64,000 nucleotides of DNA. It comes from an uncultured Candidatus Saccharibacteria bacterium (lineage in GTDB: Bacteria > Patescibacteriota > Saccharimonadia > Saccharimonadales > CAZARM01). This document shows positions 1 to 64,000 of the stretch, one piece after another. Every line of letters begins with the position of its first letter. The first letter of the stretch is position 1. The DNA lies in assembly GCA_964487615.1 (NCBI GenBank), contig CAZARM010000003.1, positions 2,339 through 66,338 on the forward strand, written 5' to 3'. Under the pieces are notes generated by a model. It ran no database searches and was not told the DNA's origin. It saw nothing but the letters and a program-made list of their open reading frames with translations. The translations under genes were made by a program, and so were the position numbers.

Positions 1-1657
1 TTTTGCGAGCGCGGGTTGCTTTCTGGCGGTCGAACAGACCCTTTTGTTTGTCGTTGACCATGCCAGTTAAGGTGCCGAATAGACCGCCAGCCAGTTTGAA
101 GGTGAATGGAATAAAGGCATAAGGAATCATGTAAGCGCCCAATATCATCAAGGGGTGTAGGACGTTGTCTGCAGGCCCTACATTGGGCTGCTGATGAATA
201 ATAAACGCAAAGATGCGACCGACGGCGATAACGCCCATAATCAGCGGGAACATCATCAGCAGTTTGCTGAACGATCCCGACCACAGCTTCCACAACTTTT
301 CGTTACCAGGGAATATCCAGGACAAAATCGCTAAAGGCGCTAACAGCAAGAAAGCCACAACAAAAATCTGTCGAAGCAGCAGTACCAAGAATGCTGTTCC
401 TGCTAGTAGCAGGAGGGTTCCCATAAACAGCCATATCAAAACGAAGCCTCCAACTAGAATTGCTCCCGAAGCAAGCAATGTTGCGAACACGCCGCCTCCT
501 CCGCTGGCACTGCCGCCAAACAGACTAGCAAGAGTTAAGTGATTTTGCGTCACGCCGGGTAATTGGTTAAAGTCAAACGGTGACGTCAGGAGGCTCAAAG
601 TGCCCTTGCCGACAGCATTAGAAAGATCAATCATAAACACACAGATGGTATAGGACAAACTAATAAATATTACGGCCGCTAAAATTCGCGGCAAGGCTTT
701 CTTAACCGTGTAAGCACTTACAAAATCCAAGTTTAGTGCGGTGCCCATAACCATGATTAGCACCATGGGTACCAATATGACAAAGGCTATGTTGCGAATA
801 TTTGACCAACCGGCATGGATTCCATCATTGGTGTAGATATTCCTGTCAACCTGCAGCATGTCTTGAATACGCTCATCGACCCAACTCAATGCTGAATCAG
901 TTGCTCGAATCACAGCGCAAAGTATCCATCCTAGGTCGCCGGCATCATCCTCGCAGGACTTGCCTCCATTAGGATCGACGGTGCCTGTATTTCCACCTCC
1001 AGGAGGGGCAATTATTTGTCCTGCGTCACCTATGCGGAATGAAACCGGCCCCTGAGGATTTTCTTCGCCGTAGCTATTTGGGGCTATAAATGAACACCCG
1101 GGGAACCCACTGCTCGTTCCTTCGTCCGCTTTCTTGTGTTCGTAGAGGTCGCCATGGTTCACAGCACCCTGCTGAGAAACCTGAATAATGTCCTGGCAGT
1201 CTTGCCCTTGCTCGCTATCCCGTAGGAAGTTCCCCGTGGTGCCGTCGCGTGTAAAGTTCCAGTTGTTGTCGCTGTCAACGCGCACTAATTTATCAGGGGT
1301 AATGAATGCGAAATATATGTTGGAGTTAGCTACATCAGTCAGAGTTATAGGTACCTTACTACCACCACAAGTTCCGCCAGTAGCCCTTGTTTGGAATGTC
1401 CAATCAGCGGCGTCAAAGCCAGAGCTGGTTACTTTAACTGTGCTTGTACAGCCGTTTTCTTCGTTTGTAAATTGCATATCGCCATCCCAAGGGGATTTGT
1501 CGTAATAATTCTTGCCGTCAACTTGGATAAAGGCCGCGTTTAACCACTTCCCCGTAGACACCGCGGCACTAACTGACCGAGGGTGAATCAGCGGTACTAA
1601 AATACCGGGCAAAAACAATAGTAAGCCCGCCAATAGCTTAATGCGCATAAGCTTCAT
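1..1657 (-). CDS. VirB6/TrbL-like polytopic membrane protein with large N-terminal secreted domain (N-terminus present; C-terminus runs off the window start)
   Basis: Absent from the ORF track because it stays open to position 1. Manual translation from the ATG at 1657 gives MKLMRIKLLAGLLLFLPGILVPLIHPRSVSAAVSTGKW (signal peptide). A soluble part of about 300 aa follows, then several long hydrophobic segments (e.g. NIAFVILVPMVLIMVMG, ILAAVIFISLSYTICVFMI, LLLLAGTAFLVLLLRQIFVVAFLLLAPLAIL). The family call rests on topology and on adjacency to the pilin-like array only. Confidence 0.45.
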   Translation of the reverse strand, partial: MKLMRIKLLAGLLLFLPGILVPLIHPRSVSAAVSTGKWLNAAFIQVDGKNYYDKSPWDGDMQFTNEENGCTSTVKVTSSGFDAADWTFQTRATGGTCGGSKVPITLTDVANSNIYFAFITPDKLVRVDSDNNWNFTRDGTTGNFLRDSEQGQDCQDIIQVSQQGAVNHGDLYEHKKADEGTSSGFPGCSFIAPNSYGEENPQGPVSFRIGDAGQIIAPPGGGNTGTVDPNGGKSCEDDAGDLGWILCAVIRATDSALSWVDERIQDMLQVDRNIYTNDGIHAGWSNIRNIAFVILVPMVLIMVMGTALNLDFVSAYTVKKALPRILAAVIFISLSYTICVFMIDLSNAVGKGTLSLLTSPFDFNQLPGVTQNHLTLASLFGGSASGGGGVFATLLASGAILVGGFVLIWLFMGTLLLLAGTAFLVLLLRQIFVVAFLLLAPLAILSWIFPGNEKLWKLWSGSFSKLLMMFPLIMGVIAVGRIFAFIIHQQPNVGPADNVLHPLMILGAYMIPYAFIPFTFKLAGGLFGTLTGMVNDKQKGLFDRQKATRARK

Positions 1658-1730
1658 GCTTGCATTCTAGCATTTAAGGGATAATTAAAGCCAAAAATTT
1701 TAGAAAACCTACACTAGTTGTATTTTAAGT

Positions 1731-2825
1731 TTAAAGGTTTTTAATGATTTGATTATCGACTGTCAGCCAAATTGGTTGACCGGTTGCTGTATTAGTAGTC
1801 TTTTGCATAGTGATTCTATTCATCGTATGGTAGTTAATGCTTTCGGGACCTGTGTAATCTCCGTCATAACCCTGGTGTTCATTAACCTCCACCTCCACAA
1901 CTGTGGTATTGCCATCAGCAGTAGTTGTAGCATTTCGTTCGGCTTCGGGTGAAACGGTAACATCATAAACAATGCCAAAATTTGGATGATAAAGGACGTA
2001 ATTGGCGTTTGTGGCTGTAATTTCTTTGCTTTTTGCCCATGTTGGGCTAGTTGGATCAAGAACATAAGCAGCAAAGCACTCAGCGTTATTATAATTCAGC
2101 GCACACTCAGAATTTCTATACAGTTGCTCTACTCTTTTTTGTAAATTACCGGCGGTTGCTGAGACGGGCTTATTTTCAACAATGTTTGGGGCGTTGTCTT
2201 GCGAGTTTGGCTCGCGAAGAACAGTCCTTGGCCGGACTTCAACTGGCACAATGGTTTCACCAGCAATAGTCGCCGGAGGTATGGTAACTTCTGCGGGAGG
2301 TGCCGAATCTATTCCGTCATCTGGACTAGATGAATTATTTGGTGAACTTACTGCAGGCGGCAGCGTGTTATTGCCGGGCGCTACTCTTCCAGTTGCCTGG
2401 GGAGTTCCGTCATCGGATCTACCCACTAAGACTCCAGCGCCAATAGCGCCGAGCAATAGCGTGCCTAACGCGACAACTTTAGCAGGTGTACTTAGATACC
2501 ACTTAACTTCGCGGGTGGTTCTGTTTGGCTGAGGCTCACTGATAGTCTGAACACCAACCGGTAGAGCGTGCTGCTCATCGGTTTCTTCAGGGTCAACACC
2601 AATCTTGGTATTAGTTGGTGTTAAGGACTCTGGGATGGTTGGAACGGGAGGAAGTGCTATAGGACGCGGAATCGTTGCTTCTCCGGTAGTTTGGATGTCC
2701 GAAGCACTAGAGGGTGGGTCCAGGAGCTCATCAGGAGCTGTTACACCAGTAGCATTAATAAATTCCGGTGCAATATCTGAATCGCTCGGATGTGTTATGT
2801 GTTCTGGGTCAATTATATCTGTCAT
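1731..2825 (-). CDS. hypothetical single-pass membrane protein with Pro/Thr-rich N-terminal region
   Basis: 364-aa ORF with one hydrophobic helix (VVALGTLLLGAIGAGVLVG) and a C-terminal Cys-containing domain. The overlapping + strand ORFs are low-complexity antisense artefacts. Confidence 0.6.
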   Translation of the reverse strand: MTDIIDPEHITHPSDSDIAPEFINATGVTAPDELLDPPSSASDIQTTGEATIPRPIALPPVPTIPESLTPTNTKIGVDPEETDEQHALPVGVQTISEPQPNRTTREVKWYLSTPAKVVALGTLLLGAIGAGVLVGRSDDGTPQATGRVAPGNNTLPPAVSSPNNSSSPDDGIDSAPPAEVTIPPATIAGETIVPVEVRPRTVLREPNSQDNAPNIVENKPVSATAGNLQKRVEQLYRNSECALNYNNAECFAAYVLDPTSPTWAKSKEITATNANYVLYHPNFGIVYDVTVSPEAERNATTTADGNTTVVEVEVNEHQGYDGDYTGPESINYHTMNRITMQKTTNTATGQPIWLTVDNQIIKNL

Positions 2826-2994
2826 ATGAATCTTTCAATGAATTTGAAGCTCATTTATTGTTTGACACTCCTATTATACCATAAACGCAAAATATTGTAT
2901 AGTTAAAGTTTTTGGACGAGTTGTCAATAGTAATATCGTGCCTAAACCTGGCAGTTCTTGCAGTGTTCAAGAGAAAAGGCTATAGTTTAGGCAA

Positions 2995-3702
2995 ATGCGT
3001 CAACTCGCGAATATAAAAAGTTTCATAATTGCTGGTTTAGTACTTATAGCTGTTTTTACTGGCTCGTTATTAAGCGTAAAGTCAGGTGTTGTATTCGCCG
3101 CTGAGGGAGATCAGCCTGCTCTATGTTATTCGCCCGTTTTTGCGGGCGCTGCGCCTGGGCCCTGTGGTGACCAACACGCCATACCGTATTCCACAGGAGA
3201 CGCTAAACCAAACCACTGCTATACCTTAAGCACTAGTGGTACCCAGCCGACATATAATAACGTTCCTTGTAGCGACGATCCATTTGCAGGCAAGAGTGCA
3301 GCAAGCTGTAAGGATGGTACGATTCAGGTAGGTTCCGGCCAGCCAGAAGAGCTTTGTGGTGGAGTGCATGGCGGAGTTATTGACACTCCGATCACCCCAA
3401 ACAAATTCTGTGGCGGTGGTGATCAATCGGTCGAATTTAATATCGACATAGGCTGTAAGGGACAGGGCAACCCGATCTTGGATATCCTGTTTGCAGCCAT
3501 TAAGTTTTTATCCTACCTGGTTGGTCTGGTTTTGGTCGGCTCGATGATCGTAACTGGGATTCAGTACAGCGCTTCTCGTGGCAATCCTGATGCCACCGCC
3601 AAAATGATTCTACGTATATTGCACATCGCTGGCGCTATACTTTTGTATGTATTTGCTTTTGCCATACTTAACTACGTGGTTCCAGGGGCGCTACTGAAAT
3701 GA
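2995..3702 (+). CDS. TrbC/VirB2-like pilin-family membrane protein, paralog 1 (long Cys-rich N-terminal extension)
   Basis: Has a signal/anchor helix, a Cys-rich secreted region, and a C-terminal two-helix module: LVGLVLVGSMIVTGIQYSASRGNPDATAKMILRILHIAGAILLYVFAF. This module is shared with the next five genes. Confidence 0.55.
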   Translation: MRQLANIKSFIIAGLVLIAVFTGSLLSVKSGVVFAAEGDQPALCYSPVFAGAAPGPCGDQHAIPYSTGDAKPNHCYTLSTSGTQPTYNNVPCSDDPFAGKSAASCKDGTIQVGSGQPEELCGGVHGGVIDTPITPNKFCGGGDQSVEFNIDIGCKGQGNPILDILFAAIKFLSYLVGLVLVGSMIVTGIQYSASRGNPDATAKMILRILHIAGAILLYVFAFAILNYVVPGALLK

Positions 3703-4103
3703 TTCAGCTAGTATCAACTACTTTCGCGCGCATCGTAGATACCTGTCCCAGCGGCGGCTTCCTGGGCTTGCCAACCTGGTTTAAGTATTTGAAGGGGTAT
3801 ATCCCAGATAGTCCGCCGGCTTTTGACGCGCGAATCGGCCAAACCTGTGAGCCGATCATCAATAGTTTCAGAGATATTTTGCTAATTGCTGCCGCAATTT
3901 TGGAAATACTGCTTCGGGTAGCTACGTTTGTTGCAATTGTTTTTATTGTGTACGGCGGGATTCGCTATGTTATTAGTCAGGGCGAGCCAGACAGGGTCGC
4001 AACTGCTCAGGGGACCATCCTAAACGCTGTAATAGGACTTGTAATCGCGGTTGTAGCTACGGCTGTAGTCAGCTTTGTGGCGGGAAGGTTCGTAGGCGCC
4101 TAA
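3699..4103 (+). CDS. TrbC/VirB2-like pilin-family membrane protein, paralog 2
   Basis: C-terminal module is FVAIVFIVYGGIRYVISQGEPDRVATAQGTILNAVIGLVIAVVATAVVSFV. Its start overlaps the upstream stop (ATGA). Confidence 0.6.
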   Translation: MIQLVSTTFARIVDTCPSGGFLGLPTWFKYLKGYIPDSPPAFDARIGQTCEPIINSFRDILLIAAAILEILLRVATFVAIVFIVYGGIRYVISQGEPDRVATAQGTILNAVIGLVIAVVATAVVSFVAGRFVGA

Positions 4104-4104
4104 G

Positions 4105-4395
4105 ATGATCCAAAGCCTATGGCTAACCATAGCTCAGCTAGACGCTCACGAAGTCGGGCTGCCAAAGGTCGCGGCTGACGACAGCGGCTTGCAGGTAGTA
4201 CTCAAGCTGGTCTTTGGCGTAGTGACATTGCTGACAGTCATTTATCTCATTCTGACAGGGCTTAAACTCATAACCCAACAAGGTGACCCAGTGGGCCTAT
4301 CCAAAGCCCGCCAGGCTATTATTTATGGCATCCTCGGGCTAGTGATTGTCCTGACAGCTGACGCCATAGTGTTCTTTGTACTGGGGAGAATATGA
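4105..4395 (+). CDS. TrbC/VirB2-like pilin-family membrane protein, paralog 3 (shortest)
   Basis: Module is LLTVIYLILTGLKLITQQGDPVGLSKARQAIIYGILGLVIVLTADAIVFFV. It starts 1 nt after the upstream stop. Confidence 0.6.
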   Translation: MIQSLWLTIAQLDAHEVGLPKVAADDSGLQVVLKLVFGVVTLLTVIYLILTGLKLITQQGDPVGLSKARQAIIYGILGLVIVLTADAIVFFVLGRI

Positions 4396-4799
4396 GAGGC
4401 AGAATCCTAAAGCTACTGCTGATAACAGCCCTCATCATGCCTACTTTCGCGCTAGCCAGCGTGAGTGCCCAGCGTGTAGATGTTCTAGCCCCTACCTGCA
4501 ACAACCAACCTACTCAGCCGGAGATATGCAAAGACAACGCTGCCAATAACACTGACGTTAATAGCCCCCTCACGGGGAAGAACGGGATATTAAACAAAGT
4601 TACTCTCCTGCTATCCTTCGTAGTTGGGGTGGCTTGTGTGATAGTGATTATGGTCTCTGGCCTGCGTTTTATTGTTGCCTCTGGTGATAGTAATTCTATT
4701 TCCAACGCCCGGCGCAGCTTGCTTTACGCCGTGGTGGGGCTGGTGATTGCTGTTGCTTCCCGCATCCTGGTGCGATTTGTAATAAGTAGAATAGAATGA
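4392..4799 (+). CDS. TrbC/VirB2-like pilin-family membrane protein, paralog 4
   Basis: Has a signal peptide. Module is VGVACVIVIMVSGLRFIVASGDSNSISNARRSLLYAVVGLVIAVASRILVRFV. There is a 4-nt overlap with the upstream gene. Confidence 0.6.
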   Translation: MRGRILKLLLITALIMPTFALASVSAQRVDVLAPTCNNQPTQPEICKDNAANNTDVNSPLTGKNGILNKVTLLLSFVVGVACVIVIMVSGLRFIVASGDSNSISNARRSLLYAVVGLVIAVASRILVRFVISRIE

Positions 4800-4806
4800 G
4801 GAAACC

Positions 4807-5274
4807 ATGTTAAAGAAATTCAAAACACTCAGTTTGTACGTAGCGACCGTGTTGGTTTTTGGTGGGGTGCTGGTACCGGCAACTGTTTCGGCTCAGCTGT
4901 TTGATAATGCCAAGAACCAAGCATGTGACGTCCTAAACCAAACCAATGGGCAGACGCCAGGAGACGCCCAGGGAGCAGACAAATGCGGCACAGCCAATGG
5001 GACACGCGTTACCAGAATTATTGCAGATGTTATAAATATACTATCCCTGATTGTTGGTATTGCAGCAGTGATTATGATTATCATCTCCGGGTTTAAGTAC
5101 ATTACGTCACAAGGGGACAGTACAGCTGTTAATTCGGCCAAGAACACCCTGCTCTACGCCATTGTCGGCATAGTTATCGTGGCCATGGCTCAAATCATTG
5201 TACAGTTCGTGTTGTTCAAAACCGATCCCCGCCCAGCCCCGAACACTGTCCAAACACCGGTGCAACTGCAGTAA
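4807..5274 (+). CDS. TrbC/VirB2-like pilin-family membrane protein, paralog 5
   Basis: Has a signal peptide. Module is IVGIAAVIMIIISGFKYITSQGDSTAVNSAKNTLLYAIVGIVIVAMAQIIVQFV. Confidence 0.6.
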   Translation: MLKKFKTLSLYVATVLVFGGVLVPATVSAQLFDNAKNQACDVLNQTNGQTPGDAQGADKCGTANGTRVTRIIADVINILSLIVGIAAVIMIIISGFKYITSQGDSTAVNSAKNTLLYAIVGIVIVAMAQIIVQFVLFKTDPRPAPNTVQTPVQLQ

Positions 5275-5352
5275 GTGCATAGGTGTAACCCTTGATAGCA
5301 GTTAATCCTATGTGGTATAAGTAACACTAGCAATAAGAAAGGTTCAAAAAAC

Positions 5353-5763
5353 ATGATTCAACGAATTAAAAAATTACTAACAAGTGTGGTGGTACTTGGC
5401 CTAGTATTGACACCGGTGCTGGCACCGGCAGCCGTATATGCTCAGGACACTGCCAACATCAACGATGGGCTTTGTGCCGGCAGCAATCTGGATATCAACA
5501 ACACTACGTGTAGTGCGACAGAGGCCAACACTACAGTTAACAGCCTACTGAAAACAATTATAAACATCTTCTCACTAGTTGTTGGTGTGGTCTCGGTCAT
5601 CATGATTATCGTTGGTGGTCTGAAGTACATCACCTCCGGAGGCGACTCAGGCAATGTGACTGGTGCCAAAAACACCATCCTCTACGCTGTCATTGGCCTG
5701 GTTGTGGTAGCCTTAGCGCAGTTTATCGTCCGCTTTGTCCTTGGCAAGGCCGGAGTTACTTGA
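5353..5763 (+). CDS. TrbC/VirB2-like pilin-family membrane protein, paralog 6
   Basis: Has a signal peptide. Module is VVGVVSVIMIIVGGLKYITSGGDSGNVTGAKNTILYAVIGLVVVALAQFIVRFV. AAGAAAGG lies upstream of the ATG. Confidence 0.6.
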   Translation: MIQRIKKLLTSVVVLGLVLTPVLAPAAVYAQDTANINDGLCAGSNLDINNTTCSATEANTTVNSLLKTIINIFSLVVGVVSVIMIIVGGLKYITSGGDSGNVTGAKNTILYAVIGLVVVALAQFIVRFVLGKAGVT

Positions 5764-5784
5764 TCTAGAGCTAACGTAAATACT

Positions 5785-5820
5785 AAAAAGAATTCCCTGC
5801 AGCTGCAGGGAATTCTTTTT
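5785..5820. terminator. bidirectional intrinsic terminator between convergent genes
   Basis: Perfect palindrome AAAAAGAATTCCCTGCAG/CTGCAGGGAATTCTTTTT, with A-run and T-run flanks. Confidence 0.8.
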
Positions 5821-5839
5821 GTTTGTAGCTTGAGCTACC

Positions 5840-6310
5840 TTACAATATCTGGATCTTCTTAACAGTGTCTTGCTTGAGCTTAGTAAAGGAGATGCTCAGG
5901 ACGCCGTCCTTTAGCACTGCCTCAATCTCATCTTCCTTGACGGGTACAGGTAGAGCTATACTGCGGCTAAACTCACCCCAGTAGCATTCTTGTACAAAGT
6001 AGTTCTCGACGTCTTCTTCGTTGCCGGCTGACAGCGTGCCGCGGATACTTAGAGTGTTATCAGCGATGCTAACGTCCAGATCACTTTTGTTCACGCCAGC
6101 GGTACGAGCCTTTACAACCAATCGTTCCTTGGTTTCATAAACGTCCACTGCCAACTGGCCGGGTACCGCTTCGTCTTCGTCCCAGTCATCACTAGCGGCA
6201 GCCGGAGCCGTTGCTGTAGCGTCGTTGCTCGGGAGGTCGTCATCACCCAAGAAAGCTGCCGTTAATTCATCTTCCATTAGTAGATCATCGTCGCGATTTC
6301 TACGAGCCAT
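5840..6310 (-). CDS. Hsp20/alpha-crystallin family small heat-shock protein
   Basis: Alpha-crystallin core is VDVYETKERLVVKARTAGVNKSDLDVSIADNTLSIRG...GEFSRSIALPVPVKEDEIEAVLKDGVLSISFTK. Confidence 0.85.
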   Translation of the reverse strand: MARRNRDDDLLMEDELTAAFLGDDDLPSNDATATAPAAASDDWDEDEAVPGQLAVDVYETKERLVVKARTAGVNKSDLDVSIADNTLSIRGTLSAGNEEDVENYFVQECYWGEFSRSIALPVPVKEDEIEAVLKDGVLSISFTKLKQDTVKKIQIL

Positions 6311-6490
6311 GTTGTACCCTCCGTCGTCATTCGCCTAAGCGAACTCCTCAGTTTCTTTAGTTAAAAAACTGGTCTGGCTTTAGTTGCTGAAGTTTTAGAG
6401 ATTTGCAATTTTTGTTAAGTCTTAGTATAGCTTAATAACAAAAAGAGGCGCAACTGACATAACCACTATTTACAACATAACGATTACAAC

Positions 6491-7165
6491 ATGCTACTGC
6501 TTGAACACATCTTTACCTTTCTAGCTCCCCATGAATGCCTTGGCTGCGGCCTGGAAGGCACGCTGTTGTGTCCGGGCTGCTGGGCCGAGTCTAGTGACCC
6601 GATTCCCTCTCGATGCTACCGCTGTCACAAACTGACTAACGATAGCCAGACTTGTGAGCGATGCTATAAATACACGTCCCTCCGGTACGTGTGGGTAGCA
6701 GCTAGCTATGATGGGCTGCTGAAGGATCTAGTACATCTGTATAAATTTGAGCGGGCCAAGGCCGCGTCCCAGCGGTTGGCCGACATCCTAGACGAGTCAG
6801 CGCCGTTCTTCTATGCCGATACCCTCATAACCTACGTTCCAACGGCTACCTCGCGTGTACGGGAGCGTGGCTATGATCACGCCAAAGAGTTAGCCAAAGC
6901 TTTTGCAGCCAAACGCAATTTACCTGTGGCTTCCCTACTCTCCAGACGCGGGCAAACACGCCAGGTGGGGGCTACACGCGCCGAGCGTCTTGAGCAGTTA
7001 ACGGGGGCGTTTAGCCCCAAACACGAATCAAAAATCAAAAATGCTTCCATTATCCTAGTTGACGACATTGTGACCACGGGCGCCACTCTGGAGACAGCGG
7101 CCCGGACGCTCAGGCGCGCTGGCGCAAAATCAGTCAACGGTTTAGTAGTCGCCCAAAAACAATAA
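6491..7165 (+). CDS. comFC: ComF-family phosphoribosyltransferase (ComFC-like)
   Basis: N-terminal Cys clusters (CLGCG..CPGC..CYRC..CERC) and a C-terminal PRTase motif IILVDDIVTTGATL. Confidence 0.8.
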   Translation: MLLLEHIFTFLAPHECLGCGLEGTLLCPGCWAESSDPIPSRCYRCHKLTNDSQTCERCYKYTSLRYVWVAASYDGLLKDLVHLYKFERAKAASQRLADILDESAPFFYADTLITYVPTATSRVRERGYDHAKELAKAFAAKRNLPVASLLSRRGQTRQVGATRAERLEQLTGAFSPKHESKIKNASIILVDDIVTTGATLETAARTLRRAGAKSVNGLVVAQKQ

Positions 7166-7167
7166 CT

Positions 7168-7196
7168 TTGCCGCATCAGATGACAACTGGTATAAT
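7168..7196 (+). promoter_or_regulatory. sigma70-type promoter for the tRNA-Ser pair
   Basis: TTGCCG (7168-7173), 17-nt spacer, TGgTATAAT with -10 at 7191-7196. It lies 19 nt upstream of the tRNA. Confidence 0.6.
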
Positions 7197-7214
7197 CTCC
7201 CCTGTTATTCACTT

Positions 7215-7304
7215 GGAAGGGTGTCCGAGTGGTTGAAGGAAACGGTCTTGAAAACCGTCATGCCGGCAACGGTATCGTGGGTTCGAATCCCACCCCTTCC
7301 GCCA
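7215..7304 (+). tRNA. tRNA-Ser (anticodon TGA), CCA encoded
   Basis: Acceptor GGAAGGG/CCCTTCC, anticodon arm ACGGT-CTTGAAA-ACCGT, long variable arm, T-arm GTGGG-TTCGAAT-CCCAC, then G-CCA. Confidence 0.9.
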
Positions 7305-7329
7305 GAGTGAGAACGACGATCGTCAATAC

Positions 7330-7422
7330 GGAGGAGTACCCAAGTGGCTGAAGGGGATGGTTTGCTAAATCATTAGGGGGGAGCAATCCCCCGCGAGAGT
7401 TCGAATCTCTCCTCCTCCGCCA
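7330..7422 (+). tRNA. tRNA-Ser (anticodon GCT), CCA encoded
   Basis: Acceptor GGAGGAG/CTCCTCC, anticodon loop TTGCTAA, long variable arm GGGGGGAGCAATCCCCC, T-arm GAGAG-TTCGAAT-CTCTC, then G-CCA. Confidence 0.9.
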
Positions 7423-7432
7423 AAAGAAATTG

Positions 7433-7460
7433 CTCACCCCAAGGGGTGGGCTATTTTTTT
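7433..7460 (+). terminator. intrinsic terminator after tRNA-Ser(GCT)
   Basis: CACCCC-AA-GGGGTG hairpin followed by a T7 run. Confidence 0.65.
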
Positions 7461-7497
7461 GATGATGTTCGAGATTTGAACTCGTAAGAGCGAAGCG

Positions 7498-7577
7498 GAG
7501 AGTTCGATCTTTGAGGACGCGCGCAGGAACTAGTTCCGAGCACGCCGCAAAAAGTAAACATCTCTCCTCCTCCGCCA
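7498..7577 (+). pseudogene. tRNA-Ser(GCT) 3'-end fragment, interrupted in the T-loop by a GC-rich insert of about 50 nt
   Basis: GAGAGTTCGA-TCT (7498-7510) copies the T-arm 5' half. TCTCTCCTCCTCCGCCAAA (7561-7579) is a perfect 19-nt direct repeat of 7406-7424. No 5' acceptor or D-arm is present. Confidence 0.55.
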
Positions 7578-7585
7578 AATTAAAG

Positions 7586-7617
7586 TGACCCAGGCTTTGG
7601 CCGTGGGTCATTTTATT
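7586..7617 (+). terminator. intrinsic terminator after the tRNA fragment
   Basis: TGACCCAGGC-TTTG-GCCgTGGGTCA hairpin followed by TTTTATTT. Confidence 0.65.
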
Positions 7618-7642
7618 TGCCAGAGTTTGCTACAATACGCTT

Positions 7643-8206
7643 ATGGAAGAGGGGCAACAACCACAGCCGCCAGCTACTACTTGGGCGTTCAATAAAGACG
7701 ACTCTGTGAGCGCTGCTGAGCCTGTTCCGCAACCCCAAGTGCCAACTGCAACAGAGGTAAGCTGGACAGCTTCAGAGTACGTAGCACATCAGAAGAATCT
7801 TAGTTGGTTTGTTGTGTTGGGCTTTGGATCGGTGGCTGCTGCTGCGGCCGTGTGGTTTGTGACTGGGGACAAAGTCTCAACAGTCATGATAGTCATCGTG
7901 GCTGTTATGTTTGGCATTTTTGCCGCTCGTCAGCCAAAAGTGCTTACCTACCAAGTCAACCATAGTGGGGTCAGGATTGGCGAAAAGTTCTACTCGTTTG
8001 CTGATTTCAAATCATTCTCAATCATTGACGAGGAACAGATTAGCTCGATTATGTTGATGCCGCTCAAAAGGTTCCGACCTGGGATCAGCATGTATTACCC
8101 GCCCGAGGAAGAAGACAAAATAGTAGAAGTAGTCGCCAATTATTTGCCCCATGAAGAGCGGGCGCCTGATAGCATGGACCGTTTAATGCGCAAGGTTCGT
8201 TTCTAG
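7643..8206 (+). CDS. hypothetical two-helix membrane protein
   Basis: 187-aa ORF with a hydrophobic pair (LSWFVVLGFGSVAAAAAVWFV, VSTVMIVIVAVMFGIFA) and then a soluble beta-rich C-terminal domain. Confidence 0.6.
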   Translation: MEEGQQPQPPATTWAFNKDDSVSAAEPVPQPQVPTATEVSWTASEYVAHQKNLSWFVVLGFGSVAAAAAVWFVTGDKVSTVMIVIVAVMFGIFAARQPKVLTYQVNHSGVRIGEKFYSFADFKSFSIIDEEQISSIMLMPLKRFRPGISMYYPPEEEDKIVEVVANYLPHEERAPDSMDRLMRKVRF

Positions 8207-8234
8207 GCATTGACTGCCACATAAATGACAAGCA

Positions 8235-8257
8235 GCTCCTCCCGAGGAGCATTTTTT
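8235..8257 (+). terminator. intrinsic terminator
   Basis: GCTCC-TCCCGA-GGAGC hairpin followed by ATTTTTTATTT. Confidence 0.6.
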
Positions 8258-8306
8258 ATTTCTTATGCTTTGGATTTATCTTTAACCCCTGCATACTGAA
8301 AATAAT

Positions 8307-10022
8307 ATGACGATTACAGAGACTCGCGAAGTGTTACCGCCTCAAGCCTTGCCGGAGTTGTTGGTTGATGAATTACCCCAACAAGACAATGAGTACAATT
8401 GGCACTTTTCTGATATAGCGGAGATTTGGCGGACGGACAGCCGCCCATATATGTCTCGGTTACTAGGCCAAGTAGCCGGTTTCGGAGCCTGCGCCGCGGT
8501 GACCGGACTTGCCGGCGTCCGGTACTTGCCCGCCCATACTATGGTTGGTCCACATGAAGCTGAGGTCAGCCTGCGCTCAACTCCATATCTAGACGGAGAC
8601 TTGGGCCCTTTGGGGGTGATCCATGTCCCAACTGAGTCTATCGGCGCTAATATTGTGCTCAAGAAAATACCGGGCGAGCCAGCAAACAGCAAACAGCTCC
8701 TGGACGAAGACCTTTCGCAGCTAGTGGAGCGCTACGTTCAATTATTTACAGACATGGATAAGGGCCAGGCACAGATAGAAAGAGCTTTGCTAGAGCATTT
8801 TAGGGCCTGCGCGCTGGTTGGCGGCACTGCACTAATGGGAGCCTTTTATCTATCACGGGGTGTTTTGCGCAAATTTGCTGGGCCCGAACAATGGCAACTG
8901 CTAGTTGATAAGCTAGATCCGACCCTAGACCACGGGAGGCTATTGCTGGTGTTGAGTCTATTGCCGTCAACACTTGCGATCGGCAGTACGCCAGAAAAGT
9001 CGTATACACCACCGGGAACGGAAATTAGCAATCCGTTACTAGTAGACAGGGTGCCGAACGGCACAATTATCGAAGGACAACTACTGAATCTGCTGGTAGA
9101 CAAAGTCGGGCCGATGGCCGCCGATTATTGGGAGGCGAACGAGCAATTTTACGACGAGGCAACCGCCAACCTTGAAAAAGCAATCGATATTGCCGAACCC
9201 TTCCCTGACGAGCCAGACACCGAACTATTTATGTTTGTGACCGACTGGCACTGCAATATTGGCCAAGCCCAGGTCCTCGGCAAAATCCTGGAAAAGTATG
9301 GGGTCAGAATGGTTGTGACCGCTGGTGATGACACCATGGCCGGTACACCTTACGAAGAAGGCTGTATCAGTACTTTTCGTTTCCATATGGGAGAACAAAC
9401 TATTATTTTGACGGCCGGCGGCAACCATGATTCTGACGAAACCGAAAACCAAGAGAGAAAGTACAACTATTTTGTACTCGACGGCGATGTTATTGAAGCC
9501 GGTGGTCTAACTTTCTTGGGTGATGACGACCCTATGCGAAGTGAGTACCTACACTCCATCCATCTTGAGCGGAATGAGACGGAAGCTCAGATGGGCGAAC
9601 GTTTAGACCAAAAAGCGCGTGAATATAAACAACAAACTAGCCAGCAAGTTAATGTATTTGTGGTACACGAAGGCGAAGCCGGTGAGTTAGCCCTAGAAAA
9701 CGGTGATTCCGGTATACTACTCAGTGGCCATACGCACGAAGAAGCCTTGGGAAAAATTGAAAACACGCGAGGTGAAACGGTCGTTCACTACACCGGTGAC
9801 GACGCGGCGGGGACAGTCAAGGATGCGGTGACAGTTGTAGGCCCGCTGAAAGACGACTCCGGTGTCGCACTTTTCCAATACAATACTAAGACCGGAAAAG
9901 TGCTGAGGTATCGGCCTGTAGACACCCACCAGGATGCCAGCGTCACTATTGGGCCTATCACTGACTTCCCTACCAGCAAGCAGTCAGTAATAGTTGGCCG
10001 CCCCCGGAGAACTCCCTCCTAA
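8307..10022 (+). CDS. membrane-associated calcineurin-like metallophosphoesterase
   Basis: The C-terminal half carries the phosphoesterase motifs VTDWHCN, TAGDDT, GGNHDS and GHTHEE. The N-terminal half has hydrophobic segments. Confidence 0.7.
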   Translation: MTITETREVLPPQALPELLVDELPQQDNEYNWHFSDIAEIWRTDSRPYMSRLLGQVAGFGACAAVTGLAGVRYLPAHTMVGPHEAEVSLRSTPYLDGDLGPLGVIHVPTESIGANIVLKKIPGEPANSKQLLDEDLSQLVERYVQLFTDMDKGQAQIERALLEHFRACALVGGTALMGAFYLSRGVLRKFAGPEQWQLLVDKLDPTLDHGRLLLVLSLLPSTLAIGSTPEKSYTPPGTEISNPLLVDRVPNGTIIEGQLLNLLVDKVGPMAADYWEANEQFYDEATANLEKAIDIAEPFPDEPDTELFMFVTDWHCNIGQAQVLGKILEKYGVRMVVTAGDDTMAGTPYEEGCISTFRFHMGEQTIILTAGGNHDSDETENQERKYNYFVLDGDVIEAGGLTFLGDDDPMRSEYLHSIHLERNETEAQMGERLDQKAREYKQQTSQQVNVFVVHEGEAGELALENGDSGILLSGHTHEEALGKIENTRGETVVHYTGDDAAGTVKDAVTVVGPLKDDSGVALFQYNTKTGKVLRYRPVDTHQDASVTIGPITDFPTSKQSVIVGRPRRTPS

Positions 10023-10033
10023 CCAAACCTCAC

Positions 10034-10687
10034 TTAGAGGTGTTCACGTGCTTCCAGGTGTACGAACTTCCGGGTGGGATTGCTCAGATGCTTTGTTATA
10101 AAACTATTGGTCACTTCGTGCCCGGCGGCATTATACAAACCGTTGTGTGTTGCCAGGATGATCGGAGCGTTTACGGCGTTGGCAAAATCTATGGCTTCAG
10201 CTACTTTATGCCATGGGCCAGAGGTAGGAAGAGCTAAGACCTCCACGGCATCATCAATGGTGTGGTACGAATCGCTCGGGTAGTAGAGATAATCGTCTAT
10301 CTTTAAGGCCAAAGATTTGCACGGAGACTTTTTGTGTATTGGGGCATGGTCAGTCTCGTAAAACGTCAGCTTGTAGCCGGCTACTTCAATCGTCTTGGTG
10401 TCCGTAACGGGCGCACTGTCGATCTGTTCTGCTCTCAATTGTTGATGCACGGCTGTAGTGGTAAAGATCTTTGTTTGGGGGCTCTGTTTCAGGATAGCCT
10501 TGAGGTTATCAAGGTCAAAATGGTCCACATGCTCTTCAGTCACAACGACGCAAGCAATATTAGTCAAATCGGCCGGCAGCTTCGTAAAGCACCCCGGGTC
10601 GATAACCAGTCTTACGCCAGCCTTATTAAGCACCAAACAGGCGTGTTCATACTTGGTTAGCTTAATTATGCTCGTTGTCTCGGCCAT
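10034..10687 (-). CDS. MBL-fold metallo-hydrolase
   Basis: 217 aa. Contains VVVTEEHVDHFD (a variant of HxHxDH) and later His/Asp ligand positions typical of the beta-lactamase fold. Confidence 0.7.
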   Translation of the reverse strand: MAETTSIIKLTKYEHACLVLNKAGVRLVIDPGCFTKLPADLTNIACVVVTEEHVDHFDLDNLKAILKQSPQTKIFTTTAVHQQLRAEQIDSAPVTDTKTIEVAGYKLTFYETDHAPIHKKSPCKSLALKIDDYLYYPSDSYHTIDDAVEVLALPTSGPWHKVAEAIDFANAVNAPIILATHNGLYNAAGHEVTNSFITKHLSNPTRKFVHLEAREHL

Positions 10688-10729
10688 AACCCCATACTAT
10701 CAAAAGAAAAGAGTTGTAGTTGTATAAAA

Positions 10730-10806
10730 TGGTACACCCGGCGTGATTCGAACACACGACCTCCAGTACCGCAAACTGGCGCTCTATCCAGCTGAGCTAC
10801 GGGTGC
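10730..10806 (-). tRNA. tRNA-Arg (anticodon GCG), CCA encoded
   Basis: The reverse complement reads GCACCCG-TA-GCTC-AGCTGGATA-GAGC-G-CCAGT-TTGCGGT-ACTGG-AGGTC-GTGTG-TTCGAAT-CACGC-CGGGTGT-A-CCA. Confidence 0.85.
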
Positions 10807-10998
10807 GCGTCGGAACCGACAGTCGGCTTGCGTTAAAGAAAAGTATTTCTTTAACTCCAACCTCTAGTCGCTTCCTCCTCTCAAATTCGTGAATCCGCTC
10901 ACGAATTTGTACAGCTGCAAGGGCTGCAACAGGGGTAATCCTACCATAGACGGTTGCTGAATGCTAGAGAGTTTATCTGTTAGAATAATTACGTCTAT

Positions 10999-11088
10999 GG
11001 AAGGGTGCAGGAGTGGTTGAACTGGACGGTCTCGAAAACCGTTGTGCGGGCAACCGTACCGAGGGTTCGAATCCCTCCCCTTCCGCCA
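10999..11088 (+). tRNA. tRNA-Ser (anticodon CGA), CCA encoded
   Basis: Acceptor GGAAGGG/CCCTTCC, anticodon arm ACGGT-CTCGAAA-ACCGT, long variable arm, T-arm GAGGG-TTCGAAT-CCCTC, then G-CCA. Confidence 0.9.
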
Positions 11089-11273
11089 TCAAAGAGAGAA
11101 TTCGCATATTGCTGTTTATGGTTGTTGCTATAATTGAGCATGAGGGGAGGCCAAGGAATGGTACAACGAACTTCACAACCGCGTTATTACATCCGTGATA
11201 GCGAAACTAACGAACTTTGGTGCTTCGACACCAGATACATCACCGGCAAAACGAAGCTGATCAAAAAGAGCGC

Positions 11274-12368
11274 TTAAACAGCGCTCTTTTCTTTTGTCTC
11301 TGGAGGTTTTACGACGAGAGGGATATCTGCTTTTGCTTCTTCTGGCGCTCGTTCCAACTCTTTTGGCTTGGTTAAGTGCAGGGCCAGAAGGGTTCCAGCC
11401 CCGACAATGGAATACGCCGCAGAATAAATCAGCAAAGTACGGCCGACGTGGCTGTTTAGAGACTTTGCGGCTGCAATCAAAGCTTTTTCTAACTCGGTGG
11501 TGGCGAGCTGGTACGCTGCACCGTTTGGTGCGGTGAGCAGTCGACCCAGTATAAAGCTGGCAAACCAACCACTTATGAGCACGAAAATGCCAGTGGTCAG
11601 GAAGGTAATGCCTAGCGACTTGAGGCCCTTGCGCCGTGTGATGCTTAAGACAAACACTCCGATGCCTAAAAGTGCACTGATGCCCAGCAAGATCTCCGGC
11701 ATTAGTTTGAGCAACTTGAACTTGTCTTGGACAGCCCGTGCTTCTTGAAATGGGTTTTGGCCCGTAACTTTGTTGGTCAGAGTATCGGCCGACAGAACTG
11801 GATCTTTTAGGAAGTCGGATTTGTTGAGATCGGCAACCACCTGGTCTCGTGCCGCCACCGCCGTGAGGCTTGGCGGGCGGCACGGTAGGGAGAAGACGTC
11901 ATCCTCGGCATTAAGAGATTTGAGCTGGTCTCGTGAGCAAACCGGCAGTGTGTTAAAGTGTTGTTCCGCTGCGGTTCCGGCGGCAGCGATGAACTGGGCT
12001 TTTTGAGCGCTCAGATCGACGTGGAAATCCGGTAGCTTGGTGTCGCTATTCAGCCACACATACACGCTGTCAATCACCTGCTCTGAAGAACTCTTAAGCA
12101 CGTCTGGAGTGAATGAGGTTTCGGCTGCTTGCTTTAGCTCAGGAGCAGCAATAGATACAGCTTGTTGCCCCTCGGTTTCTAGCTTGTCCTGGGTCTCAGA
12201 GAAGGCCGTGTCGATTACGCTGCTATACAGTTTGCTGTCGTCGATTGATTTTTTGATAGTTCCAGGAGTGCCGATTACCGCTACTAAGGCTGCTGTAATG
12301 GCGGCTGAGAAAAGAGTTATCTTGAGCAACACAGAACAAGCGCCGCGCGCAAACGATTTCATAAGCAT
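11274..12368 (-). CDS. hypothetical multi-pass membrane protein
   Basis: The track ORF is 11274..12449. I prefer the start at Met28 (12368, MLMKSFARG...) because the longer version would overlap the divergent HIT gene start. It has N- and C-terminal hydrophobic helices. ORF 11173..11883 (Arg/Ser/Pro-rich, another frame of the same strand) is judged an artefact. Confidence 0.6.
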   Translation of the reverse strand: MLMKSFARGACSVLLKITLFSAAITAALVAVIGTPGTIKKSIDDSKLYSSVIDTAFSETQDKLETEGQQAVSIAAPELKQAAETSFTPDVLKSSSEQVIDSVYVWLNSDTKLPDFHVDLSAQKAQFIAAAGTAAEQHFNTLPVCSRDQLKSLNAEDDVFSLPCRPPSLTAVAARDQVVADLNKSDFLKDPVLSADTLTNKVTGQNPFQEARAVQDKFKLLKLMPEILLGISALLGIGVFVLSITRRKGLKSLGITFLTTGIFVLISGWFASFILGRLLTAPNGAAYQLATTELEKALIAAAKSLNSHVGRTLLIYSAAYSIVGAGTLLALHLTKPKELERAPEEAKADIPLVVKPPETKEKSAV

Positions 12369-12414
12369 TATTGTACCGCACCAAACAGCAATTAAAGCGT
12401 GCGGTACAATAATG
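12366..12414. promoter_or_regulatory. perfect 16-bp inverted repeat spanning a divergent intergenic region
   Basis: CATTATTGTACCGCAC (12366-12381), 17 nt, GTGCGGTACAATAATG (12399-12414). The outermost triplets of the two arms are the two divergent start codons. Confidence 0.5.
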
Positions 12415-12810
12415 AATATGGAAGACTCTGTATTTACCAAGATTATCAAGGGTGAAATCCCTTGTCACAAAGTCTACGAAGACGATACAACCCTAGCTTT
12501 TTTGGATATTTCCCCTTATACCGAAGGCCACACCTTGGTAATCCCCAAGGAGCAAGTTGACCATTTGTGGGATACCGACGACGTGGCCTACCAGCACCTA
12601 ATGGAAGTAGTAAAGTTGGTTGCCAACCGAGTACGCGAAGTTATCAAGCCCGAGCGGGTAGGAATAATTGTTGAGGGCTTTGCGGTGCCTCACGCTCATG
12701 TCCACGTTTTCCCAATGCAAGGCGGTTTAGAGTACACGTTGGAACATCAGGTAGCAAAACCTAGCGATGTACAGTTATCAGAGATGGCAAAACGCCTGCG
12801 CTTCCAGTAG
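12412..12810 (+). CDS. HIT-family (HinT-like) nucleotide hydrolase
   Basis: SVFTKIIKGEIPCHKVYEDDTTLAFLDISPYTEGHTLVIPK plus the histidine triad VPHAHVHVFP. The track start at 12037 is an upstream read-through; the likely start is the ATG at 12412 or 12418. Confidence 0.85.
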   Translation: MNMEDSVFTKIIKGEIPCHKVYEDDTTLAFLDISPYTEGHTLVIPKEQVDHLWDTDDVAYQHLMEVVKLVANRVREVIKPERVGIIVEGFAVPHAHVHVFPMQGGLEYTLEHQVAKPSDVQLSEMAKRLRFQ

Positions 12811-12819
12811 ACTAAGCGT

Positions 12820-12993
12820 ATGTTTAGTAATGCGACGATAGCTATTGTCTTTGGTATTGGTTTAAGCGCCTGGGTCTACAACAAAGCCCAACAGCGTACC
12901 GGTGGTAACACACAAACCGCCCTTTTAGTCGCTGGGTTTTGTGCTGTTATCGGCGCGCTCGTAATCTTCACGATCTTAGGGATTATTTTTTAA
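12820..12993 (+). CDS. small (57 aa) two-helix membrane protein
   Basis: Below the track size cutoff. Sequence is MFSNATIAIVFGIGLSAWVYNKAQQRTGGNTQTALLVAGFCAVIGALVIFTILGIIF. It starts 10 nt after the HIT stop. Confidence 0.45.
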   Translation: MFSNATIAIVFGIGLSAWVYNKAQQRTGGNTQTALLVAGFCAVIGALVIFTILGIIF

Positions 12994-13052
12994 CTAGCAC
13001 TAAGCGGCTAGTTTAGCTTGGTTTTAGCTGTGGTTTCCAGTACGCTAGTACT

Positions 13053-13916
13053 ATGAATCAAGGGGGTGAAGAAACGGCGTTGGCTGACGCTTTGCAGGCC
13101 GCGCGACGAGCAGCTGGGCTGACCCAGCAAGAGTTGTGTGATAAGGCTGGCATCAGCTACTCGACACTGGCCAAAATAGAACGGGGCGCCATCAAGGCCC
13201 CCTCTATTTTTACGATCAATAGCATTGCCCAGGTCCTAGGCATCAGCCTCAGTGACCTAGTTGGTTCGGCCATGCCTGCCCTGCCCTCGCCCGAAACCAA
13301 AAAGGTTTCCAAAAACGGCGTTCGGTTTGTGTTTTTTGATGTCAATGGCTGCCTGGTACGCTTTTTTAACCGCGCCTTTACTCAAATCGCCATCGATAGT
13401 GGCAAGCAAGCTGACGTCGTGGAAACTGCTTTTTGGCACTATAACGACACCGTTTGTCGCGGTGAGCTGGGGATGGAGGAATATAACCGAATATTGGGCC
13501 AACGGTTTGGCTTACCCAACTTTGATTGGCGCAGCTACTACATGGCCGCAATCGAACCGATTCCGGAAATGCACGAGCTGGTCAAGTGGGCGGTTACTCA
13601 GTACCGTGTCGGTCTACTGACCAATATCATGCCAGGACTTGTCCCAGCCATGTTGAGCAAAGGGCTCATCCCCGACCTGCCCTACACGGCCATAATTGAT
13701 TCTTCAGAAGTTAAGACCGTCAAGCCGGAGGCGGAGATGTACCATGTAGCTGCCGAAAAGGCCGCTGTAGCACCAAACGAGATTCTGTTAGTGGACGATT
13801 CTAGGGCCAATGTTATGGCCGCCGAACGTGCTGGCTGGAAGGTGCTGTGGTTTGACGATTATCGAATCGAAGAAAGCACCGCCCGTGTCCGTGAGGCCCT
13901 GGAACCTGCCAATTAG
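13053..13916 (+). CDS. fusion of XRE-type HTH domain and HAD-superfamily hydrolase domain
   Basis: The N-terminus LTQQELCDKAGISYSTLAKIERG is an XRE-type HTH. The rest has HAD motifs FFDVNGCL (motif I) and LLVDDSRANVMAAERAGW (motif IV). Confidence 0.7.
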   Translation: MNQGGEETALADALQAARRAAGLTQQELCDKAGISYSTLAKIERGAIKAPSIFTINSIAQVLGISLSDLVGSAMPALPSPETKKVSKNGVRFVFFDVNGCLVRFFNRAFTQIAIDSGKQADVVETAFWHYNDTVCRGELGMEEYNRILGQRFGLPNFDWRSYYMAAIEPIPEMHELVKWAVTQYRVGLLTNIMPGLVPAMLSKGLIPDLPYTAIIDSSEVKTVKPEAEMYHVAAEKAAVAPNEILLVDDSRANVMAAERAGWKVLWFDDYRIEESTARVREALEPAN

Positions 13917-16468
13917 TGTGAGCCAGCGAACTTGTCGTATTCGGCTTGGGCTTTTTGCTGCAGGGCTTTAGTGGCCTGTAATTGTTCCCTGGTTTCGTCC
14001 ACAAGAGCTTTAGGAGCGCTTTTGACGTAAGAATCGTTGCTGAGTCGGGATTCCAGGCGGACGACGCTTTGTTCGTGCTCACGGATGCTGAGCTGCAGCG
14101 AGTGCAAGAAGTTCTTGATGGTTGCTTGGTCTAGATCTAGCCACGCCTGATGTTTGGTGCCGGTGAGGTTTAAGCCTCGGCCGTCCTTCACCTCAGTTAC
14201 TTCAACATTGGCCAGAGCCTTGATAACAGCGGTGTGCTCTTTGATAAAATCATCACCCGCGTGATACAAGCGCAGTTCACGGATTTGCAAGACACTTCTG
14301 ATACCCCTGATTTCGCTGACTATAGCCTTGATCTCCTCAAAGTCGGCGCCCTTTTTAGCGTCACTCCCCTGCTTCGAAGGCCACGGGGCAATGGCCAGCA
14401 GGCTATCGTTCTCCCACTTAAGCGTTTGCCAAATAGTTTCCGTGACGAATGGTGCAAATGGATGCACGAGTTTTAGTACCGTTTCCAGTACGTGCGCCAA
14501 TACGTTTTTGTTGAGCTCTGTTTTGCTCATCTCGATATACCAATCAGCAACTTCATCCCAGGTAAAGTGGTAGATGGCATCGTAGGCTTCGGCAAAACGG
14601 TATTGTTCCAAATATTGACCGGTCGTCTCTGTTAGATGTTGTAACTTAGACAATATGTAATGATCCGCAGAATTCTTTGGATCGGGCTGATTCTTGAGTG
14701 CAAAGTCATCGCCAATTTTGTCTTCAATGAACCGGGCCACGTTCCATAATTTGTTGGTAAAATTTCGTCCGCCGACAACCTTGGCAACTCCAAAAGGTTG
14801 ATTGTTGCCAGCCGCTTGGCCTTGTACGAGCCCCAAACGCAAGGCGTCCGAACCGTACTGCTCCAAGCTATCCATAGGGTTTACAACGTTGCCCTTGCTT
14901 TTGCTCATCTTGGCGCCTTTTTCGTCCATAATCAGGCCGTGCAAGTAGACTTGGTTAAACGGAATTTCCCCCGTTACGTAAAGGCCAAACATGATCATTC
15001 GGGATACCCACGGATAGAGGATATCGGCGCCAGTTTCCATGAGACTAAGTGGATAGAACTGCTTGAAATCTTCGGAGTCTGGGTAGTCGAGGGTGGAATA
15101 TGGCCAGCTGGCACTAGAAAACCAAGTGTCAAAAACATCGGGGTCACGCTTGTAGGTTTTGTCGTTTACTTCAATGAATTCTTGATCGGTGCGTTCGTCA
15201 TAAATCCAGTCGTCACTATCGTCAACATTTTGAAACGCTGGGATTGGGATACCCCAGGCAATTTGACGGCTGATATTCCAATCGCGCAAGCCTTGCAAAT
15301 AAGTGATCAGCTGTTCCCTCTTGGCATCCGGATAGAAGGTAATTTTTTTGTCCTTGAGAGCCTTGATTGCAGGTTCGCCTAGAGGCTTCATATCGATGAA
15401 CCACTGTTCTAGTAACATCGGTTCAATGACGGTGCCACATTTGTAGCACTTCCCTATCCGGTTTTGGTAGGTTTCATCTACCTTGATCAGTAAATCTTTT
15501 TCTTTGAGTGCTTCGACCACGGCTTTACGGGCGTCTAACACCGTCATGCCGCGGAAGCGTCCGGCTTTATCATTCATGGTGCCATCATGATTAATGACCC
15601 TAATAGCCGGCAAATGGTGTCGTTGGGCCACTTCCCAGTCGTCGAAGGAGTGAGCCGGAGTGATCTTTACTACCCCCGTTCCAAACTCCGGATTTACCAT
15701 AACATCTTTAATAACCTGGACATCAAACGGACCATTGACGCCCTCGACTGTGACCACCTTCCCTACCCACTCACGGTATCGCTTGTCATCAGGGTGGACG
15801 GCTACAGCAGTGTCGCCAAACTTAGTCTCCGGCCGAGTAGTCGCTAGTGTAAAGGGCCCGTACTTCATGTAATACAACGGTGTTACGGCATCCTCGTAGG
15901 CTACCTCAATATCGGCAAAGCCAGTGCGGTGATGGGTACAGTAATTTACCAAGCGTTCACCTCTGTAAATAAGCTTTTCGTCCCACATTTTTTTAAACGT
16001 GGCGTTGGCGCGCTTAACGATCTTGTCGTCCAAGGTGTAGACGTAGTGATTCCAGTCCACACTGGCGCCTAAACGACGGAACTGCGACTGGTAGTTGTCT
16101 TTGTTCTGGGCTACGAATTCCCAAATCTGGGAATATAACTCTTCACGGGTGAAATCAAAGCGGCTCTTCCCCTGTTTGGCGAGCTCTTTTTCAAACACCA
16201 CTTGCGTTTCAAAACCGGCATGGTCGGCCCCAGGGACGAATAGTGTATTATCGCCCTTCATGCGATGGTAACGGACGGCAATATCCTCTAATGCCAGTGT
16301 CAAAGCGTGGCCGAGGTGCAAGTTGCCGTTGGCGTTGGGCGGCGGTACGACAATACTGTAACTGCTCTTCCCGCCCCTGTTTTTGGGCGCAAACGCATCG
16401 CTCTTTTCCCAGAGCGCGTAGATGTCATCTTCGTAATTCTGCGGTTCGTAGGTTTTTGGTAAATTCAC
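13913..16468 (-). CDS. valS: valine--tRNA ligase
   Basis: 851 aa with PPPNANGNLHLGHA (HIGH), KMSKSKGN (KMSKS) and a C-terminal coiled coil. GTG start with GAGGAAG upstream. Confidence 0.95.
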   Translation of the reverse strand: MNLPKTYEPQNYEDDIYALWEKSDAFAPKNRGGKSSYSIVVPPPNANGNLHLGHALTLALEDIAVRYHRMKGDNTLFVPGADHAGFETQVVFEKELAKQGKSRFDFTREELYSQIWEFVAQNKDNYQSQFRRLGASVDWNHYVYTLDDKIVKRANATFKKMWDEKLIYRGERLVNYCTHHRTGFADIEVAYEDAVTPLYYMKYGPFTLATTRPETKFGDTAVAVHPDDKRYREWVGKVVTVEGVNGPFDVQVIKDVMVNPEFGTGVVKITPAHSFDDWEVAQRHHLPAIRVINHDGTMNDKAGRFRGMTVLDARKAVVEALKEKDLLIKVDETYQNRIGKCYKCGTVIEPMLLEQWFIDMKPLGEPAIKALKDKKITFYPDAKREQLITYLQGLRDWNISRQIAWGIPIPAFQNVDDSDDWIYDERTDQEFIEVNDKTYKRDPDVFDTWFSSASWPYSTLDYPDSEDFKQFYPLSLMETGADILYPWVSRMIMFGLYVTGEIPFNQVYLHGLIMDEKGAKMSKSKGNVVNPMDSLEQYGSDALRLGLVQGQAAGNNQPFGVAKVVGGRNFTNKLWNVARFIEDKIGDDFALKNQPDPKNSADHYILSKLQHLTETTGQYLEQYRFAEAYDAIYHFTWDEVADWYIEMSKTELNKNVLAHVLETVLKLVHPFAPFVTETIWQTLKWENDSLLAIAPWPSKQGSDAKKGADFEEIKAIVSEIRGIRSVLQIRELRLYHAGDDFIKEHTAVIKALANVEVTEVKDGRGLNLTGTKHQAWLDLDQATIKNFLHSLQLSIREHEQSVVRLESRLSNDSYVKSAPKALVDETREQLQATKALQQKAQAEYDKFAGSH

Positions 16469-16740
16469 AAGTCTTCCTCTAAGCTCAAAGCCTATGATAC
16501 CACCCCTGATAACACTTGCCTACTACCCTGAAATTAAAAACATTACAGGTTTCACGTGAAAGAGACAAACAAACTCAAGACTTTTGTCCAAAAGCCCTCA
16601 CTTCATTTGTCTTTGCTAGTTCCCACATTTTGGAAAGTGCGGCGTGCATTGTTTTGCAAGCAGTACATTGCCTTTTTGTTTTCACACTAAGAATAACAGG
16701 GATGGAATGACCAATCAATATTGACAAAACAATAGATAGG

Positions 16741-17817
16741 TTACATAGATAAATTCGGGGCGATAGCTAGCGAATAGAGTTCAGCAAGGGGCTGCTTTTT
16801 TATTCTTTTGTAACAGCCTAGGGTGGCGATCATGGCGCCGTTGTCCGTACATAACTTCATATCGGTGTACTGAATGGGGCAGGGCAGGCGTTCGGCTAAT
16901 TGACGACGTAATTCGGGGCTAGCAGCTACACCTCCACCGATGACCACCGACGCTGGGTTGAATTCTTCATATGCTAGTAAAGTCTTGTCTACGACAGTTT
17001 CTACAGCAACACGCTGGAAACTTGCAGCAATGTTGGCCTTCTGAGCCTCAGAGAGACGCTCTGATAGCTCAGAGGACGGAAATGTGTGGTCTTCACCAAT
17101 TTCGGTCTGTGCGGCCCTGAGAACGGCTGTTTTTAGCCCAGAGAAACTGAAATCGTATTTTTCGGTCATTTTTGCCTTCGGAAATTGGTATGCTTGAGGG
17201 TCGCCTTTTTTTGCGGCTTCCCCGACACTAGGACCACCGGGGTAGGGTAAGCCAATAATTTTGGCCACTTTATCGAAAGCTTCACCGATGGCATCGTCGT
17301 TGGTCTGACCCAGGAGGCGGTAGTCGAAGTGATCCTGCCAGATAACTAGTTGGGAATGACCACCTGACACTATGAGGCCGAGCATCGGGAAAGTTGGGGC
17401 TACGGATGGTAGTGAGTAGGCGCTAGATAGGGCAGGGGAGATTTGCGTCAGAAAATTGACGTAAATGTGGCCCTCGACGTGATTTATGGCATAAAGTGGT
17501 TTGTTTTTGATAATTGCCAAAGTTCTGGCTGTCATAACGCCAACTAATAGAGAGCCACCCAGGCCAGCGCCGTATGTAACGGCAATAGCGTCAATGTCAC
17601 TCCACGTGCACTCGGCCTGCTCTAGGGATTGGTTGATAACCGGCATGATGGACTCGATGTGTGAGCGGGCGGCAATTTCTGGCACCACACCCCCGTAAGC
17701 AGCATGCAAATCCATGCTCGACAGTACTACATTAGACAGTAGTTTTGTGCCATCCTCAACAACCGCGGCTGCGGTTTCGTCACAACTTGTTTCGATCCCT
17801 AAAACTTTCATGTCCAA
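16741..17817 (-). CDS. tsaD: tRNA N6-adenosine threonylcarbamoyltransferase
   Basis: KVLGIETSCDETAAAVV and NHVEGHI motifs; 358 aa, Kae1/TsaD family. Confidence 0.9.
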   Translation of the reverse strand: MDMKVLGIETSCDETAAAVVEDGTKLLSNVVLSSMDLHAAYGGVVPEIAARSHIESIMPVINQSLEQAECTWSDIDAIAVTYGAGLGGSLLVGVMTARTLAIIKNKPLYAINHVEGHIYVNFLTQISPALSSAYSLPSVAPTFPMLGLIVSGGHSQLVIWQDHFDYRLLGQTNDDAIGEAFDKVAKIIGLPYPGGPSVGEAAKKGDPQAYQFPKAKMTEKYDFSFSGLKTAVLRAAQTEIGEDHTFPSSELSERLSEAQKANIAASFQRVAVETVVDKTLLAYEEFNPASVVIGGGVAASPELRRQLAERLPCPIQYTDMKLCTDNGAMIATLGCYKRIKKQPLAELYSLAIAPNLSM

Positions 17818-17835
17818 ACCAGTATACTAGAGCAC

Positions 17836-19194
17836 ATGGGCTTTAGATCTGTTGTTAAGAGAGTTGTTCCCCGGGCCACGTTTCAGAAAATTGAGCCTCT
17901 AGGGCACAAGAGCGAAGCGGTTATGTGGAATGTTAAAAACGGCTGGCCAGGCAGGGGTGTCAAGTTTATAGGAGTTACGGGCACTAACGGCAAAACCAGT
18001 ACCTGCTTCATGATCCACCGAATGCTGAGCGAAGCTGGATACAAAGTTGGGCTGATGACCACTGTGGCGCATGGGGTGGGCAATAACATCCAACCTCAGG
18101 TTGAGCATATGACAACCGTATCCGTGCCACTGCTTCATAAACGGATCAAAGAAATGAAGGCCAAAGGTGCCGAGTGGATTGTTTTTGAGGTCACTAGCCA
18201 CGCCCTGGCTCAGGGGCGAACCATTGGTATTCCATTTGAAATAGCCGTGATGACCAATGTTACGCATGAACACTTGGATTATCACGGGACGTTTGAAAAG
18301 TACCTAGACGCCAAGCGATTGTTATTCAAGCAGACTGACCGTAATCAGCAGGGAATGCGGGTAGGCATAGCAAATGCCGACGATCCAAATGGCAAGCTTT
18401 TTGCTAGCGATGTCAAAAACCCAATTTTATATGGCATTAACGGAGGTGATTTACGAGCTAAGGACGTTAAATTATCACCAGCGGGCAGCACATTTACGGC
18501 CAAATTAGGCACCAATGAATACCAGATTAAGTGCCACCTGCCAGGGTCTTTTAATGTTTCAAATGCCCTGGCCGCTATAGGCGTGGGGCAAGCGTTAGGA
18601 TTGAGCATAATACAGATAGAGCAGGGAATTGCGGCACTCAAGGCTGTTGAAGGCCGGATGACCCGCATTGACGAGGGTCAAGATTTTGACGTGATTGTCG
18701 ATTATGCCCACACACCAGACAGCTTTGAGAAGTTATTTAAAGATTTGAAGCCAGTGGTGAAGGGCAAATTGATTGCCGTCTTTGGTTCAGCTGGCCGCCG
18801 TGATGAGGCTAAAAGAGCAGTGCAGGGCAAGATAGCCGGCCGATATGCCGACGAAGTGGTGTTAACAGAGGAGGATGACCGTGACATTGACGGACATGAA
18901 ATTATGGATCAGATTGCTAAAGGCGCTCAGGAATCGGGCAAAGTACGGGACAAAGATTTGTTTCTGGTACACGACCGTACAGAGGCTATCAAGTTTGCAG
19001 TCAAGCGAGCACAAAAAGGTGACACCGTTATCTTGCTAGGTAAGGGGCACGAGAAAGACATCCTCCGTAACGGTCCTAAGGCGGCCGAGCTGCGTCACTT
19101 ACAACAGGACGACCACAACCCTGACCGCGTCGTCGAATTCCCTTGGGACGAAATCGCTACCGCTCACGAAGTCTTGAAAAATATCTTGAAATAG
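17836..19194 (+). CDS. murE: Mur ligase family protein (MurE-like UDP-MurNAc-tripeptide synthetase)
   Basis: P-loop GVTGTNGKTST, DYAHTPDS, and a C-terminal Mur ligase domain. The N-terminal domain is short, so substrate specificity is uncertain. Confidence 0.7.
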   Translation: MGFRSVVKRVVPRATFQKIEPLGHKSEAVMWNVKNGWPGRGVKFIGVTGTNGKTSTCFMIHRMLSEAGYKVGLMTTVAHGVGNNIQPQVEHMTTVSVPLLHKRIKEMKAKGAEWIVFEVTSHALAQGRTIGIPFEIAVMTNVTHEHLDYHGTFEKYLDAKRLLFKQTDRNQQGMRVGIANADDPNGKLFASDVKNPILYGINGGDLRAKDVKLSPAGSTFTAKLGTNEYQIKCHLPGSFNVSNALAAIGVGQALGLSIIQIEQGIAALKAVEGRMTRIDEGQDFDVIVDYAHTPDSFEKLFKDLKPVVKGKLIAVFGSAGRRDEAKRAVQGKIAGRYADEVVLTEEDDRDIDGHEIMDQIAKGAQESGKVRDKDLFLVHDRTEAIKFAVKRAQKGDTVILLGKGHEKDILRNGPKAAELRHLQQDDHNPDRVVEFPWDEIATAHEVLKNILK

Positions 19195-19212
19195 TGTAAA
19201 GTATTGCTTCCA

Positions 19213-19473
19213 ATGCCTATAGAGACGCAAAAATTAGTCGATTTTCAGAATCAGTTAGCGCGTGATTATAATGCTAGGCGCGAACAACACTTGGCTCGCA
19301 TAATTGAACTCGGTTCGCCCCCTGTTGGCAGTAATCCAGAAATTGATACTTTATCAGCTGAATTTACAGGTGAGAAGAGGACCCTAGATGCCCTAGCAGC
19401 ATTTATCATCACAGAGGCGGCTGACTCAGTAGGCCATCTGGAACCTCACATCTTGGGCGAACCAAACGAGTAA
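19213..19473 (+). CDS. hypothetical protein
   Basis: The track ORF starts at TTG 19204; ATG 19213 (MPIETQK...) is more likely. No recognisable motif. Confidence 0.45.
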   Translation: MPIETQKLVDFQNQLARDYNARREQHLARIIELGSPPVGSNPEIDTLSAEFTGEKRTLDALAAFIITEAADSVGHLEPHILGEPNE

Positions 19474-19560
19474 TTCAAAAGTTGACAAAACTGCAAACAT
19501 TTGTTATAGTGTAAGTAAGATTTACTAAATAAAAATCTACAAAAACAAAGGATCGAAGAA

Positions 19561-19782
19561 ATGAGCACTGACACACAAGCACTAGTTACTGAGCAGTCTG
19601 CTGAAGCAGAAGTACAAACTAACGAAGCTGCACAGGCTACAGCCGATGCTGAATTGGGGCACAAAGCTCTAGAACTGGTACAGCTTCCAGACGGAACTGT
19701 GACTACCAAGTCTGAGGTTGATGCATCAATCGCTGCTGGTGAAGAACAGAGTGGTCCTTACGGCGGCCATAATCAGCGCTAG
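19561..19782 (+). CDS. hypothetical small acidic protein
   Basis: 73 aa with AAAGGA upstream. The antisense ORF 19446..19709 is Cys/Ser-rich and was rejected. Confidence 0.45.
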   Translation: MSTDTQALVTEQSAEAEVQTNEAAQATADAELGHKALELVQLPDGTVTTKSEVDASIAAGEEQSGPYGGHNQR

Positions 19783-19800
19783 CAACCAACTTAGCTGATT

Positions 19801-19828
19801 AAAAAGACCTGCAGCAGCAGGTCTTTTT
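19801..19828. terminator. bidirectional intrinsic terminator
   Basis: AAAAAGACCTGC-AGCA-GCAGGTCTTTTT. Confidence 0.8.
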
Positions 19829-20729
19829 AATCATTATCTAGCGTCAAAGTAGTGCAGCGGATGAAGCCGCCGCCTTTACGCAGCTCGGTAATATCCGGAG
19901 TAATGACTTTGAATCCGCGTTTTTCTAGCTCGGCTTGGAAACGGGGGGCATTATTGCTCATTACTACGGTTTCACCAGTCGATACTAAGTTCAGGGCTAA
20001 GCCTGTTCTGGCCTCCTGGCGGCTTACCTCAATCTTATCTACACCATCAAAGTTATGAAGTTTCCGGCGACTTGCAGCGGTAAACACCTCTGGGCACCAA
20101 GCGATAAGACTTTTATGGCCAGCTTCCGGTCCTCTCAAAACGGCCAGTGCCAAGTCTAAGTCGTAGTAGTAGCTATCTGTCCAGCCCGTCTGCTTGTTGA
20201 TAACCCGCGGTCCTAGACCAAACAGTCGGCGCTTGGGGATGGTTTGTAAGCCGATAACTTCGTAACCTAGAGTTTTTGCAATAAAATCTTGGACAGCAAC
20301 ATCTGTACGGTACTCTGAACCCATGAACAAGTAATTGCCGCATGGGAGGGCGTCTCCCTGGCCGCTGAAGCGTAGTCCTGCCGGAACTTTAATAATAGTT
20401 TTGCCCAAAGCTTTCAGAACTGTCTCGGCATACGATTCCTCAGCTTGGCGTTGCTTTGGTAGGGAAGACATGACCGCAGTTTCACGCCTGATTAGAGCCC
20501 AGTTGGCCGCGTAAACACCGTCCTGACAATCAACCGGTGGATCAACAGAAACCACCCGTATCCCGGCCATTTCTACAGCTTCCTTAATGGCGTGGTGTTC
20601 GGCCACGGCTTGGTTAACATTAATTGGAACCTTGGAATCCATATGGGCATTGATGGCGAATTCGTCGCTGAAATACTGAGCACCAGACATCAAAACTGTG
20701 CGATTGATCATTACGCCCAATTGTAGCAA
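19827..20729 (-). CDS. guanidino-group-modifying enzyme (amidinotransferase / DDAH / arginine-deiminase superfamily)
   Basis: 300 aa. The C-terminal GGGFIRCTTL resembles the catalytic Cys motif of this superfamily. It is shorter than a canonical ArcA. Confidence 0.6.
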   Translation of the reverse strand: MLQLGVMINRTVLMSGAQYFSDEFAINAHMDSKVPINVNQAVAEHHAIKEAVEMAGIRVVSVDPPVDCQDGVYAANWALIRRETAVMSSLPKQRQAEESYAETVLKALGKTIIKVPAGLRFSGQGDALPCGNYLFMGSEYRTDVAVQDFIAKTLGYEVIGLQTIPKRRLFGLGPRVINKQTGWTDSYYYDLDLALAVLRGPEAGHKSLIAWCPEVFTAASRRKLHNFDGVDKIEVSRQEARTGLALNLVSTGETVVMSNNAPRFQAELEKRGFKVITPDITELRKGGGFIRCTTLTLDND

Positions 20730-20765
20730 ACAGCTCTAGGCCAAGTTAGATTTCTAACATAGCTG

Positions 20766-20793
20766 TTGCACAAGCACATTTTGAGGGTATAAT
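20766..20793 (+). promoter_or_regulatory. sigma70-type promoter of GC-rich unit A
   Basis: TTGCAC (20766-20771), 16-nt spacer, TATAAT (20788-20793). Confidence 0.55.
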
Positions 20794-21002
20794 AAGCACT
20801 AATTTAATTGAGCCAGGTGTCTTAAATTAGTACACCGACCCGGTTGAAGGTTTAGGGGTTGCCTTGAGCCTATTCAGCGTTCGGCGATCTCTAGCACTTT
20901 GAAAATGTGTAAGCTACATGGCCGGCATTTGATCGTTGCTCGCGATTAATTGCCGACCATGTATAGGATCCCAACCACCAACCAGAGGAGACAGCAACGT
21001 CC

Positions 21003-21122
21003 ATGAGCAAGCTGCAGGGTAGGCAGACCAACAACAAGGCACGCCGCAAGGGTGTCGTGAAGGCCAACCCCAACCGTCGCACCTCGCGTGCGCTCAACCA
21101 GCAGGGCAAGGGCAGGCGATGA
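21003..21122 (+). CDS. possible 39-aa Arg/Lys-rich peptide inside unit A
   Basis: MSKLQGRQTNNKARRKGVVKANPNRRTSRALNQQGKGRR. GAGGAG lies 12 nt upstream. GC by codon position in my hand count is about 56/51/87% (GC3 34 of 39). Confidence 0.3.
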   Translation: MSKLQGRQTNNKARRKGVVKANPNRRTSRALNQQGKGRR

Positions 21123-21145
21123 AGCCACACAGCAAAGACATCAGG

Positions 21146-21256
21146 ATGCCCCAGCGCCCAGACCCCCGCACCAGCCTGATCCGCGGATCGCAGATCATCG
21201 GCTCCCGACCCCTCGGCGGCAACAGCACTTCTCGCGGCCAGCAGGCGCGCGGGTAA
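21146..21256 (+). CDS. possible 36-aa peptide inside unit A
   Basis: MPQRPDPRTSLIRGSQIIGSRPLGGNSTSRGQQARG. GC3 is 31 of 36 by hand count. The SD is weak. Confidence 0.2.
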   Translation: MPQRPDPRTSLIRGSQIIGSRPLGGNSTSRGQQARG

Positions 21257-21466
21257 CCGCACAACCACAACAGAGACAGGAGGTTGCCCATGGGTAGATG
21301 ATATTGCTCATCTCGTCGCCCTAAAATACGGGAAAGGATTGCCGGCTGGCACACGCACGATGGTGGACAGGCCTCCGGTCGTTCAACCCCTCACCGCGCC
21401 AGCCGGCAATCCTCACCGCCCACCACCCGATCCAACTTACACATTTTCAATTTCACCATAGCTACT

Positions 21467-21490
21467 AAGACGCCAGTCAGGGCGTTTTTT
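21467..21490 (+). terminator. intrinsic terminator of unit A
   Basis: AAGACGCC-AGTCAG-GGCGTTTT with a T6 run. It is not T-rich on the other strand. Confidence 0.7.
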
Positions 21491-21510
21491 AGTTTATGAA
21501 CATAAGTTTT

Positions 21511-21539
21511 TTGCTTCTTTACAAAAACAGGTGTATAAA
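21511..21539 (+). promoter_or_regulatory. sigma70-type promoter of GC-rich unit B
   Basis: TTGCTT (21511-21516), 17-nt spacer, TATAAA (21534-21539). Confidence 0.5.
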
Positions 21540-21636
21540 AAAAGTAATTCAATGAGAGGCAAGTTTTAAAAAGCAGAAATCGAATTGAAGGATTTGCATC
21601 CTGGAGCTCGTTGGGAGTTCGGAAGCAATGTACTTT

Positions 21637-22200
21637 GAGATTGTGTAGAACCGTTGTCGGCAGGTATTCGTAAACGTTATTTATGAGTAGCTGCCGACAA
21701 CGGAGTCGGAACTGCTAGCGTTCTATCCATCCACCACCGCTCGTCCGAAGGAAATCGAACCTTCAGGAAGGGACAATCTGTGGCACACAAGGGCAACACA
21801 AGACCCGCAAACAAAAAGGGTCGCTGGGGAAGCAAGCACAAGTACGGAAGGCCAGCCGAATTCGGCCAGGAGCGTCGGCAAGCTCGAAGGTTCAACCCAC
21901 CTCCGTGCTACTCCACTCTGTGGGTGCCCGGCCGTGACTGCGTCTTGTTCCTGCCCTGGACCATCGTTCCCATGTTCGTAGCACCCTTCGGGAGGTACGC
22001 CTAAGTCAACAACCGACACCACCTGAGGGACGAAGCAGCGACATCGCTCGCCGCGTACTGTCGGTAGCTTCGTCTATTGAGGGGACGTGAGGGTTGCTGG
22101 ATGTGCGCCGGTAGAACAGATGACTGCGTAGGACATTCGTCCTTGCATCCGTTCCCCGCGCCACCAGCAACCCCGTTCCATCTCATTCCTACACAATCTC
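21637..22200 (+). ncRNA. candidate large structured RNA, unit B (paralog of unit A; the transcript probably spans about 21546-22250)
   Basis: A 12-bp perfect helix pairs 21637-21648 with 22189-22200. A 13-bp perfect hairpin forms at 21651-21663/21691-21703. Further helices form at 22029-22036/22067-22074 and 22091-22100/22164-22173. There is a C(UUCG)G hairpin near 21985-21992. C-rich tracts are homologous to those of unit A. Confidence 0.55.
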
Positions 22201-22216
22201 TTTAATCCTGAAAATC

Positions 22217-22250
22217 AAAATATCCGCGACAAACGTTGCGGATATTTTTA
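22217..22250. terminator. bidirectional intrinsic terminator shared by unit B (+) and the convergent unit C (-)
   Basis: AAAATATCCGC-GACAAACGTT-GCGGATATTTTT; A/T runs on both sides. Confidence 0.75.
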
Positions 22251-22254
22251 ATTG

Positions 22255-22429
22255 CTAAATATGTGGAGGATGGGCTTGGTTTTCTAGGGTGTTGTGATTG
22301 CGGGAGGAGAGGGGTGGTGGCGAATGGCCAACGACACTCTTCTACTTCGGCAAAACCCGAAAACCAAGCCCGGGTACCCGGTAGGGGCGTGCACGCCATT
22401 GTGCTCACCCATACCGGGGTCCGGTGTTC
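22255..22429 (-). other. GC-rich structured region downstream of ORF 22430..22819 (3' UTR or remnant of a third RNA unit)
   Basis: 13-bp perfect helix at 22272-22284/22359-22371. A GGCGTGCACGCC palindrome is present. The minus strand carries CGCCACCACCCC (complement of 22302-22322), resembling the C-rich tracts of units A and B. Confidence 0.4.
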
Positions 22430-22819
22430 CTACGAGACGCCGAGGCGGCTCTGTGCTGCGGTGGCCCGCTTCTTGTTGACCGACTCGGCCTTGTGCTTGG
22501 CGACCTTGATGATCGCTGCGTGCTGGTCGGACATGAAGTTCTTCCACTTCTCGTCGCTGAGCTGCTGTTGCGGCTTGACCTTGGCTTCGAGCCAGCCGTC
22601 GTTCTTGACCTCAGCGTGTGACACGGCGGCCATGGCTTTGACCGTAGTGCAAACCCGCTCTTGATCTTCGCGTGACAGTCCGAAACCATTGAGATCGATC
22701 TTGATCTCACCCGCTCCGGAGCCAGCTGTCAAAAATGCCACAATGCCTTCTTTCCCCTGTGTTCGGTCCTTGTAGGAATTGGACCCAAAAACAATACCAT
22801 AAAAACTATTTATTGACAA
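22430..22819 (-). CDS. hypothetical protein with foreign (GC3-rich) codon usage
   Basis: The coordinates given are the track ORF, which starts at TTG 22819. That TTG sits inside a promoter-like TTGTCA-17-TATTGT. The more likely start is GTG 22741, preceded by GGGGAAAGAAGG. The last 92 codons have about 80% GC3 by hand count. No family recognised. Confidence 0.55.
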   Translation of the reverse strand: MSINSFYGIVFGSNSYKDRTQGKEGIVAFLTAGSGAGEIKIDLNGFGLSREDQERVCTTVKAMAAVSHAEVKNDGWLEAKVKPQQQLSDEKWKNFMSDQHAAIIKVAKHKAESVNKKRATAAQSRLGVS

Positions 22820-22847
22820 TAGTAAGGAAATTTGTTCTTATATATAT

Positions 22848-23570
22848 ATGATGCCCTTATTTGAAGATGAATCAAATTTTGAACAAGAACCAGGTTCTTT
22901 AGACGACTATAATCGTGAAGGCCTGCGAGTATTGCATGAAACTCAGTCTGTTTTAACTGAAAAAATGATCGACACCGCATTCTTGGCGATTAAATTATTA
23001 TGGAAAGAGCAAGACGAAGAATTCGACAGATTAGGTGCGGAGGGCTGGCCAGAGGGCGAAGAGTTAAAATATAAAGTCATGGAAGACCCTCATGGTTTTC
23101 CTTTTGAAGAAGACCACACAACAAGGGCGCTCTCCATGCTACTTAGGCCAAAAGTGTCGGAGTCAGTAGACCCCGTGGACATTAATCCTAACGATGCCAC
23201 GCTAGAAAAGCTCAAAGTATTTGTGCCAATACCCCAAGATACAGCTCTCAGTGAAAATTTTCTGGTTGACGAATTACCTAAGCCTAAAGAGATCGGTATC
23301 GCCTACACCACCCCTGAAGGGCTAGTTTGCAGCTATGTCATCAATAAATTAAAGGTATTGCCATTTGTGAGTGCTTTTGATGGTGATGATGTAGAAATAG
23401 CTCCGCTTGAAGAAACGCCCGATATTGTAATGGATGAGTTGTCAGGAGATCCTGCAGTCATGAGGGTTGAGGCCCCTCTGGTGGCCGATCTTTTCACTAA
23501 GCTTTTACAGTGGAAAGCGGTTGTCCAGCGAGTGTCAGCAGTCGGTGACCCTGAAGTCCACGACCTGTAA
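22848..23570 (+). CDS. hypothetical acidic protein
   Basis: 240-aa ORF in AT-rich native-looking sequence. No motif recognised. Confidence 0.55.
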   Translation: MMPLFEDESNFEQEPGSLDDYNREGLRVLHETQSVLTEKMIDTAFLAIKLLWKEQDEEFDRLGAEGWPEGEELKYKVMEDPHGFPFEEDHTTRALSMLLRPKVSESVDPVDINPNDATLEKLKVFVPIPQDTALSENFLVDELPKPKEIGIAYTTPEGLVCSYVINKLKVLPFVSAFDGDDVEIAPLEETPDIVMDELSGDPAVMRVEAPLVADLFTKLLQWKAVVQRVSAVGDPEVHDL

Positions 23571-23588
23571 AAATACCGCATCGATTTC

Positions 23589-23618
23589 TTGACAGAGTAT
23601 TCTAAAATTGGCTATCAT
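23589..23618 (+). promoter_or_regulatory. groESL promoter
   Basis: TTGACA (23589-23594), 18-nt spacer, TATCAT (23613-23618). Confidence 0.6.
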
Positions 23619-23627
23619 AGGGGTTGA

Positions 23628-23654
23628 TTGGCACTTTCATGGTGAGAGTGCTAA
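23628..23654 (+). promoter_or_regulatory. CIRCE operator (HrcA-binding inverted repeat)
   Basis: TTGGCACTT-N9-GAGTGCTAA versus consensus TTAGCACTC-N9-GAGTGCTAA. It lies between the promoter and the groES SD (GGAGGA). Confidence 0.8.
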
Positions 23655-23684
23655 AAAATTCTTTAGGAACTAGAGGAGGAACAG

Positions 23685-23951
23685 ATGAGTGTAAAAATTC
23701 AACCTTTGGCTGATTATATCGTAGCAGTTGCCGAAGAAGCGACGGCCAAGACCGCCAGTGGCTTATTTCTAACCCAAGCCGCCCAGGAAAAACCTAAAGT
23801 CGCCAAGGTGGTCGCCGTGGGCAAAAAAGTGACCGAAGTAAAAGCTGGCGACCGGATTATTTATGGTGGTTACAGCAACGAAGGTGTCAAGCACGAAGGC
23901 AAAGAATATTTGCTTATCAAATCAGAGAATATTTACGCGATTGTAAAGTAG
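23685..23951 (+). CDS. groES: co-chaperonin GroES
   Basis: 88 aa. IQPLADYIVAV...GLFL...GKVVAVG...GDRIIYGGY. It sits immediately upstream of groEL. Confidence 0.95.
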   Translation: MSVKIQPLADYIVAVAEEATAKTASGLFLTQAAQEKPKVAKVVAVGKKVTEVKAGDRIIYGGYSNEGVKHEGKEYLLIKSENIYAIVK

Positions 23952-23961
23952 GAGATTATAT

Positions 23962-25605
23962 ATGGCAAAGAAAGTTTTTTATGATGATGACGCTCGCAAG
24001 CGAGTATTGGGCGGAGCTGAAATTTTATACAATGCGGTTAAAACGACTATGGGTCCCAAAGGGCGCAATGTAGTTATTAGTAAATCTTACGGCGCGCCAA
24101 CGGTGACTCACGATGGCGTGACGGTGGCCAAAGGCGTGGACATAGCTGATGTTGATGACGAGACTCTGGGCTACAAAGTAGGTGCCGAACTGATCAAACA
24201 GGCTGCCAACAAAATGAACGATATGGCAGGTGACGGCACCACAACTGTGACGGTGTTGACCTACCACATCCTTAATGAAGCCAACAAACTGATAGCAGCT
24301 GGCCACAACCCAATGCTGCTGCGCAAAGGCTTGGAAGCCGCAGCTCAAGATGTTATTACCAAGCTGGCAACTATGGCTGAAGACGTGCAAGGCAAGAAAA
24401 ATCGTGTAGCCGAAGTTGCCACTATCTCTGCCGGGGACGCCGAAGTGGGCGTACTGATCGCTGAAGTCATCGAAAAAGTCGGCAAAGACGGGGTGGTAAC
24501 TGTTGAAGAAGGCCAGGGCTTGGCCCTGGAATCTGAAGTTGTCGAGGGCTTTACCTTTGACCGTGGCTTTGTCAGCCCCTACATGGTGACTGACACCGAA
24601 CGCATGGAAGCCGTCTACGACAAGCCCGCCATCCTGGTGACTGACAAAAAGATTACCTCTATTCAAGACGTCCTGCCAATCCTAGAGAAGCTGGTCCAAT
24701 CGGGCAAGAAAGACCTGGTGTTGATTGCCGACGATGTTGAAGGCGACGCCATGGCCAACCTGATCTTGAACAAGCTCAAAGGCACCTTTAACGCCGTGGC
24801 CGTCAAAGCTCCGGCTTACGGCGACCGCCGCAAGGAAGTCCTAGAAGATATTGCCACATTGACTGGCGCCACGGTGATTTCTGATGACCAAGGACACAGC
24901 TTTGAGGATGCCGAGCTAGACATGATTGGCGCGGCCCGCAAAGTGATTGTGACCAAAGACGAAACGACAATTATCGAGGGTAACGGCCGCAAAAATGATC
25001 TGAGCGCTCGGATCAAACAAATTAGTGCCCAGATTGCTAGCGCCTCCAGCGAATATGAGCGTGAGCAGTTAGAGAAGCGCCGTGCCGCACTATCTGGCAA
25101 AGTCGCCGTCATCAAGGTCGGTGGGGCCACTGAAACCGAAATTGAGGAAAAGAAATTCCGAGTTGATGACGCTGTTGCGGCCGTCAAAGCTGCCATGAGC
25201 GAGGGTATTGTTCCTGGCGGTGGCGTGACCCTAATTAATCTGACTGCAGCTGTAACCACCGCTGCCGATGACGACGATTCCGTCAAAGCCGGCAAAGACT
25301 TGCTCAAAAAAGCTTTGGAACAACCATTCCGCATTTTGCTGGCTAATGCCGGTCTCAATCCTGAAGAGTGGTTGCCACAGGTGAAATCAGGCAAGAAAGG
25401 CCTAGGGCTAGATGTAAATAATCCAGCAAAATTGGTCGACCTGAAAACCGCCGGTATCGTTGATCCAGCCCGTGTAACCAAAGAAGCCATCCAAAACGCC
25501 GTATCGATTGCTGGAACCAGTATGACTATGGGCGCTCTAGTAGTTGATGTACCAGAAAAAGCCGCTGCCGCTCCAGATATGGGAGGCATGGGCGGGATGA
25601 TGTGA
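23962..25605 (+). CDS. groEL: chaperonin GroEL
   Basis: 547 aa. AKKVFYDDDARKRVLGGAEILYNAVKTTMGPKGRNVV, DGTTT, and a C-terminal GGMGGMM tail. Confidence 0.97.
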   Translation: MAKKVFYDDDARKRVLGGAEILYNAVKTTMGPKGRNVVISKSYGAPTVTHDGVTVAKGVDIADVDDETLGYKVGAELIKQAANKMNDMAGDGTTTVTVLTYHILNEANKLIAAGHNPMLLRKGLEAAAQDVITKLATMAEDVQGKKNRVAEVATISAGDAEVGVLIAEVIEKVGKDGVVTVEEGQGLALESEVVEGFTFDRGFVSPYMVTDTERMEAVYDKPAILVTDKKITSIQDVLPILEKLVQSGKKDLVLIADDVEGDAMANLILNKLKGTFNAVAVKAPAYGDRRKEVLEDIATLTGATVISDDQGHSFEDAELDMIGAARKVIVTKDETTIIEGNGRKNDLSARIKQISAQIASASSEYEREQLEKRRAALSGKVAVIKVGGATETEIEEKKFRVDDAVAAVKAAMSEGIVPGGGVTLINLTAAVTTAADDDDSVKAGKDLLKKALEQPFRILLANAGLNPEEWLPQVKSGKKGLGLDVNNPAKLVDLKTAGIVDPARVTKEAIQNAVSIAGTSMTMGALVVDVPEKAAAAPDMGGMGGMM

Positions 25606-25673
25606 GGCGCCTCGCTTCGCTTGCTTAAGAAAAACCCCGGGCGGGCTTTTCTTCCTTTTCCTGAATTAGGAAA

Positions 25674-25710
25674 CTAAAAACCCGACATAAAGATCGGGTT
25701 TTAGTTAATC
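25674..25710 (+). terminator. intrinsic terminator after groEL
   Basis: CTAAAAACCCGA-CATAAAGA-TCGGGTTTTAG followed by TTAAT. A second, weaker hairpin lies at about 25628-25652. Confidence 0.6.
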
Positions 25711-25796
25711 TATTATCTCGGAAACGTTAGCGGGAAGTGGAATATTGCATAAATTGCTAGTTTGTAGTATGGTAGTAACAGAAACAGGAGACTACC

Positions 25797-26324
25797 ATGG
25801 CAGTGTGGCCATTTAATCGTAAGAAGACCGAAGATTCAACGTTACCCGAGGAAGTACAGAATTATTACCAAGCTGAAAAGCGCGAGCGTGCTGGCGTAGC
25901 CGGCTTGCTGGCCGTAGGCACTCTGTTGGTTACTGTTTTAATAGCCGTTGGACTATTCTTTGGTGGTCGCTGGATATACCGCACTGTAGTTGATAACAAC
26001 GACGACAAAAACACTAACACGACTGCAGAAAATAATGGTGAACAACAGCCCGTTAGCCCCACAACTGACAATCAAGACAAGAAAGCTGATACTCCAGCCC
26101 CAACTACACCATCGGCTAACCCAACTCCAAATCCAACTCCAGCCACGACGCCCCAACCTACTACGCCTACGGCTGCCGCCCAAACACCAACAACCACCCC
26201 CAAAACTGGTTCAGATGATCTACCAAACACTGGCCCAGGCAATATCACAGCCATTTTGATTGGCACCGTAGTTTTAGCTTCCGCGCTCCACTACGTTACT
26301 CTCGGCCGTCGTCAGACTAGTTAA
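25797..26324 (+). CDS. LPXTG-motif cell-wall-anchored Pro/Thr-rich surface protein
   Basis: N-terminal anchor helix, a long PT-rich spacer, then LPNTG, a hydrophobic stretch and RRQTS at the C-terminus (a sortase sorting signal). Confidence 0.75.
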   Translation: MAVWPFNRKKTEDSTLPEEVQNYYQAEKRERAGVAGLLAVGTLLVTVLIAVGLFFGGRWIYRTVVDNNDDKNTNTTAENNGEQQPVSPTTDNQDKKADTPAPTTPSANPTPNPTPATTPQPTTPTAAAQTPTTTPKTGSDDLPNTGPGNITAILIGTVVLASALHYVTLGRRQTS

Positions 26325-26358
26325 GCCATGAAGACAGGTCGGTGACCTGCCACCTTCT

Positions 26359-26898
26359 TTAAGCTGTTGCTTGTTGGGTGAAGTAGTTGATTTCGTTAAT
26401 GATGTCTAGCAAGGCTTGGGCGCGGACCTTGTCGTCTTTGATCGCTTTGGCAGCTTCGTAAGCTGTCTTTACTAGTGACTGGTCATCAGAAGCTTGGATC
26501 ATCATCATAGTGGTCTTGAATTTTTCCTCGGGCGTTTGATCTAAGTGATCAACTAGTGGTGAGAGTTCGTGCAGAGCATCTAGTTTTATGTGGACTAGAT
26601 CGTCCTTGGCGTTGGCCGTGTCAGAGTTGGACAGTATGTCATCATCGCTGCTGTCGTCACCTGCTGGAGGTGCGCTGGGGGCTGGGGAATCGTCATCGTG
26701 TGCTGGTGCCGTGGTAGCGAGGCTAGGAGAGTCTAGAGAAACCGCTGAGCTGTCGAAGGCTGGTGCGCTTGAAGCTGGCAAAGCATCATCATGGGTCTCC
26801 GCATCAGGTGTCACTAACTCATCTGGCGCCGGACTGATTACTGGCGTTGCACTGCTTTGATCATTACTTTGTTGGTTGTCGTCATCATGGCCAAACAT
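26359..26898 (-). CDS. hypothetical acidic protein (disordered N-terminal half, helical C-terminus)
   Basis: 179-aa ORF with GGGGG upstream of the ATG. The antisense + ORF was rejected. Confidence 0.55.
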   Translation of the reverse strand: MFGHDDDNQQSNDQSSATPVISPAPDELVTPDAETHDDALPASSAPAFDSSAVSLDSPSLATTAPAHDDDSPAPSAPPAGDDSSDDDILSNSDTANAKDDLVHIKLDALHELSPLVDHLDQTPEEKFKTTMMMIQASDDQSLVKTAYEAAKAIKDDKVRAQALLDIINEINYFTQQATA

Positions 26899-27025
26899 CT
26901 ATCCACCCCCTAGTGTCCGTGAATACCCACGGATGTTTTTCAATTTACTGTTTCCAATCTACAATGGGTATAGTAACAAATTGAACTTATAAGCAAAAGA
27001 GTTTTCAGACAGGAGCGTAAGAACT

Positions 27026-28057
27026 GTGTTAGATGATTTGAAATATATTCACCAGCGAGATGCCCAAGACGCGTTGGGGATAGCCGAAAAGCAATGGCAG
27101 CAGTTGCAGCATAGTTTCAGTCTGGAGTTTCAACCGAAAAGTATTACCAATATCGTTTTTGCTGGTATGGGCGGATCGGCGTTAGCGGCGGCCGTCAGTC
27201 TCAGTTGGCCAGGCTATAAGCTGCCATTTGAAATCTGCCGCAACTACGACATTCCTAAACATGTTGGCCCGGAGACATTGTTTATTGCCTCGAGTTACTC
27301 TGGTAACACCGAAGAAACACTCAGTGCGCTGGCCCAAGCCGAAGAAAAGAAGGCTCAGATTGTCATCATTGCGTCAGGTGGCAAATTGCAGACGATTGCC
27401 CAGGAGAAGGGATATCCTTTTGAGTTGCTGCCCCCTGTTGGGCAGCCGCGCTTCGGAGTTTTCTATAGTCTGAAGGCATTCGTGACTATCCTAGAAAAAG
27501 CTGGGCTGGTGGCCACAAACGACGCCGAAAAAGAATTACACGAGGCCGCCGACTTCTTAGAGCAAGCAATAAAAAGCTGGCTACCCACAGTAGCCGCTTC
27601 CAAGAACCCCGCCAAACAACTTGCCCAAGAAGTCATGGGGCAATCAGCCGTCATCTATGCTGGCCCATTGTTGTACCCCGCAGCCTACAAGTGGAAAATT
27701 AGCTTCAATGAAAATGCCAAAAACGTGGCCTGGAGCGGGGCCTTTCCAGAGTTCAACCATAACGAATTCCTAGGCTGGACCAGCCACCCCGTGGACAAAC
27801 CTTACAAAATCATTGAACTCAGGAGCAACCTAGAACACAAACGGGTCCAAAAGCGCTTTGAAGTCAGCGAGCGGCTACTATCTGGCAAACGGCCGGCACC
27901 AGAAATAGTCAACGTACAGGGAGAAACCATCCTCCAGCAACTGTTATGGGCGATTACGTTTGGTGATTTTGTGACACTGTATACCGCACTGCTGAACAAC
28001 CAAGACCCCAGCAATATTGACTTGCTGGAGAAGTTTAAGAAAGTTATGGTGGAATAG
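27026..28057 (+). CDS. bifunctional phosphoglucose/phosphomannose isomerase (SIS domain)
   Basis: GMGGSALAA and SYSGNTEET SIS motifs. 343 aa, GTG start. Confidence 0.75.
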   Translation: MLDDLKYIHQRDAQDALGIAEKQWQQLQHSFSLEFQPKSITNIVFAGMGGSALAAAVSLSWPGYKLPFEICRNYDIPKHVGPETLFIASSYSGNTEETLSALAQAEEKKAQIVIIASGGKLQTIAQEKGYPFELLPPVGQPRFGVFYSLKAFVTILEKAGLVATNDAEKELHEAADFLEQAIKSWLPTVAASKNPAKQLAQEVMGQSAVIYAGPLLYPAAYKWKISFNENAKNVAWSGAFPEFNHNEFLGWTSHPVDKPYKIIELRSNLEHKRVQKRFEVSERLLSGKRPAPEIVNVQGETILQQLLWAITFGDFVTLYTALLNNQDPSNIDLLEKFKKVMVE

Positions 28058-28067
28058 AGGAGTAACC

Positions 28068-28661
28068 ATGGATTCCAAACAACTTTTTGCCCGATCGGTG
28101 GAAGAAGCGGCTGGTTGCGTGCTGCACGTCAAAGCCGATCAATTGACGAATGCCACGCCTTGTAGCGAGTGGGATCTGCGCGCGCTGCTGAACCACATGG
28201 TCTACGAGTTATTATGGGTACCAGATCTGTTGTCCGGCAAAACAGTTCATGAGGTGGGCGACAAATATGATGGCGACGTACTCAAAGGCGACCACGTGCG
28301 AGCCTGGGAACAAGCCGTCGACGGGGCTTCGGCCGCCATTCATGCCGCCGACCTGGAAGCCACCGTGCATTTGTCTTACGGTGATGTTAAGGCCAAAAAC
28401 TACATTGCCGAAATGGCCCAGGACATGATGATCCATGGTTGGGATGTCGGCCAAAGTGTGAACTGCAGCTTAGTTATGGACAAGGCTGCCGCCCAAACCA
28501 TGTATGAGCATACTCTGCCCAGAAAAGAAGAAATGAGGACCAGCGGCCTGTTTGGTACACCCCTTGATGTAGCCCAGGATGCCGATATTCAGACAAAACT
28601 ACTAGCACTAATGGGCAGAAGTGCTGATTGGCAAAAGACTCATGAAGACCAAAACCGTTGA
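28068..28661 (+). CDS. DinB/MDMPI-like (TIGR03086-type) metal-binding protein
   Basis: TPCSEWDLRALLNHMV ... MIHGWDVGQS ... LLALMGR pattern, typical of the actinobacterial mycothiol-dependent maleylpyruvate-isomerase-like family. AGAGGAG SD precedes ATG 28068; the track start at 28017 overlaps the upstream gene. Confidence 0.65.
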   Translation: MDSKQLFARSVEEAAGCVLHVKADQLTNATPCSEWDLRALLNHMVYELLWVPDLLSGKTVHEVGDKYDGDVLKGDHVRAWEQAVDGASAAIHAADLEATVHLSYGDVKAKNYIAEMAQDMMIHGWDVGQSVNCSLVMDKAAAQTMYEHTLPRKEEMRTSGLFGTPLDVAQDADIQTKLLALMGRSADWQKTHEDQNR

Positions 28662-29376
28662 TGATATCAAAGATTTAGGCACAATTCTATCGGTTTGGGC
28701 CCACCCTGATGACGAATCTTTTGCCTGCGGCGGGCTGATGAGTCAGGCGGTAGCCAATGGTCAAACCGTCGTTTGCCTGACGGCTACCAAAGGCGAAAAG
28801 GGGATTCAAGATGAATCGCGCTGGCCCAGCGAGCGTTTAGGTCAAATCCGGGCCGAAGAGCTAGATGAAGCACTTAGTATTCTGGGTATCACTGAGCATT
28901 ATTGGCTAGATTACCCAGATGGTGGCTGCAAACTAGTCAACTCCGAGGAGGCGATTATGCGCATTGCTCAACACATCCGGCACTATCAGCCGGACACTAT
29001 ACTTACATTTGGTCCAGAGGGGATGACCGGACACCCCGATCACTGCTGCGTATCAACTTGGGTGGACGCGGCTGCTAACCAAGCTGACTCAAAGGCCAAT
29101 GTCTACCATGCCGTTGAGCTGCGCGAGAATTACGAAGCTATGAAAGCGGCCGATGAAAAGTACAACTTCTTTTATAATATCGACCAGCCGCCGCTTAAAA
29201 ACGAGGGTGAATGTGATATTTTGATCAAACTTCCCGACGAATTGCTGATAAAAAAGTATCAGGCATTAGCATCTATGCCTTCGCAGTACGAAGCTATGTT
29301 AAGAGATTTTGGGCAGGATGTGATCTGCTCCATGATCTGTAACGAAGCTTTCACAAAGAGTAAGGGGACTGATTGA
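28642..29376 (+). CDS. PIG-L/LmbE-family N-acetylglucosaminyl deacetylase
   Basis: VWAHPDDESF and GHPDH zinc-ligand motifs. Confidence 0.8.
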   Translation: MKTKTVDDIKDLGTILSVWAHPDDESFACGGLMSQAVANGQTVVCLTATKGEKGIQDESRWPSERLGQIRAEELDEALSILGITEHYWLDYPDGGCKLVNSEEAIMRIAQHIRHYQPDTILTFGPEGMTGHPDHCCVSTWVDAAANQADSKANVYHAVELRENYEAMKAADEKYNFFYNIDQPPLKNEGECDILIKLPDELLIKKYQALASMPSQYEAMLRDFGQDVICSMICNEAFTKSKGTD

Positions 29377-30146
29377 ACAACCAAGAATGGGCGCTGGTTA
29401 CCGGCGCCAGCAGTGGTATTGGCAAAGCCTTTGCCGAACTGTTTGCCCTAAACGGCATCAATGTAGTTTTGGCGGCTCGCGATAAGCCGGCATTGGCACT
29501 CCTAGCCACCCATCTAGAGAAAAACTACGGGATCAAAACTCTGTTGTTCGCGGGGGACTTATCAAAAGAGCTCGAGCTTCAAAAACTAGTGGCCGCTATT
29601 GACCGAGCTAAGTTACGGGTGACCTATCTAATCAACAGCGCGGGTTTTGGCCTGTATGGACCGTTGCTGACGACCGATTGGGAGCGTGAGCGGGATATGA
29701 TTAGGCTCAATGACATTGCGCTGACCTACTTGAGCAAACACTTCGCGCACCAAATGAAGCAAGAAGGGCGAGGGTACATTGTTAATCTGGCTAGCGTGGC
29801 GGCTTTCTTCCCGGGGCCTAACATGGCTGTGTACTACGCTTCCAAAGCCTACGTACTTCATTTGAGCGAAGCACTGGCGCAGGAACTAAGCGGCACTGGC
29901 GTATCCGTGACTGCCTTATGCCCAGGCCCCACAGCTAGCGGTTTTGCCCACACCGCCAAAGCCGACAAAACCAGTATTTTTCGCGGCCGGTTGCCGCTAG
30001 CTGACGATGTAGCTAGGTTTGGCTACAAATCGATGCTATCCGGCAAGCGAGTAGCCATTCATGGTTGGCGCAATAAGCTCACTGTCTTTGTTGTGCATTT
30101 TGTGCCACGCCGACTGGTAGTCCACATGGTCGCACACCTCCGCTAG
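29373..30146 (+). CDS. SDR-family oxidoreductase
   Basis: TGASSGIG cofactor motif, NSAG, and catalytic YYASKAY. Confidence 0.85.
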   Translation: MNNQEWALVTGASSGIGKAFAELFALNGINVVLAARDKPALALLATHLEKNYGIKTLLFAGDLSKELELQKLVAAIDRAKLRVTYLINSAGFGLYGPLLTTDWERERDMIRLNDIALTYLSKHFAHQMKQEGRGYIVNLASVAAFFPGPNMAVYYASKAYVLHLSEALAQELSGTGVSVTALCPGPTASGFAHTAKADKTSIFRGRLPLADDVARFGYKSMLSGKRVAIHGWRNKLTVFVVHFVPRRLVVHMVAHLR

Positions 30147-30664
30147 ATGGGACGATCTTTGAGTTTAAGTAGGTATGCCATGTAAGCAACAACTAAATGG
30201 AGGCCAAAATAACTGACCAAGATTGTTGCCATTTCACTCAGACTAAATAGTCGTAATGGGGCAACGGCAATCAGGGCACCAATGATATAGTCAATCTGGT
30301 CAAAAGGGAACCAGCTGTGGCCAGCGGGTACGCCTAACTGGCGTTTCAAGAAACTCTCCACGGCGTCGCCATAAAGAGCTCCAAAACCCATGATTGCGCC
30401 AATGAAGAACCAGATAGCCAGCGGCTCGCTCCGATGAGTCAGTGCTGCCTGCAAGCTGCCAGTGACACCAGCTGCGAACACTCCTAGTACCACACCGCGC
30501 CAAGTTTTATTGTTGCCGGTAATACGTTTGCCACGGTAGGAGCCACCGAAGTCCATCGGCGTCTTCCAGCGATTGAGCAGGGGGACACGATTGGCCAGCA
30601 CCGGTACGGCATTGGCGACGCCGGCTGGCAAAAACAACCAAAGAGCCTCCAAAACACCAATCAC
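30143..30664 (-). CDS. carS: CDP-archaeol synthase-like (CarS/DUF46 family) CTP:lipid cytidylyltransferase
   Basis: 173 aa, 5 predicted helices. GKRITGNNKTWRG and FLKRQLGVPAGHSWFPFDQIDYIIG match my recollection of the CarS family signature. Confidence 0.65.
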   Translation of the reverse strand: MIGVLEALWLFLPAGVANAVPVLANRVPLLNRWKTPMDFGGSYRGKRITGNNKTWRGVVLGVFAAGVTGSLQAALTHRSEPLAIWFFIGAIMGFGALYGDAVESFLKRQLGVPAGHSWFPFDQIDYIIGALIAVAPLRLFSLSEMATILVSYFGLHLVVAYMAYLLKLKDRPI

Positions 30665-31320
30665 GAGAGTTTCCGGGTAATTTTAATCAATCGTTCAAAC
30701 ACCGTTAGCCAGGACAAGGCAGCAATAAAGATTACCGCAGTCATCAGGCCAGGAATGCCTAACAAGAGTCCCAAGATCAGCGCAAACATCCGCAGCTCAT
30801 AGCGCATAAATCCATCTTGGAATAGGCGGTTTACTTCGGTGGTACTTAGGCCTTTGCCAGCTATGACGGTTTCGCCCTTGGCTTTTGTATAACTTACTAA
30901 CAGGGACCCGCCAATCGCACCTACTATAACGGCAAAAAACCAGCTTCCTATTTCAGCGCTGTACGACCCGTAATAATAGGTGAAGATATAGCCAATCCCC
31001 ATGTACAGAAGGACTTCTTTGATCCGGTCGGTGACAGCGTCTAGCAGCATTCCGGCGCTACTGGCCTTGCCCTGCAACCGCGCTAGCGCACCGTCCAGAC
31101 TGTCAAATAGCCCAAACACCACTAGCCCAATTGCGGCGTAACCAAAATAACCTTTGGCGATCAAGACGGCGATGGGCATATGCATAATCAGCCCTGTAAT
31201 GGTAACGGCGTTTGGAGTAATCTTACCACCACTTACCGCGTTTAGCAGTTTAGCTATGTGGTTCATAAGGCCACGTACCATATCGCGGACAGCATCCAGC
31301 AGAGAATTAACGGATTTCAT
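30661..31320 (-). CDS. CDP-alcohol phosphatidyltransferase family protein
   Basis: DSLDGALARLQGKASSAGMLLDAVTDRIKE matches D-G-x2-A-R-x8-G-x3-D-x3-D. 4-nt overlap with carS. Confidence 0.85.
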   Translation of the reverse strand: MKSVNSLLDAVRDMVRGLMNHIAKLLNAVSGGKITPNAVTITGLIMHMPIAVLIAKGYFGYAAIGLVVFGLFDSLDGALARLQGKASSAGMLLDAVTDRIKEVLLYMGIGYIFTYYYGSYSAEIGSWFFAVIVGAIGGSLLVSYTKAKGETVIAGKGLSTTEVNRLFQDGFMRYELRMFALILGLLLGIPGLMTAVIFIAALSWLTVFERLIKITRKLS

Positions 31321-31355
31321 TAGTGCTTATTATACTGAAAACTATGGAACAGCAG

Positions 31356-31907
31356 TTACTTTTTGAGGCGGAGCTGCCATTCTTTGAGGCTGGCGCCAAG
31401 TTTCAGGAGGACATCATCAAAGTGAGCTTTTGGCCGGCCGTGGTCATCCATGCCACCGCCCCACAAGGGGATGTGCACATTACTGCGCACCGGGATAGCG
31501 TCAACATTCAGTAGGTTTAGCTTGAGTTGTTGCACAGCCCGTGTACCCGCCGCCGCACCACCATAACTGACGAAGCCAACTGGCTTGAAGCGCCATTCCT
31601 CGAATACCCAATCGATAGCATTTTTTAGTACCGCCGTTGGGCCGTGGTTATATTCGGGGGTGATAAACAAGTAAGCCTCAGCCTCAGCGACGCGCTTGGC
31701 CCAGGCGGCTCCTTTTGAATTTTTGTATGTGAAGTTAGGGGCGCTCGGCGCCCCGGGTTCGTCATAAAACGGCAAGTCAACCTGGCGGAGGTCAACAACT
31801 TCCAGCTCTAGCTCGGTATCTTGTTTCAAAATGTCTAGAGCCCAGGTCACAACTTTGTCGGCTACCCGGCCTTCGCGGACACTGCCGTTAATAATCATTA
31901 ATTTCAT
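31356..31907 (-). CDS. NAD(P)H-dependent FMN reductase family protein
   Basis: MKLMIINGSVREGR start and ITPEYNHGP motif. Confidence 0.75.
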   Translation of the reverse strand: MKLMIINGSVREGRVADKVVTWALDILKQDTELELEVVDLRQVDLPFYDEPGAPSAPNFTYKNSKGAAWAKRVAEAEAYLFITPEYNHGPTAVLKNAIDWVFEEWRFKPVGFVSYGGAAAGTRAVQQLKLNLLNVDAIPVRSNVHIPLWGGGMDDHGRPKAHFDDVLLKLGASLKEWQLRLKK

Positions 31908-31924
31908 AACACTCCTTGGGGTTT

Positions 31925-32197
31925 TTATAGTTTTTTAGGGTCGAATCCGTGCTGTGCAAGCAGCGATTTGTTGAGCTGATAGATCTTTTCCTTGCCGACT
32001 TTATGTTCCAATACCACGCCTGCCTCAACCAGCTTGCCGATGTGATGACTGACGGTTGGTTGACTCAGCAGAGACTGCTCAAGGACTTTTTTACATGGGG
32101 TAAATTTGCTATCACAGACTAGTTGCCGAATAATCTCCAGCCTAGTAGGGTCTGCCAGCGCTTTTAAAATCGTGATCGTTTGCTCGTCGTGACTCAT
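31925..32197 (-). CDS. ArsR/SmtB-family transcriptional regulator
   Basis: ILKALADPTRLEIIRQL ... VSHHIGKLVEAGVV winged helix. I prefer the start at Met25 (32197) of the track ORF. Confidence 0.8.
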   Translation of the reverse strand: MSHDEQTITILKALADPTRLEIIRQLVCDSKFTPCKKVLEQSLLSQPTVSHHIGKLVEAGVVLEHKVGKEKIYQLNKSLLAQHGFDPKKL

Positions 32198-32269
32198 CGT
32201 AAACACATTATACATTGATACATTTAAATATGTCAATATGTATATTAGCCTCTGGTATACTGATAGCAA

Positions 32270-32950
32270 ATGCGTGCCGCAACAGTTCTAACAGGCAAAT
32301 ACGGACGGCTGATCAAGGCCCTGGCAGTTTCCAACGCCGTGAGCTTGGCGCTGTTTGGTCTGAGGGTGCTTGGAGCAGAGAACTTCCGGTTCTGGTTTCT
32401 GTTTTGGAATTTGGCACTAGCCTGGATACCTCTGCTACTAGCCACAATGCTTAGCAGAAGCCTAAAGAAACAGCGCTGGTTGTCATGGAAAAACATCGGT
32501 TTAAGCCTGCTATGGTTGGGGTTTTTGCCCAATAGTTTTTACATTCTGAGTGACCTGATTCATGTCCGACCAACAGGGGAAATTAACATTCTGTTTGACG
32601 TGGTGCTGTTTACGTCGATTATATTCAACGCCTATATTTTTGGATTTATGAGTTTGTACATGGTACACCATGAGCTGTTAAAGCGCCTGCGTGCCCAAAC
32701 GGCGCACCTATTGGTTGGAGTAGTGCTACTCATTTGCAGCTTTGCCATTTACTTGGGACGATTTTTGCGCTGGAACACCTGGGACATCATTGCTCATCCG
32801 ATTGGGCTGTTGTTTGACGTGTCGGATCGCATCATCAACCCAGTAGCTCACCCCCAAGCGTTTTCGACAACCGTTATATTTATGCTGCTACTAAGTAGCA
32901 TGTACTATGTGATATTTGAACTGGTGCGTTTGCTGCGTAGTCAGGCTTAA
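32270..32950 (+). CDS. DUF1361-like integral membrane protein
   Basis: WNLALAWIPLLLA and GFLPNSFYILSDLIHV motifs; multi-pass. Confidence 0.55.
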   Translation: MRAATVLTGKYGRLIKALAVSNAVSLALFGLRVLGAENFRFWFLFWNLALAWIPLLLATMLSRSLKKQRWLSWKNIGLSLLWLGFLPNSFYILSDLIHVRPTGEINILFDVVLFTSIIFNAYIFGFMSLYMVHHELLKRLRAQTAHLLVGVVLLICSFAIYLGRFLRWNTWDIIAHPIGLLFDVSDRIINPVAHPQAFSTTVIFMLLLSSMYYVIFELVRLLRSQA

Positions 32951-32965
32951 CGATCTCTTATATAC

Positions 32966-34627
32966 TTGAGTCTAACCATGAGAGAGATTACCCAAGCGAT
33001 TGAGGACGTTGTACAACAGTTGTTCAAGGCCGACGAGGCAATAGAGTTAACGCGGCCTGATGAACAATTTGGCGATTACTCTACCAACGTTGCGCTGCAA
33101 CTCGGCAAAAAACTTGGCAAAAACCCACGGGAGGTCGCCGAATCCATCGCCGCCCATGTGAGAGGACGGACCTCTCACATAGAAGGGATTAGTGTGGCTG
33201 GTCCAGGGTTCTTGAACTTGAAACTGACCGACAAGGCCTTAATTAAGCTAGCCAATAGTGAGTCTAGTAAGCCACTTGCCGGACAGGTGGTTGTGGTTGA
33301 GCTCAGTTCGCCAAACCCGTTCAAAGAATTTCACATCGGGCATATGTATAACAATACTGTCGGCGAAGCCTTGGCCCGCTTGCACGAGCAAGCTGGGGCT
33401 ACCGTACACCGTGTCTCTTACCATGGTGATGTGGGAATGCACATCGCAATGTCTATTTGGGCCATCAAGCGGCGCATTAGTGACGACACCAGCAAGCTTA
33501 CTGATGTGGAGGCTGAAGCGCGACCACTTTTCTTGGGTGAAGCCTATGCCGAAGGTGCAACGGCCTTCAAAGAAGACGAAGAAGCGCAGCAAGCCATCAA
33601 GCAGCTAAACAAGCAGCTTTACGATCGTTCCGATGAAGTAGCAAATACAATCTATGACGAGTGCCGCACCTGGAGCCTCAACTACTTCAACAACATCTAT
33701 AAATTGACCGGTGCCCAAGTCGACAAAGCCTACTTCGAAAGCCAGTCCGGGCCTAAAGGTCTAGAAGTCGTTAAGACACACTTAACGGACCGTATTTTTG
33801 AGGAAAGTGACGGCGCGATTATTTACCGCGGCGAAAAAGTCGGTTTGCACACCCGGGTATTCGTTAACGCCCAAGGACTGCCGACATATGAAGCTAAAGA
33901 CATTGGGTTGACTATGCTCAAGTGGCAAGACTTCAAGTTCGACCGCTCAGTTATTATTACAGCTAACGAAATTGATCAATACTTCAAGGTGGTACTAGCT
34001 GCCATGCATGAGGTTGATGCCAAAATGGCCGAGCGCACCGTCCACTTGTCTCACGGACTACTGAAACTAACTACTGGCAAGATGTCCAGCCGGACTGGCC
34101 AAGTCTTGCGAGCGCTGGATGTTATAGACATGGTTAGAAAGGCTGCGAAATCCGCCGCTAAGGATAGCACTGAGGCCATAGAGGAAAGTACTTTAGGGGC
34201 TATCAAGTACGCGTTTTTGAAGCAACGTATTAGCGGTGACACCGTTTTTGACATAGAAGAATCAGTTGCGACTGAGGGCAATTCTGGGCCATACTTGCAG
34301 TATGCACATGCCAGAGCACGCAGCATCCTGGCTAAGGCGCGCGTCGAAGACCAGTCAGTCGATACCTTTGAACCAGGGGAGCGCAGTTTGTTGCGCAAAC
34401 TGGGGGAGTATGCCGAAACCGTCGATAAAGCTGTCAATGAGCTGATGCCGCACCACATCGCTACCTATCTCTATGAACTAGCCCAAAACTTCAACAGTTT
34501 CTATGAGCATAACCGTGTCATTGGTGATCCGCGCCAAGCGGTTCGCCTGCAACTAGTCCAAGCCTACGCCGACACCCTCAAAAACGGCCTGACACTCCTA
34601 AATATTCCCGCGCCTGACCACATGTAA
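32966..34627 (+). CDS. argS: arginine--tRNA ligase
   Basis: SPNPFKEFHIGHMYN (HIGH-type), an anticodon-binding DALR-like C-terminus, and a terminal Met. The start is either TTG 32966 or ATG 32978. Confidence 0.93.
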   Translation: MSLTMREITQAIEDVVQQLFKADEAIELTRPDEQFGDYSTNVALQLGKKLGKNPREVAESIAAHVRGRTSHIEGISVAGPGFLNLKLTDKALIKLANSESSKPLAGQVVVVELSSPNPFKEFHIGHMYNNTVGEALARLHEQAGATVHRVSYHGDVGMHIAMSIWAIKRRISDDTSKLTDVEAEARPLFLGEAYAEGATAFKEDEEAQQAIKQLNKQLYDRSDEVANTIYDECRTWSLNYFNNIYKLTGAQVDKAYFESQSGPKGLEVVKTHLTDRIFEESDGAIIYRGEKVGLHTRVFVNAQGLPTYEAKDIGLTMLKWQDFKFDRSVIITANEIDQYFKVVLAAMHEVDAKMAERTVHLSHGLLKLTTGKMSSRTGQVLRALDVIDMVRKAAKSAAKDSTEAIEESTLGAIKYAFLKQRISGDTVFDIEESVATEGNSGPYLQYAHARARSILAKARVEDQSVDTFEPGERSLLRKLGEYAETVDKAVNELMPHHIATYLYELAQNFNSFYEHNRVIGDPRQAVRLQLVQAYADTLKNGLTLLNIPAPDHM

Positions 34628-35197
34628 CTACCTAAGCTGCAGCACAGGAGAAGATGGCGAAAATTTCTTTTCCGAGCCATCAGCCACGAAAATAATTTTC
34701 TGATCACTATCACGGTATAAAATAACATCTTCTTTTAAGTGACGGGTTTCTACCCACTCTTGGTGCTTCGCCTGGAGACGTTTAATTTTCTCTTGACTCG
34801 GTTGTAATAATTCAGGCGTCTGAATCCCGACAGCATCAAATAGCTTTCGGCCAAGTTTGCGAAATATGCGATCCGCGCGCATACGGTATTCTTCCTGTCT
34901 CCTTACTTCTATCTCTTGGGGTGTGTGGGGTTCGCTATAAAGAGGATGCAGACCCTTTGCTTCAAAACGAGCGTTAGCTTCATCTATCTCTTCCCTTGTT
35001 ACCCGAGGGATAACATCTACAATACTTATGCCATTAAAGAATGGCCTTCTTGCCCGGAAGAACTCGCCCGAGTCATAAGCTGTATCTAGGATATATTTGA
35101 ATTCGTCGGTAGAAACTACTTGTGTTTCGGCACCCGCTTCTGGACTCCATTCGGGACCCAGTGACTCAACAAGTGCGTCTAGTTGGCCGTTTGACAT
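34628..35197 (-). CDS. hypothetical protein
   Basis: 189-aa ORF with AGGAG upstream. No motif recognised. Confidence 0.5.
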   Translation of the reverse strand: MSNGQLDALVESLGPEWSPEAGAETQVVSTDEFKYILDTAYDSGEFFRARRPFFNGISIVDVIPRVTREEIDEANARFEAKGLHPLYSEPHTPQEIEVRRQEEYRMRADRIFRKLGRKLFDAVGIQTPELLQPSQEKIKRLQAKHQEWVETRHLKEDVILYRDSDQKIIFVADGSEKKFSPSSPVLQLR

Positions 35198-35292
35198 GAC
35201 AACTCCTTACTAGTTCAAGCATAAAACTTTCCATGTAAATAACAAGTCAGGAAGCATCAAAAAGAATTCGGAAAGGCGTACAATAAGTCGGC

Positions 35293-36513
35293 ATGCTAGA
35301 GACGGCGCACAAACTTATAAAAAAAGTGGGGAAGCACCTGGGGTTGAGCGCCGAGGACGTTGCTTATTTGCTCAAAACTGATGCTGAACACGAGTTTGAC
35401 ATCGAATTGAGTAATGGCAATACACACAAAGCTTATCGGGTGCAGCATAACAATACTTTAGGACCATACAAAGGTGGTATTCGATTCCATGCAGATGTCA
35501 ATAAGGATGAGGTGCGAGCCCTAGCAACGCTTATGTCGCTCAAGACCGCGGCTGTCGGCCTACCACTGGGCGGCGGCAAGGGTGGGGTGGGCGTAAACCC
35601 TAAAAGCCTATCGGACGGCGAACTAGAAGAGTTGGCACGCAAGTATGTGATGCACCTAGCTCCACACATTGGCCCGGACAAAGACGTGCCAGCGCCAGAT
35701 GTTAATACTAACCCAGCTATCATTGACTGGATGGTGGACGAATATGAAAAGCAGACGGGTGACAAGACTCGAGCTAGTTTCACCGGTAAAAGTATTAAAA
35801 ATGGCGGTAGCCTGGGTCGGGATGCAGCTACTGGTCGGGGTGGAGTCATTGTTCTGCGTGAGATCTTAAAACTGATGGGCTTAAACCGCAAGGACCTGAC
35901 GTACGGCGTACAGGGGTTTGGCAACGTTGGGTCGTTTTTTGCCGAAGTAGCGGAAGTCGAACACCCTTGGTGGCTGCTAACCGCTGCAACCGACTCTAGC
36001 GGTGGCATTACTGACGCCTTTGGGCTTGATGCCAAAGAACTAGATGCCTATAAAAAAACCGGCAACAAGCTATTTGACTATAAATCAGACAGCGCCGCGA
36101 TGATTACTAATGAGCAATTTGTTCACGAAGAGGTTGATGTGCTGGTACTAGCGGCTTTAGGCGACGTGGTTACAGACCAAAACATGAAAAGCGTCAAAGC
36201 AAAGTTCGTTTTAGAACTGGCCAATGGCCCAGTTAGTGAGGCAGCTCATGACTATTTGATCAAAAAAGGCGTTGTGGTCATTCCGGATGTGCTTGCGAAT
36301 GCAGGGGGTGTTATAGTCAGTTACTTGGAATGGCTACAGAACAGGGCTGGCGAGCAGTGGAGCGAGGACAAAGTAAACACCGAACTCGAGCGATTGCTGG
36401 TCAAGGCCACGCACGACGTCTATGACTACATGACCAAGCACAAGTTATCGCTGAAAGAAGCCGCCTTTGCCATCGCCATCCGACGAATTTTAGATAAACG
36501 AGGAGATAATTAA
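35293..36513 (+). CDS. gdh: Glu/Leu/Phe/Val dehydrogenase family (glutamate dehydrogenase-like)
   Basis: GPYKGGIRFH and GGGKGG motifs, plus a Rossmann segment VQGFGNVG. Confidence 0.88.
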   Translation: MLETAHKLIKKVGKHLGLSAEDVAYLLKTDAEHEFDIELSNGNTHKAYRVQHNNTLGPYKGGIRFHADVNKDEVRALATLMSLKTAAVGLPLGGGKGGVGVNPKSLSDGELEELARKYVMHLAPHIGPDKDVPAPDVNTNPAIIDWMVDEYEKQTGDKTRASFTGKSIKNGGSLGRDAATGRGGVIVLREILKLMGLNRKDLTYGVQGFGNVGSFFAEVAEVEHPWWLLTAATDSSGGITDAFGLDAKELDAYKKTGNKLFDYKSDSAAMITNEQFVHEEVDVLVLAALGDVVTDQNMKSVKAKFVLELANGPVSEAAHDYLIKKGVVVIPDVLANAGGVIVSYLEWLQNRAGEQWSEDKVNTELERLLVKATHDVYDYMTKHKLSLKEAAFAIAIRRILDKRGDN

Positions 36514-36516
36514 GTT

Positions 36517-36918
36517 ATGGCCGAAAATTCAGAACCCAAACAAACCACCGTAAGGCGTGAAGTGGTTATTTCAGTGCCAGCCCTTAAAGTGCCGAAGTTC
36601 TTGCAAGGCTTTACTAATTTTGTGCGCGAACAGGGAGTCATCGGTCTAGCGGTCGGATTTGTGCTGGGCGCCCAAGTCAAAGTACTGGTTGATCAATTGG
36701 TTACTAGCTTCATATCCCCCCTGTTAGCTCTTGCCTTGCCAGGCAAAGAAAATAGCTTGGTAGAGAAGAGCTTTAGCCTGTCGTGGGCTGGCAAAACCGC
36801 TGTCTTTACCTGGGGCGCCTTTGCCTTTCAATTTATTTCGTTCCTGATCGTGGCGCTAGTAGTGTATGAGATTGTTCATTTGCTCAAGCTTGATCGACTA
36901 GACAAGAAGAAATCATAA
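36517..36918 (+). CDS. mscL: large-conductance mechanosensitive channel
   Basis: FVREQGVIGLAVGFVLGAQVKVLVDQLVTSFISPLL aligns with the MscL TM1 signature. A second TM helix and a basic tail follow. Confidence 0.8.
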   Translation: MAENSEPKQTTVRREVVISVPALKVPKFLQGFTNFVREQGVIGLAVGFVLGAQVKVLVDQLVTSFISPLLALALPGKENSLVEKSFSLSWAGKTAVFTWGAFAFQFISFLIVALVVYEIVHLLKLDRLDKKKS

Positions 36919-36982
36919 GCAATATTTGCTAGTGCCCGCAATAGAGCTATAATCCTAGATATAACAATTAGGAGGAAACTCT

Positions 36983-37240
36983 ATGGTAGTAGTTCGTATT
37001 TTACAGCGCCGAGATGCTGCGTCATTAGTGGTAGCCATTGCTGCAGGACTAGTGGTCGGACAGTTCGTCAGCAGTATAACCAACCATCTGTCGGATGTCC
37101 TGTCTGGCGTCGACTCAAATGCAAGTTTTAAAACTGCGTACTGGCAGCCGATCGTCACGTTTGTACTACAACTGGTTGTGCTGGAGATACTGGCTCGCTT
37201 GGCTGTGGCCGCTCGGGCTGAGTTAGTCAGAAAGCGCTAA
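36983..37240 (+). CDS. small hypothetical membrane protein
   Basis: 85 aa, two hydrophobic helices, GGAGGA SD. Confidence 0.55.
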   Translation: MVVVRILQRRDAASLVVAIAAGLVVGQFVSSITNHLSDVLSGVDSNASFKTAYWQPIVTFVLQLVVLEILARLAVAARAELVRKR

Positions 37241-37249
37241 ATTCACCCC

Positions 37250-37636
37250 ATGCAAAAGACTGATGACGATTGGAAGCAGAAACTGACTGCTGAGCAGTAC
37301 AAAGCGCTGAGAGAGAAGGGTACCGAAGCGCCGTTCTCTGGCAAATTACTTCACAATAAAGACAGCGGCATGTATGTCTGTGCGGCTTGTGGCACAAACT
37401 TGTTTAGTTCAGATACCAAATTTGATTCCGGTTCTGGCTGGCCTAGTTTTTATGATGTGGCAGAGAAGGGCAACGTCAGACTAGAAAAAGACTCCTCTTT
37501 GGGAATGGAGCGCACAGAAGTTGTTTGTGCTACCTGTGGCGGGCACCTAGGGCACTTATTCAATGACGCACCACAGACACCAACTGGCCAACGCTACTGC
37601 ATTAATTCAGTATGTCTAAAGTTCGAGGGAAAATAG
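37250..37636 (+). CDS. msrB: peptide-methionine (R)-S-oxide reductase
   Basis: CAACGTNLF ... GWPSF ... [12 protein letters not shown] ... RYCINS. Confidence 0.93.
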
Positions 37637-37644
37637 CCAAAGCT

Positions 37645-37992
37645 CTATTTTTGGGTGTTGATTGCTACCACAAACGCCACGAATAATACAAACACTACCA
37701 GTTCTACAATACCCAACACATAACCAATCATGGCATGAGTCTTAGCGCCAGGTGTGGGCTGCTGCTTGTACAGGGACAAGCCCTTTCGGCCCAATATAAC
37801 AGCAGCCACACTAAACGGTAGACCGATAAAGGGCAACAAGCCAAAAATACCCATATAATACCCAATCAATGCCGGCATATTCTTGGTAGGGATGATAGCC
37901 TGAAAACTATCTGACTCAGAGTTGCCGGTTGGTTCTGGGTTAGGTGGTGCTGCCTGTTGATCAGATTTTAATGCGGGTGATTGTTCTGTCAT
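37645..37992 (-). CDS. DUF4190-like small membrane protein
   Basis: The likely start is MTEQSPALK (Met14 of the track ORF). It has a Pro-rich N-terminus and two helices (LIGYYMGIFGLLPFIGLPFSVAAVILG, YVLGIVELVVFVLFVAFVVAI). Confidence 0.55.
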   Translation of the reverse strand: MTEQSPALKSDQQAAPPNPEPTGNSESDSFQAIIPTKNMPALIGYYMGIFGLLPFIGLPFSVAAVILGRKGLSLYKQQPTPGAKTHAMIGYVLGIVELVVFVLFVAFVVAINTQK

Positions 37993-38037
37993 GAATTCAA
38001 GTTTAACCTTTTGTATTTTGCAGGGCAACAATCATAG

Positions 38038-38772
38038 CTAAAGACCAAAGAACTCTTCTAGAGTTTGGATGTTCTTGTTATGCAGTTCGGTTGCTAGTTC
38101 GGCGCCGACGTATCGAATGTGCCAGGGCTCTGAACGGTAACCTGTGATGGATTCTTTGCCAGGAACGTAACGGATGATAAAACCGTACAGGTAGGCATGT
38201 GTAACCAGCCATTTGCCCTCTTTGGTGTTCCCAAAACAGTCCTCGATGCCGCAGCCACCGCCACCAACGTCTATAGCTAGTCCTGTTTGGTGTTCAGAAT
38301 AACCGGGCTTGGCACTTTCGGTGTCAGCTTTAACTTGGCCGTTGGCAGCAACTTCTCGTTTATAAACAGTTACTTGGGCATTGTATGAGCGGTAGCCGCT
38401 CAACGGGCTGATTGTCAGTTTGTCGATTTTTGCACCGGCTAACAGCTGAGTTAGGGCACTGGCTGCTTCCTTGCGCAATTGCTGTCCATTACCAACGCTT
38501 GTTAGATCTGACGGAGCATAAGTCAGAGGGTTCAAGGGCCGTTGTTTGTTGACCACCACCCAAATGCTGGCTGGGTCGGTCAGCGAGCGCTTGGATTTAT
38601 CCAGCGAGGTATCGGTAACAGGCTGGGAACTGTCAATCGGCTGTCCGCGGCTGGTCAGGTTATTGGTTAGATTAGGGGTCTGGATGTGGTGATGTTTGAG
38701 GGCCAATATTGACAGTGCAAGAGCAAGGATTAGGAATAATGAGGAGACGATGGCTTTTTTTGGTTTCTTCAC
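38038..38772 (-). CDS. VanY/M15-family D-alanyl-D-alanine carboxypeptidase
   Basis: SEHQTGLAIDV and EPWHIRYVG motifs. I prefer GTG 38772 ((M)KKPKKAIVSSLFLILALAL signal anchor). The ATG at 38841 would overlap the divergent orn start. Confidence 0.8.
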   Translation of the reverse strand: MKKPKKAIVSSLFLILALALSILALKHHHIQTPNLTNNLTSRGQPIDSSQPVTDTSLDKSKRSLTDPASIWVVVNKQRPLNPLTYAPSDLTSVGNGQQLRKEAASALTQLLAGAKIDKLTISPLSGYRSYNAQVTVYKREVAANGQVKADTESAKPGYSEHQTGLAIDVGGGGCGIEDCFGNTKEGKWLVTHAYLYGFIIRYVPGKESITGYRSEPWHIRYVGAELATELHNKNIQTLEEFFGL

Positions 38773-38813
38773 TCGAATAAGTATACCTCTTCTTTGTGTG
38801 TATAATTGTGGCA

Positions 38814-39374
38814 ATGAATAAGACAGAGCCCATACCGACAAAATTAATGTGGATAGATCTAGAAATGACAGGGCTTGATCCAGACAAGGACTTCATATTG
38901 GAAGTCGCTGCCGAAGTTACTGGTTTCGATTTTAAAACCATTGAAACATATGACGCTTGCATGCGCCAGCCAAAAGACAAGGTAGTTAAGCTTCTACAAG
39001 CCAATGCCTGGTACCAGCAATTTCCAGAAAATCGTGACTCATTTATCAAAAATTTAGATAAGGGCAAAGACCCGAAAGCAGTCGAACAAGAACTGATTGA
39101 ATTAATAGAACGGCATTTTGGTACTGAGCCGGCCATATTAGCTGGTAATTCCATCCATAATGACCGCAAATTCATTGAAAAGTGGTGGCCGGAGCTTGAT
39201 CTAAAGCTTCACTACCGCATGCTAGATGTCACAAGCCTAAAGATCATCATGCAAGCTAAATACGGTGTAGCTTTTGAGAAAAAAGATGTTCACCGAGCCT
39301 TCGATGACATCCAAGCCAGCATAGCTGAACTAGATTTTTATTTAGAATGGTTTAAGCAGCAAAACAATGGCTAG
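38814..39374 (+). CDS. orn: oligoribonuclease
   Basis: LMWIDLEMTGLDP, GNSIHNDRKFI, HYRMLDVSTLK-like and HRAFDDIQASIAEL DEDDh motifs. Confidence 0.9.
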   Translation: MNKTEPIPTKLMWIDLEMTGLDPDKDFILEVAAEVTGFDFKTIETYDACMRQPKDKVVKLLQANAWYQQFPENRDSFIKNLDKGKDPKAVEQELIELIERHFGTEPAILAGNSIHNDRKFIEKWWPELDLKLHYRMLDVTSLKIIMQAKYGVAFEKKDVHRAFDDIQASIAELDFYLEWFKQQNNG

Positions 39375-39831
39375 CAAGCTGGTTTACAGAATTGAACAAC
39401 TAGCACCTAGTTTCAGATCGGGAGATGTTGACGACATAATCGGCTTGTATCAACAACTCAACCCCGGGAAAGAAACTTCGCGAGAAACGATAGTTGATCA
39501 TCTAGTGCAGCAGACCAGAAGTCAGCGCGATGCTGTAATTGTCGCACGCCTCAAAGCATCGACTATTGTAGGCATGGCTGGTGTCCATATCCTTACAAGA
39601 GGCCAGGATACGGAAGCTAGGCTGGAAGACGTTGTTGTCGACGAACCGCACCGAGGCTTTGGCATTGCTACTGGAGTAGTAAAGGCTAGTATTGATTGGG
39701 CCAGGCAACTGGGCGCAGATCACATGGAGCTAACGAGTGCACCCGAACAGGTGGAAGCAAACCATTTATATGAACGGATGGGATTCGTGCTTAGGGAGAC
39801 CAATGTTAGGAGATTTGATATTCAACCATGA
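39367..39831 (+). CDS. GNAT-family N-acetyltransferase
   Basis: VVVDEPHRGFGIATGVV acetyl-CoA-binding motif. Confidence 0.75.
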   Translation: MASKLVYRIEQLAPSFRSGDVDDIIGLYQQLNPGKETSRETIVDHLVQQTRSQRDAVIVARLKASTIVGMAGVHILTRGQDTEARLEDVVVDEPHRGFGIATGVVKASIDWARQLGADHMELTSAPEQVEANHLYERMGFVLRETNVRRFDIQP

Positions 39832-39891
39832 TTCAGTCTCAAGGATAGGTTTAGCTAGCATCTAAATCCCAGATTCTATATTCTACTTCAT

Positions 39892-40239
39892 ATGGACCAC
39901 AAAAGGGTTGAAGACTACGTTCTGAGTATGCCAAACGCCAAGCTGGAGTATCCATTTGGCGAGGGTGTAGCGGTGTATAAGGTCAAAGATAAAATGTTTG
40001 CACTAATTTCTGAGGGCAAAATGCCGGTTAACATAAGTCTGAAGTGCGACCCGGAATTGTCCAAGCTTCTCAGAGCCAAGTATGACGAAGTGATGGAGGG
40101 CTACCACCTAAACAAAAAGCACTGGAACACCATTGTGCTCAGCGGACAGCTTAACTGGCAGGAAATACAGGATCTGATTCGCCACAGCTACAATTTAGTA
40201 GCTGGCAATGCCCAAGTCACACCGACAATTCACGAGTAG
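39892..40239 (+). CDS. MmcQ/YjbR-family protein
   Basis: YPFGEGVAVYKVKDKMFALI ... HLNKKHWNTIVL pattern. Confidence 0.65.
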   Translation: MDHKRVEDYVLSMPNAKLEYPFGEGVAVYKVKDKMFALISEGKMPVNISLKCDPELSKLLRAKYDEVMEGYHLNKKHWNTIVLSGQLNWQEIQDLIRHSYNLVAGNAQVTPTIHE

Positions 40240-40830
40240 TTATTTCAGCTCAACCGGTAGCAAACGGGTTTGATTGTAGATACTTTCTAGCGCCAAACGT
40301 TCTTTCTTGGAGCCGGTACTGGTATACACGGCTTGAACATCACGCTGGTAATCCAGGATGCTCTTCTTCATGGTCTCAATGAATACTTCGTCGAACTTGT
40401 TGGTCTGGCGGGCGGTAGTCAAGGCGTCATCCGTCTTGGTATCTTTGGCGGCGCTCAACTCCTTGGGAGAGACCTTGCGCCCTTCGCTGGCTAACAGGGT
40501 GACGAGCTGTTTATTGGCGGATGTCATGCTGAGTTTAATGGCACTGGCATAGTTGCGAGTGTTCAAGGAAGTGGCTTGCTCCTCCCCAGTCTTAGTCAGG
40601 CGGATAATTTCTACTTGCTTAGCAGTTATAGGTACCAGTTGCTCGGTACTTGAGGGTGGTCCACTGAACAGGAAGCTGAATATCACGACAATAACAACCA
40701 ACAATAGACCGGCTCCAGCTACAAAGACTAAAACGCGGGATTTTTTAGTCCCACCAAACAGTGTTTTTTTAGGTGCTTTACCGCTCAGGATGAAATTGTA
40801 ATCAGGATTTGGTTTTTGTTCAGGAGGCAT
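40240..40830 (-). CDS. hypothetical N-terminally anchored protein
   Basis: 196 aa with one helix VLVFVAGAGLLLVVIVVIFSFLF. Confidence 0.55.
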   Translation of the reverse strand: MPPEQKPNPDYNFILSGKAPKKTLFGGTKKSRVLVFVAGAGLLLVVIVVIFSFLFSGPPSSTEQLVPITAKQVEIIRLTKTGEEQATSLNTRNYASAIKLSMTSANKQLVTLLASEGRKVSPKELSAAKDTKTDDALTTARQTNKFDEVFIETMKKSILDYQRDVQAVYTSTGSKKERLALESIYNQTRLLPVELK

Positions 40831-40841
40831 AGCATAAGGAT

Positions 40842-40918
40842 AACGTATAAAGTAGAACGTATAAAGTATTAAGGTTTAAGGGGTAGCACTTTTTACTTTA
40901 GACTTTTCACTTTAGACT
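40842..40918. repeat. two pairs of short tandem direct repeats upstream of dnaG
   Basis: AACGTATAAAGTA at 40842-40854 and 40856-40868. ACTTTAGACT at 40895-40904 and 40909-40918. Both pairs have a 14-nt period. Confidence 0.7.
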
Positions 40919-40924
40919 GAAGCT

Positions 40925-42670
40925 ATGGACGCAGTGGAGGACATCAAGAGTCGACTGAATATTGAGGACGTGATTAGCGAGTACGTGGCTCTTAAGCGTG
41001 CCGGCCGCAACTTCAAGGGCCTTAGTCCGTTTTCTGCGGAGAAGACGCCCAGCTTCATGGTTAGCCCAGAGAAGGGTATTTGGCACGACTTTTCATCCGG
41101 CAAAGGTGGCAATATGTTCAGCTTTGTCATGGAGATGGAAGGCCTGGACTTCAAAGGCGCATTAGAACTACTGGCTCGCAAAGCGGGCGTGGACCTCAGT
41201 CAATACCAAACCGGCCGTTCGGCCGAAACCGGCAAACTCAAAGAGCGACTGTACGACGCACTGGAGCGCGCCGCTAAGTTTTACCAGGTGCAATTTTCTA
41301 AAAACCAAGTGGCTTTGGAGTACATCTTCAAACAGCGTCAGTTTAGCAAAGACATAGCTTTGAGCTTCAAAATCGGCTATTCGCCAAATAACGGCACAGC
41401 GCTGTTCGACTATCTGACCCGCCAAGGCTTCAGCGAGGATGAATTGCAGAAAGCCGGACTGATTACCAAACGCTACCGCGGCGTAGGTGATATGTTTCGC
41501 GGGCGGATCATGATTCCGTTGCAGGATGCCCAAGGCCGGGTGATTGGCTTTACGGCCCGACTGCTGGACGACGACCCCAACGCCCCAAAGTACATCAACA
41601 CTCCACACACGCCGCTGTATGACAAAGGTAGGCACATTTACGGACTGCACTTAGCCAAAGAAGCGATCCGCAAAAACAATTACGCTGTACTGGTAGAGGG
41701 TAACCTAGATGTTATTGCGGCGCACCAAGCCGGCACTACCCAAACTGTGGCCACGGCCGGTACGGCGCTGACGGAAATGCACTTGAAGGGCATTAGTCGG
41801 TTTACCGGCGATGTTAGACTGGCCTTTGACCAGGACAAAGCAGGGCAGGCAGCCGCGGAACGGGCAATCCCGATTGCCAGCAAGGTAGGTGTGTCACTCA
41901 GCATGGTCAACATACCCACTGGCAAAGATCCGGACGAACTGATTAAAAAAGACCTCGCGGCGTGGGAGCAGGCAATTGCCAAGCCGCAATATGCCCTGGA
42001 TTGGTTGATTGAGCGTTATAAACAAGAGCTGGACATCGACAGCGCAGTGGGCAAACGGCAGTTTAGCGATGTGTTACTTGCGGTCATTCGCCAACTGCCC
42101 GACAGCGTGGAACAGGATCACTACATACAGATAATTGCCAAAGATATAGGGGTGAGTGCCGACGCAATGCGTACCAAACTGTCCCATGGCAAGCCGGGTA
42201 ACAAGGTATTAAAGCGCCGTAAGTCTGATGAAAATCAAGTTGCAACTGAGGACCAAGAATTGATTAAGTTCCAGGACCACCTAATGGCATTACTGCTGAT
42301 GCAGCCGGCACTGCGGTTTTATCTGAAGTCTTTGACGCCAGAAATGTTGGTGACCGAGCCAGCCAAGGAACTACTGGCCTTCCTGGAGGATCACGAGGAC
42401 TTTAACGGAGATCTAAAGACCAGTGCGGACTTGCGAAACATCGCTGATTACGTTAAAATACTTAACTTACAATTTGAACAACTCTATCAGGGGCTCGAGT
42501 TATTGGAACTTCGTAATGAAGCCGCTCGATTGCAAGTCCGCGTGATAGAACACTACGTAAAACAACAGAAGCGTGAATTAACCGCCCAGCTGCATGACGC
42601 GGGCGAAGCCGAAGCTGCAACGCTACTGCAAAAAGCCAAAGAACTCGACGAATTACTAAAAACTCACTGA
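40925..42670 (+). CDS. dnaG: DNA primase
   Basis: AEKTPSFMVSPEKGIWHDFSSGKGGNMFSFV (Zn-ribbon-like region), the TOPRIM region VLVEGNLDVIA...FDQDKAGQAA, and a C-terminal helical domain. Confidence 0.9.
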   Translation: MDAVEDIKSRLNIEDVISEYVALKRAGRNFKGLSPFSAEKTPSFMVSPEKGIWHDFSSGKGGNMFSFVMEMEGLDFKGALELLARKAGVDLSQYQTGRSAETGKLKERLYDALERAAKFYQVQFSKNQVALEYIFKQRQFSKDIALSFKIGYSPNNGTALFDYLTRQGFSEDELQKAGLITKRYRGVGDMFRGRIMIPLQDAQGRVIGFTARLLDDDPNAPKYINTPHTPLYDKGRHIYGLHLAKEAIRKNNYAVLVEGNLDVIAAHQAGTTQTVATAGTALTEMHLKGISRFTGDVRLAFDQDKAGQAAAERAIPIASKVGVSLSMVNIPTGKDPDELIKKDLAAWEQAIAKPQYALDWLIERYKQELDIDSAVGKRQFSDVLLAVIRQLPDSVEQDHYIQIIAKDIGVSADAMRTKLSHGKPGNKVLKRRKSDENQVATEDQELIKFQDHLMALLLMQPALRFYLKSLTPEMLVTEPAKELLAFLEDHEDFNGDLKTSADLRNIADYVKILNLQFEQLYQGLELLELRNEAARLQVRVIEHYVKQQKRELTAQLHDAGEAEAATLLQKAKELDELLKTH

Positions 42671-42758
42671 GTCCATAGACCAGAGGTCAGAAAAGCTGCA
42701 GAAGCTCCACCTAAAGTCTAGAACCCGGACTCAATGCTTTAACCTCTAAGGAGATTAC

Positions 42759-43895
42759 ATGCCAAAGAAAGCTACACCAGTCGCTGCTGACGACCATGCC
42801 GTGGACCCAGTACTGGATGCTGTCCGTCACGACCTGGCGGAAAAGGCTAAAAAAGACGGCAAGATTGACCAGCGTGATATTTTGACCGCCATTCCAGACA
42901 TCCCAGACAATGCCGACATCCTAGATGCCCTCTACACCGAACTAGCTGACGCCGGGATTGAAATCACCGCGCCTGGCGATCCAGCTACGCCGGTAGTCGA
43001 CGCCTGGGCTACTGAGGATGAAGAAGAGGAAGTGGTTGTCACGGAAAACGTCTACTTAGACGATATCGCCGATGACTCTGTCCGTTTGTACCTGCGCGAA
43101 ATAGGTAAAATTCCGCTGCTAAATGCCGAAGAAGAACTAGCCCTGGCTCAGAAAGTTGTGGCTGGAGACAAGGGGGCCAAAGACAAGATGGCCGAAGCCA
43201 ACATGCGTTTGGTGGTATCAATTGCTAAACGCTACGTCGGACGCGGTCTGGACCTACTTGACCTTATACAGGAAGGCAACACCGGCTTGCTTAGGGCAGT
43301 AGAGAAGTTTGACCCGGACAAGGGATTTAAATTCTCGACCTATGCCACCTGGTGGATTCGCCAAGCCATCACTCGGGCTATTGCCGACCAAGCTCGGACC
43401 ATTCGTATTCCGGTACACATGGTAGAAACCATCAACAAACTACTGCGCACTCAGCGCCGTTTGACACAGGAGCTAAACCGCGAGCCAACTAACGAAGAAA
43501 TCGCCCAAGCTATGGAAATTGACGTCGACAAAGTCGAACACATCATGAAGATCAAACAAGACATTAGCTCACTGGACGCCAGCGTGCGTGATGATGAAGA
43601 GGACAGTGTTCTAGGTGACTTCATCGAAGACGAAGACACCATTTCCCCAGAAGAATCAGCCACTAACCAGCTGCTCAAAGAACACGTCAAAGAAATGTTA
43701 TCCAGCCTTACCGAGCGTGAACAAAAGATTTTGAAGCTGCGCTTTGGCCTAGAAGACGGCAAAAGCCACACGCTCGAGGAAGTTGGCCAAGAATTCTCTG
43801 TCACCCGCGAACGCATCCGTCAAATCGAAGCCAAAGCCCTAGCCAAGTTACGAAAACACAAGGACAGTAAAAAGCTGCATGACTACATCAAGTAA
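42759..43895 (+). CDS. rpoD: RNA polymerase sigma factor RpoD (primary sigma-70)
   Basis: [54 protein letters not shown], and region 4.2 [20 protein letters not shown]. Confidence 0.93.
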
Positions 43896-44490
43896 GATTG
43901 TCGGGATTGGCGGGTTACCGCGGAGTGGTAAAGATAGTCTAGCTGAGCTATTCATTAGCGATGGCTTCTATGGCTTTTCTTTTGGTGATTTTGTACGAGA
44001 TTACACTCGCAAGCGGCATGCAGATAAACCCGACCCAATTTCTGTGGCAAACATGACCGAGACTTCAAACTGGTTGCGGGATACGCATGGGCCAGACGTG
44101 GTTCTAAAAGCAGCATTAGAGGAATTTGGAGAGAAGCAGTCGGCTGGTGAAAGTTACAAGGGTCTAGTTCTGTTTAGTGTTCGAGCCCCTGTGGAAGTTG
44201 ACTTTATTTTGGAGCATGGTGGTGACTTGATTTGGGTGGAAGCCAGTGACGAAGTCCGTTTTGAGCGTGGTATGAAAAACTTGCGCGAAGGAGAGGCTCG
44301 GATCAGCCCGCAGGAATTTAAACGCCAAGAAGCCCTGCAGTGGCAACCGCAACCAGGCATACCAGTGGAGGCACAAATGAACACCGAGTACGTCAAACAG
44401 AAAGCAACAATCACGTTTGAAAACAACATTGATGACCTTGAGGACTTTAAACTGCGTGCCCATCAACTGGTGGCACAGCTCAGTCAGTAG
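43879..44490 (+). CDS. P-loop nucleotide kinase-like protein (dNMP-kinase-like)
   Basis: Walker A-like [15 protein letters not shown]. 203 aa. Overlaps the rpoD end by 17 nt. Confidence 0.5.
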
Positions 44491-44505
44491 CGTATACTTT
44501 AGAAC

Positions 44506-45612
44506 ATGAAGAGTGTGGTGAGTCAGACGGATATTCAGGTCTTTCAGAAGAAACTAACTGCTTATAAAACCGCCATTGATGAGGATATAGAAGCCTATAC
44601 CAAACACGTGCAGAAAACCACTCTGCAACAGTACGGCAAGAACGCTCGGATGGAGGTCGATACCTTTTTGAGCATTCTGGAGCGGGGCGGCAAACGCATC
44701 CGCGGCAGCCTGGTGATGCTGGGTTATGAAATGTCCGGTGGTACCAACCAGCAGATGATTCTCCAGGTGGCTCGGGCGATTGAAATGATGCACGCCTACA
44801 TTCTGATCATAGATGACATCCAAGACCGGTCAATCATTCGTCGTGGCGGCCCAGCGGCCCACATTATGCTGGCTGACCACCATGAAAAGCACGAACTAGC
44901 CGGGGATTCTGATCACTTTGGGGTGGCAATTGCTCTGAACGCTGCATTAGCCGGGGCCCACGTCGCTCAAATGATTATTGCTAACCTGGATGCTCCTGAG
45001 GAAGACCGGCTCAAGGTGCTGAGTATCCTAAACCGTACCATGATGGTCACCGCCCATGGCCAAACCAACGACATAATGAATGAAGTAGTGGCTGAGGTTT
45101 CGCTTGAAGACGTCGAGCGGGTCATGGAGTGGAAAACCGCACACTATACGTTTTTGAACCCATTGCACGCTGGTATGGTGTTGGCCGGCGCCGATTGCCA
45201 CTCTACCGATGCCATTACCGACTACGCCATGCACGCTGGCAAAGTCTATCAAATCACCGACGATATCTTGGGAACTTTCGGTAGCGAGTTTGAAAGTGGT
45301 AAATCGCCAATGGATGACACGAGGGAAGGAAAGCGTACGTTGCTGACATTTTATGCCCTAACGCACGTTGAATCTGCGGACAAAAACTTCCTAATCCACA
45401 TGCTGGGCAATGCTAACCTTACCCCTGCAGAGTTCCACCGCTGCCGCGACATTATCGTAGAGTCTGGTGCTTTAGAGTACGCTCAAGCTGAAGCCGCTAC
45501 TCACATGGAGCAGGCCATCGCTGCTTTGAAACGCGAGAAAAGCCGCTGGAACCAGGCAGGCGTTCAGTTCCTGAGCGGATTAACGCAGTATTTATTAACC
45601 AGAACCGCTTAA
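44506..45612 (+). CDS. polyprenyl diphosphate synthase (trans-isoprenyl diphosphate synthase family)
   Basis: First Asp-rich motif LIIDDIQDRS and second motif QITDDILG. Confidence 0.8.
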   Translation: MKSVVSQTDIQVFQKKLTAYKTAIDEDIEAYTKHVQKTTLQQYGKNARMEVDTFLSILERGGKRIRGSLVMLGYEMSGGTNQQMILQVARAIEMMHAYILIIDDIQDRSIIRRGGPAAHIMLADHHEKHELAGDSDHFGVAIALNAALAGAHVAQMIIANLDAPEEDRLKVLSILNRTMMVTAHGQTNDIMNEVVAEVSLEDVERVMEWKTAHYTFLNPLHAGMVLAGADCHSTDAITDYAMHAGKVYQITDDILGTFGSEFESGKSPMDDTREGKRTLLTFYALTHVESADKNFLIHMLGNANLTPAEFHRCRDIIVESGALEYAQAEAATHMEQAIAALKREKSRWNQAGVQFLSGLTQYLLTRTA

Positions 45613-45619
45613 CTCAACG

Positions 45620-46534
45620 ATGTCTAAACCAATCGAACAACAAATATTTAAAGAGGGCAGCACTACCTACTACTTAAGTGCTCGGTTTTTCCCTAAAAAT
45701 ATTCGGCGCGATATTTCCCGGTTGTATAGTTTCTTGCGTTTGAATGATGACCTGGTGGACCAAGAGGTTCCTCAAACCGACAAGGTCGCTGAGGTGGAAA
45801 AACAGTTCAAAGACGCTATGAAACAACAGCACTTTGATGTTACGACGCACGCCTGGGATGAAATGCCTACTAGGGTTGCCAAAAACATGGTGCGCCTAAC
45901 GCAGAAATACAAGTTTGACCAGGCTTGGGTAGAGGATTTTCTGACCACCATGAAGCGGGACAAACAAGGTTTATCCTTTCACAAATTAGAGGACACGCTG
46001 GGGTATGTGTATGGATCTGCCGAAGTAGTTGGGCTGATGATGGCCAAGATCATGAAGTTGCCAGTGGGGTCTTTTGAAGCTGCCAAGTTGCAGGGCAGAG
46101 CCATGCAGTGGATAAATTTCTTGCGCGATATTCGTGAAGACAACGGACTAAAGCGCCGCTATTTTCCGGACGAGGACCTAGAAAAAGTAGGGCTCAAAGA
46201 CCTGGATGAGCAAACCGCTCGAGACAACCCGGAGGCTTTCAAAAAATTTGTTGCGCTGCAGCTAAAGCGCTACCGCAGCTGGCAGGCTGAAGCGGAGGCG
46301 GCTTTCACTGACATTCCCAAGCGTCTGCGTATACCATTGCAAACTGCCGTCGACATGTACAACTGGACCGCCAATCAGATAGAGAAGGATCCATTCGTAG
46401 TTTTCGATCACAAAGTGAAGCCTAAAAAACACCAAGTATTGTCGCGTGCCCTTGGCAAATCCGCCGTCCTGGCCGCCCAAGGAGCCAGATCAAAAATACA
46501 CCACCTCCGGCAAATGCTTCGTAAAACAAAATAG
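45620..46534 (+). CDS. squalene/phytoene synthase family protein
   Basis: YSFLRLNDDLVD and WINFLRDIREDNGLKRRYFP Asp-rich motifs. Confidence 0.75.
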   Translation: MSKPIEQQIFKEGSTTYYLSARFFPKNIRRDISRLYSFLRLNDDLVDQEVPQTDKVAEVEKQFKDAMKQQHFDVTTHAWDEMPTRVAKNMVRLTQKYKFDQAWVEDFLTTMKRDKQGLSFHKLEDTLGYVYGSAEVVGLMMAKIMKLPVGSFEAAKLQGRAMQWINFLRDIREDNGLKRRYFPDEDLEKVGLKDLDEQTARDNPEAFKKFVALQLKRYRSWQAEAEAAFTDIPKRLRIPLQTAVDMYNWTANQIEKDPFVVFDHKVKPKKHQVLSRALGKSAVLAAQGARSKIHHLRQMLRKTK

Positions 46535-46536
46535 AA

Positions 46537-47328
46537 TTATTTTCGCCGAGGCAAGCCCGTGGAGTAGGGCGCAGCTTTCAATAGGGTGTTCAACAACTGC
46601 CACAACTGCATAAAGGCATCGGCGATTAATGGATTAGTAATGGTAACGGCATGGGGTTCACTACCGAATAATATAATAAGCAAGCTGGACCCGCTTACGC
46701 TCCATTCAACAGGTGCGTCATAATCTTCGTGTCTAACCCAAGTTCGCACAAGTTTACTTCTAGAATCGCCATCACTAGTGGTTACTCCAGAAGTCAAGTC
46801 TGGCGTGATACCGAAACGACTTACGCCATGTCGTGCCGGGGCAACGCGCAATTCATGCATAACATCGAATCCCATAACAGGTATATCTGAACGTGAACGA
46901 ATAAAGTAGAGCGGCTGCAATTGTTGAATTTGAGCCCGGTAGGCGGCAGCAACCGCCTCTCGGCCAGTAACAACTGTCACGTCTGGCTGCTCGCTATGAG
47001 TATGGTACTGAGCGAGCAGACCACTGAGTACCTTTTTGACCGCATCTTCACGTACGCTTGCCATATTGCGTTGCTCGGCCACTAAATTAGATAAGGCCAT
47101 CGGGTTATTGGGCGCGTAGTAGGATTTTTTACTTACTTCTTCACGTTTGGCTAATCCAAGCTCTACAAGACGATCTAGTAATTTATAGGCATTAGTACGA
47201 GTTGTATCTAGCTTCTTGGCAGCAAGCGGGGGAGTAATCCTGCCATGCTCTAAAAGAAGCAAATAAGCATGTGCTTGCAGAGCACTTAAACCAGTAGCGA
47301 TTAGTTGTTGAGATAGATCCATGTACAC
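46537..47328 (-). CDS. TrmB-like winged-helix transcriptional regulator
   Basis: N-terminal LSALQAHAYLLLLEHGRITPPLAAKKLDTTRTNAYKLLDRLVELGLAKRE. Confidence 0.6.
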   Translation of the reverse strand: MYMDLSQQLIATGLSALQAHAYLLLLEHGRITPPLAAKKLDTTRTNAYKLLDRLVELGLAKREEVSKKSYYAPNNPMALSNLVAEQRNMASVREDAVKKVLSGLLAQYHTHSEQPDVTVVTGREAVAAAYRAQIQQLQPLYFIRSRSDIPVMGFDVMHELRVAPARHGVSRFGITPDLTSGVTTSDGDSRSKLVRTWVRHEDYDAPVEWSVSGSSLLIILFGSEPHAVTITNPLIADAFMQLWQLLNTLLKAAPYSTGLPRRK

Positions 47329-47475
47329 ATTGTAGCAGAAAAAAGTTAGTTTGTGAAATAGATATTCACATAATATGTATAATATAATAAGAGTAAAAGG
47401 CTACTTCGTGAAAAAAGTATTGACAATAACGTACATTTAGTAGTACGATAGTTATCTAGATAAATGGAGCTGAGA

Positions 47476-48483
47476 ATGACAGAACATGATGACAAAGCTA
47501 TGGATTTGCTTCAACAGCAGTTAGCCATACTTGATTTAGCCCTACGCCCCAATGGCACTTTGGGCGAGATTGCCCTTGGTGTAGTTACTAACGGGCATGA
47601 ACTCGAACCACATGAGGCAGCGGACGTATTATTGCCACCTAGGCAAACTGATTCTGTGTATCAAGCTCGATGGCAGCTAATAGAAGGTGCCCCAGAAGCA
47701 ATCAAAGCGGCTACCAGTGATCGAGCTAAGAAAGTTTTTGAGCTGGCGGCGCAAATTGGCATGCGCAAAAGTGAAACGCTACCTCAAACCGAACTCGGCC
47801 GAATCGATTCAGAAAAAGCTATTTGGTTAGTGGAAGGTGGAGCCAACCGCACCTCAGTTGTTCGTAGAGAATTAATACTTCAAGCTATGTATTCTTTGTA
47901 TGGCGACAAGATCGAAGACAAAGTTGTGTATCAGTTTGGGTCAAGCCGTCCTATCTCGCGTGAAGTAACACGCGACGGGCAAGTTATACCCAACGCTGAA
48001 TATGGAGTTGCCCAAGAAATAGGCGGAGATTATTTGCCAAAGGACGACAGCCTTACAGAATTTAAACTAAATCTTGCGGCTGCCCAACAGGCGGGCTATG
48101 TAGTGGCTGAAACGGAAGATGAAACTCCTGTTGGTGTTGAACAGGTTGTAGTACTTCACAAGGACGGGAGGCCCACGATTAAATTAGTGCAACCCGAGAA
48201 AGACCAGGGTGGCCTAGTAGATGGCTTTACCGCAGCCTCTAAGCTGGAAGGTGACGTTGAAGGTAGACAGTTTGTGATAGGGACCAATGGCCAATATCGC
48301 CCAAAGGACGAACTTCAGGCGCAACTATGGGCCACCAGAAATCAGGAAATGCTACCGGCAGTAGCTATCGGTGATGAACCCGGCTTCATGGTTGAGCACA
48401 ATGGACGTCAGATTCAAACAGCAGAACGTGCGCCCACGGCATATATAAACGAAATGGTCATACTTCATAGGTTAAATAAGTAG
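47476..48483 (+). CDS. hypothetical protein
   Basis: The track ORF starts at 47464. ATG 47476 has GGAG 7 nt upstream. No motif recognised. Confidence 0.5.
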   Translation: MTEHDDKAMDLLQQQLAILDLALRPNGTLGEIALGVVTNGHELEPHEAADVLLPPRQTDSVYQARWQLIEGAPEAIKAATSDRAKKVFELAAQIGMRKSETLPQTELGRIDSEKAIWLVEGGANRTSVVRRELILQAMYSLYGDKIEDKVVYQFGSSRPISREVTRDGQVIPNAEYGVAQEIGGDYLPKDDSLTEFKLNLAAAQQAGYVVAETEDETPVGVEQVVVLHKDGRPTIKLVQPEKDQGGLVDGFTAASKLEGDVEGRQFVIGTNGQYRPKDELQAQLWATRNQEMLPAVAIGDEPGFMVEHNGRQIQTAERAPTAYINEMVILHRLNK

Positions 48484-48498
48484 GCTAAACTTTAAACC

Positions 48499-49347
48499 AT
48501 GATGGCGGCGCTTTACTCAAAGTCCAAAAATGCTGGTAGGCTCTACTCGTCCGAAGAACCTGAAGGGTCGGTTCGCTATTTTGAGCACGATTTTGGAGAA
48601 TATAAGCTAGAAGCTCGGATTTTGTTCAATTTGCAGAACGATTGGCCGCACGTGTTATCAGTCCACGGAGCCAGGTCCGATTACACTAAAGCCGATGCCC
48701 TAACGCTAGGACTGCGACGTGCTGGCGTGTCAATCCTGGGACCCGTCATGTCTGGTCATAGCGAAGCCTCACCTCTACCCAATGAAGCCACAAGCCTGCA
48801 GAATAACATCGACGAGATCGACACTTTTTTTAAGTATCTGGACCCGAATAAGCCCAAGGTCGTAATTGCCTATAGTCTGGGCGGTACGCCGGCGCTTAAG
48901 CTGCTAGAAAGACACAGCGCCAGCATAAGCACACTCATATTATTTTATCCTGGTGTGTATTCTCACTATTCTTACAACCAACCCTATGGGGAACCGTTCA
49001 AGTCAGCCATATCCAAGCCTTTCAGCTACCGCGATAATGACACCATGCAGTTGCTGAAGAAATTTAAGAGCAAGGTACTACTAATAAAAGGCGAGTATGA
49101 CGGCCTAGATCCAGTTGAGTATGGCAAACCCGCTGGTACGTCAGCTGGTAAAGTGGAGATTAACGGTAACGAGTACTACAGCCCCATCCCAAAAGAAGTA
49201 ATAGATATGATCCTGGAGAATGTATCGCCCCAAAATCTTGAGTTCCTGGAACTAGAGAGCGTTGATCATTCGGTCATTCCATGGATGCGCGAACACCCAG
49301 ACAAGGCTCAAATCATCATTAACAAAGTAGTAGCTTACTGCAATTAG
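48499..49347 (+). CDS. alpha/beta-fold hydrolase
   Basis: Nucleophile elbow AYSLGG, later Asp (EYDGLD) and His (VDHSV) candidates. Confidence 0.65.
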   Translation: MMAALYSKSKNAGRLYSSEEPEGSVRYFEHDFGEYKLEARILFNLQNDWPHVLSVHGARSDYTKADALTLGLRRAGVSILGPVMSGHSEASPLPNEATSLQNNIDEIDTFFKYLDPNKPKVVIAYSLGGTPALKLLERHSASISTLILFYPGVYSHYSYNQPYGEPFKSAISKPFSYRDNDTMQLLKKFKSKVLLIKGEYDGLDPVEYGKPAGTSAGKVEINGNEYYSPIPKEVIDMILENVSPQNLEFLELESVDHSVIPWMREHPDKAQIIINKVVAYCN

Positions 49348-50870
49348 TGGCCAATAACAGAATCCTTATGCTTGCGACAGGGGTGGACATCGGGCATACT
49401 TGGCACATGTCATTGGCGGAGCATGAATCAGACTATGAGACTGAAGAACTTGAATATTTAGCTCTTTCAGAAATGGAAAGAGAATTTAGTGATGACGATT
49501 TTTCTGAGGAAGCAGAAAATGCGCTTGCTGAAGCTAGTCTCGGCTCGGCATCTACTACTTCGGTACAAGAATGGGCAACATTTGGCTTAGCGCCCGCAAA
49601 TTCTGGATACAGGCTAGGGGCATACAGTGAAAACACCACCGAGCAATATCTCAACTACATTGGGTCACACCGGATTCTGACAAAAGACGATGAGACTAGA
49701 CTAGCTCAGTCAATTTTACGCGGTAAAGAGGCCGAAGCAAAACTAGTAGTCAATGGGCTAATAAGAGCATTTGGGCACCCTGGGCTGTCGTATGAAGAAG
49801 CAAACTATGAGCGTAGGACAATTGTTCAAGCCATTGAAGACAGACATGAGTTTGTGGTCAGTAACTTAAAATTAGTAGTCTCGGTGGCCAAAAAATACAT
49901 TATGATTTCAAAATTCCCGCTGCTTGATCTGATACAAGAAGGTAATTTAGGTCTGGACCATGCCATAGATAAATTTGATGAGCGCAAAGGATTCAAGTTC
50001 TCCACATATGCTACATGGTGGATACGTCAGTCTATTGGTCGAGCAGTTAATACCAAAGACAACATCATCATGTTGCCCGACCATATGGCGTCAAAGCTAA
50101 CGAAACTAGGTACAGTAGAGCGTATATCTGATGGCAAATGGGACGAGGCGACTATTGCTGATTTCTTGAATATAACACTTGAGCAACTTGAAGACTTACG
50201 ACTGTACAGGTCTATTTTTACTCAGTCACTCGAGGAAGCGATGGGAAAAGAAGATGACCGCGAGCTAGTTGACGCTCTACCCGATGAGACATCTGAATAT
50301 CCATTTGATGATTTTGTGGATAGGGAAGCAAGTAAGCAAAGACTTGAAGCAATCCTGGACGGACTGGATGACGAACTGCACAAGCAAGTTCTTACGCTGC
50401 ATTTCGGGCTGGACGGCAATTCGCCACTAACATTAGGCCAGATTGCAACAGAGTTGGGTATCTCAGATTCCCTGGTAAGGAGAATCAGTGATCGGGCAAC
50501 ACTCAGGCTAAGGCGTCGAGAATCCTTGGAAATTTTAACGAATCACTGTTGTCTAGATCGTGCCAAGGAAAAGCTCCTAGTGGATTATTTTGGCGAAGGT
50601 CGGAGTCCTGGACGTAACAAAGCAGATTTGGTTGAGCTAGATGAATTATGCGAAGCTTTAAAAAAACGTGTAGGAAGATCACGCGTAAGGGCAGTCATAA
50701 ATGAAGTAGCCGGAGAAGACAAATCTATCAAGCAGGGTTTGCTCAATCGTTTCCGGTTCGAGAAACAGTTTACCGGATTTGAAGCAATGGCTAGGAAGCA
50801 GGGAATAAGCAAGGCCATGCTAATACCCAGGGAAACCGAAGTACTCAAGCGTTTAGCCGAAGAGTTATAG
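49347..50870 (+). CDS. sigma-70 family factor with acidic N-terminal region and C-terminal extension of about 110 aa
   Basis: Region 2 is [41 protein letters not shown]. Region 4 is LTLGQIATELGISDSLVRRISDRATLRLRR. An extra C-terminal HTH-like segment reads ARKQGISKAMLIPRETEVLKRL. The start (GTG 49347) is uncertain. Confidence 0.7.
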   Translation: MANNRILMLATGVDIGHTWHMSLAEHESDYETEELEYLALSEMEREFSDDDFSEEAENALAEASLGSASTTSVQEWATFGLAPANSGYRLGAYSENTTEQYLNYIGSHRILTKDDETRLAQSILRGKEAEAKLVVNGLIRAFGHPGLSYEEANYERRTIVQAIEDRHEFVVSNLKLVVSVAKKYIMISKFPLLDLIQEGNLGLDHAIDKFDERKGFKFSTYATWWIRQSIGRAVNTKDNIIMLPDHMASKLTKLGTVERISDGKWDEATIADFLNITLEQLEDLRLYRSIFTQSLEEAMGKEDDRELVDALPDETSEYPFDDFVDREASKQRLEAILDGLDDELHKQVLTLHFGLDGNSPLTLGQIATELGISDSLVRRISDRATLRLRRRESLEILTNHCCLDRAKEKLLVDYFGEGRSPGRNKADLVELDELCEALKKRVGRSRVRAVINEVAGEDKSIKQGLLNRFRFEKQFTGFEAMARKQGISKAMLIPRETEVLKRLAEEL

Positions 50871-50913
50871 GAACTACTTAATAACAGATAACTAACAGAG
50901 TATACTGTTTAAC

Positions 50914-53550
50914 ATGAGTGAGGCCTCCACACCCAAGAAACTGGCGATTATTGATGGCAAATCGGTGTTTTACCGCGGCTACTATGCCATGCCGAACTTG
51001 AGCACCAAGGAAGGCACGCCAACGGGTGGGGTATACGGTTTTGCCACCATGGCACTAGAAGTACTCAAACGCCTGAAGCCAGATTACGTCTGTGTAGCCT
51101 GGGATAAACCCAAAACCAACATCCGTAAACGCATAGAAATGTATCCTGAGTACAAAGCTGGACGCAAGCCCGCACCGCCGGATTTCTATGAACAAATTCC
51201 ATTGCTTCACGAGCTGCTGCAAGCCTTTGGCTGGCCGTTGTATGAGCTTGATGATTATGAAGCCGACGACATTATGGGAACGCTGGCGTTGCAGGCGACC
51301 GCCAAAGGCATTGAGACCCAGCTGATTACGTCTGACCTGGACATGTTGCAACTAGTGCATCCGCTGGTGCACGTGTATGCCCTCAAAAAAGGTTTGAGCA
51401 ACATTGAGCTCTTCCGCCCGGAAACATTTATTCTGAAATATGGCATTACGCCAGAACAATTCCTGGACCTCAAAGCTCTAAAGGGCGACAGCTCCGATAA
51501 CATTCCTGGTGTACCTGGCATTGGTGAAAAGGGCGCCATTGAATTACTCAAGCAGTTCAAAACCTTAGACGGGGTATACGACAATCTAGAACTGGTTAAG
51601 GATTCCTTGCGCAAGAAACTGGAAGCTGGCAAAGATTCAGCAATTTTGAGCAAAAAAATTGCCGCCATTTGGACCGATGCGCCACTTAAACTGGACTTAA
51701 AAGAAGTAGATGGCAGCAAGTGCGACCCGATTGCCGTGCGCGACGTGCTGCAGCGTTTAGAATTTAGAACCCTAGTCCGTCAACTGCCAGAAATAATGAA
51801 AGTGCCAGAAGACCATAGCCCAAGCGGCGGTAGTTCGGAAGTAAAAGTTGGCAAAGTCACAGTGATCGATAAGGATGAAGCGCTAATTGGTCTAAAGCTG
51901 CCTTCGGCTAAGCGGGTACTAATACATAGTCGCTGCGCTGGTAAGCATGGTCGTGATCCCAAGCTGCTGATCGTCAGCATAAACGGCAAAGAAACATACG
52001 TCCTAGACATTTCTAAATTGTCCAAAAAAGTACTCCGCACCGAACTGTCACTAAAAGGCGTGGTTGGCTATGACGTCAAATCAACTCTCAAAGCGTTGAT
52101 AGACCTGGGCGTGGAAATGCCACCCGTTGACCATGACGTACTAGTCGGGGCTTTTATGCTCAATGCGCTCCGGCGTGAGCAAACATTAACTGAGCTGGCC
52201 CAAGCTGACCTAGGTTACGCGGCCAATCTGGAAGATTTACCAACTGACGAACTCAAGGAGCGAGCAGCTGAAGTGGTGGCGGTTATCAACGCGCTGTACC
52301 TGGATCAAGCCAAAGCTCTTAGCGCTATACCTAAGCTGCCAGAATTAGCCAAAGACATTGAGTGGCCGGTTATCCCTGTTCTTGCTGCTATGGAATACGA
52401 AGGCATTGAACTTGATACGGGCTACCTAGAGCGCATGTCAGTCGAGCTAGAAGACCAGATTAGCGATGTTGAACAGGAAATCTACGGACATGCTGGCAAG
52501 GAGTTCAACATTAGCTCGCCCATACAGCTGGCCGATATTTTGTTCAACGAAATGAAACTGCCAACATTGGGGATCAAAAAAGGCAAGACTGGCTACTCGA
52601 CGGCCGCCAGCGAGCTGGACAAACTACGTGGTGTGCACAAGGTAATTGATCTAATCACCAAATACCGTGAATATACCAAGCTCAAAAGCACCTACGTCGA
52701 CGCTCTACCCAAGTTGGTGGACAAAGACTCTCGACTACATACCACTTATGCGCTGACAGTTGCCCAAACGGGGCGATTGAGTTCTAATGATCCAAATTTA
52801 CAGAATATTCCGGTGCGTACCGACCTAGGCAAACGGATCCGGACAGCCTTTGTGGCGGCTCCTGGCAACGCGCTGGTGAGTGCCGACTATTCGCAGTTCG
52901 AGCTGCGTCTAGCGGCATATCTAGCAGATGACAAGGAGTTAATTGAGACGTTCAATAACGGCGCTGACATCCATACCATGACCGCCGCCCAAGTCTATGG
53001 CCGTCAACCGGACGAAGTTACCAAACAGATGCGCCGCGATGCCAAGGTCATCAACTTTGGTGTGCTTTACGGCATGAGCCCGCATGGTTTGAGCGTAGCT
53101 ACGGGCATGACCATGGCGGCGGCCAAAACATTTATTGATAAATATTTTGAACTGCGCAAACCAATCTTGGATTATATGAATAGCTTGAAGGACAAAGCTC
53201 GCAAGGATGGCTATGTAGAGACCTTATTTGGTCGGCGGCGGCCAATGCCGGACATTCATTCCAGTAATTTTGTTGTTCGCCAAGCTGCTGAACGGGCGGC
53301 CATCAACATGCCCATCCAAGGAACTGAAGCCGACCTGATGAAAATGGCCATGATAGACGTGCAAAAGAAGTTGGAAGGCACCGAATGCAAGCAACTACTA
53401 CAAATTCATGACTCACTAATAGTCGAATGCCCCAAGGCGGAAGGTGAACGAGTAGCAGAATTGCTCAAAGCAACCATGGAGAGCGTCTACAAGCTGCCCG
53501 TAGACCTAACAGTAGACACATCCATTGGCAAAAACTGGGGCGAACTATGA
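50914..53550 (+). CDS. polA: DNA polymerase I
   Basis: 878 aa. It has a 5'-nuclease domain (LAIIDGKSVFYRGYYA, GDSSDNIPGVPGIGEKGA) and pol motifs DYSQFELRLAA, RRDAKVINFGVLYGMS and QIHDSLIVE. Confidence 0.95.
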   Translation: MSEASTPKKLAIIDGKSVFYRGYYAMPNLSTKEGTPTGGVYGFATMALEVLKRLKPDYVCVAWDKPKTNIRKRIEMYPEYKAGRKPAPPDFYEQIPLLHELLQAFGWPLYELDDYEADDIMGTLALQATAKGIETQLITSDLDMLQLVHPLVHVYALKKGLSNIELFRPETFILKYGITPEQFLDLKALKGDSSDNIPGVPGIGEKGAIELLKQFKTLDGVYDNLELVKDSLRKKLEAGKDSAILSKKIAAIWTDAPLKLDLKEVDGSKCDPIAVRDVLQRLEFRTLVRQLPEIMKVPEDHSPSGGSSEVKVGKVTVIDKDEALIGLKLPSAKRVLIHSRCAGKHGRDPKLLIVSINGKETYVLDISKLSKKVLRTELSLKGVVGYDVKSTLKALIDLGVEMPPVDHDVLVGAFMLNALRREQTLTELAQADLGYAANLEDLPTDELKERAAEVVAVINALYLDQAKALSAIPKLPELAKDIEWPVIPVLAAMEYEGIELDTGYLERMSVELEDQISDVEQEIYGHAGKEFNISSPIQLADILFNEMKLPTLGIKKGKTGYSTAASELDKLRGVHKVIDLITKYREYTKLKSTYVDALPKLVDKDSRLHTTYALTVAQTGRLSSNDPNLQNIPVRTDLGKRIRTAFVAAPGNALVSADYSQFELRLAAYLADDKELIETFNNGADIHTMTAAQVYGRQPDEVTKQMRRDAKVINFGVLYGMSPHGLSVATGMTMAAAKTFIDKYFELRKPILDYMNSLKDKARKDGYVETLFGRRRPMPDIHSSNFVVRQAAERAAINMPIQGTEADLMKMAMIDVQKKLEGTECKQLLQIHDSLIVECPKAEGERVAELLKATMESVYKLPVDLTVDTSIGKNWGEL

Positions 53551-54128
53551 GCGTGGAAAGCCCAGATAAAAAAGGCGATGTAGTTTTCCGTGGGCAATTC
53601 TTCGAGGTAGAACGCATTGCAGAGATGGACGGTAAGACGATCGAAATTGCCCGTCGTGCGCCCGGTGTTCGAGTGATTATCCCAAACAGAGAGGAACGAA
53701 AAATCTTACTTACCAGGGAGTTTCGGCGCGAGCTGGGCGGTTGGGATCACAGATTGCCTGGTGGGAAGGTTTTTGAATCACTAGAGGAGTACGAGTCGTT
53801 CCGTCAAGGCGGACAGGATATTTTAGGACCAGCATCGGCACAGGCTAAAGTTGAAGCTCAAGAGGAAGCTGGTATTGATATTGCAGAGGCTGAGCACGTT
53901 GCTACATCAGTTTGCGGAGCAAGTGTGCAATGGGATTTATATGTTTTTGAAGCTACTCAGTGGCAGCCTCATGCCGACGGTCAAAATCCAGAACAAGGTG
54001 AACAAATAGAAACAGACCACTGGTTTGAATATCAGGAAGTAGAGCACATGATCATGACGGGTGAAATGCATGAAGAGCGTGTGGCGCTTATATTGTTGCA
54101 GTGGTTAGCTAGACAAAACGGAGCATAA
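53547..54128 (+). CDS. NUDIX hydrolase
   Basis: LPGGKV ... AKVEAQEEAGI Nudix box with an insertion. Confidence 0.65.
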   Translation: MSVESPDKKGDVVFRGQFFEVERIAEMDGKTIEIARRAPGVRVIIPNREERKILLTREFRRELGGWDHRLPGGKVFESLEEYESFRQGGQDILGPASAQAKVEAQEEAGIDIAEAEHVATSVCGASVQWDLYVFEATQWQPHADGQNPEQGEQIETDHWFEYQEVEHMIMTGEMHEERVALILLQWLARQNGA

Positions 54129-54133
54129 ACTAA

Positions 54134-54679
54134 ATGGAAACGGTGGCGTTTATTTCTGGGTGTTTAGGCATAGCATTATCAACTTTCGGATTGGGCGGCT
54201 TCGCTATTAGGGAGCATCGTAAAGAGAAGCGCCGGACGGTGAGTGAGCTAGCGGCTAAAGACAAGAAGACACTTCTGGAATTTAGGATTATTTTGTGGAC
54301 GTGCGGAACACTGATAGCAGTTTGCATGTTCTACTTGGTTTTACCCAGTCTCCACGCTAACAACTTGCTAAGGCTATCCTACGCAGTTGTCTTTTGGTGC
54401 GAGCTGCTGCTGGCAGCAATCCCGGCGTATGAAAACAAACTAGGCAAACTGCATAACGTTCTGGCATTCGCCATGGCTGGCGGCATGTTAGCATTGGCAT
54501 TTTGTTTTATCTTTACGCTAAGTGGTAACTACGCTCTGATGGAAGTGGGGATATTCGGCTCCATGGTGATCTTGGGGATTCTAGCGCTCAGGTATTGGGA
54601 TCACTTCTTGTACTTTCAACTACCATTTATCTTTATGTCGCACATGAGTATCCTAATAGCAGCAATAGCTGTTAGATGA
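54134..54679 (+). CDS. hypothetical multi-pass membrane protein
   Basis: 181 aa, about 5 hydrophobic helices. Confidence 0.55.
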   Translation: METVAFISGCLGIALSTFGLGGFAIREHRKEKRRTVSELAAKDKKTLLEFRIILWTCGTLIAVCMFYLVLPSLHANNLLRLSYAVVFWCELLLAAIPAYENKLGKLHNVLAFAMAGGMLALAFCFIFTLSGNYALMEVGIFGSMVILGILALRYWDHFLYFQLPFIFMSHMSILIAAIAVR

Positions 54680-54689
54680 AGAGCGAGAT

Positions 54690-55250
54690 ATGAATTCACA
54701 GGAAATTTTTAAAAATTTTGGGTGGTCATCTGTGCTTATTGCCTGGATTGCCATAAGCGTACTTGTAGTTAAATGGCGTGGAAATGCCACTATGACGATA
54801 AGCCGCCATGCGGCCGCATATCGCCAAGCTTACCTCTTCATGGGTATTATTGAGATTATAGTACTGCCAATGTTCACTATTTTTTCAGTTAAGTGGGTTG
54901 CCAATGAGTTTGATCTACCATTTTTATTTTCATTAAGCATGGTAGTTTCCATGTCCGCGCTATTGGTCGCCGCCTGGATACCAGACGTATCTGGATGGAA
55001 GGGAACGGTACACCAAATTTGCGCCTATGGTTCTGCATTATTATTCTTGCCAATGTCACTTATGATTTATAGGTCACCAGAAATATCGACATTTGCTAAG
55101 TGGTTTTCCTTCGTTGTGTTAATTTACATGACTACCTGTTTAGTTGGTTTTTTCGTTACAAAGAAAGCTCGAAAATATAGCTTGTATCTCCAAAGCTTAT
55201 ACATACTGTTATTTGATCTCTCGATTCTTGCAGTAGTCTATATACGCTAG
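54690..55250 (+). CDS. hypothetical multi-pass membrane protein (similar size and topology to the preceding gene)
   Basis: 186 aa, about 5 hydrophobic helices. Confidence 0.55.
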   Translation: MNSQEIFKNFGWSSVLIAWIAISVLVVKWRGNATMTISRHAAAYRQAYLFMGIIEIIVLPMFTIFSVKWVANEFDLPFLFSLSMVVSMSALLVAAWIPDVSGWKGTVHQICAYGSALLFLPMSLMIYRSPEISTFAKWFSFVVLIYMTTCLVGFFVTKKARKYSLYLQSLYILLFDLSILAVVYIR

Positions 55251-55293
55251 CTTGGCAAGTCACACTAGACGTTTCCTGATATGATTGATGTAA

Positions 55294-56016
55294 ATGGGAT
55301 TATTGGAAGAAGCAGTTGATGTAGGTCAGTACAACTCCAGCGACATGGACTGGGCTAGTGAGGGTGGGTCGGACACACCCCAGCGTACACACATGAGCCG
55401 AGTTATTGGGCTTAGGCCCGAGGAAGTAGCGGGCAAGTCTGTTTTGGATGTTGGATGTGGCTTGGGATGGTTTCTGCGGGAGTGTGTGGCAAAAGGAGCT
55501 GAACAGGTTGTTGGGCTTGAGCCGGCAGACTATGCACGCGTTACCGAAGGATTAGTACCCGGTGCTGAAATACTCAAACGGCCTTTTGAAGACTTCGATG
55601 CCAAAGATGACAGTTTTGATCTGGTCAGTTTCATAATGTCTACCGAACACATTGCCGACATGCCGAAGGCGCTAGAAAAGGCAACTCGACTACTGCGAGT
55701 GACAGGAAAGCTAATTATTTTGACCGGTGATTTTGACGCGTTTCAAGCAGAGCGACTTAATTACCGGCTGGAAACGGAAGTTACCATTTCGGACAGGGAA
55801 GCTGTTGTACGCGTAGAGCGACCCTTTGGAACATTAACCGACATAGTGCGCAGTGTTGACTATTGGAGTGAGTTGATTGAAACAGCTGGTTTGAGGGTTA
55901 CCGAACACGCACCTGTCACTGCTGATCCCCAGTACATTTCAGAGATTCCAAAATACGAGATCTATGCAGATACTCCATTCTTGCAATTATTCCGAGCGGA
56001 GAAAACTAGCCGATGA
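55294..56016 (+). CDS. class I SAM-dependent methyltransferase
   Basis: Motif I SVLDVGCGLGWF and an acidic loop VVGLEP. Confidence 0.75.
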   Translation: MGLLEEAVDVGQYNSSDMDWASEGGSDTPQRTHMSRVIGLRPEEVAGKSVLDVGCGLGWFLRECVAKGAEQVVGLEPADYARVTEGLVPGAEILKRPFEDFDAKDDSFDLVSFIMSTEHIADMPKALEKATRLLRVTGKLIILTGDFDAFQAERLNYRLETEVTISDREAVVRVERPFGTLTDIVRSVDYWSELIETAGLRVTEHAPVTADPQYISEIPKYEIYADTPFLQLFRAEKTSR

Positions 56017-56402
56017 GGACATTTAAGCTGAACAAGCTAGTCAGGGATAAAATTGTTGATTACCATTTGAAATTTGGTGAAGTGGATTATCGGGTACTGA
56101 AAGGGCGGGAGTATTTAGAGAGCCTCAAGACCAAAATTCTGGAAGAAGCTCAGGAGATGGATGTGGCCGATGCAGAGCATTTATTCAAAGAGTTGGCCGA
56201 CCTCCAGGAGGTCATTGATTGCATCCTAACTGAAATTGGTAAAACCAAAAGAGACTTAGAAGTTGCCCAAGCCAAAAAGAATCAAAAAAGCGGCTCGTTC
56301 AAGAAAAAGCATTTTATAAACACTGTGACTTTGCCCAGTGATAACGAATGGGCGCAGTATTATGCAAAAGACCCAGGAAGATTCCCGGAGATTAAGTCAT
56401 GA
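56013..56402 (+). CDS. MazG-like / phosphoribosyl-ATP pyrophosphohydrolase-like NTP pyrophosphatase
   Basis: KLVRDKIVDY ... ILEEAQEM ... ELADLQEVIDCI all-alpha NTP-PPase pattern. Confidence 0.6.
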   Translation: MRTFKLNKLVRDKIVDYHLKFGEVDYRVLKGREYLESLKTKILEEAQEMDVADAEHLFKELADLQEVIDCILTEIGKTKRDLEVAQAKKNQKSGSFKKKHFINTVTLPSDNEWAQYYAKDPGRFPEIKS

Positions 56403-58549
56403 AGTTAGTTGTAGATCTGACAGACGCTAAAGAGGTAGATAAATATGGTGGCAAAGCAGCAAACTTAGCACATATGCTGGAGGCATATTTGCCAGTTCCT
56501 GACGGCTTTGTGATAACCACAGAAGCTTACAGACAATTCAATCCAAAGGTATCCGAAAACCTAAAAGCTGAAATCTTGGAAGCCTTTGAAAAGCTTGGCG
56601 CTCAGCGTGTAGCAGTTCGGTCCTCGGCAGTAGCCGAAGACGCCGCCAATGCTTCATGGGCAGGACAGCTTGAAACCGTTCTGAACGTGACTCTTGATGG
56701 GTTGATTGAGGCCGTAGAGTATTGTTGGAAATCCATGCAATCGGAACGCGCCCAAAGCTACGCTACTGACCATGGGGTCAATAAAGACCAACAAGCCGTA
56801 GCGGTAGTAGTGCAGACAATGGTTGATAGCGAAAAGTCCGGCGTAATGTTTACGGCCAATCCCGTCACCAGCGACCGAGATGAAATGGTCATAGAAGCCA
56901 TCTACGGACTCGGCGAACTACTGGTTCAGGGTACAGAATCGCCAGAAAGCCTAACCATTACTAAGCGAACAGGCAAAGTTATGAGTCGTGATACACATCA
57001 GCAGAAAAAAGAATTAGTTTATAGGTACGGCAAGAGTCAAACAATTGAGCTGGCGGCCGAGAAAAAAGAGCAAACAATATTGAGCACCGAAGAGCTAAAG
57101 TGGCTAGTTGGGCTGGCAAGTGCTCTGGAATCATATTACGGCCAACCCCAAGACGTTGAATGGGCAATCCAAGACGACGTTGTGTGGTTAGTTCAAACGC
57201 GGCCAATAACAACGCTACAGGATCGAGGCACAGGCAAGCATTACCTGGGTGACCCGGGTAAGTTGTTTTATTGGGGACCATCGCGAGCAGTGCCGCTTTA
57301 CATGGGAGATTTCATTGTGGCCGAAGAGCAGAATTTTGCCCGGATGTTTGAGGATCCAACATTCCCAAACCCGCCTAAAACTTTGGTACTTTTCCATGGC
57401 CGCCAGATGGTTTGGCTAAATAAGGCGCTTGAGTTCGAAGAATTTGTCACCGCAACTTTTAAGGCATATGAGAAGAACCACACGCTAGTCGCTGACCAAA
57501 AAGATTGGCAGAATGCAATAGGTAGGCTAGACGAATATTTTAAAAATACGAACAAACCCGACCTTGATAAAGTAAACGAACTACTCATTGCGGCCTGGAC
57601 GCCAACCCTGATTGCAGAATTTGCCTTGTATGGGGCAGAAACAGTACTTCATGAACGTCTTAAGAGGTTTGATGAAAAAGCACGGCAGGAAATCTGGGGT
57701 GGTATGACGTTGCCCGACGAGCCTACGTACACTCAGAGACTTGATATGGAGCTAGTTGAGTCAAAAGACATCAACAAGATGACCCAAGCGTACCCTTGGG
57801 TTGAAGACGGCTATTGGGGTGCTTTTGATAGTGCGCAAGAGTATTTTCGTAAACGTTTAGAAATAGTTCAGGATAATGTGGCGCTCCAGGCTGGTTCTTC
57901 TAAAAAGCGCGAGGAAATCAGTCGTCGGCACAAACTTAATGCCACTGAATTGAGTGCGCTGGAGTTGGCTCGTGAGCTGAGCGTATTTATAGACAAGCGA
58001 AAAGAGTGGATGATACGAACCAGGCGCTACATACAACAAACGGCTAAAGTCGCGAACGATAGGTTTAAACTGTCGGCCGAAAACCTAGCCAGAACTACAC
58101 TCTGGCGCCTAGCCGAAGGTAAAAGTGATGCATTTTCCGGTTGGTCTTTCATGAACGGTACGAATTATTTGTTAAGTGATCAAGATGCTGCACTGGCTTG
58201 GGACTGGTATGTTGAATTCCGAGCCTCAAAGACTGTACTCAAAGGTTTGGTAGCTAGTTCGGCCGGACGGCACTTCATTAACGGGGACGTGTTTATTATA
58301 CGTTCTCCTCAAGACGCCGTCCCGGATGACGCAGTACTTGTGGTTACATCCACGAGTCCTAGTTATGTGCCGTTGATGCGAAAGGCTCGAGCGGTCATCA
58401 CCGATCATGGTGGCATGATGTCGCACGCCGCTATAGTGGCTCGCGAGCTAGGACTGCCGTGCGTGGTTGGTACGAAGACGGCGACCAAAATATTGAAAAC
58501 CGGTGACAAGATTGTCATAGATTTAGTAACCGGCGAGATAAACCGTTGA
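56399..58549 (+). CDS. PEP-utilising enzyme family phosphotransferase (N-terminal PPDK-type ATP-grasp, C-terminal mobile phosphohistidine domain)
   Basis: N-terminus is KYGGKAANLAHMLEAYLPVPDGFVIT and VAVRSSAVAEDAANASWAGQ. C-terminus is AVITDHGGMMSHAAIVARELGLPCVVG. The domain order is as in rifampin-phosphotransferase-like proteins. Confidence 0.75.
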   Translation: MKLVVDLTDAKEVDKYGGKAANLAHMLEAYLPVPDGFVITTEAYRQFNPKVSENLKAEILEAFEKLGAQRVAVRSSAVAEDAANASWAGQLETVLNVTLDGLIEAVEYCWKSMQSERAQSYATDHGVNKDQQAVAVVVQTMVDSEKSGVMFTANPVTSDRDEMVIEAIYGLGELLVQGTESPESLTITKRTGKVMSRDTHQQKKELVYRYGKSQTIELAAEKKEQTILSTEELKWLVGLASALESYYGQPQDVEWAIQDDVVWLVQTRPITTLQDRGTGKHYLGDPGKLFYWGPSRAVPLYMGDFIVAEEQNFARMFEDPTFPNPPKTLVLFHGRQMVWLNKALEFEEFVTATFKAYEKNHTLVADQKDWQNAIGRLDEYFKNTNKPDLDKVNELLIAAWTPTLIAEFALYGAETVLHERLKRFDEKARQEIWGGMTLPDEPTYTQRLDMELVESKDINKMTQAYPWVEDGYWGAFDSAQEYFRKRLEIVQDNVALQAGSSKKREEISRRHKLNATELSALELARELSVFIDKRKEWMIRTRRYIQQTAKVANDRFKLSAENLARTTLWRLAEGKSDAFSGWSFMNGTNYLLSDQDAALAWDWYVEFRASKTVLKGLVASSAGRHFINGDVFIIRSPQDAVPDDAVLVVTSTSPSYVPLMRKARAVITDHGGMMSHAAIVARELGLPCVVGTKTATKILKTGDKIVIDLVTGEINR

Positions 58550-58562
58550 TAAGCAAGGAGGC

Positions 58563-59681
58563 ATGGAGATAATGGCGGATGATAAGGTAGCGAAGCTGTA
58601 TGAGACTCAAGTTTCTCTGACTGAGTGGATCCAGCGAATTAACCACGATGAAGCCGTGGCTTTGGGTGAGGAAGACAACTACAAACGTGACCGTATAGGA
58701 CAGGTTAATGCCATTATTGGTCTGCCGTATGATAAACCCACGCAGTTTGAAGCCACCGACATTGTCAACCAAACACCGGATTTCAAGAAATTTCTAAAAG
58801 AACATGGTGATGAGTTGTGCGCCCTACGCTTGATACCTAAAGCCGGTAATCCTGGTTTGCCTAAACTGCGTATGCGTGGCAAATCTATACGAGACGTTGC
58901 AGCAACTTGGTTTCTGGAGCAGAGTATAGACCCTAAGAGGTATGTAGCCGATTTTGTGCCGCACAGTGAAGCATCCTCCTGGGCGACAATTTTTGTGGTG
59001 AATGACAAGGGCATTTTTGGTGAGATTTACTTTGGCGGACACCATGTTTTAACCCAGGGCATGCACACAGATAAAGCCCCGCACGTGTTTAACTTTGATT
59101 TTTCAACATGGCAGATTGATCCAACTAATGACGAGGCACTGGCTTACTTGAAAGAAATGGTAGAGATGCTGAAAGTTGGTAATGAGACAAAAAGAACAGA
59201 GCTGGGTAAGGCCGTTAATGCAACTTTTGCTAATAACTACCTAAAAGGCTACTTCGAAACCACCCACTCAAAAGATTCCGGAACATGGTTTATCGACTAC
59301 AACCGAATTTTGGGTGATCAATACTCTGATTTCGATATTGGGCAGGTATCCAGTGATGGCAATGCCAGCGTTACGGGTCGCAAAGCATCCGGTGGTCGAG
59401 CAGAAGGCAAAGTGGTGATCGCAAACTCCGACACACTATTAGATGAATTTCCAAGTGGTGGAATACTGGTTTGCGAAATGACCTCACCAGATTATCTGCC
59501 GTTAATGCAAAAGGCTGCGGCCATAATAACCGATAAGGGCGGGGTGCTATGCCACGCAGCCATTGTGGCGCGCGAGCTGGGTAAACCGTGCATCGTCGGT
59601 ACCGGTAACGCTACCAAAGTACTCAAATCTGATCAGACAGTCTTAGTAAATGCAGATACTGGCACAGTAACTCTGATTTAG
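58563..59681 (+). CDS. protein with C-terminal PEP-utilising mobile (phosphohistidine) domain and unrecognised N-terminal domain
   Basis: C-terminus is AIITDKGGVLCHAAIVARELGKPCIVG. The roughly 260 aa at the N-terminus are unassigned. Confidence 0.65.
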   Translation: MEIMADDKVAKLYETQVSLTEWIQRINHDEAVALGEEDNYKRDRIGQVNAIIGLPYDKPTQFEATDIVNQTPDFKKFLKEHGDELCALRLIPKAGNPGLPKLRMRGKSIRDVAATWFLEQSIDPKRYVADFVPHSEASSWATIFVVNDKGIFGEIYFGGHHVLTQGMHTDKAPHVFNFDFSTWQIDPTNDEALAYLKEMVEMLKVGNETKRTELGKAVNATFANNYLKGYFETTHSKDSGTWFIDYNRILGDQYSDFDIGQVSSDGNASVTGRKASGGRAEGKVVIANSDTLLDEFPSGGILVCEMTSPDYLPLMQKAAAIITDKGGVLCHAAIVARELGKPCIVGTGNATKVLKSDQTVLVNADTGTVTLI

Positions 59682-59686
59682 AGAAG

Positions 59687-59715
59687 TTGACAAATGGGCG
59701 TAATATTGCGATAAT
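59687..59715 (+). promoter_or_regulatory. sigma70-type promoter abutting the start codon (possible leaderless mRNA)
   Basis: TTGACA (59687-59692), 17-nt spacer, GATAAT (59710-59715), immediately followed by ATGATCGTG. Confidence 0.45.
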
Positions 59716-60285
59716 ATGATCGTGAAATATATATTGGGAACTTTGGGAATTATTGTGCTACTGATTGTGGCCGTAGTTTTAATTGCCGGTGGTGACAACG
59801 GAAGCTCTAGTCCTCAGGGCAAGACACAAGTTGTACTTACCGACTACATCGACAAAGACAGCTCAGTATCATGGACGCAACAGGGTGAAATTACTGGCGA
59901 TGATGTGTTCAAGGCTGTCCGCATAACTGTTAGCCGCAGCGAACGCCGTAGTGAAATCCTGGGGGGCTACGATGAAGCCGTGGAACGCACCCAGACTGTC
60001 GCTAACACCCAATCGGCTTACGACAACTTTATTCGGGCAATCAACAACTCGGGCTTTACGCTTGAGCGGGCCAGCTCGCAAAAAGATTCCCGCGGTGTTT
60101 GCCCATTAGGCCGGCGCTTTATTTATACACTGCATGACAGCGGAACCGACAAGCTTTATCTGTGGTCTACAGACTGTGGTGGCAAAGACAAGGGCACCTT
60201 TGGCGGCAACGCCAGCCTAGTAGGCACTTTATTCAAAAAGCAAATTTCCAACTACCCCGAGTTTATCGAAGGCACAGACCTATAA
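59716..60285 (+). CDS. hypothetical N-terminally anchored secreted protein
   Basis: 189 aa with helix ILGTLGIIVLLIVAVVLIAGG. The true start may be GTG 59722 if the mRNA is leaderless. Confidence 0.55.
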   Translation: MIVKYILGTLGIIVLLIVAVVLIAGGDNGSSSPQGKTQVVLTDYIDKDSSVSWTQQGEITGDDVFKAVRITVSRSERRSEILGGYDEAVERTQTVANTQSAYDNFIRAINNSGFTLERASSQKDSRGVCPLGRRFIYTLHDSGTDKLYLWSTDCGGKDKGTFGGNASLVGTLFKKQISNYPEFIEGTDL

Positions 60286-60366
60286 ACACGGTTCATCCCT
60301 CAGACCAGCGATTCAGAAAATGAGGCAGGGCAATTCATAAACGATAGGCTGCTAGACTAGTAGGTA

Positions 60367-60948
60367 ATGAGTATCAAGGCAATTATATTTGACTGTTTTG
60401 GGGTGCTGGCGGGCAAGAGCTACAAGGCCATATATCAAGAAGCCGGCGGTGACTTAGAAAAGGACTCCGAATTTATTAATGACGTGCTGAGTGCAGCCAA
60501 CCAAGGGCTAATGTCTAGCCGTGATATGCACCAACATGTAGCTGATCGCCTGGGCCTGAGCTACGATGTCTGGTACCAAACAGTTCAAGATGGAGAACAG
60601 CCTAATGAGGAACTTCTACAGTACGTCAGGCAACTGAAGAGTAACTACAAGATCGGGGTTCTTAGTAATGCCAATGTCGGTACATTGGACCGCAAGTTTA
60701 GTCGGGAACAAATGAAGCTGTTTGACACCGTTATGGTGTCTGCAGAAGTTGGTATGATAAAACCGAACGCCGAAATATATCAGCTCACGGCTGAGAGGCT
60801 AGGGGTCAGACCGGCTGAAGTGGTCTTTACGGATGACAGTGAAGTGTATTGTGAGGCTGCAAAGGCAACCGGTATGCAGGCTATACACTACAAAAATCTC
60901 CTGCAGTTCAAGCACGATTTAGAAGCAATCTTGTCCCAAACTAGTTAA
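60367..60948 (+). CDS. HAD-superfamily hydrolase
   Basis: Motif I IIFDCFGVL, motif II VLSNAN, motif IV VFTDDS. Confidence 0.8.
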   Translation: MSIKAIIFDCFGVLAGKSYKAIYQEAGGDLEKDSEFINDVLSAANQGLMSSRDMHQHVADRLGLSYDVWYQTVQDGEQPNEELLQYVRQLKSNYKIGVLSNANVGTLDRKFSREQMKLFDTVMVSAEVGMIKPNAEIYQLTAERLGVRPAEVVFTDDSEVYCEAAKATGMQAIHYKNLLQFKHDLEAILSQTS

Positions 60949-61070
60949 ATTTATACCTCGCGTGACGTTAATCAACAATTCTTTGTGATTTATTTCACCA
61001 AGTGTTGACACACCTAACCATCGGCGTTACGGTGTATGTAACAATTAAAAACAAAGAAAGGAAAACAATA

Positions 61071-61379
61071 ATGGCATGGATTGAATTAGATGCGCTCGAC
61101 CCTGAAACATCAGGGCATCGCATAGTTGCGCATGGTTCTGACGCGGAAGAGTTCCAAAGTCGCATTGATACTCCTCCAAGTCCTGCCGAAGAGAGAGATG
61201 AACTAACCAAACGTCTTAGGGCTAGGATTCCCAGTGACCAGGTTATTCTAGGCTCAAGTGAGTTTAAAGAACTTGTTGGAACGGCAACGCCAGAGCAACT
61301 AGATTCTATGCGATCTCGTTTAGAAGAATTGGACGTCCTGGTCCAAGATGACATGGCTTATCTAGCCATCGCTAGCTGA
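61071..61379 (+). CDS. hypothetical acidic protein
   Basis: MAWIELDALDPETSG... with AAAGGAA SD. Preferred over the Ser-rich antisense ORF 60995..61354. Confidence 0.5.
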   Translation: MAWIELDALDPETSGHRIVAHGSDAEEFQSRIDTPPSPAEERDELTKRLRARIPSDQVILGSSEFKELVGTATPEQLDSMRSRLEELDVLVQDDMAYLAIAS

Positions 61380-61611
61380 TCCTTATAACTAAGCGCTTCT
61401 CTGTCTTACACAGTTCTTTTAAAGCATGCAAATGCATGCGAAGTGTGCCAGCCAGAGCAGCGCCCTGAACAGTGATAATAATCTGACGGTCTTTAATAGC
61501 TACGCTAGATTCGGAACGGAAGTTCTCTCTGATAAAGTTCTTGATAATCGACACTTCCGGTGGCTCATCGTAGGATCGTTTACCCAATAAGTCTGCAATA
61601 CTGTCAGTCAT
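61372..61611 (-). CDS. DUF721-like small protein
   Basis: Start at Met52 of the track ORF (MTDSIADLLGK...). IIITVQGAALAGTLRMHLHALKELCKTEKRLVIRI resembles the DUF721 pattern. The longer ORF would overlap mutM. Confidence 0.4.
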   Translation of the reverse strand: MTDSIADLLGKRSYDEPPEVSIIKNFIRENFRSESSVAIKDRQIIITVQGAALAGTLRMHLHALKELCKTEKRLVIRIS

Positions 61612-61639
61612 CTCACTATTATAACGATATAATGTAGCA

Positions 61640-62515
61640 ATGCCGGAGTTACCTGAGGTGGAAACAGTTAAGCGAGGCCTTGCCGAGTTTCTGCCCGGCA
61701 AGGTTGTTAAATCTGTGGTTTTTGACTGGCACAAAGGCTTCCCCAATTCCGAAGCTGACGTCAAAAATTACTTAATAGATTCTAAAATTTTAGATGTTAA
61801 GCGTAGGGCAAAAGTCTTGCTAATTGAGCTCAGTAGCAAATACTCGTTGGTCATCCATCTGAAGATGACCGGCCAATTGGTTTACGTGACCCAAGACGTG
61901 CGGTTTGGTGCTGGGCATCCCAGTGACTCGTTGATCCATAAACTGCCAGACAAATCGACACGCGTGAATTTTGAATTTACTGATAGCAGCCATCTGTTCT
62001 TTAATGATCAGCGCAAGTTTGGCTGGGTTAGGTTATTGCCGACAGTCGAGGTGCCCAACATTGATTTCATGAAGAAGCTTGGTCCGGAACCATTAGCGAC
62101 TGATTTTACGGCCAAGCAGTTCCGGGAGCGTTTATTGCGGCGCAAAAACAGCAACATCAAATCCGTGTTATTAGATCAAGCAGTCATAGCCGGAATTGGT
62201 AACATTTATGCCGATGAAGGGTTGTGGGGAGCCAAAATTCACCCGTCCATGCTAGTCAAAAACATCTCTCAGGCCAAGCTGAACACATTATTTAAAGCTT
62301 TGCGGGATATACTGGAACTATCGATCAAAAAAGGCGGTTCGTCTGACAGAAACTACGTCAATGCTGAAGGCAAAAAGGGTAGTTACCTAAGCTTTGCCAA
62401 TGTCTTTAGGCGGCAGGGCAAACCATGCCCACGCTGCGGCACAACAATTCATAAAATAAGAGTAGCCGGTCGCGGCACACACATTTGCCCGAAATGCCAG
62501 AGATCACCGAAATGA
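61640..62515 (+). CDS. mutM: formamidopyrimidine-DNA glycosylase
   Basis: MPELPEVETV N-terminus, H2TH region, and C-terminal zinc finger CPRCGTTIHKIRVAGRGTHICPKCQ. Confidence 0.92.
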   Translation: MPELPEVETVKRGLAEFLPGKVVKSVVFDWHKGFPNSEADVKNYLIDSKILDVKRRAKVLLIELSSKYSLVIHLKMTGQLVYVTQDVRFGAGHPSDSLIHKLPDKSTRVNFEFTDSSHLFFNDQRKFGWVRLLPTVEVPNIDFMKKLGPEPLATDFTAKQFRERLLRRKNSNIKSVLLDQAVIAGIGNIYADEGLWGAKIHPSMLVKNISQAKLNTLFKALRDILELSIKKGGSSDRNYVNAEGKKGSYLSFANVFRRQGKPCPRCGTTIHKIRVAGRGTHICPKCQRSPK

Positions 62516-63432
62516 TTTACACACTGACTGGTACAAATTCGTTTTTGTTGAAGGCCGAACTAAACCGTAGAGTTAATGGATTTGTGAATGAACATACCGA
62601 TATGGGATTGGAAAAAGTGGATGGCGAGGAAGCTGAGTATAGCCGGATGGTTGAAGCCGTGCAGAATCTGCCGTTTCTAGCTAGCCATAAATTGGTGGTA
62701 CTGCGCAGCCCGAGCGCTAACAAAGAGTTCATGGAAAAGTTTGAAGAGTTGATCAAGACTGTTCCAGAAACCAACGACGTAGTGCTTTACGAGCCAAAGC
62801 TAGATAAGCGCACGGCCTATGCCAAGCTATTACAAAAGCAAACGGAGTTTCAGAGTTTTGAGGCTTTAGGTGAACGCGAGCTACCAGCCTGGTTGGTGGC
62901 AGAAGCCAAGGATAGGGGAGGGACGCTGTCCATTAGTGATGCTAATTATTTAATAGTTCGAGTGGGAGCCAACCAGCAGCTACTGACGAATGAACTGGAC
63001 AAGCTGCTAATCTACGAACCCAACATAACACGGGCAAGCATTGACCTCATGACAGAGCTAACTCCGCAGAGTACCATCTTTCAACTACTTGAAGCAGCTT
63101 TTGGAGGCAACTTGAAACGAACGCTGGAAATTTATAACGATCAACGAGCCCAGAAAGTTGAACCGCAAGCCATAATTCCGATGTTGGCTTGGCAGTTGCA
63201 GATCCTGGCGATTATCAAAACTGCTGGCAAAAAATCAATAGATGATATTGCAGCTGAATCTAAAATAAATCCGTTTGTACTGAGAAAGAGTAGTGTTATC
63301 GCCAATAAACTGACTTTCCCGCGACTAAAGGAATTGATCCATCAACTACGACAACTCGATGTGCGCCTAAAATCAACTAGCGTCGATGCCGACGAAGCTC
63401 TGAAGTTCTACCTGATCTCTCTAAGTCGGTAG
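62512..63432 (+). CDS. holA: DNA polymerase III delta subunit
   Basis: MIYTLTGTNSFLL...LPFLASHKLVVLRSP pattern. About 306 aa. The ATGA start overlaps the mutM stop. Confidence 0.7.
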   Translation: MIYTLTGTNSFLLKAELNRRVNGFVNEHTDMGLEKVDGEEAEYSRMVEAVQNLPFLASHKLVVLRSPSANKEFMEKFEELIKTVPETNDVVLYEPKLDKRTAYAKLLQKQTEFQSFEALGERELPAWLVAEAKDRGGTLSISDANYLIVRVGANQQLLTNELDKLLIYEPNITRASIDLMTELTPQSTIFQLLEAAFGGNLKRTLEIYNDQRAQKVEPQAIIPMLAWQLQILAIIKTAGKKSIDDIAAESKINPFVLRKSSVIANKLTFPRLKELIHQLRQLDVRLKSTSVDADEALKFYLISLSR

Positions 63433-63446
63433 AGGGTAGGAAGGGT

Positions 63447-63833
63447 CTACTTTTTTGTGGTTTTCTTGGCTGCCGGTTTTTTTGCTGGTGCTTTCTTGGG
63501 AACTGTCTTTTTGGCCGTGGTGGTCTTTTTAGCGACGGTTTTGGTAACGGTTTTCTTGGCTTTGGCGACTGGTTTAACACTGGCGGCTTTAGCTGCGGCG
63601 GCTAGCTGGCGTTGCTTACGGGCGACTTTGTTCTTGTGCATGACGCGCTTTTTGCCAGCTTTGCCCAGGGCGCTTTGAGTCTTGGCTAGAGCTTCACCGG
63701 CTTTTTTGCCACCAGATACAGCAGTTTGGAAAGATTTAAGCGCGGTCTTCAGCGTGCGCTTAGTTTTAGCATTGCGAACAGTGGCTTTGCGGGCTACGCG
63801 AACACGCTTTTTGGCGGATTTGATAATTGGCAT
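63447..63833 (-). CDS. rpsT: 30S ribosomal protein S20 with Lys/Ala/Thr-rich C-terminal extension
   Basis: MPIIKSAKKRVRVARKATVRNAKTKRTLKTALKSF is a canonical S20 N-terminus. The C-terminal 45 aa or so are AKKTVTKTVAKKTTTAKKTVPKKAPAKKPAAKKTTKK. Confidence 0.9.
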   Translation of the reverse strand: MPIIKSAKKRVRVARKATVRNAKTKRTLKTALKSFQTAVSGGKKAGEALAKTQSALGKAGKKRVMHKNKVARKQRQLAAAAKAASVKPVAKAKKTVTKTVAKKTTTAKKTVPKKAPAKKPAAKKTTKK

Positions 63834-63969
63834 TCATTTCCTTCACGTTAGATTGGTGCATTAATCGACTTGCATGATACATTGAACTGCCTCTGTTGTA
63901 AAGAGGTAGGAAACATCTTGCCAAGCGTTCCCGTTTATGGTAGTTTTCTATATAAGGATATAAAACAAA

Positions 63970-64000
63970 ATGGAAGATCCAAAAACTAAACTCCTCACTC
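63970..64000 (+). CDS. start of an unidentified ORF running off the window end
   Basis: ATGGAAGATCCAAAAACTAAACTCCTCACTC (MEDPKTKLLT), only 10 codons visible. Confidence 0.2.
   Translation, partial: MEDPKTKLLT

What the first reader, a model, noticed from the sequence alone, without database searches (positions are those of the whole stretch)
20766..22250. Two tandem, paralogous ~0.55-0.6 kb GC-rich structured-RNA-like genes, each closed by a perfect long-range terminal helix
Two consecutive + strand units share one architecture, and neither has a credible long ORF.

Unit A:
- Promoter TTGCAC/TATAAT at 20766-20793.
- Leader motifs TTGAAGG (20844), GTTCGG (20879) and ACTTTGA (20896).
- 15-bp perfect helix TTGAAAATGTGTAAG (20899-20913) with CTTACACATTTTCAA (21436-21450).
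- 13-bp hairpin 20915-20927/20951-20963 with an AT-rich loop.
- C-rich tract ATCCCAACCACCAACC (20968-20983).
- 16-bp perfect helix 21335-21350/21398-21413.
- C-rich tract CCGCCCACCACCCGATCCA (21416-21434).
- Terminator 21467-21490.

Unit B:
- Promoter TTGCTT/TATAAA at 21511-21539.
- The same three leader motifs at 21585, 21617 and 21632, with near-identical spacing (32 and 15 nt versus 35 and 17 nt in unit A).
- 12-bp perfect helix GAGATTGTGTAG (21637-21648) with CTACACAATCTC (22189-22200).
- 13-bp perfect hairpin 21651-21663/21691-21703 with an AT-rich loop.
- ATCCATCCACCACCGC (21725-21740).
- Helices 22029-22036/22067-22074 and 22091-22100/22164-22173.
- A C(UUCG)G hairpin near 21985-21992.
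- CGCGCCACCAGCAACCCCGTTCCA (22157-22180).
- Terminator 22217-22250.

The ends and motif order are conserved while the cores have diverged. That pattern is expected for paralogous structured RNAs. The size class is that of the large ornate bacterial RNAs, but I cannot assign these units to any family I know.
Basis: partly seen in the sequence, partly recalled or inferred. Interest (0 to 1): 0.85.

Follow-up and report, generated by a model that had tools for sequence, protein, structure and literature searches.

The report
Structured small-gene mRNA cassettes near groESL
The two units are most likely genes for tiny, unusually GC-rich proteins carried on messenger RNAs whose two ends pair in a conserved fold, and related soil Saccharibacteria use the same RNA frame for unrelated small genes at the same chromosomal spot; this frame matches no Rfam family and its purpose is unknown.

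Summary
Unit A (20766-21490) and unit B (21511-22253) each have a perfect long-range helix of 15 and 12 bp. They fold far better than shuffles (z -7.5 and -6.4) and match no Rfam family.

They are probably not ORF-less ornate RNAs. Each carries Shine-Dalgarno-preceded small ORFs: A has 39 aa plus a 45-aa ORF with an ATGA overlap, and B has 74 aa. Third-codon GC is 0.70-0.85, against 0.41-0.57 in ordinary genes of the window.

I found 12 units (11 distinct) of the same architecture in Saccharimonadales genomes and metagenomes. All lie between mur ligase/DDAH-like genes and groES-groEL. The order is promoter, covarying leader hairpin P1 (with a conserved G.U), 5' arm of the closing helix P0, long hairpin P2, ORF(s), perfect hairpin P3, C-rich tract, 3' arm and terminator. 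P0 covaries strongly (11 of 16 pairs).

The enclosed genes are unrelated orphans of 36-246 aa. They diverge sharply even between near-identical strains.

Best reading: a new structured-UTR mRNA frame whose 5'/3'-UTR pairing governs RNA processing or stability. The closest analogue is B. subtilis hbs. A DNA-level inverted-repeat role for P0 is not excluded.

The parts
20766..20793 (+). Unit A promoter-like boxes: TTGCAC (20766-20771), 16-nt spacer, TATAAT (20788-20793)
   Evidence: Read. A promoter-like box sits at the same position in all family members. It is below the scan tool's -35 threshold.
20849..20898 (+). Unit A leader hairpin P1: outer stem, UU bulge, inner stem GAGC/GUUC with a G.U pair
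   Evidence: MFE and centroid structures. Family covariation: 8 of 11 pairs compensatory, 94% of cells paired.
20899..20913 (+). Unit A P0 5' arm (TTGAAAATGTGTAAG)
   Evidence: Perfect 15-bp complement of 21436-21450 (I5). Present in the MFE structure. Family covariation.
20915..20963 (+). Unit A hairpin P2, directly after the 5' arm, with an AT-rich loop
   Evidence: 18 Watson-Crick pairs, 2 G.U pairs, one A.C and one U.U mismatch.
21003..21122 (+). ORF A39 (MSKLQGRQTNNKARRKGVVKANPNRRTSRALNQQGKGRR); SD GAGGAG lies upstream
   Evidence: GC by codon position 0.56/0.49/0.85. Called as a gene in two Logan assemblies.
21119..21256 (+). ORF A45; its start overlaps the A39 stop (ATGA), as expected for translational coupling
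   Evidence: GC by codon position 0.60/0.58/0.82. No homologue found.
21335..21413 (+). Unit A hairpin P3 in the 3'UTR, with a 16-bp perfect Watson-Crick stem
   Evidence: I3. MFE structure. No G.U pairs.
21414..21435 (+). Unit A C-rich, G-poor tract between P3 and the 3' arm
   Evidence: The 45 nt upstream of the 3' arm contain 24 C.
21436..21450 (+). Unit A P0 3' arm (CTTACACATTTTCAA)
21467..21490 (+). Unit A intrinsic terminator
21511..21539 (+). Unit B promoter-like boxes: TTGCTT (21511-21516) and TATAAA (21534-21539)
   Evidence: Read. Aligned with the unit A promoter.
21589..21627 (+). Unit B leader hairpin P1: UG bulge, inner stem GAGCUC/GAGUUC with a G.U pair
21637..21648 (+). Unit B P0 5' arm (GAGATTGTGTAG)
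   Evidence: I8..
21651..21703 (+). Unit B hairpin P2
   Evidence: I1; 21 Watson-Crick pairs and 2 G.U pairs.
21780..22004 (+). ORF B74; GTG start, purine-rich GGAAGGG upstream
   Evidence: GC by codon position 0.55/0.54/0.70. Only low-complexity hits among 1.84 billion representatives.
22091..22173 (+). Unit B hairpin P3 in the 3'UTR
   Evidence: I6..
22174..22188 (+). Unit B C-rich tract
22189..22200 (+). Unit B P0 3' arm (CTACACAATCTC)
22212..22253 (.). Terminator hairpin. It ends unit B and, read on the other strand, ends the convergent minus-strand unit C.
   Evidence: I4..

Best explanation
Units A and B are tandem paralogous transcription units. Each produces a roughly 0.7-kb mRNA for very small basic proteins: A encodes 39 aa plus a coupled 45 aa, and B encodes 74 aa.

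The mRNA is built on a conserved, highly structured UTR frame. This frame occurs in a subset of soil Saccharimonadales, always between the mur-ligase/DDAH-like genes and groES-groEL. Its order is:
- promoter;
- a roughly 100-nt leader with a covarying hairpin P1 (UU/UG bulge, GAG/UUC stem with a conserved G.U);
- the 5' arm of P0, an AU-rich, perfectly Watson-Crick 12-15-bp helix;
- a long hairpin P2;
- SD and GC3-rich ORF(s);
- a perfect GC-rich hairpin P3;
- a C-rich, G-poor tract;
- the 3' arm of P0;
- an intrinsic terminator.

Shown computationally: the architecture, the covariation of P0 and P1, the coding signature of the cargo, the hypervariable orphan nature of the cargo, and the fixed locus.

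Inferred: P0 pairs the 5'UTR with the 3'UTR of the same mRNA and closes it into a compact particle. This controls ribonuclease access or processing and hence mRNA lifetime. The model is the 14-bp 5'/3'-UTR interaction of B. subtilis hbs mRNA, and P0 could also serve as an RNase III stem. It probably does not work by directly masking the ribosome-binding site.
For: - The long-range helix is present in the MFE structure of all 12 full-length units and in the centroid structures of A and B.
- P0 covariation across 11 distinct units: 11 of 16 pairs changed on both sides, 30 compensated cells, 0 of 500 shuffles as high, and the signal collapses when the partner is slid.
- P1: 8 of 11 pairs compensatory, 94% paired, with a G.U conserved in 7 of 9 sequences.
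- P2 has 27 G.U pairs against 5 A.C mismatches, which points to selection on the sense RNA strand.
- Every unit has an SD-preceded ORF soon after P2, and most show GC3 > GC1 > GC2 (0.70-0.88 against 0.41-0.57 in housekeeping genes).
- dN/dS is about 0.45 for the one orthologous cargo pair.
- All units sit at one syntenic locus in the orientation of groESL.
- An unbiased metagenome pattern scan recovered only that locus.
- A 14-bp 5'/3'-UTR interaction modulates RNase Y cleavage in hbs mRNA (PMC5737220).
- In silico, removing the 3' arm does not change RBS accessibility. This favours a stability or processing role over translational masking.
Against: - There are no expression data, so transcripts, their ends and translation are all predicted.
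- P0 has no G.U pair in about 150 pairs, whereas P2 has 12%. That is what a DNA-level inverted repeat would show.
- The A and B peptides are short, low-complexity orphans with no homologue.
- B74's codon-position signal is modest.
- The covariation alignments were hand-anchored, ungapped constructs.
- The reason for the GC-rich cargo and its hypervariability is unexplained by this model.
Confidence: 0.5

Rival explanations
1. DNA-level inverted repeats. The P0 arms would be recombination sites, either for an invertible switch (the ORF segment flips relative to the fixed promoter and leader) or for exchanging the enclosed GC-rich segment between strains.
For: - The P0 arms are perfectly Watson-Crick with no G.U in any unit, unlike P2.
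- The arm core TTGAGATTG is conserved in sequence, as a recombinase site would be.
- The enclosed segment is a sharp divergence hotspot between near-identical strains: 36-66% identity against 98-100% in the flanks.
- The cargo is unrelated between genomes.
Against: - Every assembly recovered (17 loci carrying the 12 units and their duplicates) has the cargo in the same sense orientation, with the C-rich tract on the 3' side.
- The genes next to the locus that were scanned against Pfam (tsaD, mur ligase, DDAH-like, groEL and several hypotheticals) include no recombinase. The same genes plus groES flank the locus in relatives.
- The divergence boundary in L061 versus L064 lies inside the ORF start, about 130 nt downstream of the 5' arm, not at the arm.
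- P0 abuts RNA-selected hairpins P1 and P2 at fixed spacing.
Confidence: 0.17
2. One reading: the RNA itself is the product, a large ornate structured ncRNA of about 0.55-0.6 kb, and the ORFs are incidental consequences of GC-rich sequence.
For: - Very negative folding z-scores.
- Covarying helices.
- No protein homologues for any cargo.
- Stop codons are rare in GC-rich sequence.
Against: - The interior is not conserved in sequence, length (407-1533 nt) or structure between units. Only the UTR modules are conserved.
- Every unit has an SD at the correct spacing and codon-phase GC periodicity.
- A39 and A45 overlap by ATGA.
- dN/dS is below 1 in the one testable pair.
- There is no Rfam match.
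Confidence: 0.1
3. Type I toxin-antitoxin-like module of the hok/Sok or aapA1/IsoA1 kind. A 5'-3' long-distance interaction would keep a toxic small-protein mRNA stable and translationally inert until 3' processing.
For: - 5'-3' end pairing of a small-ORF mRNA, with overlapping or coupled ORFs in unit A, and tandem duplication.
- In aapA1 the full-length mRNA is inert because of such pairing (PMC5416894).
Against: - The peptides are hydrophilic and Arg/Lys-rich, not membrane toxins.
- Cargo in relatives includes acidic proteins and a 246-aa protein.
- The promoter scan found no antisense (minus-strand) promoter within units A and B, and only one minus-strand promoter match, at 22819-22791 in unit C, in 20500-23000.
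- The SD is not part of P0, and predicted RBS accessibility is unchanged by removing the 3' arm.
Confidence: 0.07
4. Recently acquired foreign DNA: an island from a high-GC donor such as an actinobacterial host or its phages, or a MITE-like mobile element bounded by terminal inverted repeats.
For: - GC of 0.56-0.65 and GC3 up to 0.88 in a 48% GC genome.
- Inverted repeats at the ends.
- Patchy presence among relatives.
Against: - No similarity to phage or plasmid records, nor to any of 5.8 billion protein clusters for the 246-aa cargo.
- The units occur only at one syntenic locus and are never dispersed.
- No target-site duplications (read).
- The arms differ between copies in one genome.
- The conserved promoter and leader lie outside the repeats.
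Confidence: 0.06

Closest known systems
B. subtilis hbs mRNA 5'/3'-UTR interaction (Braun, Durand and Condon 2017, PMC5737220)
   Same: A short mRNA for a small basic protein. [quoted passage not shown] That helix governs ribonuclease access and mRNA stability rather than masking the RBS.
   Different: There is no sequence or structural homology. Here the helix is perfectly Watson-Crick and flanked by conserved P1, P2 and P3 hairpins and a C-rich tract. The frame carries unrelated, hypervariable GC-rich cargo, and RNase involvement is untested.
S. aureus icaR 5'-3' UTR pairing (Ruiz de los Mozos et al. 2013, PMC3868564)
   Same: A C-rich 3'UTR element in the same mRNA as a purine-rich SD, with the 5'-3' duplex proposed as an RNase III substrate.
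   Different: In icaR the UCCCCUG motif pairs with the SD itself. Here P0 does not include the SD. Complementarity between the C-rich tract and the SD is no better than composition-matched shuffles, and predicted RBS accessibility does not depend on the 3' end.
Type I toxin mRNAs with 5'-3' long-distance interaction (hok; H. pylori aapA1, PMC5416894)
   Same: A small-ORF mRNA closed by pairing of its ends into a compact, stable fold, with tandem paralogues.
   Different: No hydrophobic toxin, no antisense RNA signal, and the SD is not sequestered by the end pairing. The cargo is functionally heterogeneous.
Large ornate bacterial ncRNAs (ROOL, GOLLD, OLE, HEARO, raiA; Rfam)
   Same: The same size class (about 0.55-0.7 kb), GC-rich relative to the genome, strongly structured, and found in intergenic-looking DNA.
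   Different: No covariance-model match. The interior is not conserved and carries SD-preceded ORFs. Only the end modules are conserved.
Invertible DNA segments (invertons) and integron cassettes (named from my own knowledge; no paper consulted)
   Same: Short perfect inverted repeats bounding a few hundred bp, and hypervariable orphan small genes at a fixed chromosomal site.
   Different: Only one orientation was seen in all assemblies. No recombinase, integrase, attC or attI was found next to the locus. Each unit has its own promoter and terminator.

Membership tests
Rfam families, including ROOL, GOLLD, OLE, HEARO and raiA | A covariance-model match at or near the gathering score | tested here: not met
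   In the whole window only 4 tRNAs reach gathering. A permissive scan of 20600-23000 gave only chance-level hits, the best being mir-H1 at 25 bits against a gathering score of 97.
Large ornate ncRNA (as a class) | A conserved structured core with no conserved coding capacity | tested here: not met
   The core varies in length (407-1533 nt) and is unalignable between units. Every unit has an SD and an ORF with GC3 periodicity. dN/dS is 0.45 in one pair.
hbs-type 5'/3'-UTR-paired mRNA | A long-range helix of about 14 bp between the 5'UTR and 3'UTR of one mRNA | tested here: met
   12-15-bp perfect helices in 12 of 12 units, present in the MFE structure, with covariation.
hbs-type 5'/3'-UTR-paired mRNA | The helix modulates RNase Y or RNase J cleavage and mRNA half-life | not testable with these tools
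   This needs Northern blots or half-life measurements in wild type and arm mutants (PMC5737220).
icaR-type 3'UTR anti-SD | A specific 3'UTR C-rich motif pairs with the SD and blocks initiation | tested here: inconclusive
   A C-rich, G-poor tract is present in 10 of 11 units. Duplex energy with the SD is not better than composition-preserving shuffles. The MFE structure pairs the SD with the 3' tract in only 2-3 units. Accessibility is unchanged by 3' truncation.
Type I toxin-antitoxin (hok/Sok, aapA1/IsoA1) | A small hydrophobic membrane toxin | tested here: not met
   A39 and A45 are hydrophilic and basic. Other cargo is acidic or as long as 246 aa.
Type I toxin-antitoxin (hok/Sok, aapA1/IsoA1) | A cis-encoded antisense RNA antitoxin | tested here: not met
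   The scan found no minus-strand promoter within units A and B. The only minus-strand match in 20500-23000 is at 22819-22791, in unit C. This was a consensus scan only, with no RNA-seq.
Inverton (invertible DNA switch) | Inverted repeats bounding the segment | tested here: met
   Perfect 12-15-bp repeats with no G.U.
Inverton (invertible DNA switch) | Both orientations occur in populations, and an invertase acts on the repeats | tested here: not met
   All recovered assemblies show the same orientation. The Pfam-scanned neighbours include no recombinase, and the locus has the same flanking genes in relatives. Read-level data were not available.
MITE or IS-derived element | Target-site duplication and dispersed copies with identical terminal repeats | tested here: not met
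   No direct repeats flank the arms. Copies occur only at one locus. The arms differ between A and B.
Diversity-generating retroelement target | A template/variable repeat pair and a nearby reverse transcriptase | tested here: not met
   No long direct repeats in 20700-22900. None of the Pfam-scanned neighbours is a reverse transcriptase.

The most novel reading that the evidence does not exclude
The locus could be a dedicated cassette platform. A conserved promoter, UTR frame and perfect inverted repeats would serve as a fixed expression and recombination scaffold. Unrelated GC-rich orphan genes would be swapped or born in it at high rate, possibly as effectors tuned to the high-GC actinobacterial hosts of these epibionts. 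That would be a new kind of hypervariable gene-cassette system lacking any known integrase.
Probability: 0.12. Interest if true: 0.85.

Novelty: new variant of a known kind. Interest (0 to 1): 0.6.

Why it matters
Bacterial mRNAs whose 5' and 3' UTRs pair are known from only a handful of single-gene cases, such as hbs, icaR and type I toxins. Here the pairing belongs to a reusable, covariation-supported RNA frame that is conserved across genera while its coding cargo is replaced.

That offers a natural system for asking what end-to-end mRNA closure does in bacteria. It also adds a new structured RNA family from the poorly studied Patescibacteria/CPR.

The cargo itself is of interest. It consists of orphan, GC3-rich small proteins that diverge to about 47% amino-acid identity between strains whose flanks are 95-100% identical. 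This marks a fast-evolving locus next to groESL in obligate epibionts, a plausible place to look for host-interaction or conflict genes.

Tried and rejected
- Rfam at gathering score and at permissive E-values: nothing.
- An exact leader pattern taken from A and B in GTDB genomes and viral contigs: 0 hits.
- A looser family pattern in viral contigs: 0 hits.
- blastn and nhmmer of whole units against 32 related loci: only the identical Logan contig. Homologues were found only through architecture and a 5'-module profile.
- Of 34 metagenome pattern hits, 22 were one unrelated gut sequence and 2 lacked a 3' arm. All 24 were rejected.
- Pfam, PHROGs, PADLOC and NCBIfam on 10 cargo proteins: no family.
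- Homologue searches:
  - p240 and the 246-aa cargo matched only themselves.
  - A45 matched nothing.
  - A39 was too short to submit.
  - B74 gave only repetitive low-complexity hits.
- Phage and plasmid DNA or protein searches: no match.
- The anti-SD hypothesis for the C-rich tract and the 3'-end-dependent RBS masking hypothesis: not supported in silico.
- Exact-protein look-ups aimed at close relatives with different alleles: only a 99.8% identical second sample, which was uninformative.
- Literature searches for Saccharibacteria or Patescibacteria structured RNAs: nothing relevant.
Full report
**Observation**

- Unit A has a perfect 15-bp inverted repeat (20899-20913/21436-21450) with the arms 522 nt apart.
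- It also has a 16-bp perfect helix (21335-21350/21398-21413) and an intrinsic terminator (21467-21488).
- Unit B has a perfect 12-bp repeat (21637-21648/22189-22200) with the arms 540 nt apart.
- It also has a long hairpin at 21651-21703, a helix at 22091-22107/22157-22173 and a terminator hairpin at 22212-22253.

The shared leader motifs occur only in these two places in the window. The cores are GC-rich (0.56-0.65) against 0.48 for the window, with a strong A>T skew. As RNA, both units fold much better than dinucleotide shuffles (z = -7.5 and -6.4). Both keep the long-range helix in the MFE and centroid structures. No Rfam family matches, at gathering score or permissively.

**Coding signal**

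The statement that neither unit has a credible ORF does not hold.
- A frame-resolved GC plot shows third-position GC peaks that coincide with three small ORFs.
- A39 (21003-21122) has GC by codon position of 0.56/0.49/0.85 and GAGGAG upstream.
- A45 (21119-21256; 0.60/0.58/0.82) starts at an ATGA overlap with the A39 stop.
- B74 (21780-22004) has 0.55/0.54/0.70.
- Ordinary genes in the window have GC3 of 0.41-0.57.
- A39 is called as a gene in two Logan assemblies.

**Organism and locus**

Flanking proteins identify a soil-type Saccharibacterium of the Saccharimonadales. The closest genome in GTDB shares 76% identity in the mur ligase. The gene order tsaD, mur ligase, DDAH-like (minus strand), variable gap, groES-groEL is conserved in relatives.

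**Homologues**

Whole-unit sequence searches found nothing. The same gap in relatives, however, holds GC-rich islands with the same architecture:
- L007 has two units: a 14-bp helix with arms 541 nt apart, and a 15-bp helix with arms 1533 nt apart.
- L022 has one unit, a 15-bp helix with arms 512 nt apart.
- L008 has a unit cut by the contig end.

A pattern built from the conserved promoter, leader loop and 5' arm was scanned against metagenome contigs. It gave 34 hits.
- 22 were one unrelated gut sequence.
- 2 had no 3' arm.
- 1 was cut off by the contig end before any 3' arm could be seen.
- 9 loci (5 distinct units) had a perfectly complementary 13-14-bp 3' arm 407-873 nt downstream.

Although that scan was blind to location, every true hit lies between mur/DDAH and groES-groEL, in the orientation of groESL. 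A 5'-module profile finds no further copies in the window or in any locus. About four of some twenty related representative genomes carry the unit.

**Architecture**

All 12 units (11 distinct) share this order:
1. A promoter-like -35/-10.
2. A leader of about 100 nt containing hairpin P1.
3. The 5' arm of P0.
4. A long hairpin P2, starting 1-3 nt later.
5. A purine-rich SD and ORF(s).
6. A near-perfect GC-rich hairpin P3.
7. A C-rich, G-poor tract.
8. The 3' arm of P0.
9. An intrinsic terminator.

P0 is fully formed in the MFE structure of all 12 predicted transcripts.

**Covariation**

The covariation alignments are ungapped constructs that I anchored by hand on conserved motifs. They therefore lean towards the tested structure, and the slid-partner controls address this only partly.
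- P0, anchored on the outer end of the helix: 11 of 16 pairs change on both sides, with 30 compensated cells. None of 500 shuffles reaches this. Pairing collapses from 86% to 31-47% when the partner is slid.
- P1 (outer 7-bp stem, UU/UG bulge, GAGN/NYUC inner stem): 8 of 11 pairs compensatory and 94% of cells paired. A G.U is conserved in 7 of 9 sequences and replaced by G-C in the other 2.
- P2 has 27 G.U pairs against 5 A.C mismatches, the asymmetry expected for selection on the sense RNA strand.
- P0 has no G.U at all, and P3 has about 2%.

P1 and P2 are therefore RNA structures. P0 is either an RNA helix under unusually strict Watson-Crick constraint or a DNA-level inverted repeat.

**Cargo**

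The sequence enclosed by P0 is not conserved. Its predicted proteins are 36-246 aa, one to three per unit. They range from Arg/Lys-rich peptides to acidic proteins and are unrelated to each other.
- None matches Pfam, PHROGs, PADLOC or NCBIfam.
- The 246-aa protein has no relative among 5.8 billion clusters or in phage genomes.
- A45 has no relative, and B74 gives only low-complexity hits.
- The DNA matches no phage or plasmid record.

Two near-identical strains, L061 and L064, are informative. They are 98-100% identical through the promoter and 5'UTR and 85-100% identical in mur and groESL. Identity drops to 36-66% across the ORF and 3'UTR. Their ORFs remain homologous (47% amino-acid identity), with dN/dS of about 0.45 and saturated dS. 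The arms remain complementary.

**Mechanism**

I tested whether the 3' end masks the ribosome-binding site, as in icaR (PMC3868564) or aapA1 (PMC5416894).
- Complementarity between the C-rich tract and the SD is no better than composition-matched shuffles.
- The predicted unpaired probability of the RBS is essentially unchanged when the 3' arm is removed.
- The promoter scan found no antisense promoter within units A and B, and the peptides are not hydrophobic.

The closest functional analogue is B. subtilis hbs mRNA. There a 14-bp 5'/3'-UTR helix limits RNase Y cleavage in a structured leader (PMC5737220). I therefore favour a role for P0 in closing the mRNA and controlling ribonuclease access or processing, possibly as an RNase III stem stacked on P2. 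This step is inference.

**Rivals**

A DNA inversion or cassette-exchange role for the perfect repeats fits three observations: the absence of G.U, the conserved arm core, and the divergence hotspot. Against it, all assemblies show one orientation, no recombinase is linked, and the divergence boundary does not coincide with the 5' arm.

I consider a pure ncRNA, a type I toxin module, and a foreign island or MITE less likely. The reasons are given in the rival list.

**Unexplained**

- Why the cargo is GC3-rich in a 48% GC genome.
- Why the cargo is hypervariable.
- What the conserved P1 loop and bulge and the C-rich tract bind.

**Verdict**

They are best described as small-protein mRNAs on a conserved UTR frame, not as ornate ncRNAs.

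Noticed in passing
window 22255-22830 (minus strand); L022 3290-3880 (-); L002 4600-5200 (-): There is a third GC-rich small gene, 'unit C' (ORF 22430-22741, possibly starting at 22819; GC3 0.76-0.88). It converges on unit B's terminator. Its conserved 3'UTR is a different one: a hairpin CCGGGCTTGG...CCAAGCCCG (22272-22284/22359-22371) enclosing a C-rich loop. Two relatives share this 3'UTR with unrelated ORFs.
   Followed up: partly
L041 ~2770-2790, L058/L061/L064 and L065, just after the -10 box: A CRP/FNR-like palindrome (TGTGAAATAATTAACA, TGTAAAATAATTCACA, TGTAAGATAATTTACA) overlaps the predicted transcription start of several metagenomic units. It is absent from the window's units, which suggests a repressor or operator in a subfamily.
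   Followed up: no
L058/L061/L064, P2 hairpin: P2 contains an internal terminator-like GC stem followed by a U run (GCCCGCCTTTTGGGGCGGTTTTTT). This could be an attenuator within the leader of that subfamily.
   Followed up: no
window 22848-23570 (+); L022 3964-4524 (+): The 240-aa protein next to unit C is an orphan. In 5.8 billion clusters it matched only itself. L022 has a 186-aa protein in the equivalent position with faint local resemblance.
   Followed up: partly
window 21003-21060; L007 6204-6260 and 6925-6990; L022 4811-4900: The first ORFs of five units start with loosely similar Arg-rich N-termini (GRQTNNKARR, HRQTIKARA, GRTRQRGRRASKRRK, GGRQVRSARKQAQRDKA). These resemble arginine-rich RNA-binding motifs. 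Other units carry quite different cargo, so this may be compositional.
   Followed up: no
window 26000-26300: A strongly C-skewed stretch (GC skew about -0.48) lies inside ORF 25797-26324, a low-complexity 175-aa protein downstream of groEL.
   Followed up: no
L026 603-722/2124-2243 and 2239-2371/4306-4438: A Nomurabacteria contig fetched for synteny carries 120- and 133-nt perfect inverted repeats 1.4-1.9 kb apart. This is probably a mobile element and unrelated to the finding.
   Followed up: no
L068 (SRR9179562) versus window 18750-21385: A second sample carries the same strain at 99.8% identity. The only difference inside unit A is G20938A, in the P2 loop.
   Followed up: yes
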